Origin: an uncultured virus (IMG/VR IMGVR_UViG_2061766007_000513)
Lineage: Duplodnaviria; Heunggongvirae; Uroviricota; Caudoviricetes
Virus record (IMG/VR): IMGVR_UViG_2061766007_000513
Length of the DNA: 38,086 nucleotides
Reading direction: 5' to 3' (one strand)
Below are positions 1 to 38,086 of the stretch, piece after piece. The stretch's first letter is position 1; each line of letters begins with the position of its first letter. The notes under the pieces are model-generated. The model saw nothing but the letters and a program-made list of their open reading frames with translations, did not search any database and was not told the DNA's origin. A program made the translations under genes and the position numbers.

Positions 1-97
1 ACGGAACAAGCCGCCGCCGATCATAACAAAAAAATGATTGAATACATCACGGAAAAAAGAAAAAACAACAAAAATTATTGTAGATAAAAAAAGCCAC

Positions 98-126
98 TTG
101 TAAAAAAGAGTAAACTGTATTATATT
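98..126 (+). promoter_or_regulatory. sigma-A-type promoter
   Basis: TTGTAA(98-103)-17 nt-TATATT(121-126). Confidence 0.45.
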
Positions 127-143
127 TAAAAGGGGTTGACAAT

Positions 144-200
144 ATGAAAAACAGAACAAGAAAAGCAATAAAATATAATAGCATTTTAAGGACCTTTTAA
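144..200 (+). CDS. 18-aa basic micro-ORF (MKNRTRKAIKYNSILRTF)
   Basis: AAGGGGT RBS-like sequence upstream; lies between the promoter and a terminator. Confidence 0.3.
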   Translation: MKNRTRKAIKYNSILRTF

Positions 201-213
201 AAGGTCCTTTTTT
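188..213 (+). terminator. intrinsic terminator
   Basis: AAGGACCTTT-TA-AAAGGTCCTT followed by a T run. Confidence 0.7.
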
Positions 214-609
214 AGTGCAAATGGTTATATTATAACCCGNNNNNNNNNNNNNNCGCTTTTTTTCTTCCAGATAACTCTATAACATGAGGATATAAAGCAA
301 GCTGTAAAAGGTATATAAACCATTTAAAAAGATATTACTGTATTTTATAAGCAAGCCCGGCGGCGGGTCCTNNNNNNNNNNGTCGTTAATTTCTTCCATA
401 GCATAACCCTGAGCTTTCAGAGTTGCCACAGCTGTNNNNNNNNNNTTTCCGCATAGATGTTTTTGACTTTATGGATTGCATATTTCTTTATGAGTTNNNN
501 NNNNNNCGCTCGTGATGATAGAGAAGCTGAAACCATAAGAAAAATCATGAACAGACTNNNNNNNNNNCCAAAACAAAAACCACATCACAAGAAAACAGGA
601 GGAAAAAAC

Positions 610-1430
610 ATGGATTACACAATCAACTTGAATCAGGACTTAAACGGAATCGAACTAATTTTTGCAAGCAAGCCCGCAACGGCTATATTAGAAGCAATCA
701 AAAAGAATGGTTTTAAATGGAATAACAAAAAGGCTTTATGGTATGCAAAGCAGACCCCGGACCGCTTAACATTTGCTAAAACTTTAGGGGATGCAGAAAC
801 CACAGAAACCACAGGAACGGAAAAAAAGGCAAACAAGATAGTATTTGACAAGGAACTTTTAAAAAGAGAATATGGCAAGGCGTGGAGCGATCCCCACATG
901 GTTAAATATTGTATTGATAACCTCGCAAACGTGGCAATTCTGCCGAATGGTGACATTATAAGCATAGACAAACAAAGCATAGAAACCCGTTTNNNNNNNN
1001 NNNNNNNNNACGATGCCGCAAAAATGGCAGCCCACGCAAGAACAAGCACAGAATACTTTAAAAGTAAAAACATGAAGTATTTTAATAAATGGGTAAACGA
1101 TTTGCTAGAAATTCAAGAGCAGAAAAGTAATTATTTTGTTTTAATCCGTGACACTCACTATATAGGGCAGGAAAAAGATTGCAAGCTCCGGGCCTTAGAA
1201 TGGATTCGAACTGTTGATTTATTGGACGCTTGCGGCGGNNNNNNNNNNNNNNNNNNNNNNNNNNNNNNNNNNNNNNNNNNNNNNNNAGAATCGCAACCAA
1301 TGAAGAATTAAACATCATCATTGAGGCATACAAGCAAGCAAGGGACGCACACGAAAAAAAGGTTGACACTTATTTAAAAAGATACGGCTTGACAAAGGTT
1401 GATAGCTGGACATATTGGAGGGAGGCGTAA
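610..1430 (+). CDS. hypothetical accessory protein with N-terminal GFKW...WY domain (DUF3560/DUF5710-like, polyvalent-protein associated); spans N gaps
   Basis: AGGAGG RBS before ATG 610; NGIELIF.SKP...KKNGFKW..KK.LWY motif; C-terminus continues in the 1230..1430 frame after a gap. Confidence 0.6.
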
Positions 1431-1433
1431 AAT

Positions 1434-1864
1434 ATGAGCGCATGGATGGTTAGCAATGAAACATTAAGCAATATAGCCAATTTAATAGATATGTACAGAA
1501 TAACGGGATATAATAGTTTCGGGTATGATATGCCGGACGATTTAATGCGTATAGTTGGGAGCAAATCAGCAGAACAGATTTTTGAGATGCTCGCCAATAT
1601 GAATATAGACGCATTAAAACAACGCTATCCCCAAAGTTATGAGGATATGATTGGAGAAATTAGATATATATCCNNNNNNNNNNNNNNAGTGGTTTAACAT
1701 ATCACTATCAATTATTAAAGTCTTTACATTGTTTTATATATCAGTGCTGTGAAGGTTCCGTTCCTGATTGTGAATTATACCAGGCAATAGAAAAGTTGGC
1801 TACTCATTTATCAAACTACATTATATCAAAAATGCCCGAATATCAGACGGCAGAATGGAAATAA
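1434..1864 (+). CDS. conserved phage/MGE hypothetical protein; spans an N gap
   Basis: GGAGG RBS; MSAWMVS... continues after the gap as YQLLKSLHCFIYQCCEG...PEYQTAEWK*. Confidence 0.65.
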
Positions 1865-1979
1865 AAAAACAACCGCTTGCAATATGGAGCAAAAANNNNN
1901 NNNNNNNNNNNNCGGTTTTCTTGATTATAAAATCAAGATACATAACCACATCACACTAATATTTTAAGGGGGTTAATTT

Positions 1980-2200
1980 ATGGATAATTTAAACAACGTT
2001 GACACAATGGAACTTGCACAAACACTTTATAAAATGTCAAGTGATCTTGATTTTCTTGACTATGAGGAAACAAAAACAAGCACAATAAATATTATAGAGG
2101 AAACTTTATATAATTTAAAAAACTATGCTATTTTAAATCCGTCAGCAAACAAGGGACTTGCAATTCTTTTGACTTGCCTTGACACAATAGCAAGCCACAA
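1980..2200 (+). CDS. hypothetical protein, truncated by a 485-nt gap
   Basis: AAGGGGG RBS; open frame up to the gap. Confidence 0.5.
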
Positions 2201-3556
2201 NNNNNNNNNNNNNNNNNNNNNNNNNNNNNNNNNNNNNNNNNNNNNNNNNNNNNNNNNNNNNNNNNNNNNNNNNNNNNNNNNNNNNNNNNNNNNNNNNNNN
2301 NNNNNNNNNNNNNNNNNNNNNNNNNNNNNNNNNNNNNNNNNNNNNNNNNNNNNNNNNNNNNNNNNNNNNNNNNNNNNNNNNNNNNNNNNNNNNNNNNNNN
2401 NNNNNNNNNNNNNNNNNNNNNNNNNNNNNNNNNNNNNNNNNNNNNNNNNNNNNNNNNNNNNNNNNNNNNNNNNNNNNNNNNNNNNNNNNNNNNNNNNNNN
2501 NNNNNNNNNNNNNNNNNNNNNNNNNNNNNNNNNNNNNNNNNNNNNNNNNNNNNNNNNNNNNNNNNNNNNNNNNNNNNNNNNNNNNNNNNNNNNNNNNNNN
2601 NNNNNNNNNNNNNNNNNNNNNNNNNNNNNNNNNNNNNNNNNNNNNNNNNNNNNNNNNNNNNNNNNNNNNNNNNNNNNNNNNNNNAAATCATTAAAAGCCA
2701 TTTAAAGCCGTTTTTATGCTTGTATGGGTATTTATACCACTATTATATTAAAAGCCGTGTAAACGCCGTTTAAACGCTTTACAATGATATATTATCATTT
2801 GCGGCGGGNNNNNNNNNNNNNNNNNNNNNNNNNNNNNNNNNNNNNNNNNNNNNNNNNNNNNNNNNNNNNNNNCGGGTGTACGCTTAAAACCTCATATTTT
2901 GACATTTTAGGCGGGTTTTATGGTTGTAATGATAAAATATATCACTTTTAGAGAAAAGCCCCTTAAAACCCTTTTAAATGCGTTGTGTTAGACACAAGCC
3001 CAAAAAGCAGACACAAGCACAACAAGCCCGGCAAGGATCAGGCAATTATGAACAAAATGTAAAATCTGACCATTTTATCGGGATAAACCTGAGCAAAAAA
3101 AATTTTTCGGATTTTCAGCCAGAAAAAGTAAACATAGGGGGGTATTTTTTAGGGGCATTATAAATTTTTGGGGGATGTAATTTAGAAATCTGGTAGAAAA
3201 TCAGCACAAAAAAACTTGCGAAAAGTCAGCACTATTTAAGCAGAAAACGGGCATTATAATTTCAGGGCATCAGGAAGAAAACGGGCATTAAAAATCTTGT
3301 GAATTTTGAGTACATATTACAGGCAAAAAAGCACGAAAATGTGTATTCAAAATTCAGAAGAAAGCAGGATGGAAAAGTTGTAAATCTGCATCAGGATTTT
3401 CGAATCATAAGTCAGCAGAATTTTCAGCAGAAATTCCGGCATAGTCTGGAAATAAAATTCCTACGCATAGGCAATCGCTTATGTATCAGGTATTCAGGAA
3501 TAATGCTTGTCTAAATCCCGTCTAAATCCTGCCGAAATTTTCAGCAGTTAGACAAG

Positions 3557-3643
3557 AAAAAATAGCCCTTATCCGGCAAGACAAGAGCTAATGTGAAATG
3601 AAGAAAAAAGTGTTACATATGGGGGTAAAAATCAAACTGTAGT
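3557..3643 (-). ncRNA. putative ~85-nt small RNA
   Basis: Follows a consensus promoter; no RBS-led ORF seen; ends in TAGCTCTTGTC/GATAAGGGCTA hairpin plus T6. Confidence 0.55.
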
Positions 3644-3649
3644 ATAATC

Positions 3650-3678
3650 ATTATACGCAATCCCATTTTGCAAGTCAA
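3650..3678 (-). promoter_or_regulatory. sigma-A promoter
   Basis: TTGACT-17 nt-TATAAT on the minus strand. Confidence 0.75.
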
Positions 3679-3845
3679 GAGAAAACGCTTAAAAATGAGT
3701 AAATTCCGCATAAAACAAGGGCAAAATCGGCAACTTTTTTAAAATCAAAATTTTGGATTTTTGATTACAAACATAGGGGGGGTTGATTTTCGGGCATTAA
3801 AAATTTCGGCAGCCTTGAATAAAGAAAAACGTACAAAGAAAAACG

Positions 3846-3874
3846 TTGATTTTAGCCTACGGGTATGCTACAAT
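3846..3874 (+). promoter_or_regulatory. sigma-A promoter, extended -10
   Basis: TTGATT-17 nt-TACAAT with TG preceding the -10. Confidence 0.65.
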
Positions 3875-3880
3875 ATGATT

Positions 3881-3949
3881 ATTACAAAACTCCTTTAATG
3901 GATTTTGTGATGTGGTTAGGGTAGATGGTGATGCGTCTACCCATTTTTT
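3881..3949 (+). ncRNA. putative ~70-nt small RNA with anti-SD loop
   Basis: ATTACAAAA/TTTTGTGAT stem enclosing CTCCTTT; then GGGTAGA/TCTACCC terminator plus T6. Confidence 0.55.
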
Positions 3950-3953
3950 ATGC

Positions 3954-3983
3954 AAAAAAATAAGACCACATTCCTGTGATCTC
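3954..3983 (-). terminator. intrinsic terminator downstream of int/attP
   Basis: GAGATCACA-GGAA-TGTGGTCTT followed by A and T7 on the minus strand. Confidence 0.7.
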
Positions 3984-4041
3984 ACCACCATAATCAAGAG
4001 GAAACCTTCATACGGCATAAATAAGCCATTCCTCTCTCCTG

Positions 4042-4214
4042 TTTGGTTACACTTTGATTACTGTAATCAAATGAGTGTCCCGAAACCCGCATAAATACGG
4101 CATTTTTAACGGAGAAAATGGGATTTGAAGTCTAACTGTAAACCCATAAATTCTTGAAATATAAGGGTTTACACCGCATTTTCACCCGTATACATTTGAT
4201 TACACTTTGTTAAG
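4042..4214 (-). other. attP: core matching a tRNA-Ser 3' end (4110-4129) with arm-type repeats
   Basis: Minus strand TTCAAAT-CCCAT-TTTCTCC-G parses as T loop, T stem, acceptor strand and G discriminator; TTTG(A/G)TTAC(AC) repeats at 4042, 4053, 4063 (inverted) and 4195 flank it; adjacent to the int stop. Confidence 0.7.
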
Positions 4215-5381
4215 CCTGTCCCTAATCTCGGACACCTGCTCGTTGTTAAAATAATAGTACGTCTTTGTGGTGAGTATCTCGGTATGTCCCATCTGTTTTT
4301 CAATAACCTTTTCCGGCACTCCCGCATCTATAAGTTTCGTAGCGTAAGTCTTGCGGATTTTATGAAAACTCCTGTGGGGCAGATTCAACTCCTTGCATAT
4401 CTTTGTGATCCGTAATGATAACCATTTGGCTTTTATCCTGTTACCGTCACGGGTAAATATGTACTCGCAATCGCCCGTCATGGATTTCAGTTTTTCCAGA
4501 ATGGCTATGGCATTGTCAGATAACACAACCTGCCTATGACCGTCACGCCCTTTAGTGGATTCCCGCACATCTGCTATGCGTTCCCCATGCTCACCTATAT
4601 ATTTAATCTCTGTTCGTGAAACCGATAAAAAATCGCCCAAGTAGTCTGACCATTTAAGGGCAGCGACTTCGCCAACCCTTAAACCTGTGTCAAACGCTAA
4701 AGCTACACCCAATGAAAGTAAATCGGGATTATCGGCTATGTAATTCTCTATCCGTGTTTCTTCGTCTTTGGTAAATACCTGTTCTTCATCTTTAACTATC
4801 CGTTTTTCAAAGATTTTGTTTGATAACTGTAGTTCCGATAGAAACAGGCTTATCCTCATATCGGTATAGCCATGCTTACGGGCATATACCATAGCACCTG
4901 TAATCAGGGTTCTCATGTTACCCCAATTCTTAGCGGTCAGATGTTCTTCGGCAATCTTACTCTTGATAAAGTTTTCAAGATAGAGTTCATCAATTCTCTT
5001 AACTTCTTTCTTTTCAAGTTCCGTCCCATGGATATACCGCTTGTAGTCAGCCTGATACCTGTCATACGTTGACTTCTGTATCTCGTTGTATTCCAACTTT
5101 TCAGCAATCCATGATTCATAACATTCCTGAAACTTGATCTTAGGGTCTTTGTAAAATTCTATAATCGCATCTTCAAGGTCTGCCCTAACCCTCTTTGCTA
5201 TCAGCCTCCTTTTTCCGGCTACATCTACATAGGCTTTCCACCTGCCATCCGTAGCGTACCATATTTCTGTCTGGTCAAGAATTTTTTGTCTATTCATCTT
5301 TTCGTATTCTTGCCGTATGAAGGTGAAATCAATTATAGAACTGTTTTCCAAAAAATGCAAGAGGTCTTTTGCATCATCCAT
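4200..5381 (-). CDS. int: tyrosine recombinase (phage integrase)
   Basis: GLRVGE (R), TKG (K), HKIR (HxxR), MGH and C-terminal Y; ~390 aa; next to attP. Confidence 0.92.
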   Translation of the reverse strand: MDDAKDLLHFLENSSIIDFTFIRQEYEKMNRQKILDQTEIWYATDGRWKAYVDVAGKRRLIAKRVRADLEDAIIEFYKDPKIKFQECYESWIAEKLEYNEIQKSTYDRYQADYKRYIHGTELEKKEVKRIDELYLENFIKSKIAEEHLTAKNWGNMRTLITGAMVYARKHGYTDMRISLFLSELQLSNKIFEKRIVKDEEQVFTKDEETRIENYIADNPDLLSLGVALAFDTGLRVGEVAALKWSDYLGDFLSVSRTEIKYIGEHGERIADVRESTKGRDGHRQVVLSDNAIAILEKLKSMTGDCEYIFTRDGNRIKAKWLSLRITKICKELNLPHRSFHKIRKTYATKLIDAGVPEKVIEKQMGHTEILTTKTYYYFNNEQVSEIRDRLNKV

Positions 5382-6144
5382 GAGCAACACCCCCGAACAT
5401 CAAATGGTTGTCTTGCCTCCAATAAGTGTTTCCGCCCCTTTTAACTTTGCCAAGAACTTCTAAACGGGTCTGATAGCACTTTGAGCAAACCTTTGCATCC
5501 ATATCCAAAGGATCACCGCAGACATAACATAACCCGTATGACACTCTTTCGGAACGTCTTATAGTTCCTATAACCTTTTTGTTGTATTTCCGTCTTTCTT
5601 TGTATCTGTGCTTATCCAGACAACTCTGACAGAAAACTCTGCCCTCAATCACCTTGTTTTTACCGCACTGATAACATATCCCCTGTTCTTTTAAGCGTTC
5701 CCGTCTTTCCTTTGCGTAATTCTTCGCCCCACCATAATTCTTTTCAAGGGATTGCTTTACGCCTTCGTTCTTTTTGATAGCACACTCTGGACATANNNNN
5801 NNNNNTCCCTGTTCCTTTAAGCGTTCCCGTCTTTCCTTTGCGTAATTCTTCGCCCCACCGTAATTCTTATTAAGGGATTGCTTTACGCCTTCGTTCTTTT
5901 TGATAGCACACTCTGGACATATTTTCTCGTCACCGAAAAGAGTGTTAGTCTTGCAATAGTAACATATCTTATGTGCTTTATACCAACTTCGCTGCATGGC
6001 TGTATAAGCACTTGCGATCTTCGCACATTCCTCACAATACACTTTTCCGTCAACTGTCGCTTTACGTCCGCAACGGGTACATAAGCCGTTTTTCTTCTTC
6101 TCATTTCGCCATGCCTTGTTTTTTGCTGAATCTTTCATTATCAT
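5374..6144 (-). CDS. multi-CxxC zinc-ribbon basic protein (internal duplication across a gap is likely an assembly artefact)
   Basis: Repeated CxxC...CxxC units. Confidence 0.7.
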   Translation of the reverse strand: MIMKDSAKNKAWRNEKKKNGLCTRCGRKATVDGKVYCEECAKIASAYTAMQRSWYKAHKICYYCKTNTLFGDEKICPECAIKKNEGVKQSLNKNYGGAKNYAKERRERLKEQGXXXXCPECAIKKNEGVKQSLEKNYGGAKNYAKERRERLKEQGICYQCGKNKVIEGRVFCQSCLDKHRYKERRKYNKKVIGTIRRSERVSYGLCYVCGDPLDMDAKVCSKCYQTRLEVLGKVKRGGNTYWRQDNHLMFGGVAHG

Positions 6145-6202
6145 TGTCAGGGGTATAACCTCGGTTTATTCGTGTACACAACTACCCTATGCCCCTTCCT
6201 GA

Positions 6203-6769
6203 TTATTTTTTCAAGTTTACATAGTATTCATATTCTTCTCTTGTAAGTTGTTTCCATTTGTAGCCATGTGTTTTCTTTCTCTTGCCGATAACACAATCAT
6301 GAATATGTGCAGTTTTAAAATTGTTTAATCTTCTTGCCTCAACCTGACTTGAATAGACATTTAATATATTTCCTTCGGAATCCAATTTTGCTACAGGACA
6401 ACAATATATTAGTCCATCATTAATAGCCTGTGTCATATTCTCCGAAACTGTACCCCAATAAAGGTTTTCAACGCTACAGTTCAACTTATTATTATCTTTG
6501 TGACACACACATTTTTTGTTTTCAGGATTATCCAAAAAGGTCAATGCAACCAATCTGTGTACTGTACAAACAATGCCTTTTTCATTGTCATTATACAATG
6601 ATACCCACTTGTACCCACGGACATTGACCATTGGATGTAATAGTATCGGTTCTTCAAATATAATTTTATGATGATGCCGATACCTGTACATAGATAAGAT
6701 GTTTCCTTCTCGGTCAATTAAATATTTCCCGTCAAATCCCGCAATCGGTTTAAACTCACTAATATCCAT
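6203..6769 (-). CDS. NUMOD4-HNH homing endonuclease
   Basis: FKPIAGFDGKYLI (NUMOD4), VHRLVALTFL...CHKDNNKLN..VENL, NUMOD1-like C-terminus; GGAGG RBS. Confidence 0.88.
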   Translation of the reverse strand: MDISEFKPIAGFDGKYLIDREGNILSMYRYRHHHKIIFEEPILLHPMVNVRGYKWVSLYNDNEKGIVCTVHRLVALTFLDNPENKKCVCHKDNNKLNCSVENLYWGTVSENMTQAINDGLIYCCPVAKLDSEGNILNVYSSQVEARRLNNFKTAHIHDCVIGKRKKTHGYKWKQLTREEYEYYVNLKK

Positions 6770-6837
6770 ATATTTACCCTCCATAAATGATGTTACTGTT
6801 GTTATCATCTATGAAATGGGTACTGACGTATATCTGG

Positions 6838-7083
6838 TTATTTATCTAACCCAAACACCTTATCATACCGTCTGCTACATCCGTATGAACACAAATACAA
6901 TAACGCTGTTGCTTTCTGCTTAATCCTACGTTTGAATACCCAATCACCTAAGCTTGTAATGTAAAACATCTTTCCGCAAATCGGACACTCAAACCTGACT
7001 AATCCACCCTCCCATTCACCCTTGTTCGGCTTTTTGCATCTGCCTTTAATCGCTACAATTTCTTCTAACGTTAAATCAGCCAT
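6838..7083 (-). CDS. small zinc-finger protein
   Basis: CPICGK...CSYGC. Confidence 0.65.
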   Translation of the reverse strand: MADLTLEEIVAIKGRCKKPNKGEWEGGLVRFECPICGKMFYITSLGDWVFKRRIKQKATALLYLCSYGCSRRYDKVFGLDK

Positions 7084-7537
7084 TCTTCATCTGCTCCTTT
7101 TCAGACTTCATCATGAGTTTTAGGAAGTGCATCCAACACTCATAATTACTAACCTTGCCACAATGTTCTTCGCACCACCCGATACCATTTTTAGGATCAG
7201 CCGAATTGCAAAAGTCATAAGCATCCACATCATCAAATTCATGCTGACAGGGAGCTTCAAAATACTTCGCTATCAATTTTATAATATGTTCAGCGTCCTT
7301 ACTCATTCTGCCATCAGAATAAAATCTGCGTTCCTGTTCAAAGTGTTTTTTCAACCAATCAACCCGGTAAGTAACATAATCCTTGCACCTATGCTTAACC
7401 GTTCCCTTGTCAAATACTATGACTTCTTTATCTTCGTAATCCTGTTCATCATCTTCTGGCGGTTCAGGCGGGTCAGGTATATGCCCGAACTTACCGCTAT
7501 AAAAGTTCCCCATATCAATAATCCCGTATGTACTCAT
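7076..7537 (-). CDS. hypothetical protein
   Basis: Start and stop coupled to neighbours; GGAGG RBS. Confidence 0.65.
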   Translation of the reverse strand: MSTYGIIDMGNFYSGKFGHIPDPPEPPEDDEQDYEDKEVIVFDKGTVKHRCKDYVTYRVDWLKKHFEQERRFYSDGRMSKDAEHIIKLIAKYFEAPCQHEFDDVDAYDFCNSADPKNGIGWCEEHCGKVSNYECWMHFLKLMMKSEKEQMKNG

Positions 7538-7764
7538 TCGTCCTCCACCTCGTCTTTCATATTAAAAAGCATTTCCCTGAATTTCGGATAATCCTCAACC
7601 TGTTTCACCAATTCGGCATAAGTATGGATGTTTCTAAATCCCGTATGTAAAACCATCTTTCCGCTGCTATCATGGATTGCAAATGACGATTTTCCGTACA
7701 GGACACCTGTATATCCGTTTTCGGATGTGTATTTAATAACTGTATATTTGTCTTTTTTAGGCAT
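7534..7764 (-). CDS. hypothetical protein
   Basis: AGGTG RBS before ATG 7764. Confidence 0.6.
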   Translation of the reverse strand: MPKKDKYTVIKYTSENGYTGVLYGKSSFAIHDSSGKMVLHTGFRNIHTYAELVKQVEDYPKFREMLFNMKDEVEDE

Positions 7765-8073
7765 CTGTATCACCTGCCTTTGTCGTTCTGACACTTCCAT
7801 ATGGAGCGTTCCAATCTTCTTTACTAATAGTCACCTCTACATTTGCACCATAGTATTCTATNNNNNNNNNNGTTTCGCCATGCCTTATTTTTTGCTGAAT
7901 CTTTCATTATCATTGTCAGGGGTATAACCTCGGTTTANNNNNNNNNNGTCACCATTTGTGGCATCATCTGGGAGTAAAATCCCTTTTAATACTGCTTCTT
8001 CAATAATGTTTATATTATTATCCGAATAGAATCTAAATACCTCATTTGGTATGTTAGTTATTACTATTGCCAT
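7757..8073 (-). CDS. hypothetical protein, paralog of 8054..8368, interrupted by a misplaced scaffold fragment (7862-7947)
   Basis: Shares ATNGD and W..PY...KAGDTD motifs with the upstream gene. Confidence 0.55.
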
Positions 8074-8368
8074 CTGTATCACCTGCCTTATATGGAGATT
8101 CCCACCAACTCTTGTCAAAATCACAAACCGAATCTATTCCATTGTGCATACAAACATATTCTTGACCATCTACTGTCAAAATACCCTCTTGATATAGTGC
8201 ATTAGAGAATACTGTTTGTATCACATCACCATTTGTGGCATTGTTAGGAAATGGTGTTCCGTTCATTACTGCATCAACAAGTGTCACTCTGTCCTTTATC
8301 CTCGCTCCGAAACTACCATCTTTTAGGTGTTCTATAACGCTTTCTGGTATATCAATTACTAATTTCAT
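8054..8368 (-). CDS. hypothetical protein
   Basis: GGAGGTG RBS; coupled to neighbours. Confidence 0.65.
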   Translation of the reverse strand: MKLVIDIPESVIEHLKDGSFGARIKDRVTLVDAVMNGTPFPNNATNGDVIQTVFSNALYQEGILTVDGQEYVCMHNGIDSVCDFDKSWWESPYKAGDTDGNSNN

Positions 8369-8553
8369 TCACTCACCTCCACTCGGCCATGCTCTAATAT
8401 TTCAGATATTGCTTCAAGATTTTCTATAATCTCTCCCATATTTCCGGCTTCATATTGAGTAGGACAATTTTCATCACATACTTTGCCACTTACTTCACAT
8501 TTCATACAAGTGATTAAATGCTTTAATTTTATGTTTCTCTCTTCTGCTGTCAT
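8365..8553 (-). CDS. small Cys-containing hypothetical protein
   Basis: AAGGTGAGTGAATG coupling. Confidence 0.55.
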   Translation of the reverse strand: MTAEERNIKLKHLITCMKCEVSGKVCDENCPTQYEAGNMGEIIENLEAISEILEHGRVEVSE

Positions 8554-8777
8554 TCACTCACCTTCCTTTTCAGATTTGCGACAAGGATTTTCTTTTGAAA
8601 TCTCTGTAATACTTTGTCATACTCTTTATCCGTCAAGCACCCATGAATCCATAAACACGTCAAGCCTTTGCCAACTTCCTCTATCCATTCAGCCTTATCT
8701 CCAAGTGTAAATCCCTGTGCATTAGCCTGTTCTTCATAAGTAGGCGATAATGCACCATGATGAAATCCTATTGTCAT
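8550..8777 (-). CDS. hypothetical protein
   Basis: ATGA overlap with the upstream gene. Confidence 0.6.
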   Translation of the reverse strand: MTIGFHHGALSPTYEEQANAQGFTLGDKAEWIEEVGKGLTCLWIHGCLTDKEYDKVLQRFQKKILVANLKRKVSE

Positions 8778-9007
8778 TCGCTCACCCCGATTTCTATTTC
8801 CTCGTTCCAATAATCCTTAATTGCATCTGTAACGTGACCAACAAAATCACAGCTTTGTTCTTCGTAATCAAGAACAAAAAGCAAGGGGCATTTATCATCA
8901 CACGCTATTTCGTACTTTTTGTATTTCTTACAAATAGCGGCTTTCTGTTCTTCCGTCAGCAGCTTACGTTGTATTTTTTTCGGTTCAACTCTGGCTATCT
9001 CGATCAT
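8774..9007 (-). CDS. hypothetical protein
   Basis: Operon continuity. Confidence 0.55.
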   Translation of the reverse strand: MIEIARVEPKKIQRKLLTEEQKAAICKKYKKYEIACDDKCPLLFVLDYEEQSCDFVGHVTDAIKDYWNEEIEIGVSE

Positions 9008-9299
9008 TGTTATCACCATCCAATCTTTCTTTCAGCCTGTAAATCTTATATCTACGTCCACTTTCGCTGCTACCATAGACCAATTTCATCTGGTCAAGCA
9101 TTATCTGAACATCCTCGATTTCCTCAACAATGTTTCCGACTAAATTGTTTCCGCAAGTCTTATCCCCATGCTGACTTCTTCGATATTTCAGCAATGCCTT
9201 TGTAAGTTCTGACATTTCCTCGATAGCCATATCTGTTTGTGCTTCTGCCCCGTAACGTTCTATGGCTAATCCGAGGATTTCTTTTTCTGAATCGGTCAC
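8985..9299 (-). CDS. MazG-like nucleotide pyrophosphohydrolase
   Basis: YG..AQ..MAIEEMSEL.KAL.K...EEIEDV motif. Confidence 0.75.
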   Translation of the reverse strand: MTDSEKEILGLAIERYGAEAQTDMAIEEMSELTKALLKYRRSQHGDKTCGNNLVGNIVEEIEDVQIMLDQMKLVYGSSESGRRYKIYRLKERLDGDNNDRDSQS

Positions 9300-9300
9300 G

Positions 9301-9534
9301 TCACCACATCCTCTCTGTTTCTCTCTCGGCACCCTTGCTCATAACAATGGTAATGCCTGTAGTTTCGTCTTTGGTCAGCATTTCCAATCTGCAAGGCGTT
9401 TCGCCCATTTCCATACCCTGTACGCTAACGATCATTGCATCATCATCCTTAAACGGATATATGCTTTTCATTTGTTTAACTATTGCATTAAACTCGGATA
9501 GCTTCATCCCGCCTAATCTTGTCATTTCTTCCAC
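9301..9534 (-). CDS. hypothetical protein
   Basis: Operon continuity. Confidence 0.5.
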   Translation of the reverse strand: MEEMTRLGGMKLSEFNAIVKQMKSIYPFKDDDAMIVSVQGMEMGETPCRLEMLTKDETTGITIVMSKGAERETERMW

Positions 9535-9707
9535 CTCTTTAAAAATTCATCAAAGTATTCAGGATCATCACCTGTCTTAGCTATACATTCCGAACAAACA
9601 TTCAGCATAGTTCTATCTTCAAGCTCAAAACCTACACCATTAGGTAAGCCGTTTTCATCATTTCCGGGAATAATCTCTTTCCCACACATATCACATTTAA
9701 TCTTCAT
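9522..9707 (-). CDS. small zinc-ribbon protein
   Basis: CDMCG...CSEC; AGGAGG RBS. Confidence 0.65.
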   Translation of the reverse strand: MKIKCDMCGKEIIPGNDENGLPNGVGFELEDRTMLNVCSECIAKTGDDPEYFDEFLKRWKK

Positions 9708-10005
9708 TTTTGTCCTCCTTAAAATTCACAAGGCGTTTCAGATAGCCATACCAACACATCATATCGGTTGCCTTATCAATCTCTCCAAGCCTCTTTGTAA
9801 TAGTGTTCTGCTTAATATCAAACCATTGCAAAAACAGGCGTTTAAAATCCTTATATCCATCTTCGCCCCACTTTAATAAGGCGTATGCCATCACATCAAA
9901 TACTATGGTACTTGCCTCATATGCCAAATCATTAACTGTCGGACTATCAACGTTTATCCTTAAAGTGTTATCCCTGTTCGTGTTGTCAACTTTAATGTCA
10001 ATCAT
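9697..10005 (-). CDS. hypothetical protein
   Basis: AGGAG RBS. Confidence 0.6.
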   Translation of the reverse strand: MIDIKVDNTNRDNTLRINVDSPTVNDLAYEASTIVFDVMAYALLKWGEDGYKDFKRLFLQWFDIKQNTITKRLGEIDKATDMMCWYGYLKRLVNFKEDKNED

Positions 10006-10008
10006 GTC

Positions 10009-10299
10009 TTATCTCCTTATCTCTAAAATGTGATATTCCCAATTCAATTCTTTTGTGTCAATCGGTTTATACCCCACCTGTAATGTTGCTTCTTTAAACT
10101 GATTGTTAGTAACATAAACAGCTATTTCATCATCCATAAGATGTTTAAGTGCATAGCTTGTTCTTCGTTCAATTCTCTTGCCCCTATGTTTCTTAATGTC
10201 ATAGGGGATAAAGTTTTTTATTATCCATTCTGCGACTTTGTTTTGCTCTTTCTTCGGCAAATCAACAAACTTTTCATTGTCGGTATATTTCCCAATCAT
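10009..10299 (-). CDS. conserved phage hypothetical protein
   Basis: TSY.LKH...YVTN.QFKEA...GY motif; GGGAG RBS. Confidence 0.6.
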   Translation of the reverse strand: MIGKYTDNEKFVDLPKKEQNKVAEWIIKNFIPYDIKKHRGKRIERRTSYALKHLMDDEIAVYVTNNQFKEATLQVGYKPIDTKELNWEYHILEIRR

Positions 10300-10548
10300 A
10301 TTCTCCCTTCCCGGCGGATAGCCTTTTATTGACTACCCGCCTNNNNNNNNNNTTTCCTCGGCTTTCGCCGTAAGGATCACTCCATATCAATTTCTTCTGG
10401 CATAGGAATCCAGATTCCTGTTTCCTCAGCCATGGTCTGTTGTATGTCTTTCCAAGAAACATAATTTTTCACAAGGCTTTCAGCTCTGGAATTAAANNNN
10501 NNNNNNCTGTTTGCGTTAGGCGGGACGTTACTTTATTGCCGAAAGTCA

Positions 10549-11094
10549 TTAGACTTTAGGTACAAATGTTATTGTTTTGTCTGTTGGTTGTTTCCGTTTT
10601 CCATGTAAAATTTCTGACACCCGATTTATGTGCATATTTTCATTCTCGCATAATTCTGATAGCGATTCATATTCTCGATAATCTCCATCTTTGTATGTTA
10701 TAGCCACCTTTTTAGCTCGCCGTTTTACACTAAATTTCCAAAAAGGAAAATGGCTGCCTGAACCTCCTCTATGCAATTTTTTCATTGTGTTAGGGTTTTG
10801 CATTTGTTCTTTACTTGTAGCCCATCTAAGATTTTCTACTCGGTTATCGTCCTTGATTCCGTTAATATGGTCTACTGTTGGTTTGTTTTCAGGATTATTT
10901 AAAAAAGCAATAGCAACCAATCTATGTGCTTTAACTGTACGGGGTCTTTTTTCTGAATATAAATTGTAATATAAATAGCCTAATCTATCTTTTTTCGCTT
11001 TTATAATATGCCCGGTTATTTTATTTTTAACACGCCCGACACTTGAAACCTCATATTGTTCTGGATATACAGGACTATCTTTCCATAATTCCAT
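10549..11094 (-). CDS. NUMOD4-HNH homing endonuclease
   Basis: ELWKD...YEVSSVGRV; HRLVAIAF...VDHING.KDDNRVENL. Confidence 0.9.
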   Translation of the reverse strand: MELWKDSPVYPEQYEVSSVGRVKNKITGHIIKAKKDRLGYLYYNLYSEKRPRTVKAHRLVAIAFLNNPENKPTVDHINGIKDDNRVENLRWATSKEQMQNPNTMKKLHRGGSGSHFPFWKFSVKRRAKKVAITYKDGDYREYESLSELCENENMHINRVSEILHGKRKQPTDKTITFVPKV

Positions 11095-11119
11095 GTGTTC
11101 ACCCCCTTAGGTGTTGGAT

Positions 11120-12766
11120 TCATAAGTATTGTTTGTAATCTCCATTTTCCCCAAAATGTCTTTCTGCTACAGCCATAGGAAATTTCTCTATCTCACTTGA
11201 CCAAACAGGCTTTATGCCACTTCTTGTTGCACACAAAGGAAATCCAGAAATACCATCAAAAAGACTTGCCATAGTAGGATTATCATAACCGTCTTTCTTT
11301 AACTGCTTTGCGATTCTATCCATAAGCCACTGCCAAAATGGTAACGCTATGCTGTTTCCGGCTGCTTTATATTTCGGAGCGTCAGAATCCTTATGCAATT
11401 TGCCTTTGCTATCCGTCCATTCTCCAATATCCATCCATCCGTCCGGATAACCCTGCAGGCGGCCACACTCAAACGGGGTCATTCGTCTTACAACGGTGCT
11501 GAACACCGCACCCGGACCTTTGGCTGTCATGGAACCGATTTTCTCCTCTTCGATGCTGAAATCGTACTTGGCATTCTTACCTTGGTTATAGGATGCACGA
11601 TCAAGTCCATAAGAAACAACAGCAACCCCACCCTGATTACAAGCCGGACTACCACCATTAAGGTCAAGCGTTCTGGAAGTGTCAGCCTCATACACTCCCG
11701 AATGTGGATTTGGGGATTTCATAGCGTTACTGTCATAAGAAGAAATACCATAAGCTACGGCGTGTTGTTCGACAGTATTTAAGGTATACATGGTATCTGA
11801 TTCTTTATATCCATCACCTTTATGTGATTCTCTTACTCCATTACCTTCTATACAAACAACGGATTGCGGATCGTTATTGTCCTTAATCGAATCATCAGGT
11901 TCAACACATACACAAGGTACATGATGTGGGTCAGTAGCGGCCCCCGTTATTGACATTGCAACGTCACCCGTAGCGGTTTGATTATATAAATCAACTCCAA
12001 TAACTGACGGACCCGAATGTGTAGGACTATTCCCACTCGATGCGTTTAATGTCGCTGCCGTTTCCCCTGTTATAGTTTGGTTATACAAATCACAACCAAC
12101 TACGGCAACCCCACCATGATTACTGTCAGGCTTTTCACCGCCTGTATCTAATGCTCTCGATCTGTCTGTTTCGTAGCAATGCGCTCTCTGATTTTTTGTA
12201 CCCTCAGACGAAATGCGCACATCATAGGTCTTTATGCCCCCCCCCGATTGCTTCTCTAAGGCTATTCTCAGAAGTTCCGGCAGTTCCTTGCCACGTTTCT
12301 TCGCCCGGTTCAGTATTCCCTGACAAGCCTTTGCCGACAACCTGTATTTCGGGTCTGGATTGCTCTCTAATATCTGTGACAATTTTGTAGGATTCGGGAT
12401 CATTGGTTTCTCCGAGCAATTCAAATAGAATTTCTGGGGCTGTGTGTCCTCCGTAGTCAGCAAGTACACATATGCGTTTTCTTCTTTGTGGGACACCCCA
12501 GAACTGTGCGTCATGCACTCTCCAAGCAACGCTATATCCGTCACCCATGATACATCCGGCATTAGCCCATTTCTGTCCTTTTGCAAGTTGAGGAACATAG
12601 GCGTTTTCGTCAGCCACCTTACAGGTTTCTTCAAGCACGGCTCTGAAATCTTCTCCGTTGTTTGAACTAAAGGCTCCGCACACGTTTTCCCAAACAGTGT
12701 ATCGTGGCTGTATATGTCGAAGATCGACAACTGATTGTCGCATTGATAATTGTTTTTTAGATTCAT
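11120..12766 (-). CDS. C5-cytosine methyltransferase chain B: EcoHK31I-beta-like segment, variable/TRD region, motifs IX-X, then motifs I-II
   Basis: LSQILE..PDPKY.LS.KACQGIL.RA..RGKELP; RRMTPFEC.RLQG.PD; YKAAGNS; C-terminal SLFDGISGF...SEIE; own AAGGAG RBS inside chain A. Confidence 0.85.
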   Translation of the reverse strand: MNLKNNYQCDNQLSIFDIYSHDTLFGKTCAEPLVQTTEKISEPCLKKPVRWLTKTPMFLNLQKDRNGLMPDVSWVTDIALLGECMTHSSGVSHKEENAYVYLLTTEDTQPQKFYLNCSEKPMIPNPTKLSQILESNPDPKYRLSAKACQGILNRAKKRGKELPELLRIALEKQSGGGIKTYDVRISSEGTKNQRAHCYETDRSRALDTGGEKPDSNHGGVAVVGCDLYNQTITGETAATLNASSGNSPTHSGPSVIGVDLYNQTATGDVAMSITGAATDPHHVPCVCVEPDDSIKDNNDPQSVVCIEGNGVRESHKGDGYKESDTMYTLNTVEQHAVAYGISSYDSNAMKSPNPHSGVYEADTSRTLDLNGGSPACNQGGVAVVSYGLDRASYNQGKNAKYDFSIEEEKIGSMTAKGPGAVFSTVVRRMTPFECGRLQGYPDGWMDIGEWTDSKGKLHKDSDAPKYKAAGNSIALPFWQWLMDRIAKQLKKDGYDNPTMASLFDGISGFPLCATRSGIKPVWSSEIEKFPMAVAERHFGENGDYKQYL

Positions 12767-12965
12767 TTCTCTGCTCCTTAATTATTCGTATCTGTTCCAT
12801 AAACAGACCTGATCTTGTGGTTTCATCATCACCCATTTCTGAATGTTTAAGACCTGCTCTCTTACCTGCCACGGACAAATCCTGACAGGGACTACCGCCG
12901 GTTATCACATCAACTAAAGGTACTTCATAACCCTTTATCTGGCATATATCTCCATAATTTTTCAT
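12222..12965 (-). CDS. C5-cytosine methyltransferase chain A (motifs III-VIII, catalytic Cys)
   Basis: GDI, GGSPCQDLS, RSGLF, WENV, GVPQRRKR; lacks N-terminal motif I. Confidence 0.88.
   Translation of the reverse strand: MKNYGDICQIKGYEVPLVDVITGGSPCQDLSVAGKRAGLKHSEMGDDETTRSGLFMEQIRIIKEQRNESKKQLSMRQSVVDLRHIQPRYTVWENVCGAFSSNNGEDFRAVLEETCKVADENAYVPQLAKGQKWANAGCIMGDGYSVAWRVHDAQFWGVPQRRKRICVLADYGGHTAPEILFELLGETNDPESYKIVTDIREQSRPEIQVVGKGLSGNTEPGEETWQGTAGTSENSLREAIGGGHKDL
12237..12245 (-). repeat. G9 homopolymer at the junction of the two methyltransferase frames
   Basis: Nine C on the plus strand; minus strand AATC-G9-CATAA. Confidence 0.9.
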
Positions 12966-12977
12966 ATCAATTTCCCC

Positions 12978-13370
12978 TTATTCTGCATCAAATCCGTCCG
13001 GCATAGGAATCCAGATTCCTGTTTCATCTGCCATGGTCTGTTGTATATCTTTCCAAGAAACATAATTTTTCACAAGGCTTTCAGCTCTGGAATTAAACAG
13101 ATTTATAAACTCATTCAGTTCCTTTTCGTCAAAACCGAAAGCATCATGTATGCAATAAATACTTATAAGCAACATACTCTTGATTATGTTTGCCTTTTCG
13201 TTTTGCTCAAACTTATGCAAATCTGATTTCTTAACGGCTAACGGCATATTCCTTGCACCACGATTAATCAGGTCTTTTTCGGCTTCTTCAATACCAACTG
13301 CCTTGATCTTATCCAATATCCAATTAGCACCCTGATACCGGGCCAATTCTTCTTTTGATAACTTGCTCAT
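12978..13370 (-). CDS. conserved phage hypothetical protein
   Basis: IHDAFGF...F...F...W.D....ETGI pattern; operon coupling. Confidence 0.7.
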   Translation of the reverse strand: MSKLSKEELARYQGANWILDKIKAVGIEEAEKDLINRGARNMPLAVKKSDLHKFEQNEKANIIKSMLLISIYCIHDAFGFDEKELNEFINLFNSRAESLVKNYVSWKDIQQTMADETGIWIPMPDGFDAE

Positions 13371-13612
13371 GTAGTAGCTGCCCCCTCATAGATATTCCCG
13401 ATAAGATAATACTTATCGAACAAAACGGGCTGTCCCCATCTGTTCATTTTCTTTACTTTTTCTTTCTTAAAGATATAGCCACGCTCTTTTAACTCAAAAA
13501 TCCTTGTGGCAAGCTGCATGATTCCTAATTCGCTATATGCCTGCCAAGATGTTATGTAACCAAATTCCTGAAAATACTTTAAAAGCCTGTCTTTCTGTGT
13601 GACCCTTGCCAT
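13367..13612 (-). CDS. winged helix-turn-helix protein (HTH_39-like)
   Basis: TQK.RLL.Y...G.IT..QA...LGI..LATRI.ELK..GY. Confidence 0.75.
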   Translation of the reverse strand: MARVTQKDRLLKYFQEFGYITSWQAYSELGIMQLATRIFELKERGYIFKKEKVKKMNRWGQPVLFDKYYLIGNIYEGAATT

Positions 13613-13626
13613 AACTTGAACCTCCT

Positions 13627-14469
13627 TTACATTAATCCTACTTTTTTCAGCAGACCTATCTTATTTGCTCTGGTTTCCTTTGACCTAACACATATCTCCG
13701 GCAAGTGCATAGGCATACACATTTTGTTAATCCTGTCCTTAATACGTTCCTCAAAAGGTATTTCTTCAACAGGCATATTTGCCGTTATGATCGTTAGCCT
13801 GTTATGTATCATTCGATAATCAAGCAACTTGTATAAAATGTCCGCCAACCAATCATTGCCTAAATTTTTNNNNNNNNNNNNNNNNNNNNNNNNNNNNNNN
13901 NNCATGGGATTTCTCTTATATTCATCAAATGAGTTCTTATCGCCCGAATTTGATATATCTATAAGGTCTGACGCATTAACAAAACGGGTTTTGATTGCTC
14001 TTGTACTCATAAGTTCGTTACATATACAACTTGCAAGGAATGTCTTGCCTGATCCTTTTGTCCGGCTATAGATAAATAAGCCCATACAGTTTTCTTCCCA
14101 TGTTTCAAACTGTGTAATAAAAGAGTTAATACCGTTTTTTATGTTCGCAGTATCAACTAATTGCCCGTTATCGCCAACATAAACGTTCCAATCAAACGCA
14201 TCCATACGTTTGTCATAGAATGTATGCGGGATTCCAGAAAACTTCTTTGCCTCTTTAACATTTTCAGCAAATCCACCATTACAATACGGACACTTCTTAC
14301 TTACCCATATGTTAAAATCTTTAGTTCCATAAATATGATCTAAGCCATTTTCTTTGGCATATTCGGAGGCTTTTTGCTCAAAAGCAAACATTCCTGTACC
14401 ATGGCAATATTCACATTTAGGTGAATCCGATTTCGTTTGATTGCCTGATTGCTTCTCGTTGTCGCTCAT
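13627..14469 (-). CDS. DnaC/IstB-like ATPase (helicase loader)
   Basis: N-terminal CxxC...CxxC; Walker A KGSGKT; TIITAN...RI.DRI. Confidence 0.85.
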   Translation of the reverse strand: MSDNEKQSGNQTKSDSPKCEYCHGTGMFAFEQKASEYAKENGLDHIYGTKDFNIWVSKKCPYCNGGFAENVKEAKKFSGIPHTFYDKRMDAFDWNVYVGDNGQLVDTANIKNGINSFITQFETWEENCMGLFIYSRTKGSGKTFLASCICNELMSTRAIKTRFVNASDLIDISNSGDKNSFDEYKRNPMXXXXXXXXXXXKNLGNDWLADILYKLLDYRMIHNRLTIITANMPVEEIPFEERIKDRINKMCMPMHLPEICVRSKETRANKIGLLKKVGLM

Positions 14470-15256
14470 TTATTTCTTCAACCTCTCTTTTACGTTTTTG
14501 CTTTTCGTCCTCTACGTTGTTAAGGTATGTTTCAAACTTTCCGCAGAAAAGAGTTTCGGGTCTGATATACTGTTTCATTTTCACATCATCACCCCAAGCG
14601 TTGACCTGATTATCGATAACAGTTTTAAAATCCGTTACTGTAAACCCGTCTTTTAACCTTGCAATGATATGATCTCTATGAGCTTTTGTTTTCCCAGTAT
14701 ATCGCTTTCCTGTTTTAAAGTTTAAGTAATCCACAATCTCATTAATTTCTTTAGAGTATGTATCTACTACTTTAGTATCTGTATTATTATTAATTAATAT
14801 ATTAGTATTAGTATTAGATGTATCAGTACATATTGTACCGATACATGTTGTATCGATACCGTATCTAACATCTTCACCGTTAAACAATTTAATAAGATAT
14901 TCCTTGAATTTCGGAAATTTAACCTTATTGATTTCACTCTCTAACGGTTTCCTGTACTTATCCGAAGAAGTCCAATTATATTTATGCCAATTTGCAAGCA
15001 AGACCTCTTTAGTGCTGTTTGAATAAAACGCAACCTTGTGTATTTCCGAAAATCTTTTCAGCAGACGTTCAACAGAATCTTTGCTATAGCCTGTTTCATT
15101 TGACATTTGACTTATGCCTACTTCATAACAACCTGCTAAGTTTGTATGAGGATTTGTAAACAGGTATAAGTAGAAATACCGATCTTCCGGCGTAAATTCA
15201 TCAGCAATTTTCGTGTCCGTCCAGAATGACAACGAAATAGTCCTATATAATGCCAT
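14417..15256 (-). CDS. phage replication initiator
   Basis: N-terminal FW.D...PED.YFYLYL.TNP; C-terminal conserved phage domain YLN.KTG...ARL..G...YIRPETLF..KFE.YLN. Confidence 0.88.
   Translation of the reverse strand: MALYRTISLSFWTDTKIADEFTPEDRYFYLYLFTNPHTNLAGCYEVGISQMSNETGYSKDSVERLLKRFSEIHKVAFYSNSTKEVLLANWHKYNWTSSDKYRKPLESEINKVKFPKFKEYLIKLFNGEDVRYGIDTTCIGTICTDTSNTNTNILINNNTDTKVVDTYSKEINEIVDYLNFKTGKRYTGKTKAHRDHIIARLKDGFTVTDFKTVIDNQVNAWGDDVKMKQYIRPETLFCGKFETYLNNVEDEKQKRKREVEEINERQREAIRQSNEIGFT
14755..14868. other. probable replication origin inside the initiator gene
   Basis: Clustered GTATC/GATAC iteron-like repeats around an AT-rich tract with repeated ATTAG(T). Confidence 0.5.
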
Positions 15257-15258
15257 CT

Positions 15259-15783
15259 TTAACCACCCTCTTTTCCCTGTAACAAATCTATAATCAGTTT
15301 TGCCGATTCATCCGGCTTGCAGAAAAGGAACTTACAGCCGTATCGTTCTTCCATAGTGTGACAAATCTTCGCAAGCTGAGTACCGGGCATTGCTTTCGGA
15401 TAAACAGGCTTGCCATTTTTCTTGATGTAAAGCCGTGGATTATGCCAATTATTAAGATCATCAATACATCTGACCGTTGCGTTCCAGACAGTTTTGCGAT
15501 AGTCAACATACCTGCCTTCGTTTTCGACTACGATATACAACTTAATTCCGGCTTCTTTACTGCGTAAAAGTTCATCACGAAACCTAACATGGTCGGTCTG
15601 TACGTCTTGAATCAACTCGCCAATATCTTTTTTGGTGTCTATACAAACGCTTTGATTAGTTGGTAACGTATAATCACCTGCGTACAATCGACACCTGCGT
15701 ATCTCTATCCCGTGTTTCTCAAACCATTCATGCTTTAAATCATGTTTTCCCGCTTGCTGCCGAGTATCTTCAAGAAGGAGCAT
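15259..15783 (-). CDS. ERCC4-domain nuclease (putative resolvase)
   Basis: EDTRQQ...L.AGDY...IDTKKD..EL...RF..EL.R. Confidence 0.8.
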   Translation of the reverse strand: MLLLEDTRQQAGKHDLKHEWFEKHGIEIRRCRLYAGDYTLPTNQSVCIDTKKDIGELIQDVQTDHVRFRDELLRSKEAGIKLYIVVENEGRYVDYRKTVWNATVRCIDDLNNWHNPRLYIKKNGKPVYPKAMPGTQLAKICHTMEERYGCKFLFCKPDESAKLIIDLLQGKEGG

Positions 15784-16316
15784 TATTTCTTCCCCCCTTT
15801 ACGTCTTTTACCTAAATGTATTTTGTGAAATGGGCTATTTAAAACTTTCTCAATAATGGAATCGTAATCATAGTTACCTTTTTTCTCATATCGAATTATG
15901 GTTTTTGGGGATATGCCTGTTCTTTCCCATAATTCAGTTAAAGTTATTTTCTCACCTTTGTAAGTAATAAAATGATTAGTCCTTCTATTAAAACATTGTT
16001 CTCTTTTCGTGACCCAAGTACAATTTTCAGGGCAATAATTTCCATTAACATCTATACGTTCAATGGTTAAATCATCTGTGTAACCATGTGCTTTAGCCCA
16101 TTTAGAGAAGTCAACATAATTTTCCCAACGTTCATCAATAGTTATCCCACGTTGACCATAATCCTTATAGAACTTGTCTTTTGGGTTATAACACCTATCT
16201 TTCATATCAGCATAGATTTGATACAATCTTGTTTTTGATTCCCCATGTTTAATCAACCAAGGTCTTTCAGTACAATGGTTTGCCCGTGATTTTTTTGTTT
16301 TTTCTTCAAGTATCAT
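15783..16316 (-). CDS. HNH-like homing endonuclease
   Basis: KHGES.TRLY...MK.RCYN...YG.RGI...LTIERIDVNGNYCPENC.W. Confidence 0.82.
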   Translation of the reverse strand: MILEEKTKKSRANHCTERPWLIKHGESKTRLYQIYADMKDRCYNPKDKFYKDYGQRGITIDERWENYVDFSKWAKAHGYTDDLTIERIDVNGNYCPENCTWVTKREQCFNRRTNHFITYKGEKITLTELWERTGISPKTIIRYEKKGNYDYDSIIEKVLNSPFHKIHLGKRRKGGKK

Positions 16317-16432
16317 GTCTAACTGTCCTCATATATGCCCCTGTAACGCACCACAATAGGGCAAATTTCGATTTTCTGATTGAAGTGGTACATTTTATCG
16401 TCTGAACAAATATAACGTCTTAAAACGTCATA

Positions 16433-16852
16433 TTAAGCGTTAGGACTTTCGGTAACAAATTCAGCTCCTTCAAGTCCAGACAGGTCCACATTTGATGTGA
16501 TGTAACTGGAAGTATCGGGATCACCTTCTTCATACTTCCCATCCGCAATTTCAACTCTTGATACATCAATATGAGGTCTATAAAAAATACCACCTTTTTT
16601 GCTCTGGATAGGCGGGTTTTTCAGTNNNNNNNNNNNNNNNNNNNNNNNNCCTTTAGTCAGAAACTTCTGGCAAAATTCAGCTTGTTTCCCATAGGTTTTC
16701 AACCAAAAAAAGTCCGTAGAATCCTCTTTTGTGGTGTAATCATCTTTAACAGCTATCCCAAAATCACAAAATATATACTTTTTATCCCCTACTTCCATTT
16801 TTGATGTTCTCGGGTCCGTTGATGTATATCCAGATAAGGTTATATGATTCAT
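16433..16852 (-). CDS. ssb: single-stranded DNA-binding protein
   Basis: MN...L.G....DP...F.IAV...TDFF....YGKQAEF...L.K OB fold with acidic tail. Confidence 0.8.
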   Translation of the reverse strand: MNHITLSGYTSTDPRTSKMEVGDKKYIFCDFGIAVKDDYTTKEDSTDFFWLKTYGKQAEFCQKFLTKXXXXXXXXXLKNPPIQSKKGGIFYRPHIDVSRVEIADGKYEEGDPDTSSYITSNVDLSGLEGAEFVTESPNA

Positions 16853-17561
16853 AACTCGTAGATTATCCCCCTTCTTGCAACGCTTACATTTGCAGCCGTA
16901 ACCTTGCTGATTTCATTCTTGAATATCTGTTCATCCGAATTACTTTCGCTCATATGACAGATAATCACATTCTTTAAGGTCTTTTTCCTGTCGCTCACTT
17001 TTATAAATTCAACCCCGGTATCAAGGCTCATGTGTCCGTTAAGAATATGTCTTTTCTTTGTTTCTTCCTCGTTCTCAATTTTGGAATCCATATAATTGAT
17101 ACCTAAAAGTAAAGTGTCTAATTCCGGGAATCGGTATTTGCAAAATACGCAATCGGTCATGTAGACCATTTTTAACGGCTCAACATCACTTGTTATAAAA
17201 AATCCGTAAATAGGACACTCTGAACCATCACCGTTTGAATGAACAAACTTGCCATCTGAATCCGTCAAGGCAAAATACCTGACTACAAAACCCTTTAGAT
17301 AATCAGATTTTGGCTTTTCTAAATAAGGGGCTACTATTGGTATTCCCATCTTCTCTAAGTCCCTTGCTGCTAACGCATGGTCAAGCGTTAAAGATGTGAG
17401 TGCGTTACAAGGCAACCGACTATTTTTGATACCTGAAAATCTATTCCGACTTTGATTTCCTTTATGGAAATACCACAATCAAGCAGTAGGATATGACCGT
17501 CATTATCTTTTAATGCGTAACAGTTCCCTTTTGACCCTGTACCCAAACACTTCACATTCAT
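16849..17561 (-). CDS. MBL-fold metallo-hydrolase/nuclease, split by an 8-nt gap at 17390-17383 (recoded or pseudogene)
   Basis: ATG 17561 gives MNVKCLGTGSKGNCY...LLLDCG...CLVTHSHL*; resumes as DHALAARD...VHS...YMTD...GHMS...CHMS in the 16849..17478 frame; the joined product is 234 aa with intact THSHLDH. Confidence 0.85.
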
Positions 17562-18112
17562 TTGACCACCCCCTTTTCTTTATATTTCCAGACAAAACCA
17601 CCCGCCTGTTTGCGAATTGAACCTTGGGCATTATATGGTTCTCTATTTGCAACTTGATTAATATTTCTTGAACATACGCCTGTCACCTTTTCTGCTTCTT
17701 TGGCATTTATGTGTTCTTGAATAAACTTTCCGCCTAATGCAAACTGCATTATGTGTTTTTGACCAAAGCGATTCTTGTTTACCATAGCCTCATAAACAGC
17801 AGGATTATTAGCGGTCATAGACATATGTTCTTTTGCCGTTAGTGCTTGTAAATTTGAGATTACATTGTTCTGTTTATTCCCATCAATATGATGCACATGA
17901 TACCCTTTAGGGATTTCCCCAATAAATGCCTCATATACGCATCTATGGATTCTTACAGTTTCCCATTTGCCATCTTTGAATAAGCGGTAAGTTAAATACC
18001 ATCCTTTAGAATTTGTAACTTTTACCCGCTTTTTATGATGCCGAATATGCCCTAAGTTGGAAACTTCATACAAACCCTCATAACCTTTAATCCATTTCCA
18101 TTGTTCTTTCAT
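17558..18112 (-). CDS. NUMOD4-HNH homing endonuclease
   Basis: EQWKWIKGYEGLYEVSNLG; IHR.V..AF...VHHIDGNKQNN..SNL; stop overlaps the MBL start (ATGA). Confidence 0.9.
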   Translation of the reverse strand: MKEQWKWIKGYEGLYEVSNLGHIRHHKKRVKVTNSKGWYLTYRLFKDGKWETVRIHRCVYEAFIGEIPKGYHVHHIDGNKQNNVISNLQALTAKEHMSMTANNPAVYEAMVNKNRFGQKHIMQFALGGKFIQEHINAKEAEKVTGVCSRNINQVANREPYNAQGSIRKQAGGFVWKYKEKGVVK

Positions 18113-18154
18113 GTTGACCTCTTTTACCCACCATCCCACCACTATCACGGAGGT

Positions 18155-18919
18155 TTAAGCCGGGTTCTCGACAACAGGCTTAACCTCTGCGTCCTCAAAA
18201 GGAAAATCAACACTGTTTGCGTCATTGGCTACCTCGGCATCCCTAATATCAACAGGATCGGTAGCTATATCTGTGTCAGCCTCAAATATCTGTTTCTGTT
18301 CGGGATTCTCAAAGTCAATCTCGATACGCTTACAAAGTCTGCGGATAACTGATTTTTTCTGCATTTCGCCGGAAAAGTCTTTCCATGCACCCGCATTACC
18401 CATCTTTGATTTCTTCCTGACCGCTTCAAGTTCTTCCATGTTCATTGTTTCAACCTGAATGTCCCCGTCCTCAAACTCAACTACAGCAAACGCACCAACT
18501 ACAGGCTTGTTGTTAAATGCCTTCGGCTTGAATGTTACATAACGCTTATTAGCGTCTATCCCGGTTTCAAACACATCATCTTCTCTTACAAGTTCCGCAT
18601 AGATGTTTTTGACTTTATGGATTGCATATTTCTTTATGAGTTTCTGAGCCCCGATATATGAAGTCTGATACTGTAAGTCTGAACCGTAGCCGACAAGATA
18701 AGCCTCTTTGTTAAAGAAATCCAGACCTAACATAGCTCCCCTCATAAGACCTGCCATGATCTTAGNNNNNNNNNNTTCATTTAACAGGGACAAAGCATTT
18801 TGTACGAACCTTGCCTTGTTAAAATCCTTCGGTAAAGCGTCCTGAATAGCGTCCAACTTATCAGTGATAACCACACTAAAATTCTTTTTTTCATCATTCT
18901 TTACGATTGCTTCTGACAT
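18155..18919 (-). CDS. recT: RecT family single-strand annealing protein
   Basis: GA.LGL....EAYLV.YG...Q.SY.G...V.E.D.F...W.....EM.KK.V.RRL.K. Confidence 0.88.
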   Translation of the reverse strand: MSEAIVKNDEKKNFSVVITDKLDAIQDALPKDFNKARFVQNALSLLNEXXXXKIMAGLMRGAMLGLDFFNKEAYLVGYGSDLQYQTSYIGAQKLIKKYAIHKVKNIYAELVREDDVFETGIDANKRYVTFKPKAFNNKPVVGAFAVVEFEDGDIQVETMNMEELEAVRKKSKMGNAGAWKDFSGEMQKKSVIRRLCKRIEIDFENPEQKQIFEADTDIATDPVDIRDAEVANDANSVDFPFEDAEVKPVVENPA

Positions 18920-18921
18920 GA

Positions 18922-21003
18922 TTAACCCTCCTTTACAAATAATTCTTTATTATCAGCCACTTTCAGATAAATCATCTGACAGGGCATAACGATCTGTGAC
19001 TTTGTGTTATCATCAAGCATTTCACTTGAATCCAGAAATACGGGATAATGCTCACTAAAGAAATTCTGTAAACCGCTGACTATATCAAGTTTTGCCCTGA
19101 TCTGCATAGCCGTATTAAGTGAAGCCCCTAATTCCTTGCCATCTACAAAGACCTCGCAACATTCCTTGTACTCACCGTTTTTCTGATACTTAAAGAATGA
19201 GAACTTAACTATCTGGAAGTGCTTATTGATACTGTCTGTAAGCAGCTCATTCTTGTGTTTCTGGATAAGTGATAACTGATACAGGATTTTCTCTGAATTA
19301 GCCTTATTCTGTTCAAATTCCATCTGTGAAGCCCTTAAATCGGCAATGCTATCATCTATCCTTGCGTTATCACCTGCCTTAGATAACTGAATCTCACAAT
19401 TCCTTAATTCATCATGGAGATTAAGTTCCTCGGCTTTTAACAATGTCATGTTTTTAAGTCCGGCTTTCTTGCTTTCCATAAGGGCATTGTTAGCAGCGAT
19501 CTCAGATTCTAACCTGTCCTTATCAACCTGATATGTCTGCGTTTCTTCCATAGCCCCGTCAAACGCATTTAAAGGCTTATTTAAGGCGGTTTCTATATCA
19601 GCCTTATCATTCATAGCCTTTTGAATATTTTTGACTTTTTCGGTTCTTTCCGTGCGTTTAATGGCTAACATAGACATAAACTCTGTAATCTCTTTATGCA
19701 GGTCAGCTATCCTTCTCAACTTGTCAGCCTCAAAATCATTTTTCATTTCTTCGATTTTGTCTGATTCATAAACCCTATGACATACAGGACATACAGCAGT
19801 AGTTTCATCAAAAACCTCTGCTTCGATTTTTGAAATCGCATCCTGACCCTGTTTAATAGATGTTTCAAGCCTTGTAATCGAATTGCCATGTATATCTACC
19901 TCGTTATTCCACCGGGAAATGTCACGCTCAATCTGTGATAACTGTTCCTGTAACCCCTTGCGTTCTGAATATATCTTTTCCTCTAAGGCTTTTTTCTCAG
20001 CTTTCTCTTTCTGAACGATCCCGGAAAGTTCCATTTGTAAAGCCAAATCCCTATTACGGAGTTCATTAAGTTCACGTTCTGTCTGTTCACAAGTAGTCTG
20101 TTCGGTCTGATTATTCGCAAGTTTTTCTTTAATCATGTTCTTTTGCAGCTCTAACGCTGAAAAGTCTATATCAACCTTACTTAACTCCAGACCCTCTATC
20201 TTAGCCCGTAACAGTTCCCCGTCCTTGCCGTAAACCTCTCTAATTTTTCTAAGGTTAGCGTTCTGCATGGATGCTACTTCATCAAAGGTATAGTCTTTAA
20301 GTAACAATGTAGCCTCGGCACATCCGTCCATCTGTAAAGCAACCTCGTAATCGGTAATGTCACTAACCATGCCGAAAAGAACTTTTCGCATTTCATCTTT
20401 CTTGCCGGACAGGAACATATCAGGATGTGAAAGTGTTAAAAATCTATCTGTAATGCCGTACTCGGCTATTTTCTGCTTGAAATCCCTAAGCCCGTATTCA
20501 ACGGAATTAACAAGGTATGTTGACGAAAAGCTGACCGCATCAGCAACGCCCTCAACTTTAGATTTCTTAACTGTTCTGGTAAGNNNNNNNNNNTTATCTG
20601 TAATGCCGTACTCGGCTATTTTCTGCTTGAAATCCCTAAGTCCGTATTCAACGGAATTAACAAGGTATGTTGACGAAAAGCTAACCGCATCAGCAACGCC
20701 CTCAACTTTAGATTTCTTAACTGTTCTGGTAAGCCTTCTTTCAAGTGTTATGTGCTTGCCATCTACTACAGCCAACACCTCAACAGAAGGTGTGGCTTCT
20801 TCCATATCTAATGGGAATACCGCCGGATTTGACGCTAAAGATTCTGAACAATCAGCCATTAACCAATACCATCCGCAAGCTATGGATGATTTTCCTGAAC
20901 CATTTGCCCCGCTGATCGTTACGTTAGAATTGTTGAGCAAAAGGTTTTCATGCTTTAAGCCTTTGAAATTATGGAGAATAATTCTCTCAATCGTAAGATT
21001 CAT
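18922..21003 (-). CDS. Rad50/SbcC-like coiled-coil ATPase (internal duplication across a gap is likely an artefact)
   Basis: Walker A GANGSGKS, coiled coil, CPVC zinc hook, LNTA signature, Walker B VFLD. Confidence 0.88.
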   Translation of the reverse strand: MNLTIERIILHNFKGLKHENLLLNNSNVTISGANGSGKSSIACGWYWLMADCSESLASNPAVFPLDMEEATPSVEVLAVVDGKHITLERRLTRTVKKSKVEGVADAVSFSSTYLVNSVEYGLRDFKQKIAEYGITDXXXXLTRTVKKSKVEGVADAVSFSSTYLVNSVEYGLRDFKQKIAEYGITDRFLTLSHPDMFLSGKKDEMRKVLFGMVSDITDYEVALQMDGCAEATLLLKDYTFDEVASMQNANLRKIREVYGKDGELLRAKIEGLELSKVDIDFSALELQKNMIKEKLANNQTEQTTCEQTERELNELRNRDLALQMELSGIVQKEKAEKKALEEKIYSERKGLQEQLSQIERDISRWNNEVDIHGNSITRLETSIKQGQDAISKIEAEVFDETTAVCPVCHRVYESDKIEEMKNDFEADKLRRIADLHKEITEFMSMLAIKRTERTEKVKNIQKAMNDKADIETALNKPLNAFDGAMEETQTYQVDKDRLESEIAANNALMESKKAGLKNMTLLKAEELNLHDELRNCEIQLSKAGDNARIDDSIADLRASQMEFEQNKANSEKILYQLSLIQKHKNELLTDSINKHFQIVKFSFFKYQKNGEYKECCEVFVDGKELGASLNTAMQIRAKLDIVSGLQNFFSEHYPVFLDSSEMLDDNTKSQIVMPCQMIYLKVADNKELFVKEG

Positions 21004-21020
21004 AAACTANNNNNNNNNNC

Positions 21021-21183
21021 CATAATAATCGGTATCGTGCTTATGTTATCAGAAGTGCCTATGAGCAAAGGCTTGTTAGATCAGGCATGGTTGACTTGTG
21101 GTGGGTTATTTATTGTACTGCTGTCAATAGGTTGGGAATGGCTGATTAACAAAGAAGAAGGATTTATCCATGAAACAAGGTAG
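21021..21183 (+). CDS. 3' part of a small membrane protein in a misoriented scaffold block
   Basis: Two hydrophobic segments; block bounded by N gaps. Confidence 0.5.
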
Positions 21184-21346
21184 ACGTTTATATCGGAATG
21201 AGAAAGAAATCCTGCGAAAGCAACACTTAAATCCAGAGGAATACAGTTTCCTTGGTGATTGCCTTGATACGGACGGAAAGCCCGGTAGTTATTTCAAAAT
21301 CCAAAGCAAGAAAACAGGCAATATCAAGATCATTAGTAAATTTTAA
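21170..21346 (+). CDS. 58-aa phage protein (DUF6906-like) in a misoriented block
   Basis: MKQGRRL.R.EK..L....LNP..Y...I..KKTG..KII. Confidence 0.6.
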   Translation: MKQGRRLYRNEKEILRKQHLNPEEYSFLGDCLDTDGKPGSYFKIQSKKTGNIKIISKF

Positions 21347-21361
21347 GGGAAGGGGTAGTTT

Positions 21362-21512
21362 ATGAATCTTACGATTGAGAGAATTATTCTCCATAATTTC
21401 AAAGGTTTAAAGCATGAAAACCTTTTGCTCAACAATTCTAACGTAACAATCAGCGGGGCAAACGGTTCAGGTAAATCATCCATAGAGTGTGGTTGGTTTT
21501 GGTTAATGGCTG
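21362..21512 (+). repeat. inverted variant copy of the ATPase 5' end (20853-21003)
   Basis: Near-identical with a few SNPs (ACGWYW versus ECGWFW); ends at a gap. Confidence 0.85.
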
Positions 21513-21522
21513 NNNNNNNNNN

Positions 21523-22001
21523 TGCCCTCTACCCAAATTAGGTTGTTGGCTTTGAAACAAAACGTTTTTTGGCATATCAGGTACTCCGTTTTCCCAAACA
21601 TCCCGTGCCATTTCATAACATTCTTCTGGTAATTCCTTTGTGTAGAAATACTTTGTGGTTGCATACTGACCACGCTGATACAGGATTTCTTTGACCGTGT
21701 TCGGGAACTGTTTACTTTCAACCCTGTTCTTTACAACGCCCATAGTCCACAAGGCTGTCAGTTTGTCTTTGTCGGTATGCCAATTTTCCCAATACGCAAC
21801 CTCAGCTAAAAGGTTAATGCTTTCATGCTTAAACTCAACATAAGCAATCATCTTATCCATGAGGATTCTATGGGTTTTAGCCATTTCCGAGATTCTTGCT
21901 TGAAAATCAATCTCTTGCACATCATCAACTTTTGCCTGTACCTTTGCGTTACCTAACAACACTAAAAACAATAGTGCTGTTAAAATAGTTCTCTTAAACA
22001 T
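21523..22001 (-). CDS. SleB/CwlJ-family cell wall hydrolase with signal peptide, 3'-truncated by a gap
   Basis: LLAEVAYWE...VV.NRV.S..FPNTV.EI.YQ.GQY; hydrophobic N-terminus. Confidence 0.82.
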
Positions 22002-22041
22002 TGTTTCCTTCCTGTTGTCTTTTTTGTTGTGTATGTTGCCT

Positions 22042-22254
22042 TTAGTCAACTAACGGAGTAAAAAAAATAAGCACGATTCTTTCAGGGGTCAGACTATATC
22101 TCTGCATAATAAAAGCAATCTCACTCTGGGTAAAGTCTGCATGACCATTTAACTTCTCTGAAAAAGATGTTTTTGATCTATTCAGGGCTTTTGCCAAAGT
22201 TTGATTGCTGTCCCCGTATCGTGCCATTTCTGCTCGAAGCTCGTTCTTATTCAT
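22042..22254 (-). CDS. Cro-like XRE helix-turn-helix regulator
   Basis: L.AEM...G.....LAK.L..S...FS.KLNG..DFT..EI; AGGAGG RBS; divergent from cI. Confidence 0.82.
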   Translation of the reverse strand: MNKNELRAEMARYGDSNQTLAKALNRSKTSFSEKLNGHADFTQSEIAFIMQRYSLTPERIVLIFFTPLVD

Positions 22255-22303
22255 AGCAATCCTCCTTCCTTGTTGCTTGTTTTGCTTTTGTGTTGCTAAA
22301 AGT

Positions 22304-22332
22304 AGATTACCACAACATTTTGTTTCTGTCAA
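22304..22332 (-). promoter_or_regulatory. lytic (cro) promoter
   Basis: TTGACA-17 nt-TAATCT with extended TG. Confidence 0.7.
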
Positions 22333-22371
22333 GCAACTTTTTAAAAAAAATTTACTTTTTTACCATGTGCG

Positions 22372-22401
22372 TTGACAAAAGTACCATTTTGGTGTTAAGA
22401 T
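22372..22401 (+). promoter_or_regulatory. repressor promoter
   Basis: TTGACA-18 nt-TAAGAT with extended TG. Confidence 0.65.
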
Positions 22402-22447
22402 TATCAGCAGTAAAGCCGATATATGCCATACAAGGAGGAATGTAAAA

Positions 22448-22828
22448 ATGAGTACAATGGCACAAAGAATCAAAGAAAAAAGATTAGAATATCACTTGAC
22501 AATGGAAGAATTAGGTGAAAAGATAGGTGTTAATAAATCAAGTATTTCTAAATGGGAGCGTGGCAATACAGGAAATATTAAAAGAAGTTATATTGCTAAA
22601 ATGGCTAAGATTTTTCATTGTAGTCCTGTATGGTTGATGGCTTTGGAAGGAATTGATAATGTCAGCCTTACCTATGAAGCTAACGGGAAAGAACCTGTAA
22701 AACTAATGGTAGACCATGAACCTATTGTTGGTCAGACAAGCAAGATTGTAGAAATATATAATCTGGTTTTAGAGATCAAACCCGAAAATTACGATATAGC
22801 TATTAAATTACTTAAAACTTTAGTATAA
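22448..22828 (+). CDS. CI-like XRE repressor; no peptidase S24 domain seen
   Basis: RIKE.R....LT.EELG..IGV.KS.ISKWE.G. Confidence 0.85.
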   Translation: MSTMAQRIKEKRLEYHLTMEELGEKIGVNKSSISKWERGNTGNIKRSYIAKMAKIFHCSPVWLMALEGIDNVSLTYEANGKEPVKLMVDHEPIVGQTSKIVEIYNLVLEIKPENYDIAIKLLKTLV

Positions 22829-22841
22829 GGGGGTATAAATC

Positions 22842-23090
22842 ATGGCAAAACTATTAAAGGTATTAGGGATCATAACATTAGTATTAGGAATAATCGGAAG
22901 TATAGTATTAGCCATCCATTTTGGAACGGCTGAAAAGATAGTAGCTACATACAATAGTGTAAGCAGTAAGACCAAATTTGACATGGGAACGTTTTTAGGC
23001 ATCCTGTTAGGCGGACTTCTATCAACAACTGTTTTATCTTGTCTATTGTTTGGAGAAAGTAAAATACTTGAATCCTTACAAAAAAAATAA
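22842..23090 (+). CDS. two-TM membrane protein, likely co-transcribed with the repressor (possible exclusion factor)
   Basis: Two hydrophobic helices; AAGGGGGT RBS. Confidence 0.65.
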   Translation: MAKLLKVLGIITLVLGIIGSIVLAIHFGTAEKIVATYNSVSSKTKFDMGTFLGILLGGLLSTTVLSCLLFGESKILESLQKK

Positions 23091-23129
23091 GAATAAGGGC
23101 ATACCCCAAAAGGTAAGCCCTCTTTTTTT
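23091..23129. terminator. terminator between convergent genes
   Basis: AGGGC...GCCCT stem with an A-rich 5' side and a T run 3'. Confidence 0.5.
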
Positions 23130-23445
23130 AACGATAGTTTGTATATCTACCCATGCTATCACGATAATAGCGTTTTCCCGAATAACCCATATTAGGGTTC
23201 ATGTAGTTAGGATCGTTGTAATTCCATCCACCCTCTCTTGAATATCCATCTTTAGAATATCCGTCCGGGTAATCTTCCATAGCGATAACTGTAGTTACGG
23301 ATTTAAGTATTCTTGTCAGACTTTCCAGATACTTTGCGTCCTCGGCTGACAATCTTTCGCTTTCCTTCTCTAATTTCCTGTTGGAATCCATTATCGAATC
23401 CATCACTTTGTCGCATAACTTGTGGAGTTCCTCTATGTTCTTCAT
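23128..23445 (-). CDS. conserved phage hypothetical protein (helical N-terminus, Tyr/Gly/Arg tail RDSMGRY)
   Basis: RBS and operon context. Confidence 0.7.
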   Translation of the reverse strand: MKNIEELHKLCDKVMDSIMDSNRKLEKESERLSAEDAKYLESLTRILKSVTTVIAMEDYPDGYSKDGYSREGGWNYNDPNYMNPNMGYSGKRYYRDSMGRYTNYR

Positions 23446-23458
23446 AGTAAGCCCCCCT

Positions 23459-24232
23459 TCAAGTAGTAGCAGGTGTTACAGGATTAGCTACTGTGTAAGC
23501 GGGAATAGGATAAGGAGCTACCCTATTAACGATATACTGTGTCTGTGCTGTGTTATCAGCTATAAGAGCAGCGGTCTGTGTAGCCTGTGAAGCTGCAAGT
23601 GCCTGCATATTGACCTGATTCTGTAAAGCAAGGTTCTGGGCTTTAAGAGCATCAATCTCCTGCTGACACATCTTATCAAGTATCTGCTGTGTCTGGTTCT
23701 GGATAGCAAGCCTTGTAGCAGCACCCTCAGCCTGAACAATGTTCTGAGTGGCAACCCCTAACATCTTGTTATCACAACAGCATTGTGAAAGCTGACTTGC
23801 GATAGAATTAAATCCCTGATTCATAGCCGTCTGATTAGCAAAAGCCTGATTCATATTTGCCATCTGTCTGCCTGTAGCCGCTGTTTCAGCATTAGCAAAA
23901 CCATTAGTTATTGTTGCATTAACTCCGGCAAAACCGCCACAAAGACTATTCTGCACATCACCAAAGCCACTTGTTACACCACTCTGAATACCGCTTACGG
24001 AACTATTAAGCATCTGATCTCTAAATCCGTCATTGATGTTCTGTGAGTTGTTCAGCCACGGGAAAGCGTCATTAGCGAAACCGCCACCGCCAAAACCGTT
24101 ACCAAAACCGCCACAAGCGAAAAGCAGAAGTAACAATATCATCCATCCGTCAGCTCCGCCGAACCCGCCAAAGCCACCGCTTGTAGGCATTACGGGCATT
24201 GTTGTTACTACACCACTGTTTTCAAGTGCCAT
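23459..24232 (-). CDS. conserved Gly/Asn/Gln-rich protein with one hydrophobic segment and a QCCCD motif
   Basis: AAGGAGG RBS; biased codon usage. Confidence 0.8.
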   Translation of the reverse strand: MALENSGVVTTMPVMPTSGGFGGFGGADGWMILLLLLFACGGFGNGFGGGGFANDAFPWLNNSQNINDGFRDQMLNSSVSGIQSGVTSGFGDVQNSLCGGFAGVNATITNGFANAETAATGRQMANMNQAFANQTAMNQGFNSIASQLSQCCCDNKMLGVATQNIVQAEGAATRLAIQNQTQQILDKMCQQEIDALKAQNLALQNQVNMQALAASQATQTAALIADNTAQTQYIVNRVAPYPIPAYTVANPVTPATT

Positions 24233-24312
24233 AATAAAAATCCTCCTTTAAACTTTTGTAAGGTTAGGAATTGCCACTATTGGCAACCCGTATATAAAGT
24301 GCGTACGCCACT

Positions 24313-24516
24313 TTATCTCTTGAACATATTAGCCATTTGGCTTATTTGGTTAATCTGGTCTTGTGATACCTGATTAGTATTTACTAAATGCTGTAATATC
24401 TCATTCGGGTCATTAATACCCTCTGGAATACTAAACCGCCGGGATAACATCTGCATAGGGTTACTTTTGAATTGCTGAAACATTTTCATCATATTCATCA
24501 TGCCATTCATAATCAA
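24313..24516 (-). CDS. Met/Gln/Asn-rich small protein
   Basis: FQQFK.NP...DP..ILQ.L...QVSQ.Q.NQ. Confidence 0.7.
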   Translation of the reverse strand: MIMNGMMNMMKMFQQFKSNPMQMLSRRFSIPEGINDPNEILQHLVNTNQVSQDQINQISQMANMFKR

Positions 24517-24902
24517 TCCTCCACGAAAAAGTAATAAATCGGGACATAATCGCCACTATCAAACGTGTCATAATAATCTCCGTCAATTACAGCTACAACG
24601 TGAGTGCCTGTAGCGGCTATATACACCCCTTTAGGATGGTCAGTGGTAAATTGCCTTACCGTATAACATAAAGGGCAATTATCGGGCAAATTATGACGTT
24701 CTATGCCTATTCCGTTTAAATACTTTCCCCATACCGAATTAGCGTTCATAATATCCTTGTCAAAATAACTCTGTTTAGCAAGGGCATAATGTATTTCGTC
24801 CCATGACTTACCAAGGGCTAAACTTAATGCCCGGATAACGCAATCATCAACTATTTTGTTTTTAGGGTTAGGATTAGCATAGATATATGCCACATAGTCC
24901 AC
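24513..24902 (-). CDS. putative papain-like Cys-His-Asp enzyme of unknown function
   Basis: NPNP...DCVIRA...THVVAV.DG.YYDTFDSG. Confidence 0.65.
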   Translation of the reverse strand: MDYVAYIYANPNPKNKIVDDCVIRALSLALGKSWDEIHYALAKQSYFDKDIMNANSVWGKYLNGIGIERHNLPDNCPLCYTVRQFTTDHPKGVYIAATGTHVVAVIDGDYYDTFDSGDYVPIYYFFVED

Positions 24903-25011
24903 TCCTTCCTGTTTACTATGGGTAGATTATGGCATAAAAAAAGGACCCTGACTTGCAGGGTTTCTGTCTAAAAACATCATAAAAACTGTTAAAAATTTGC
25001 ATTTTGAACAT

Positions 25012-25045
25012 AAAAAAAGAACCTCACCTATAAAAAGTGAGGTTC
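25012..25045 (-). terminator. intrinsic terminator
   Basis: GAACCTCAC/GTGAGGTTC plus T7. Confidence 0.75.
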
Positions 25046-25070
25046 ATAAGAGAAAATGTTATAAAGTTTG

Positions 25071-25214
25071 TTATTCCTGATCTATAGCTTCACTCGGTAT
25101 GTTTCTTATCCTGTCACCGAGCAACTTAATTGCGTCCGGGTGGTTAATTTCGTCTTTAATGATCCATTCCATAATCGTGTCTAAAACTTTTCGTCTACTC
25201 ACAACATCATCCAT
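25071..25214 (-). CDS. 47-aa hypothetical protein (MDDVVSRRKVL...), monocistronic
   Basis: GGAGG RBS; own promoter and terminator. Confidence 0.65.
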   Translation of the reverse strand: MDDVVSRRKVLDTIMEWIIKDEINHPDAIKLLGDRIRNIPSEAIDQE

Positions 25215-25240
25215 AGGCACTTCCTCCATTGTTTTCGGAC

Positions 25241-25269
25241 ATTATAATATGGAATTGCACCCAAGTCAA
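25241..25269 (-). promoter_or_regulatory. sigma-A promoter
   Basis: TTGACT-17 nt-TATAAT. Confidence 0.75.
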
Positions 25270-25357
25270 ATGAACAATTTATGAATAAACGGTAACGGCA
25301 TGAGAAATTTCATACCGCTACCTCAACCTTTTCCACACATAGGATGGATAGGCAAAT

Positions 25358-26119
25358 TTAAACTAATGGATAGAACTTTATCTCGGCATTGTCGGACGCT
25401 GATACATATTCACATTGCATACCCTTTTCAACCATGATTTCCTTACTCTGGTTATCACGATCCGTATATTTGCTAAGAGTGAAATACGTCTGACCGCTTG
25501 CACCATAAATCCTGACCTCAGCGTGTTCTATACCGGGTGAGTTAAATTCAAGTGTTACATATCCCTTTGTAGGAAATCTGAATTTCTTATCACCGACATA
25601 CTGATTATCAATCTTTATGATCTTGCCGAAATCATTGCTTGTAGTGTCTGGCTTGTTATCCCAACGGTCTATATCTTCCTCGGTTAAGCATGAAGTATAG
25701 AAGGGGAGTTCTGATACATAATGCACACCATCACCCATTTTAGAACGGGGATAATCTACACCTTTTTCAGTTCGGTAATCGGTATAGACATATTCCTGAC
25801 CTTTAACCGAAAGAAAATCAGGCAATCTCGCCCATTCAGCCATAGTATGTAATACACGTTGCTGACAGTTACCGCAACTCGGATATTGCTGTGGATAAGC
25901 CGCTTTCCTAACATTCTGACGTAAGACTTCATCAATCTTACTACGCATACGCCTTTTAATTACCGATACTGTTGAAGCCGATACATTTAATGCAAACGCT
26001 ATAGCTACATCTGTTTCGTCTTTTGCTTTCATTTCAAAACAGGCGGCTTCACTTTCCGTAAACGAACATTGTGACCTAAACAGGTTAAGTTCGTCTAAAG
26101 TAAATGCTGAAATTTTCAT
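25358..26119 (-). CDS. LuxR/sigma4-like HTH fused to tail-fibre-type domains
   Basis: FT..E...F..KAK......IA..LNVS.STV..I.RR; then EW...G..YVY.DY...KMGDGV...ELPF. Confidence 0.7.
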   Translation of the reverse strand: MKISAFTLDELNLFRSQCSFTESEAACFEMKAKDETDVAIAFALNVSASTVSVIKRRMRSKIDEVLRQNVRKAAYPQQYPSCGNCQQRVLHTMAEWARLPDFLSVKGQEYVYTDYRTEKGVDYPRSKMGDGVHYVSELPFYTSCLTEEDIDRWDNKPDTTSNDFGKIIKIDNQYVGDKKFRFPTKGYVTLEFNSPGIEHAEVRIYGASGQTYFTLSKYTDRDNQSKEIMVEKGMQCEYVSASDNAEIKFYPLV

Positions 26120-26256
26120 GCTGCACCCTTCCCCTTCACTTGTTGTCTTTGTGAAATAAAGCGAGGAAAAGCACGGCAAGAACCGCCCATAATACTATAA
26201 TGAGAAAAANNNNNNNNNNTCACTTTTTTCTTTCTTCTTCATATTGTTTATCCTCC

Positions 26257-27291
26257 TTATAAAACTATTCTCATTTCAGGTTGAATATCTTCTCTAATAC
26301 CATTTTCGTCAAAGTATTTTTCAAAGATTTCATCTGAACTTAAATCATTATATACATCTACCATAGCTACAGAACTCCAACCAAAGAATTCTCTAATAAC
26401 ATGATACGGTAAGTTTAGTTTTACAAGTTTTGTATCGACATAGTGTCTAACTGCATGCCAATAGAAGTTTTTCTTAAGTAATTTTGAGAATACTTCTTTC
26501 CACCAATCCATTGTATCTATTGAAATAGGTTCATTTGGATTAGATTGTTTTGGAAATAGCCATTCACTTACTATTCCTTTTTCTTCTCTTTCTTTTAACC
26601 ATAATTGTAAATATGGATCAAAAGAATGTTTGAGAGTATAGCAATAAAGCATTTTACCTTTTGATGTTCTACCTTTTGTTTTTACCTTTTCAGGTGTTTT
26701 GTAAATAGAACCATATAAGACAAAGTCGTCATTAAAATACCAGCTTTTAAATCTAGGTATCTCAGCTTTTCTTCTTCCAGAATTCATAGCCAAACTTAAA
26801 GCACAAGCTTGTTTATATGCTTTATGTTCAACTAAAGTATTAAGTAACCATTCAAGTTCATCATCTTTTAATATCGTTTTCTCTCTAACCGGAGTTACTA
26901 TTGGAGATTCAATCTTTCGTATAATAGAGTGATAACCAGAATATTCTTCTTCCTCATCTAAAATATTTTCAATAAAATTAGACAAAGAAGAAATAGTAGA
27001 TTTAACTCTTCTTAAACGATTAGGACTCCACTCCCAAAAACTTATAGCCCTTAATTGAAATTTCATAAATTCTCTTTTAGTAATTTCAATAAAGAACTTG
27101 TTATTATTCTCTACAACATTCCAACAGAAAAATATGTTTAAATCATTTCTGTATTGAGCTATTGTAGTAGGTGATTTGTCAACTGATATAAGGTATTCCT
27201 CAAATGAATACATCAGTTTCTTGTTTTTGTTATTGATTTGCTGTAAAAGCTCCTCACTACAAATGTTGTTGTACTTTGTTTCTCGTGCCAT
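26257..27291 (-). CDS. second tyrosine recombinase
   Basis: SGRRKAE (R), KTKG (K), HAVRH, FGWSS and C-terminal Y; SAM-like N-terminus; AT-rich. Confidence 0.88.
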   Translation of the reverse strand: MARETKYNNICSEELLQQINNKNKKLMYSFEEYLISVDKSPTTIAQYRNDLNIFFCWNVVENNNKFFIEITKREFMKFQLRAISFWEWSPNRLRRVKSTISSLSNFIENILDEEEEYSGYHSIIRKIESPIVTPVREKTILKDDELEWLLNTLVEHKAYKQACALSLAMNSGRRKAEIPRFKSWYFNDDFVLYGSIYKTPEKVKTKGRTSKGKMLYCYTLKHSFDPYLQLWLKEREEKGIVSEWLFPKQSNPNEPISIDTMDWWKEVFSKLLKKNFYWHAVRHYVDTKLVKLNLPYHVIREFFGWSSVAMVDVYNDLSSDEIFEKYFDENGIREDIQPEMRIVL

Positions 27292-27293
27292 TT

Positions 27294-27364
27294 TTATTCG
27301 TCTCCTTTTAATAAAATATTAGGAGACCATAATTACATACAGTCTCCTAACAGAAAACGAATAA
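27294..27364 (-). promoter_or_regulatory. structured leader with alternative pairings over the recombinase RBS
   Basis: TTAGGAGAC/GTCTCCTAA hairpin; the same GTCTCCT is complementary to the SD AGGAGAC; outer TTATTCGT/ACGAATAA. Confidence 0.55.
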
Positions 27365-27394
27365 TTTTCGCGTCAATGAAATTTTGGTTTTATG

Positions 27395-27503
27395 TGGTTA
27401 TCATTCGGGCAAGGATTTACACCTTGCATGACATATCATTGGATATATGTCCGTCTTTCTCCAACGTTTGACTGCGTCTACCTATTCCGCCACCGAATGA
27501 TAA
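27395..27503 (-). ncRNA. tRNA-like RNA (non-canonical cloverleaf ending in CCA)
   Basis: TATCATTCGG/CCGAATGATA stem plus A-CCA; D arm GCG-GAATAGGTAGA-CGC; 7-bp variable arm; GCAAGG-TGTAAAT-CCTTGC T arm; no proper anticodon arm. Confidence 0.7.
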
Positions 27504-27525
27504 AATGGTTATTTTATGGGGTTAC

Positions 27526-30500
27526 TTATCCCGGATATGTAAAACCTATACGAATAGAATCCCCCACATTTGTGCTTTGCAATGTGCTTAATGCTAATAC
27601 ACCCGAAACGTTTATTGTAAAGTTATGTGTTGTATATTTTGTATTATTATATGCAACACCTTGCACAACATTAATTGCACTCGCAGGAACACCCGAAATA
27701 GACACGCTTGTTGCCGTTGGGGTTATTACCATTACAAGAGCCACAAATGCTCCTATTTTAGCATATTTGCAATTTCCAATCGTGCATCCCGTACCCGTAA
27801 CATTTGAAGTTATGTCTATATATTGTCCTAATTGAGATTTAAGGGCAACTTTATCCCCCAACTTATTAACGGTTTCACCCAACTGACTAACATCCCCCAA
27901 ACTTGCCAACTCGCCGTTNNNNNNNNNNTAATGCTCGTTCCGTTTGTGCTGACATAAGAGTAGTCCTTTAGTAAAGAGATTTCGTGAGGTGTGAGTTGGA
28001 TTTCAACGGGTGTGGCTAATTCGTAGACAAGTTTTTGCCCCGTGAGTGCGGTCTTTAAATCAGATGCACTTGTATAACGATTATCCTTTATTGTAATATA
28101 CGGACTTGTACTATAACTTTTGTCTGCAACACCGATGGTAAAGTTATTTGCATTTCTGTAACCGCTTTCCCTTACTGCATATATACTACACACGGCATTA
28201 GGATTAGATGCTGTGCTAACCTGTTTTGATAGAGGTAATGGAGCACCAAATTCTCCAGTGCCACCTGCATTATATGTATATGTTAAATCGCCTAAATCAA
28301 CAATACCATATATACCAGTCAACAATCCTGTTCTTACGTCTAAAGAAGCCTTATACACCGTCTGCCCCAAGGATTCCGATATGGAGGTGGTTTTATCGTA
28401 GGGTTCATAAGTGGTTTCTGCCGTGGCTTCTTCAACTTGTATATTTTTTAAAGATACATTTGCTCCCGCACCAAATGATGTACCTATTTTTGCAATAGTT
28501 TTATTAGCCGCAGAAGTACCTGTATAATGTGTAAGTGACGTTGCACGAACTTGTACAATATCACTTGTTGTTCCATCGGTATAAAGAATCATTATTGATA
28601 CATAATAATTCAACGTAGAAGTGAGTCCATCCAAGGAAAATGTATATTGTGTATTAGGCTTAAATTTGACAGGAAATCCATCAGTATTGTCAAGACGATA
28701 TTTAGAATATAAATTCGTATTTAATCCACTATAAAGTCCATTAGAATCTTTAGTCCAACCTGTAGCCGCCAATAACCAATCTGAATCAAACAGATTCTTC
28801 CCACACGATAAAACCTCAACCTTATCATAGCCGCTTATTGCCCTTATATTGCTCGGTGATGGTGTCCCACTTCCTGCCTGTATCGGTTCAAGCGTGATTA
28901 TAGGGTTCACCGCTAACTGATTTGCCTTTAATCCGCTGATTGATATGGGGTTGCCACTTATGGATGTGGTGTCCTTTGCCCCGTTCCATCCGCTATCCGT
29001 GAGGTTGCCCGAACCGTTCAAGCCCGCAAGGTTGCCGTTGGTGGCAGATGATACCTTGTCGGCTTTGCCGCCCAAAGCAGTATAAACGTCACCGCCTGTT
29101 GTGAAACCTGTATCACCGCTTGCGATACTGCCTGTAAAGTTAGTCTTTTTGGTAGAATCAGATGTGTTATCAACGTTGCCTAAACCAACCTCAGATTTTG
29201 TGTAGGACGGTTTAGTTGATTCTTTCGCCCACGCTGATACATCACTTGCGGGACGGGCATCTGTAAGTCTGGTATCATTACCCAAAACAACTTCATTATT
29301 ATCTGCATCACCACTTGTAGGCACGTTCTTTGTACTTGCCGTTCCTAATGCGTCTACCTTACCTTTAGCGATATTGTCATAATCATTAGTGGATAATCCC
29401 TTTCCCGATTCTGTAGGCTGATATGATGTGGTGTCAATCGAACCATCATTCTTAACAAGACCGTTTGTAGATGATTTAGTAATAAAATTGCTTGTATCAA
29501 CAAAACCGCTTAACAGATCAAACTTGTAAGTATTTTCGTCAATCTTAGCAACGCCAACGTTGTCACCTGCCCTGATAGGTAATCCCGCACCCTCGATAAA
29601 GTCTGACGTGGTAGTACCGCTATCGGTCATGTTATAAACGTTGCCTTCATTTGCCTTAACTAAAAGGCTTGCAACAAGTTCAGCACAAGTTTTAGTGCCT
29701 GCATGATGATATGAAGAAGCAACCGCACTGTCTATAGCTTCACGAACCGCACCCGCTTCGGCAAGGTCTGTTGAACCAACTACGATCAATGCTGTGCTGT
29801 CCTTTTCAGCCGCAGTACCCAAACTGCTCTTATCGGCTTTTCCAGATATATCTTGATGCTGATTGATAACTGTAGCAGAAGTACCGCTTTTAAGCTGAAT
29901 AGTGGTTTGATCTCCGCTTGTAGTAACTGACATTTCAGCCTTTGAAGCCATATCACTCGCACGTTTACCACTATTAGCACAATTACCATTCGCAAGTAGG
30001 ACAGCAAAATCTCCCGCTACTGCGTCTAACACTTTATCGGCTTTCCCGGTTAAATCAATATCAGCTTCACCCGTGACAGGATCAACTACAGATGTGCCGT
30101 CAACCTTAACGTCAGTTATATCACCGCCACCGCCACTTTCATTAGCGTTGACAAACTTTTCCTGTGTAGCGTCCCACTTCAAAACCTGACCATTCTGGAT
30201 ATTATCAACCGCTACATCTGACAAATCTGTGATGTTTTCAGGGATATTGCCAATAGCAGATTTATCTTCATTCGTAAAGTTATTATCGGTATGCACATAA
30301 TCGGCATCCTGAATATAGTTAGCATCATTATCTAACTGTGATAATGCCGTAGGAATATCAGAAGGGTCAGCCTTGCCGTTCCAATTCTGTATTTCAAGAG
30401 TAGTAACCGTGTTATGGTAATCATCAGCCCGTAAATCCTTTAAAAATGTAGGAACTGTTACATAGGCGTATCTGCCCTGAACAACGCTCTGACCATTCTG

Positions 30501-30635
30501 GAATACGTCAAGAACACCGCCACCGCCACTACCGAACTGTATCTCACCTTCTAAAGTGGCACGATCACTCATTTCACCTGATAACACGCCATGTTCATCT
30601 AAAGTGCCTTCAAGAGTTCCGTAATTTTCAGCCAT
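27526..30635 (-). CDS. tail fibre/receptor-binding protein with carbohydrate-binding-like domain; frame offset at gap 27919-27928
   Basis: GKADK repeats, TKSEVGLGNVDNTSD, GKNLFD...KPNTQYTFS...IQVEE...YEPY, YELATP. Confidence 0.78.
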
Positions 30636-31000
30636 TAGTCATGCACCTCCAATTCCGTACCGGTTGTAAACTGCTTATTCTCTTTGATGGTAAAATGCTT
30701 ATCATCAGCCGTAACAACTTCAACCTCATAGCGATATACCATGTTATTACCCAAGTTTTCGGTATCTGACGGGAATAACTCTAATGTAGCCTTGTTTTCC
30801 TCAACATCAACTACGAAAGCCTTTTCAATAACTGTTTCTGTGTTGATCTTCAAACGGAAATACACGTTATCTCCGTCCTCAAACTGATAATCCTGTGTGC
30901 GTCCTTCTTCATCCTTGTACTTCAAGTTCTTTACGTCCAGATAAAGCGTGTCCCCCCTTGTCAGCCACATATTATCGTCCCTGTCTTTCCTGAAAGCCAT
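30635..31000 (-). CDS. BppU-like Ig-fold tail/baseplate accessory protein
   Basis: LTRGDT...GD.V.F...DT.NL....Y.YEVE; paralog of 34462..34818. Confidence 0.65.
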   Translation of the reverse strand: MAFRKDRDDNMWLTRGDTLYLDVKNLKYKDEEGRTQDYQFEDGDNVYFRLKINTETVIEKAFVVDVEENKATLELFPSDTENLGNNMVYRYEVEVVTADDKHFTIKENKQFTTGTELEVHD

Positions 31001-31013
31001 ATCCTACCTCCTT

Positions 31014-31658
31014 TTATCCCTGTGCATTTATGATATTGCCAACTAACTTTGCTACATTAGAAGCCTCTGTTAAACTAAATTTGCTTGTATCAGATGTTGT
31101 TATTTCTTCGCCATTATTTACATCATTTAAAGTTGATAAAGGCAATAAAATCCCATTTTTACCGGATATCGCCGGAACGCTTGACCAATGATATAATACG
31201 GGTTCGTTGCCTATTACCGCGTTATAACAAGCGTTATTGCCCATTTGGTAATAAATATAATAATTTGTATTACCATACATTTGGTATTGTTCGCCACATA
31301 TTACCCAACCGAGTTGGGTATCGTCGTCGATAACAAACGCAAAAAATGCGATTGGATTATATGAATATGCCGAACCATATATATTCCAATTATACCCGTT
31401 AACGTCTATATAACAATCGCCACTTGACCCATTATTTACATTATAAAATTTAATTAGTCCGTTTTGTGACGTTATTGTTTGAGTCGGTAACGCTTGCGAC
31501 CCGATAATAGTTCCCCATTGTATAATATTACTACCCGCTATTGCAGGACGGTCGCCGGGGTATACGTTTGTCGTCATGCTATCTATTACGGATTGAGGAA
31601 AAGTAGTAGATTTATATACGCCGTCATTAGTTGCAATATCAACTATACGTCTTGCCAT
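31014..31658 (-). CDS. hypothetical tail-associated protein
   Basis: Operon context; aromatic/Asn-rich beta character. Confidence 0.6.
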   Translation of the reverse strand: MARRIVDIATNDGVYKSTTFPQSVIDSMTTNVYPGDRPAIAGSNIIQWGTIIGSQALPTQTITSQNGLIKFYNVNNGSSGDCYIDVNGYNWNIYGSAYSYNPIAFFAFVIDDDTQLGWVICGEQYQMYGNTNYYIYYQMGNNACYNAVIGNEPVLYHWSSVPAISGKNGILLPLSTLNDVNNGEEITTSDTSKFSLTEASNVAKLVGNIINAQG

Positions 31659-31692
31659 TTAATACACTTCCTTTCTCGGTAAAACCGTTATT

Positions 31693-32172
31693 TTATGCAC
31701 TCGGTAATCCTGCTGAAAGCCATGCATATATGAGTGCCATTTCTGCATCAGTGGGACTTTCCGAATTGTACTTGTATGAACTACTACCCATGTTATAGAT
31801 AAATGACGGTTTAGCAATTTCATTTTCGGAATCAACAAGGAATCCAATATTTATTTTGCTAATATCCGAAACGGCTGTCCCTGTCTGTGAAGTAAAGGAA
31901 TAGATTACAGTATTGCCCGTATATAGTTTAAAAACTATCGAACTGTTATAAATCTGCACCGTCAGTTTATTATTCTGCCCTGACCACAAGATAGGTATTT
32001 CAGTACCATCCCACATACCATCAACGATATATAGCATTTCGTCACTTGTGGTTTTATCCGTGAAAATGACAAAATAGTATTTAGTACCAAGTTCGTTTTT
32101 TAGTCCTGTTATTTCAGCCGTAGTAGCTGTTGGGTCTAAATCTACAGCTTTGCCATCTGTAACGTCAGCGGG
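31693..32172 (-). CDS. 3' fragment of a tail-associated protein with FN3-like segment
   Basis: T..EITGL...GTKYYFVIFT; 5' end lost in a gap. Confidence 0.55.
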   Translation of the reverse strand, partial: PADVTDGKAVDLDPTATTAEITGLKNELGTKYYFVIFTDKTTSDEMLYIVDGMWDGTEIPILWSGQNNKLTVQIYNSSIVFKLYTGNTVIYSFTSQTGTAVSDISKINIGFLVDSENEIAKPSFIYNMGSSSYKYNSESPTDAEMALIYAWLSAGLPSA

Positions 32173-32182
32173 NNNNNNNNNN

Positions 32183-32869
32183 AGTAACATTATGAGGATT
32201 ACCAGAAGTAAGTTGAGAATGATCATAAGCAGCTTTGCCTCTATCGCCTCTATAAGCAGTAGATGAAGTTTCACCAAGAGCAAGACTTTCAGATATCTCT
32301 ACATACTCAGTTCCGCCCCACCTATACGTTTTGTTAGTATCAAGTGTAACATATATCTTTCCAGTTTCGCCTGTTGCAGGAAGATGGTCATAATCAGCTA
32401 CTTCAATAACATCATCAACAAAACTTGGTAATTGACTTGAAGGAACTTTACCAGTAGAATCAAGTTCAGCTACACCATTAGCAACACCTTTTGCAGAAAT
32501 ATCTATTTTATCATCTAAAGCTTCAACAACTTCGTCAATAGCATCCTGTACGTTATCTGCTTCAAGACCACTGTCAGTGTTATCATAACCAACTAGGTTA
32601 CCGTCTATAACAGTGTCTTCATCTTCGTCAAGCATATACAATCCATCAGGAAGATTATCAAGTTCGCTTTCTGATTGTATAACATGAATGTTTTCAACTT
32701 TAGTAACATCATTAGTTGAATCGTCACTTACAGTTAAATCAACAAACTGGAGGTTAGACCTTTGAGTCATAGCCGTGCCAGCCGGATTCTTTATTGTATG
32801 ACCACCACTTCCTCCGATATCATAAGTCGTACCGTGTATCGTGACTGTATTAATAACATCGTTTGGCAT
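32183..32869 (-). CDS. tail fibre protein, 3'-truncated by a gap
   Basis: NVQDAIDE; KGVANGVAELD..GKVPSSQLPS.VDDV; LALGETSSTAYRGDRGK. Confidence 0.72.
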
Positions 32870-32904
32870 AATAATCTAACCTCCAATATACCTATTTTGA
32901 TTAT

Positions 32905-33007
32905 GAACATTAATTTTTAATGTGAGTAGTCCAGTCTGTCTTGCAGAGTGGTTTATTATTCGAACATTGATTTTTAATGTGAGTAGTCCAGTCTGTCTTG
33001 CAGAGTG
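32905..33007. repeat. two-copy 46-bp tandem repeat, period 57
   Basis: GAACATT(A/G)ATTTTTAATGTGAGTAGTCCAGTCTGTCTTGCAGAGTG at 32905 and 32962. Confidence 0.9.
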
Positions 33008-33008
33008 T

Positions 33009-34073
33009 TTATTCAACAGTAATTGTAGCTGCTGTACCTGCAAATGTAGCTGTAACATCACCACTAGGAGTACCAGCAACACTGACATTACCTTCTGTAC
33101 CAGTAAAGCTTGCGCTAACAGTACCACTAGGAGTACCAGCAACACTAACATTACCTTCAGTACCAGTAAAGCTTGCACTAATAGTACCAGCAGGAGTACC
33201 AGCAACACTAAGGTTTCCTTCGGTTCCTGTGAATGACGCTTCGATACTACCAGTAGGAGTACCAGCAACGCTTACACTTCCTTCAGTTCCTGTGAACGAA
33301 CTTGATACTGTACCATCACCTACACTAACATCTTCACCAGTAGGAAGAGTACCATCTGTGTAACTTCCATCGGTAATAGTTAAGTTGCCATTGCTTACTG
33401 TAAATGTGGGCATTGTACAACTTGCTAATGTTCCCTGTGTTTTAAACTGTTTAATTGTCTTTGTTCCACCTGTACTACTTACTGAACCGCTAGGAGTAAA
33501 TGTACCAGTAGAAGTTGTGGAAGATCCTGTAAAGCTTGCACTAACCGAACCGCTAGGAGTAAATGTTCCTGTAGAAGTAAGCTCTGAACCACTAAACGAT
33601 CCACTAACACTACCTTCAGGAGTAAAGGTACCTGTAGAAGTAAGCTCTGAACCACTAAATGATCCACTAACACTACCTTCAGGAGTAAAGGTACCAGTCG
33701 AAGTAAGCTCTGAACCACTAAACGAACCACTGATTGTACCAGCAGGAGTATAGCTTCCACTAGCACTATCTTTAAATGCCAATGCACCAAGTCCAGTAAG
33801 TTCACCAAAGTTTTGCCATACACCAGTGCTTGACATAACAAAATCTCTATGATCTGAATCTCTCGAAACGACATCACCTGCCTGAGCAGTAACCGATTCA
33901 CCTTCGATTATAACAGGGTTTGTCGTAGATCCATCTTCAATTTCGCTTGTAGTGATTCCAAGCCACTCATGGAAGTTTAATAATTCCTTAATTAGATCAC
34001 GAGCATACTGATCCGCAAGATCATAAACATTACCACTGGGCATTGTGACTGTGTAGATAATAGGGTTTGCCAT
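33009..34073 (-). CDS. Gly/Ser/Thr-rich fibre protein with 21-aa repeats
   Basis: 4x F(S/T)GS..TSTGTFTP.GSVS.S and 4x FTGTEG..SVAGTP.G....S; LGALAFKDS. Confidence 0.75.
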   Translation of the reverse strand: MANPIIYTVTMPSGNVYDLADQYARDLIKELLNFHEWLGITTSEIEDGSTTNPVIIEGESVTAQAGDVVSRDSDHRDFVMSSTGVWQNFGELTGLGALAFKDSASGSYTPAGTISGSFSGSELTSTGTFTPEGSVSGSFSGSELTSTGTFTPEGSVSGSFSGSELTSTGTFTPSGSVSASFTGSSTTSTGTFTPSGSVSSTGGTKTIKQFKTQGTLASCTMPTFTVSNGNLTITDGSYTDGTLPTGEDVSVGDGTVSSSFTGTEGSVSVAGTPTGSIEASFTGTEGNLSVAGTPAGTISASFTGTEGNVSVAGTPSGTVSASFTGTEGNVSVAGTPSGDVTATFAGTAATITVE

Positions 34074-34097
34074 AATTTTATCCTCCATTTATTTAAA

Positions 34098-34469
34098 TTA
34101 TTCATAAAATACTAAACTATTTGTTTTGTCGTCAACTCTTACTTTCATACCGCCTTCATTCCATTTAGCAATATCTTCTTCAGTAATTGACATTGTAGCA
34201 AAGGGTAAGTCTGCAACATAACTAACACCATCGCCTATTTTGATTCTTGGTATATTAATAATCTCATGAGTAACAGGATCTTCTTCTTGTCTATAATCAC
34301 TATAAACATAAAGAACTCTGTTTACTGACATCATTTGAGGAACTTGAGCCCATTCAGCTTTAGTCTTAGAGATTACTGCTACATAGATTGAACCATCTGA
34401 CTTCTGTACTTCACCACGTAGCGTAAGTTCACTTTGGACTATTCCTCGTATTTCTTTAAAATTAGCCAT
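34098..34469 (-). CDS. Mtd/hyaluronidase N-terminal-like tail domain protein
   Basis: AEW.....YVYSDY...PRIKIGDGVSY.ADLPF. Confidence 0.68.
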   Translation of the reverse strand: MANFKEIRGIVQSELTLRGEVQKSDGSIYVAVISKTKAEWAQVPQMMSVNRVLYVYSDYRQEEDPVTHEIINIPRIKIGDGVSYVADLPFATMSITEEDIAKWNEGGMKVRVDDKTNSLVFYE

Positions 34470-34818
34470 GTTTCTCCTCTTCCTTTCCTACTGTAAATCT
34501 TTGATGAGCTATGAATGTAAAATGTTCATTTAAGATAGTAACTAATTCGACTTCGTAATAATATGTCTTAAAGTCTAAGTTAGCAGTATCTTCTTCATCT
34601 AAAGTAAGTTTAGCAGTATTATCAGAAATATTTATGAAACATTCTTTTTCGAAGACAGTATTATTAGAAGTGCTAATACGGAATATAACTCTATCGCCTT
34701 CTGTTAATATTCTGTCTTCCCATTCTCTTTTTTCTTTGTTAAAAACCTGAGGAATAAAGCGTAGATATGCAGTATCACCTCGTGTTAAAGTTATCTCTTG
34801 TTTGTCGATATATAACAT
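34462..34818 (-). CDS. BppU-like Ig-fold tail accessory protein
   Basis: ITLTRGDTA...GD.VIF...DTANL....YYYEVE. Confidence 0.65.
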   Translation of the reverse strand: MLYIDKQEITLTRGDTAYLRFIPQVFNKEKREWEDRILTEGDRVIFRISTSNNTVFEKECFINISDNTAKLTLDEEDTANLDFKTYYYEVELVTILNEHFTFIAHQRFTVGKEEEKHG

Positions 34819-35173
34819 TTTTATTCCTCCTTTAATTTATTAATATTTTCTCCAGTGGTGAATAATACANNNNNNNNNNNNNNNNNNNNNNNNNNNNNNN
34901 NNNNNNNNNNNNNNNNNNNNNNNACTGTTAATAGTCGGACGCTACGCCTGGTTACTATCCATTTTGAAATCGCTAAAATATTCATTTATATAATGGAAAA
35001 GAGAGTGCAAGATTTGGGCTCTTACCTAAATGCACGACTTGGGTGAAGCGCATAGGTAATTGCTNNNNNNNNNNNNNNNNNNNNNNNNNNNNNNNNNNNN
35101 NNNNNNNNNNNNNNNNNNNNNNNNNNNATTTAGTGCTTTGGTATGCCCCCAAATTTTTTAATTTTGAACTATG

Positions 35174-35229
35174 TGAGAAATTCTACTTTAGTAGTAATTG
35201 AATATAATGAGAAGTTGTACTTTAGTAGT
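35174..35229. repeat. 22-bp imperfect direct repeat, period 34
   Basis: TGAGAAATTCTACTTTAGTAGT / TGAGAAGTTGTACTTTAGTAGT. Confidence 0.6.
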
Positions 35230-35247
35230 TTTTTAAGACAACTAATA

Positions 35248-37994
35248 TTACTTTATTATATCACATATGTAAGTTCCAGAAACATAAATCTTTTCATCAG
35301 CAGAAAGTGTCTCATTTGTATAGAATTTAATTCTAGCAGCCGCATCAGTATACCTACTAACAACAGCATCTATATGTAATCCGGATGCTGATTGTGCACA
35401 AACATTTATTGAACCAACATGTGATAATGCATATGCTGGAACATAAGTTTTAATTACAGCAATGTAGTTACCACCGCTTATAGGAATACAGGCCATATTA
35501 AATGAAATTATACGTCCATATCTAACAGCTCCAACTTCAAAATCATCACATATACCTTCTGTAAAATATGAACTAACATCTTCTATACCTTCGCCTTCCC
35601 AAACAAGCTGTTCCTGATTACCAGATTTATATGATTTCAGATATCTAACGCCATCACTTTGTGGCATACTCGGTATCTCAATAACATCCTCACTCTGCCC
35701 CATAAACTGTCTTTCAGCACCAACGGGGCAAGGAATGTCACGGGTGTCAATGTATTCCTCGGTAGTAGCACCAACCATGCTCATAGGGTCTGCAAATGGT
35801 GTGGATTGCTCGGTGGCGGGAGTGGCTAGGGGATATATCATCTTTACTCCATTCATAGCGGTTTTAANNNNNNNNNNNNNNNNNNNNNNNNNNNNNNNNN
35901 NNNNNTCGCCCTTGTAATACATTTATTGCTTACGTGAACAATTCCCTCATCACTCATAGTGTATATAGCACATCGTTTTTCTGCGTAATTTGCCATATCA
36001 CTAATTTGTACATAGAACAAATAATTATCCCAATTTCCTGCGTTATTAGAACGTTGGTAGTCAAGCGACCCTAAATCAATCTCTTTCCAACTTCTCGTAA
36101 TCTCCCCATTACTCTCCTTAACATCACCACTTGCTACGATTTCTCCGTTGACTAAATCAAACTTGCCACGGAGTTCATCATTGCCGAGGGAATAGGTGGT
36201 ATGCCAACACTTTTCATAGGTTGTCGGTGTCGAACCACGTTCAATCTGTGTATTGGCATTTGTCGGATTAACTGTACTTATTCGGTAAGCAACTGTAACA
36301 TATCCACTTTCACTAAATACTGTTCGTGGATGTCTAATATCAACGCCATTTATACTATTATTTGCCCCTGTTGATACGTTGCCGTCAAGGAAGAATAAAG
36401 CACACGCTGACGATTCGCTTGCATTTGATGACATGGTATATGTTCCAACGCCTAAATAAATCCCTCTGTACCTAATTGTACTATCAAGGCTCGGATATTC
36501 TTCATCAAACAAGTTAGCACTTCCAACAACCTTCCCACTCGTCTTAACCGAATACAAGCCATAGCCATAAGCCGTATATTTGTCAATCGGACATCCCATG
36601 TCACGGAGTTTGGTTATACCACCATTGTTCGTGAGGGAATATAAGTGGTCTGCGATTGTGCTACCAAAGGCAAGGGTGAGGTCGATGGCTTGATATTCCA
36701 TTAATTGAAGAACCCATGCACCTGCGGTTAAAGAATCATAATTATACCAATATGCAGTATTTAATGTCGCCACATATGTCGAATTGGTTATTAATAATAT
36801 AACGGTAGTCCAATTACTTGTAATGCCACAATGCACAACATCTGGCTTAACAGGTGGCTGAAAGACAAATGCAACATTCGATTTATACTTAAACGAAATT
36901 AAGTATTTATGCCCTGCAATATAATAATCCGTAAGAACATTACGCAAGGCATTATCAGAACCTGCACCAGATGTAAATGTACCAACATTATTAGATACGG
37001 ACAAAGAACCTCTTATGGTATTCCAACCACTTCCTGTTGTCGCAAAATTTCCATTAGCGCATAACTGATTCCACGCATATGATGCACCAATCAACTTCTC
37101 TCGCACATAGCCACTAAACCCTGTCGGATTTAATGTCTGTCGGGTGAGGAACGGAGTTTTGTCGGTGGTGAGAACGGCGTTGTTGCCTGTGATATTTGCA
37201 TTTGGTTTCTTCCAAGCACCCCATACATTGTCATTCATTCCACGGACAAATATATTACCAGTTTCATAGTTCTGAGCAATCTGTACTACATAGCCGTCAT
37301 CACATACATGAACAAATACCGAGCCGTCATTTGCTGAAGCTCCAATGCTAGTCGATGGTCCATTAGAATTGTAATAGTATACACCATTAACAACCATGAG
37401 ATTAGCATCTCCACCGAAACCAGTTGATAATCCGGCATCTTGAAAATTACACGATCTAAATTCACGACCAACAAAATTATATAAAGTATCATTGTCTTTA
37501 CTATGACTAACCCATACCCAGTATGTTCCATCATACATATAGTAAATTGTTTGACCAGCTTCGCCATACGCCGTCGGATTTTTAATATCACCAGTTCCAG
37601 TTCCAATACCATCGCCATATCGAATATTTTTTGCTCCGGTATTATTTACATTTAATGTAATAGCATTTCCCGATGAAGGGGTATATGTATTTGTATATGT
37701 AAATCGAATACCTACAATAGTGCCGACTTCAAGAACCCAATTTGTTGCATTAGAAAGAGTTGCAACTTTATCTTTTACATCGCCAGCAGTATCACAAGTG
37801 CCATATGCAGTATTCTTTATAATAGTGTCTTGTCTTGTACTAAGTTCATCAATAGCACCTTGTACATCGGTAGCTTGTAGTTCACTAGTTACCGTATTAT
37901 CGTATTCCACATTTGCTGCAGGATATGACGCAGGCATACCATTACCAGATATCTTGTAAACTACTCCATTCTTTTTTACATATAATGGCTTCAT
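35248..37994 (-). CDS. large tail fibre/receptor-binding protein with CBM-like domains; frame offset at gap 35868-35905
   Basis: VQGAIDEL, YGTCDTA, TLNVN.TGAK.I, WNQL..NGNF, NLFDE, YPLATP; GGAGG RBS. Confidence 0.75.
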
Positions 37995-38022
37995 ACATTT
38001 TCCTCCCTATCTTTTTAGTAAG

Positions 38023-38076
38023 GCTTAGGTGGGGAGTCGAACCCCATTTTCAGACCACCAATCCTGGTCCCTAAGC
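38023..38076 (-). ncRNA. 54-nt minimal tRNA-like element
   Basis: GCTTAGG/CCTAAGC acceptor-like stem, GACCA-GGATTGG-TGGTC hairpin, TGGGG-TTCGACT-CCCCA canonical T arm. Confidence 0.6.
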
Positions 38077-38086
38077 TTTTTAATTA

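Follow-up and report, generated by a model that had tools for sequence, protein, structure and literature searches.

A micro coding gap at the HxHxDH motif of a phage hydrolase gene, with sequence variants in relatives and an HNH endonuclease gene directly upstream

A micro coding gap splits a phage hydrolase gene exactly between the x and the D of its HxHxDH metal-binding motif. The gap lies in a temperate-type phage from a bovine gut metagenome, within a stretch of 38,086 nucleotides (IMG/VR record IMGVR_UViG_2061766007_000513), which we call the window, and relatives hold it at this one position in at least six sequence forms. Judging from sequence comparison, the best reading is a micro coding gap linked to a homing endonuclease and decoded by a short hop over a stop codon; we give this reading a probability of about 0.6.

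The gap and the interrupted enzyme

The minus strand of the window reads CAC (17402-17400) TCA CAT CTT (17393-17391) TAA (17390-17388) CG (17387-17386) CTT (17385-17383) GAC CAT GCG TTA (17373-17371). This agrees with a preliminary description of the same DNA, as do the 57-aa 5' ORF, which starts at ATG 17561, ends THSHL and has its stop at 17388, and the 8-nt skip from one CTT to the identical next CTT, which gives a 234-aa chain with an exact HSHLDH. Positions 17385 to 16849, read in frame, encode 178 aa that start LDHALAARD. No N gap lies near the site, as had also been stated; the nearest N runs are at 16626-16649 and 18766-18775. An upstream sequence named in the same description, CTTGTAACGC, is present at 17411-17402, just upstream of the junction, and resembles CTTTAACGC at the junction itself. 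The gene is part of a recombination module that comprises genes for an ATPase, RecT, an HNH endonuclease, the MBL hydrolase and SSB (Table 1).

Table 1. Features of the window at and around the gap (positions are those of the whole stretch)
Feature	Position	Strand	Remarks
SSB gene (context)	16433..16852	-	Pfam SSB 8e-6; N run 16626-16649 inside
ORF2, C-terminal hydrolase part	16849..17382	-	from resume codon GAC, DHALAARD... to stop, 177 codons
Stem of 6 bp, TAACGC/GCGTTA	17371..17390	-	8-nt loop
Proposed landing codon CTT	17383..17385	-	homology to L010, an intact relative, restarts one base on, at 17382
Segment without homology to L010, putative mobile cassette	17383..18173	-	about 791 nt replacing 188 nt
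Coding gap TAACG, 5 nt	17386..17390	-	first three bases are the stop, the proposed A-site codon at take-off
ORF1, N-terminal 57 codons of MBL-fold hydrolase and TAA stop	17388..17561	-	translation ends THSHL
Proposed take-off codon CTT (Leu57)	17391..17393	-
Free-standing HNH endonuclease gene (NUMOD4 + HNH_3)	17558..18148	-	Pfam HNH_3 1.2e-17, NUMOD4 1.1e-11; phrog_59
RecT recombinase gene (context)	18155..18919	-	Pfam RecT 7e-31

Both pieces of the gene matched phrog_392 ("metal-dependent hydrolase"), ORF1 with an E value of 3.6e-18; against Pfam Lactamase_B, ORF1 reached E 2e-4 and 21.8 bits, just below the cut-off of 22.7. On an HMM of 36 intact relatives, the N-terminal piece occupied positions 1-56 and the C-terminal piece positions 58-235 in all five Leu-clade sequences. 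The two ORFs, which lie in different frames, together make one colinear protein, and two Leu codons consequently vie for the single position 57. The HxHxDH motif, complete only when the gap is skipped, was found without length variation in 36 of 36 uninterrupted relatives, and a 34-sequence alignment placed H54, H56, D58 and H59 at fixed spacing.

For an intact relative, P0003, a model was predicted with a pLDDT of 92.5, in which the position of the break is a loop after strand 47-51. The structures nearest to it were YhfI, ElaC/RNase Z, the PhnP family and Apyc1 (TM about 0.5-0.7); by sequence profile, the best solved relative was Apyc1, with an E value of 4e-6 over the N-terminal third only. 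The enzyme is thus predicted to be an MBL-fold phosphodiesterase of the RNase Z/YhfI/Apyc1 kind. A true metallo-beta-lactamase, as in drug resistance, was rejected, since the top structural neighbors were phosphodiesterases and RNases and beta-lactamases appeared only as weak sequence matches, with E values of 1e-3 or worse.

The preliminary description had also pointed to a hairpin that begins with the stop codon. Its stem and loop do exist, but the fold is no better than chance (z-score of -0.54 for 91 nt; shuffles folded equally well in 58 of 200 cases), and the other junction variants do not conserve it; we therefore rejected it as a bypass signal. Local 48-nt folds of the five Leu-clade sequences ranged from -11.4 to -3.9 kcal/mol, near the means of mononucleotide shuffles, and these folds contained no stem common to all five. 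By eye, the take-off region could pair with the DLEKM codons about 35 nt downstream. The search for phage-encoded tRNA genes found none, and Rfam returned a single sub-threshold chance match in the HNH/RecT region (22.6 bits versus a gathering score of 86).

Junction variants and the decoding of the gap

Six junction types were found among the relatives (Table 2). A stop codon stands directly 3' of the take-off codon in all six, with TAA, TAG and TGA all represented. Where the window has TAACG, the gap letters are TAGG, TAAG and TAAGGGTG in Leu-type relatives and TA and T in the other clades. Two of the six junctions pair identical take-off and landing codons (CTT/CTT), and three pair synonymous ones (CTG/CTA, CTT/CTA and GGT/GGA). 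The preliminary description had foreseen matched codon pairs; in the Tyr clade the landing triplet is GAC, a two-of-three match to TAT, and no Tyr codon is available for landing.

Table 2. Junction types (take-off codon, gap and landing codon in order; the loci are mutually related, many come from one large data set, and locus counts do not equal independent events)
Junction	Inserted	Frame shift	Occurrence
CTT TAA CG CTT	8 nt	+2	form in the window
CTT TAG G CTT	7 nt	+1
CTG TAA G CTA	7 nt	+1
CTT TAA GGGTG CTA	11 nt	+2
GGT TA GGA	5 nt	+2	16 loci (Gly clade)
TAT TGA C GAC	4 nt	+1	43 loci (Tyr clade, the largest)

The same break was seen in protein clusters. N-terminal ORF clusters ended H[S/A/T]HL followed by a stop in 18 of 21 cases; two others ended HSHLR and HSHLRS, which at the protein level places one or two sense codons between Leu and the stop. 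Short forms made up 11 of 48 C-terminal homolog clusters. Among short representatives fetched from a 50%-identity library, 17 of 20 ended exactly at HxHx, where x was L in nine, G in two, Q in two, and otherwise T, N, S or Y. Endings among the clusters of 57-aa ORFs included HGHT, HSHN, HGHQ, HVHS and HSHG.

Searches for further loci returned little else. The hydrolase gene had no blastn match among GenBank phages, and of 401 genomes from the order of the one MAG relative, four matched and none was gapped at the site. Scans of viral contigs with a 14-mer before the take-off codon (91 stretches) and with an 18-mer further upstream (9 stretches) gave known loci and chance matches only; the 12 locus entries of the 14-mer scan that passed the context filter were all known Leu-clade contigs. 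Scans with P0144, P0122 and P0166 yielded 19 intact distant relatives and three unrelated short ORFs, with no new junction type. The alignment of divergent 57-aa ORFs was too diverse to serve a locus search, and the long members of their clusters (P0258, P0262 and P0264) were unrelated proteins and were ignored. Our literature search found no report of these gaps.

If the gap is hopped, the 57 codons of ORF1 would be translated and the ribosome would stall with UAA in the A site and with CUU, paired to peptidyl-tRNA(Leu), in the P site. A fraction of ribosomes would then skip termination as the mRNA slips forward, the tRNA would pair anew with the CUU that lies 8 nt further on, and decoding would restart at GAC, so that the product would be the single 234-aa chain with its motif exact. 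The same rule could operate in the relatives, from CUU to CUU (+7), CUG to CUA (+7), CUU to CUA (+11), GGU to GGA (+5) and, with two of three pairs only, UAU to GAC (+4).

Ordinary single-step frameshifting might also join the two ORFs, by +1 at the 4- and 7-nt inserts and by -1 or +2 at the 5-, 8- and 11-nt inserts, and would leave 1 to 4 extra residues inside the motif. CUU followed by a stop is the +1 shift site of prfB, and a prfB-like slip would be possible at CTT TAG G; both this junction and TAT TGA C place an A-site stop after a codon that permits +1. The missing matched landing codon of the Tyr clade would also fit a +1 shift, which there would give HEHYDDH. However, no single frameshift direction fits, because some inserts change the frame by +1 and others by +2, and close relatives would need opposite directions. 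The -1 cases come without a slippery heptamer, GGT TAG GA allows no -1 or +2 re-pairing, and a +1 slip in the window meets TGA after two codons. Extra residues would also violate the fixed H54, H56, D58 and H59 spacing of the 36 intact relatives and the 34-sequence alignment. Because a hop alone restores the exact HxHxDH, the earlier argument that a hop fits better than a frameshift holds up, and we regard frameshifting as improbable.

Selection on both parts and the upstream endonuclease gene

Substitution patterns indicate that both flanks of the gap stay under purifying selection, each in its own frame. Between Leu variants, which differ by a dS of 0.7-3, dN/dS was 0.025-0.11 for the N-terminal part and 0.09-0.12 for the C-terminal part (3 of 10 pairs with estimable dS), and since dS between variants exceeds 1, the gap is old. 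For the C-terminal part, dN/dS was 0.13-0.18 at a dS of 0.6-1.1 in the Tyr clade and 0.3-0.56, a weaker constraint, in the Gly clade. All 59 Tyr and Gly loci keep the 57-codon ORF1 and have ORF2 open over 173-192 codons, and both ORFs are open at full length in all Leu-clade loci. The comparative test proposed at the outset, namely whether homologs are repeatedly split at HxHx|DH with variable gaps and a dN/dS below 1 on both sides, was thus positive. Conserved synonymous sites before the take-off codon were in excess (10/16 versus 7/30, p = 0.011, with a cut-point picked after seeing the data).

Purifying selection on both parts would likewise be expected if the gene were truly split, with a 57-aa HxH peptide and a roughly 178-aa DH protein made separately and assembling into an active enzyme. 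The break in the loop after strand 47-51 of the model would suit such an arrangement, and the account of the split T4 topoisomerase describes parts that likewise assemble (bioRxiv 10.1101/2022.08.31.505936). Against it, no ATG, GTG or TTG occurs in the DH frame of the Tyr and Gly clades anywhere from the nearest in-frame stop upstream to the DH codons. In these clades, the 12 codons that separate DH from the first Met vary synonymously in the DH frame, and in one locus, L128, frame 0 gains a stop within them. In the Leu clade, the possible TTG and GTG starts are inconsistent among variants and have no shared ribosome-binding site. A split would leave unexplained both the Leu or Gly codon repeated on the two sides of the gap and the stop that always directly follows its first copy, and we consider it unlikely.

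The HNH gene lies directly upstream, its stop overlapping the ATG of ORF1; the preliminary description made no mention of it. A full HNH homolog was found upstream in 43 of 64 gapped loci versus none of 34 intact loci. Within the Tyr and Gly clades, 41 of 57 assessable loci have a full-length HNH gene and three more have 30-aa remnants. The HNH homolog (42-63% identity) ends just before ORF1 both in the window and in locus L008. A strict one-to-one link between gene and gap was rejected, because the gap occurs without the HNH gene in 13 of the 57 Tyr and Gly loci and in 5 of 7 Leu-clade contigs. In two loci, L201 and L203, the HSHLDH gene is intact although it follows an endonuclease-like ORF of a different kind, and in L184 the hydrolase gene is destroyed behind an HNH gene.

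By blastn, the window is 94% identical to its closest intact relative, L010, across the ATPase and RecT genes down to 18174; homology then ceases and returns at 92% identity from 17382. The segment in between comprises the tail of RecT, the HNH gene, 57 replaced N-terminal codons, the gap and the landing codon. Contig L001, which is 94% related to the window, has the same 3' homology boundary and no HNH gene. Low diversity across ORF1 in the Tyr clade (mean pairwise difference of 0.02-0.06, versus 0.13-0.24 from 30 nt past the gap) also speaks for the main reading. The HNH ORF therefore lies between two conserved genes, is present or absent among close relatives and has clean boundaries, as is the case for free-standing HNH elements, and it is probably the reason for the gap's existence. 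The gap may belong to, or have been left by, such an element, inserted upstream of the hydrolase gene and downstream of recT. By interrupting the endonuclease target in the conserved HxHxDH-coding DNA, the extra bases would provide self-immunity, and translation would tolerate the insert.

A selfish element could alternatively have left a dead hydrolase gene, with the break as an endonuclease or slippage scar that hitch-hikes with the element and appears conserved through recent spread. The very low diversity across ORF1 in the Tyr clade, the C-terminal dN/dS of the Gly clade, the destroyed gene in L184 and the likeness of the upstream sequence to the junction would all be compatible with decay. 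Against them stand the Leu clade, where dS exceeds 1 and dN/dS is 0.03-0.12 on either side of the gap, the C-terminal values of the Tyr clade, and the two full-length open ORFs of every Leu-clade locus and of all 59 loci in the Tyr and Gly clades, which make a dead gene very unlikely.

The window is a gapped scaffold with 28 N runs; a stretch is duplicated around the N run at 20584-20593, and another gene is frameshifted at a G9 run. An assembly or sequencing artefact at the junction is nevertheless already refuted. The identical 8 nt occur in two IMG/VR contigs of other metagenomes, L001 and L002, and two further studies have them in contigs that were assembled independently (X3 record 2 and X4 record 9, junction spanned with 0 gaps). 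Over 60 related loci are interrupted at this very position, and the site contains no homopolymer. X3 record 3 and X4 record 10 have TAG for TAA and lack one base, and so represent the 7-nt variant. X20, a run guessed as RNA, covers the window at 16882-17031 only, short of the junction. Neither of the outcomes named beforehand as refuting, reads without the insert or a singleton with relaxed selection, occurred. Together, these results rule out an assembly error and a young pseudogene alike.

Possible significance and comparison with known systems

We tentatively raise the possibility that stop-led micro gaps of 4-11 nt are a general self-immunity device of phage free-standing homing endonucleases, hopped by ordinary ribosomes without elaborate signals, although we lean against so broad a claim. 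If it were true, the endonuclease would target DNA for a catalytic motif of the neighboring gene, and a few extra bases would spare the element-bearing allele; two-of-three re-pairing (UAU to GAC) would suffice for the ribosomes, in gut Bacillota as in other hosts. Short-range bypassing would then be a widespread, naturally used decoding event, and annotation would systematically miscall such genes as pseudogenes or split genes. Gene callers yield a 57-aa "hypothetical protein" and a truncated hydrolase, so that such genes are lost from phage annotation. With more than 60 natural loci and six junctions at one enzyme position, the relatives offer a ready mutational series for the minimal rules of short-range bypass, spanning shifts of +4, +5, +7, +7, +8 and +11, three stops, and identical, synonymous and two-of-three codon pairs. 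The tie to the HNH gene would make the MobA/gene 60 logic a recurrent one, in which the insert guards against self-cutting and translation ignores it.

To our knowledge, natural bypassing beyond T4 gene 60 and its relatives and one yeast mitochondrial genome consists of candidates only. The inserts of the yeast, Magnusiomyces capitatus, are longer than the gaps described here. Its mitochondrial genome is described as having 81 bypass sites with an unused codon in the A site (PMC5009743). There, too, translation skips short inserts in protein genes, as proposed here, and the match between take-off and landing codons is not always perfect; unlike our gaps, the elements are presented there without an endonuclease link.

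Candidate bypasses of 10 nt and 7 nt have been described in terminase genes of Streptomyces phages (PMC5009743; PMC10732093). As reported, these short inserts also shift the frame in a conserved phage enzyme, the A-site codon is likewise slow to decode, and the same argument was made that single-step frameshifting would add residues at a conserved junction. The trigger in the terminase is the rare sense codon UUA, with a regulatory proposal attached, whereas here it is a stop codon; our gaps also differ in being tied to an endonuclease gene and in having dozens of natural variants.

The engineered constructs of Weiss and colleagues reportedly hop at low efficiency. Synthetic constructs have shown that ribosomes can hop a short distance over a stop between matched codons; among them are the E. 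coli stop-hops and +5/+6 hops of Weiss et al. 1987 as summarized in PMC5009743. In that summary, as in our proposal, peptidyl-tRNA leaves a stop-adjacent codon and re-pairs with a matched one a few bases downstream without an elaborate signal. The same 2016 review, in its treatment of stop-hopping, knew of no natural utilised case (PMC5009743); the junctions described here are natural, conserved and frame-changing, unlike the engineered ones.

The bypass of T4 gene 60 is described as part of a MobA homing-endonuclease element (bioRxiv 10.1101/2022.08.31.505936; PMC5009743). In both systems, according to these accounts, the gene directly upstream encodes an HNH endonuclease, the first ORF is short (46 codons in T4 gene 60, 57 here), a stop follows the take-off codon, the landing codon specifies the same amino acid (here in the identical and synonymous junctions), the break lies in a metal-binding region of an enzyme, the 3' end of the element is at the landing codon, and the endonuclease is often lost with the gap retained. 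In contrast, our gaps measure 1-8 nt (shifts of 4-11 nt) versus 50 nt, and T4 gene 60 has GGA/GGA codons, a KKYK nascent-peptide signal and a take-off stem-loop, where we found no significant or conserved stem. T4 has Enterobacteria as hosts, the phages described here gut anaerobes, and six junction sequences stand against one cassette family. The hydrolase gene is a different gene from the topoisomerase gene of T4, without sequence relation to it. We therefore rejected membership of the hydrolase junctions in the T4 gene 60 bypass cassette, given the different gene, the 1-8-nt gap and the missing stem, and regard them as a functional analogue only.

The interrupted hydrolase gene and its neighbors

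The minus strand of the window reads CAC TCA CAT CTT TAA CG CTT GAC CAT GCG TTA at positions 17402-17371, which divides the MBL-fold hydrolase gene inside its HxHxDH motif into an N piece (ORF1) and a C piece (ORF2) in another frame. The preliminary description had placed the split at HSHL-stop with 8 extra nucleotides, and both the window sequence and its relatives agree with this. It read the junction as a candidate bypass, with a skip of 8 nt from the take-off codon (first CTT) to the landing codon (second CTT); in such a bypass, the P-site tRNA would leave the first, pass over the stop and the gap, and re-pair at the second. The window contains 28 N runs, none of them within 700 nt of the junction. 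The N piece and the C piece alike matched phrog_392, a phage family annotated "metal-dependent hydrolase," and the N piece gave a weak match to Pfam Lactamase_B slightly below the cutoff (E = 2e-4, 21.8 bits). The ATPase, RecT, and SSB neighbors named earlier were recovered, but the HNH endonuclease gene among them had been left unmentioned.

Features of the window, around the interrupted hydrolase gene and elsewhere
Feature	Coordinates	Strand	Remarks
SMC-like ATPase	18922-21003	minus	hydrolase neighbor; same ~46-aa stretch either side of a 10-N run (20584-20593)
RecT	18155-18919	minus	hydrolase neighbor
HNH endonuclease	17558-18148	minus	NUMOD4 and HNH_3 domains; stop overlaps hydrolase ATG
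ORF1 (N piece)	ATG 17561 to stop TAA 17390-17388	minus	57 residues, C-terminal end THSHL
Second frame (C piece)	CTT 17385 to 16849	minus	178 residues, N-terminal start LDHALAARDLEKMG
SSB	16433-16852	minus	hydrolase neighbor
ORF with just a weak MerR match	15783-16316		resembles N-terminal half of a 319-aa ORF (L201 1551-2510)
ERCC4-type nuclease	15259-15783	minus	hydrolase neighbor
C5 cytosine DNA methylase	ORFs 12222-12965 and 11120-12766	minus	two overlapping frames, broken at a nine-G run (12237-12245)
HNH_3 endonuclease genes (two further)	6203-6808; 10549-11094		NUMOD4 in one, I-HmuI-like NUMOD in both
Tyrosine-integrase genes (two)	4200-5390; 26257-27291		

The split of the methylase gene could reflect phase variation, slippage, or a homopolymer sequencing error, and the repeat in the ATPase ORF most likely arose by duplication during scaffolding. 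Two tyrosine-integrase genes in one 38-kb window and a relative in a Eubacteriales MAG together point to a temperate phage or prophage.

A model of an intact relative of the hydrolase (P0003; pLDDT, 92.5) was closest to MBL-fold phosphodiesterases (TM ~0.5-0.7), namely, YhfI, ElaC/RNase Z, a PhnP-family diphosphatase, and Apyc1. Apyc1, an anti-Pycsar enzyme, was the best solved relative by sequence profile (E = 4e-6, N-terminal third only), and one phage homolog in GenBank bears the annotation anti-Pycsar nuclease; true beta-lactamases gave weak matches only. The hydrolase may be a nuclease partner of RecT or an anti-defense phosphodiesterase.

Persistence of the insert

Two IMG/VR contigs from other metagenomes, L001 and L002, share 94% protein identity with the window and carry the identical 8 extra bases, and their differences from the window flanking the insert are almost all synonymous in each own frame. 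We also compared four public sequencing runs from four studies, none of which is the probable source sample. Contigs of 582 nt (run X3) and 390 nt (run X4) cross the junction with no gaps, and each of these runs holds one more diverged contig in which TAA is changed to TAG and one base fewer is present, giving a 7-nt variant. Reads lacking the insert, named in the preliminary description as a refuting outcome, were not encountered: no contig in the four runs was without it. L001, L002, and the contigs of other studies rule out an artifact. One X4 record (record 11), whose loose end lies behind window position 17362, matches the window downstream of the junction and, ~20 nt beyond the landing codon, takes on the sequence of an intact HIHKDH-type gene. 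This contig is a natural recombinant whose breakpoint adjoins the gap.

Gapped relatives are referred to here as the Leu, Tyr, and Gly clades after the residue at the take-off codon. For the four Leu-clade variants, dN/dS was 0.025 to 0.11 in the N part (at dS 0.7 to 3) and 0.09 to 0.12 in the C part for the 3 of 10 pairs with estimable dS, the other 7 being saturated; values below 1 on both sides had been named as a test in the preliminary description. C-part values were 0.13 to 0.18 in the Tyr clade (at dS 0.6 to 1.1) and weaker, 0.3 to 0.56, in the Gly clade. In all 59 Tyr and Gly loci, ORF1 still has 57 codons and ORF2 stays open for 173 to 192 codons. Together, dN/dS, dS, and the open ORFs therefore rule out a young pseudogene. 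Within the 17 codons before take-off, 10 of 16 synonymous sites were conserved, versus 7 of 30 (Fisher p = 0.011, with the cut-point chosen after seeing the data). A recoding signal may lie behind this, as may a constraint on the nascent peptide or a conversion tract.

Junction types and the proposed joining of the two frames

A search with the C piece returned 48 protein clusters: 36 full-length clusters (230 to 252 aa), every one with HxHxDH, and 11 short forms whose first residue is the Met of EKMGIP or which open with the THSH codons read out of frame. Among 21 short-ORF clusters found with the N piece, 18 end at H[S/A/T]HL, 2 extend by one or two residues (HSHLR, HSHLRS), and 1 is truncated elsewhere. 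In the two extended ORFs (P0057 and P0061), seen as protein only, the stop does not adjoin the Leu codon. Many representatives in a 50%-identity library were exactly 56 to 57 aa long, and 17 of 20 fetched short representatives (56 to 83 aa) end at the x of HxHx (L in nine, G and Q in two each, and T, N, S, and Y in one each).

A locus search with a divergent 57-aa ORF (P0220) added 67 viral loci, including 6 with intact genes (one HEHNDH, three HAHKDH, and two HEHGDH); the last two were the rearranged locus L184 and the other end of an already counted contig. In L184 (2501-3115, behind an HNH gene), hydrolase codons 1 to 41 are fused in frame to unrelated sequence, and the gene is destroyed by this rearrangement. 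Scans with P0144, P0122, and P0166 added 19 distant relatives, all intact, and no further junction type. The repeated splitting of homologs between HxHx and DH that the preliminary description had proposed to look for takes six forms in the DNA of the window and its relatives.

Junction types among gapped hydrolase genes
Type	Loci	Junction	Inserted bases
V1 (Leu clade)	window, L001, L002	CAT CTT TAA CG CTT GAC CAT	8
V2 (Leu clade)	L008 = L015	CAT CTT TAG G CTT GAC CAT	7
V3 (Leu clade)	L016	CAT CTG TAA G CTA GAC CAT	7
V4 (Leu clade)	L017, L018	CAT CTT TAA GGGTG CTA GAT CAT	11
Tyr clade	43 of 67 P0220-search loci	CAT TAT TGA C GAY CAT	4
Gly clade	16 of 67 P0220-search loci	CAT GGT TAG GA GAC CAT = GGT-TA-GGA-GAC	5, between two Gly codons

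Single-step frameshifting could join ORF1 and ORF2. However, inserts of 4 and 7 nt move the frame by +1 and those of 5, 8, and 11 nt by +2, which one direction of frameshifting cannot serve, and a single-step shift would lengthen the spacing from the second His to the Asp, fixed in 36 of 36 intact relatives, by one to four residues. H54, H56, D58, and H59 are invariant in a 34-sequence alignment. On a profile of intact relatives, N pieces end at position 56 and C pieces begin at 58, while position 57 is claimed twice, by the last ORF1 codon and the first second-frame codon; this position is Leu in 3 of 36 intact proteins, yet every Leu-clade member has Leu both before and after the gap. A stop (TAA, TAG, or TGA) directly follows the first codon copy in all six junctions. 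As we read the sequences, the proposed landing triplet in the Gly (+5) and Tyr (+4) clades is the first downstream with two or three base pairs to the P-site tRNA. No Tyr codon is available for landing in the Tyr clade, where a +4 move onto GAC, with two of three bases pairing, would give HEHYDH and a +1 shift would give HEHYDDH.

Alternatively, the second part could be translated from a separate start. From its last upstream stop to DH, the DH frame of the Tyr and Gly clades contains no ATG, GTG, or TTG, and its codons from DH to the first Met vary synonymously (TCG/TCA/TCT, TTA/TTG, and GAC/GAT). In L128, the old frame gains a stop between DH and the first Met. Translation therefore moves into the DH frame no later than the DH codons and with no canonical start. 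Judged by sequence comparison, the putative bypass has passed all comparative tests run, with take-off and landing codons identical in two junctions, synonymous in three, and matched at two of three bases in the Tyr clade. The hairpin previously offered as one of its hallmarks did not hold up: the 91-nt fold around the junction had a z of -0.54, with 58 of 200 shuffles folding equally well. Local folds of five Leu-clade sequences were close to shuffle means, and no conserved stem-loop was found among them.

The probable endonuclease link and known bypass systems

The closest intact relative of the window, L010, matches it at 94% DNA identity across the ATPase and RecT genes as far as window position 18174, shares no sequence with it after that, and matches again at 92% starting with 17382, immediately past the landing codon. 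Here, ~791 nt in the window stand in place of 188 nt of L010 and contain the RecT tail, the HNH gene, different first 57 codons (67% protein identity), the gap, and the landing codon. The right-hand boundary is identical in L001. Compared with the window, Leu-clade variants have N parts of 86 to 89% identity and C parts of merely 59 to 61%, while the window C part is 93% identical to that of intact L010; the N part and gap therefore travel separately from the rest of the gene.

A full homolog of the window HNH protein ending just before ORF1 occurred in 2 of 7 Leu-clade contigs (the window and L008, 63% identity; 5 without), in 41 of 57 Tyr and Gly loci with enough upstream DNA (42 to 52% identity; a 30-aa remnant in 3 and none in 13), and in 0 of 34 intact loci, although the counts do not represent independent events, given that the loci are related to one another and a single data set supplied many of them. 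From these sequence patterns, a connection between the gap and a homing endonuclease is very probable. Mean pairwise difference in the Tyr clade was 0.02 to 0.06 in ORF1, 0.05 over the first 30 nt beyond the stop, and 0.13 to 0.24 further on, a pattern that fits repeated gene conversion around a cut site; strong constraint would look alike.

The remnant loci (L135, L150, and L158) carry the 30-aa HNH piece alone at ~2361-2450, upstream of the gapped hydrolase gene; here the endonuclease is decayed and the gap retained. In two intact loci, L201 and L203, the unbroken HSHLDH hydrolase gene is preceded by a different endonuclease-like ORF of 319 aa, whose C terminus resembles the window HNH homolog. 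The window ORF at 15783-16316, which resembles the N-terminal half of this 319-aa ORF, is possibly another homing-endonuclease type.

Synthetic constructs have shown short hops in which a stop lying between matched codons is passed over, and according to a 2016 review, stop-hopping was not known to occur naturally (PMC5009743). The nearest natural candidates are in Streptomyces phage terminase genes, where 10-nt and 7-nt inserts follow UUA; for one of them, mass spectrometry in E. coli supported bypassing (PMC10732093). Our literature search returned no report of gaps in this phage hydrolase family or of HNH-linked micro gaps. In T4 and related phages, according to a preprint, the 50-nt bypass cassette of gene 60 lies within the MobA HNH element, and several phages have lost the endonuclease and kept the bypass (bioRxiv 10.1101/2022.08.31.505936). 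Unlike T4 gene 60, the case described here involves a different gene, a gap of 1 to 8 nt instead of 50, and no conserved stem-loop that we could find. The three features of the MobA/gene 60 system taken from that preprint, however, all have a counterpart here.
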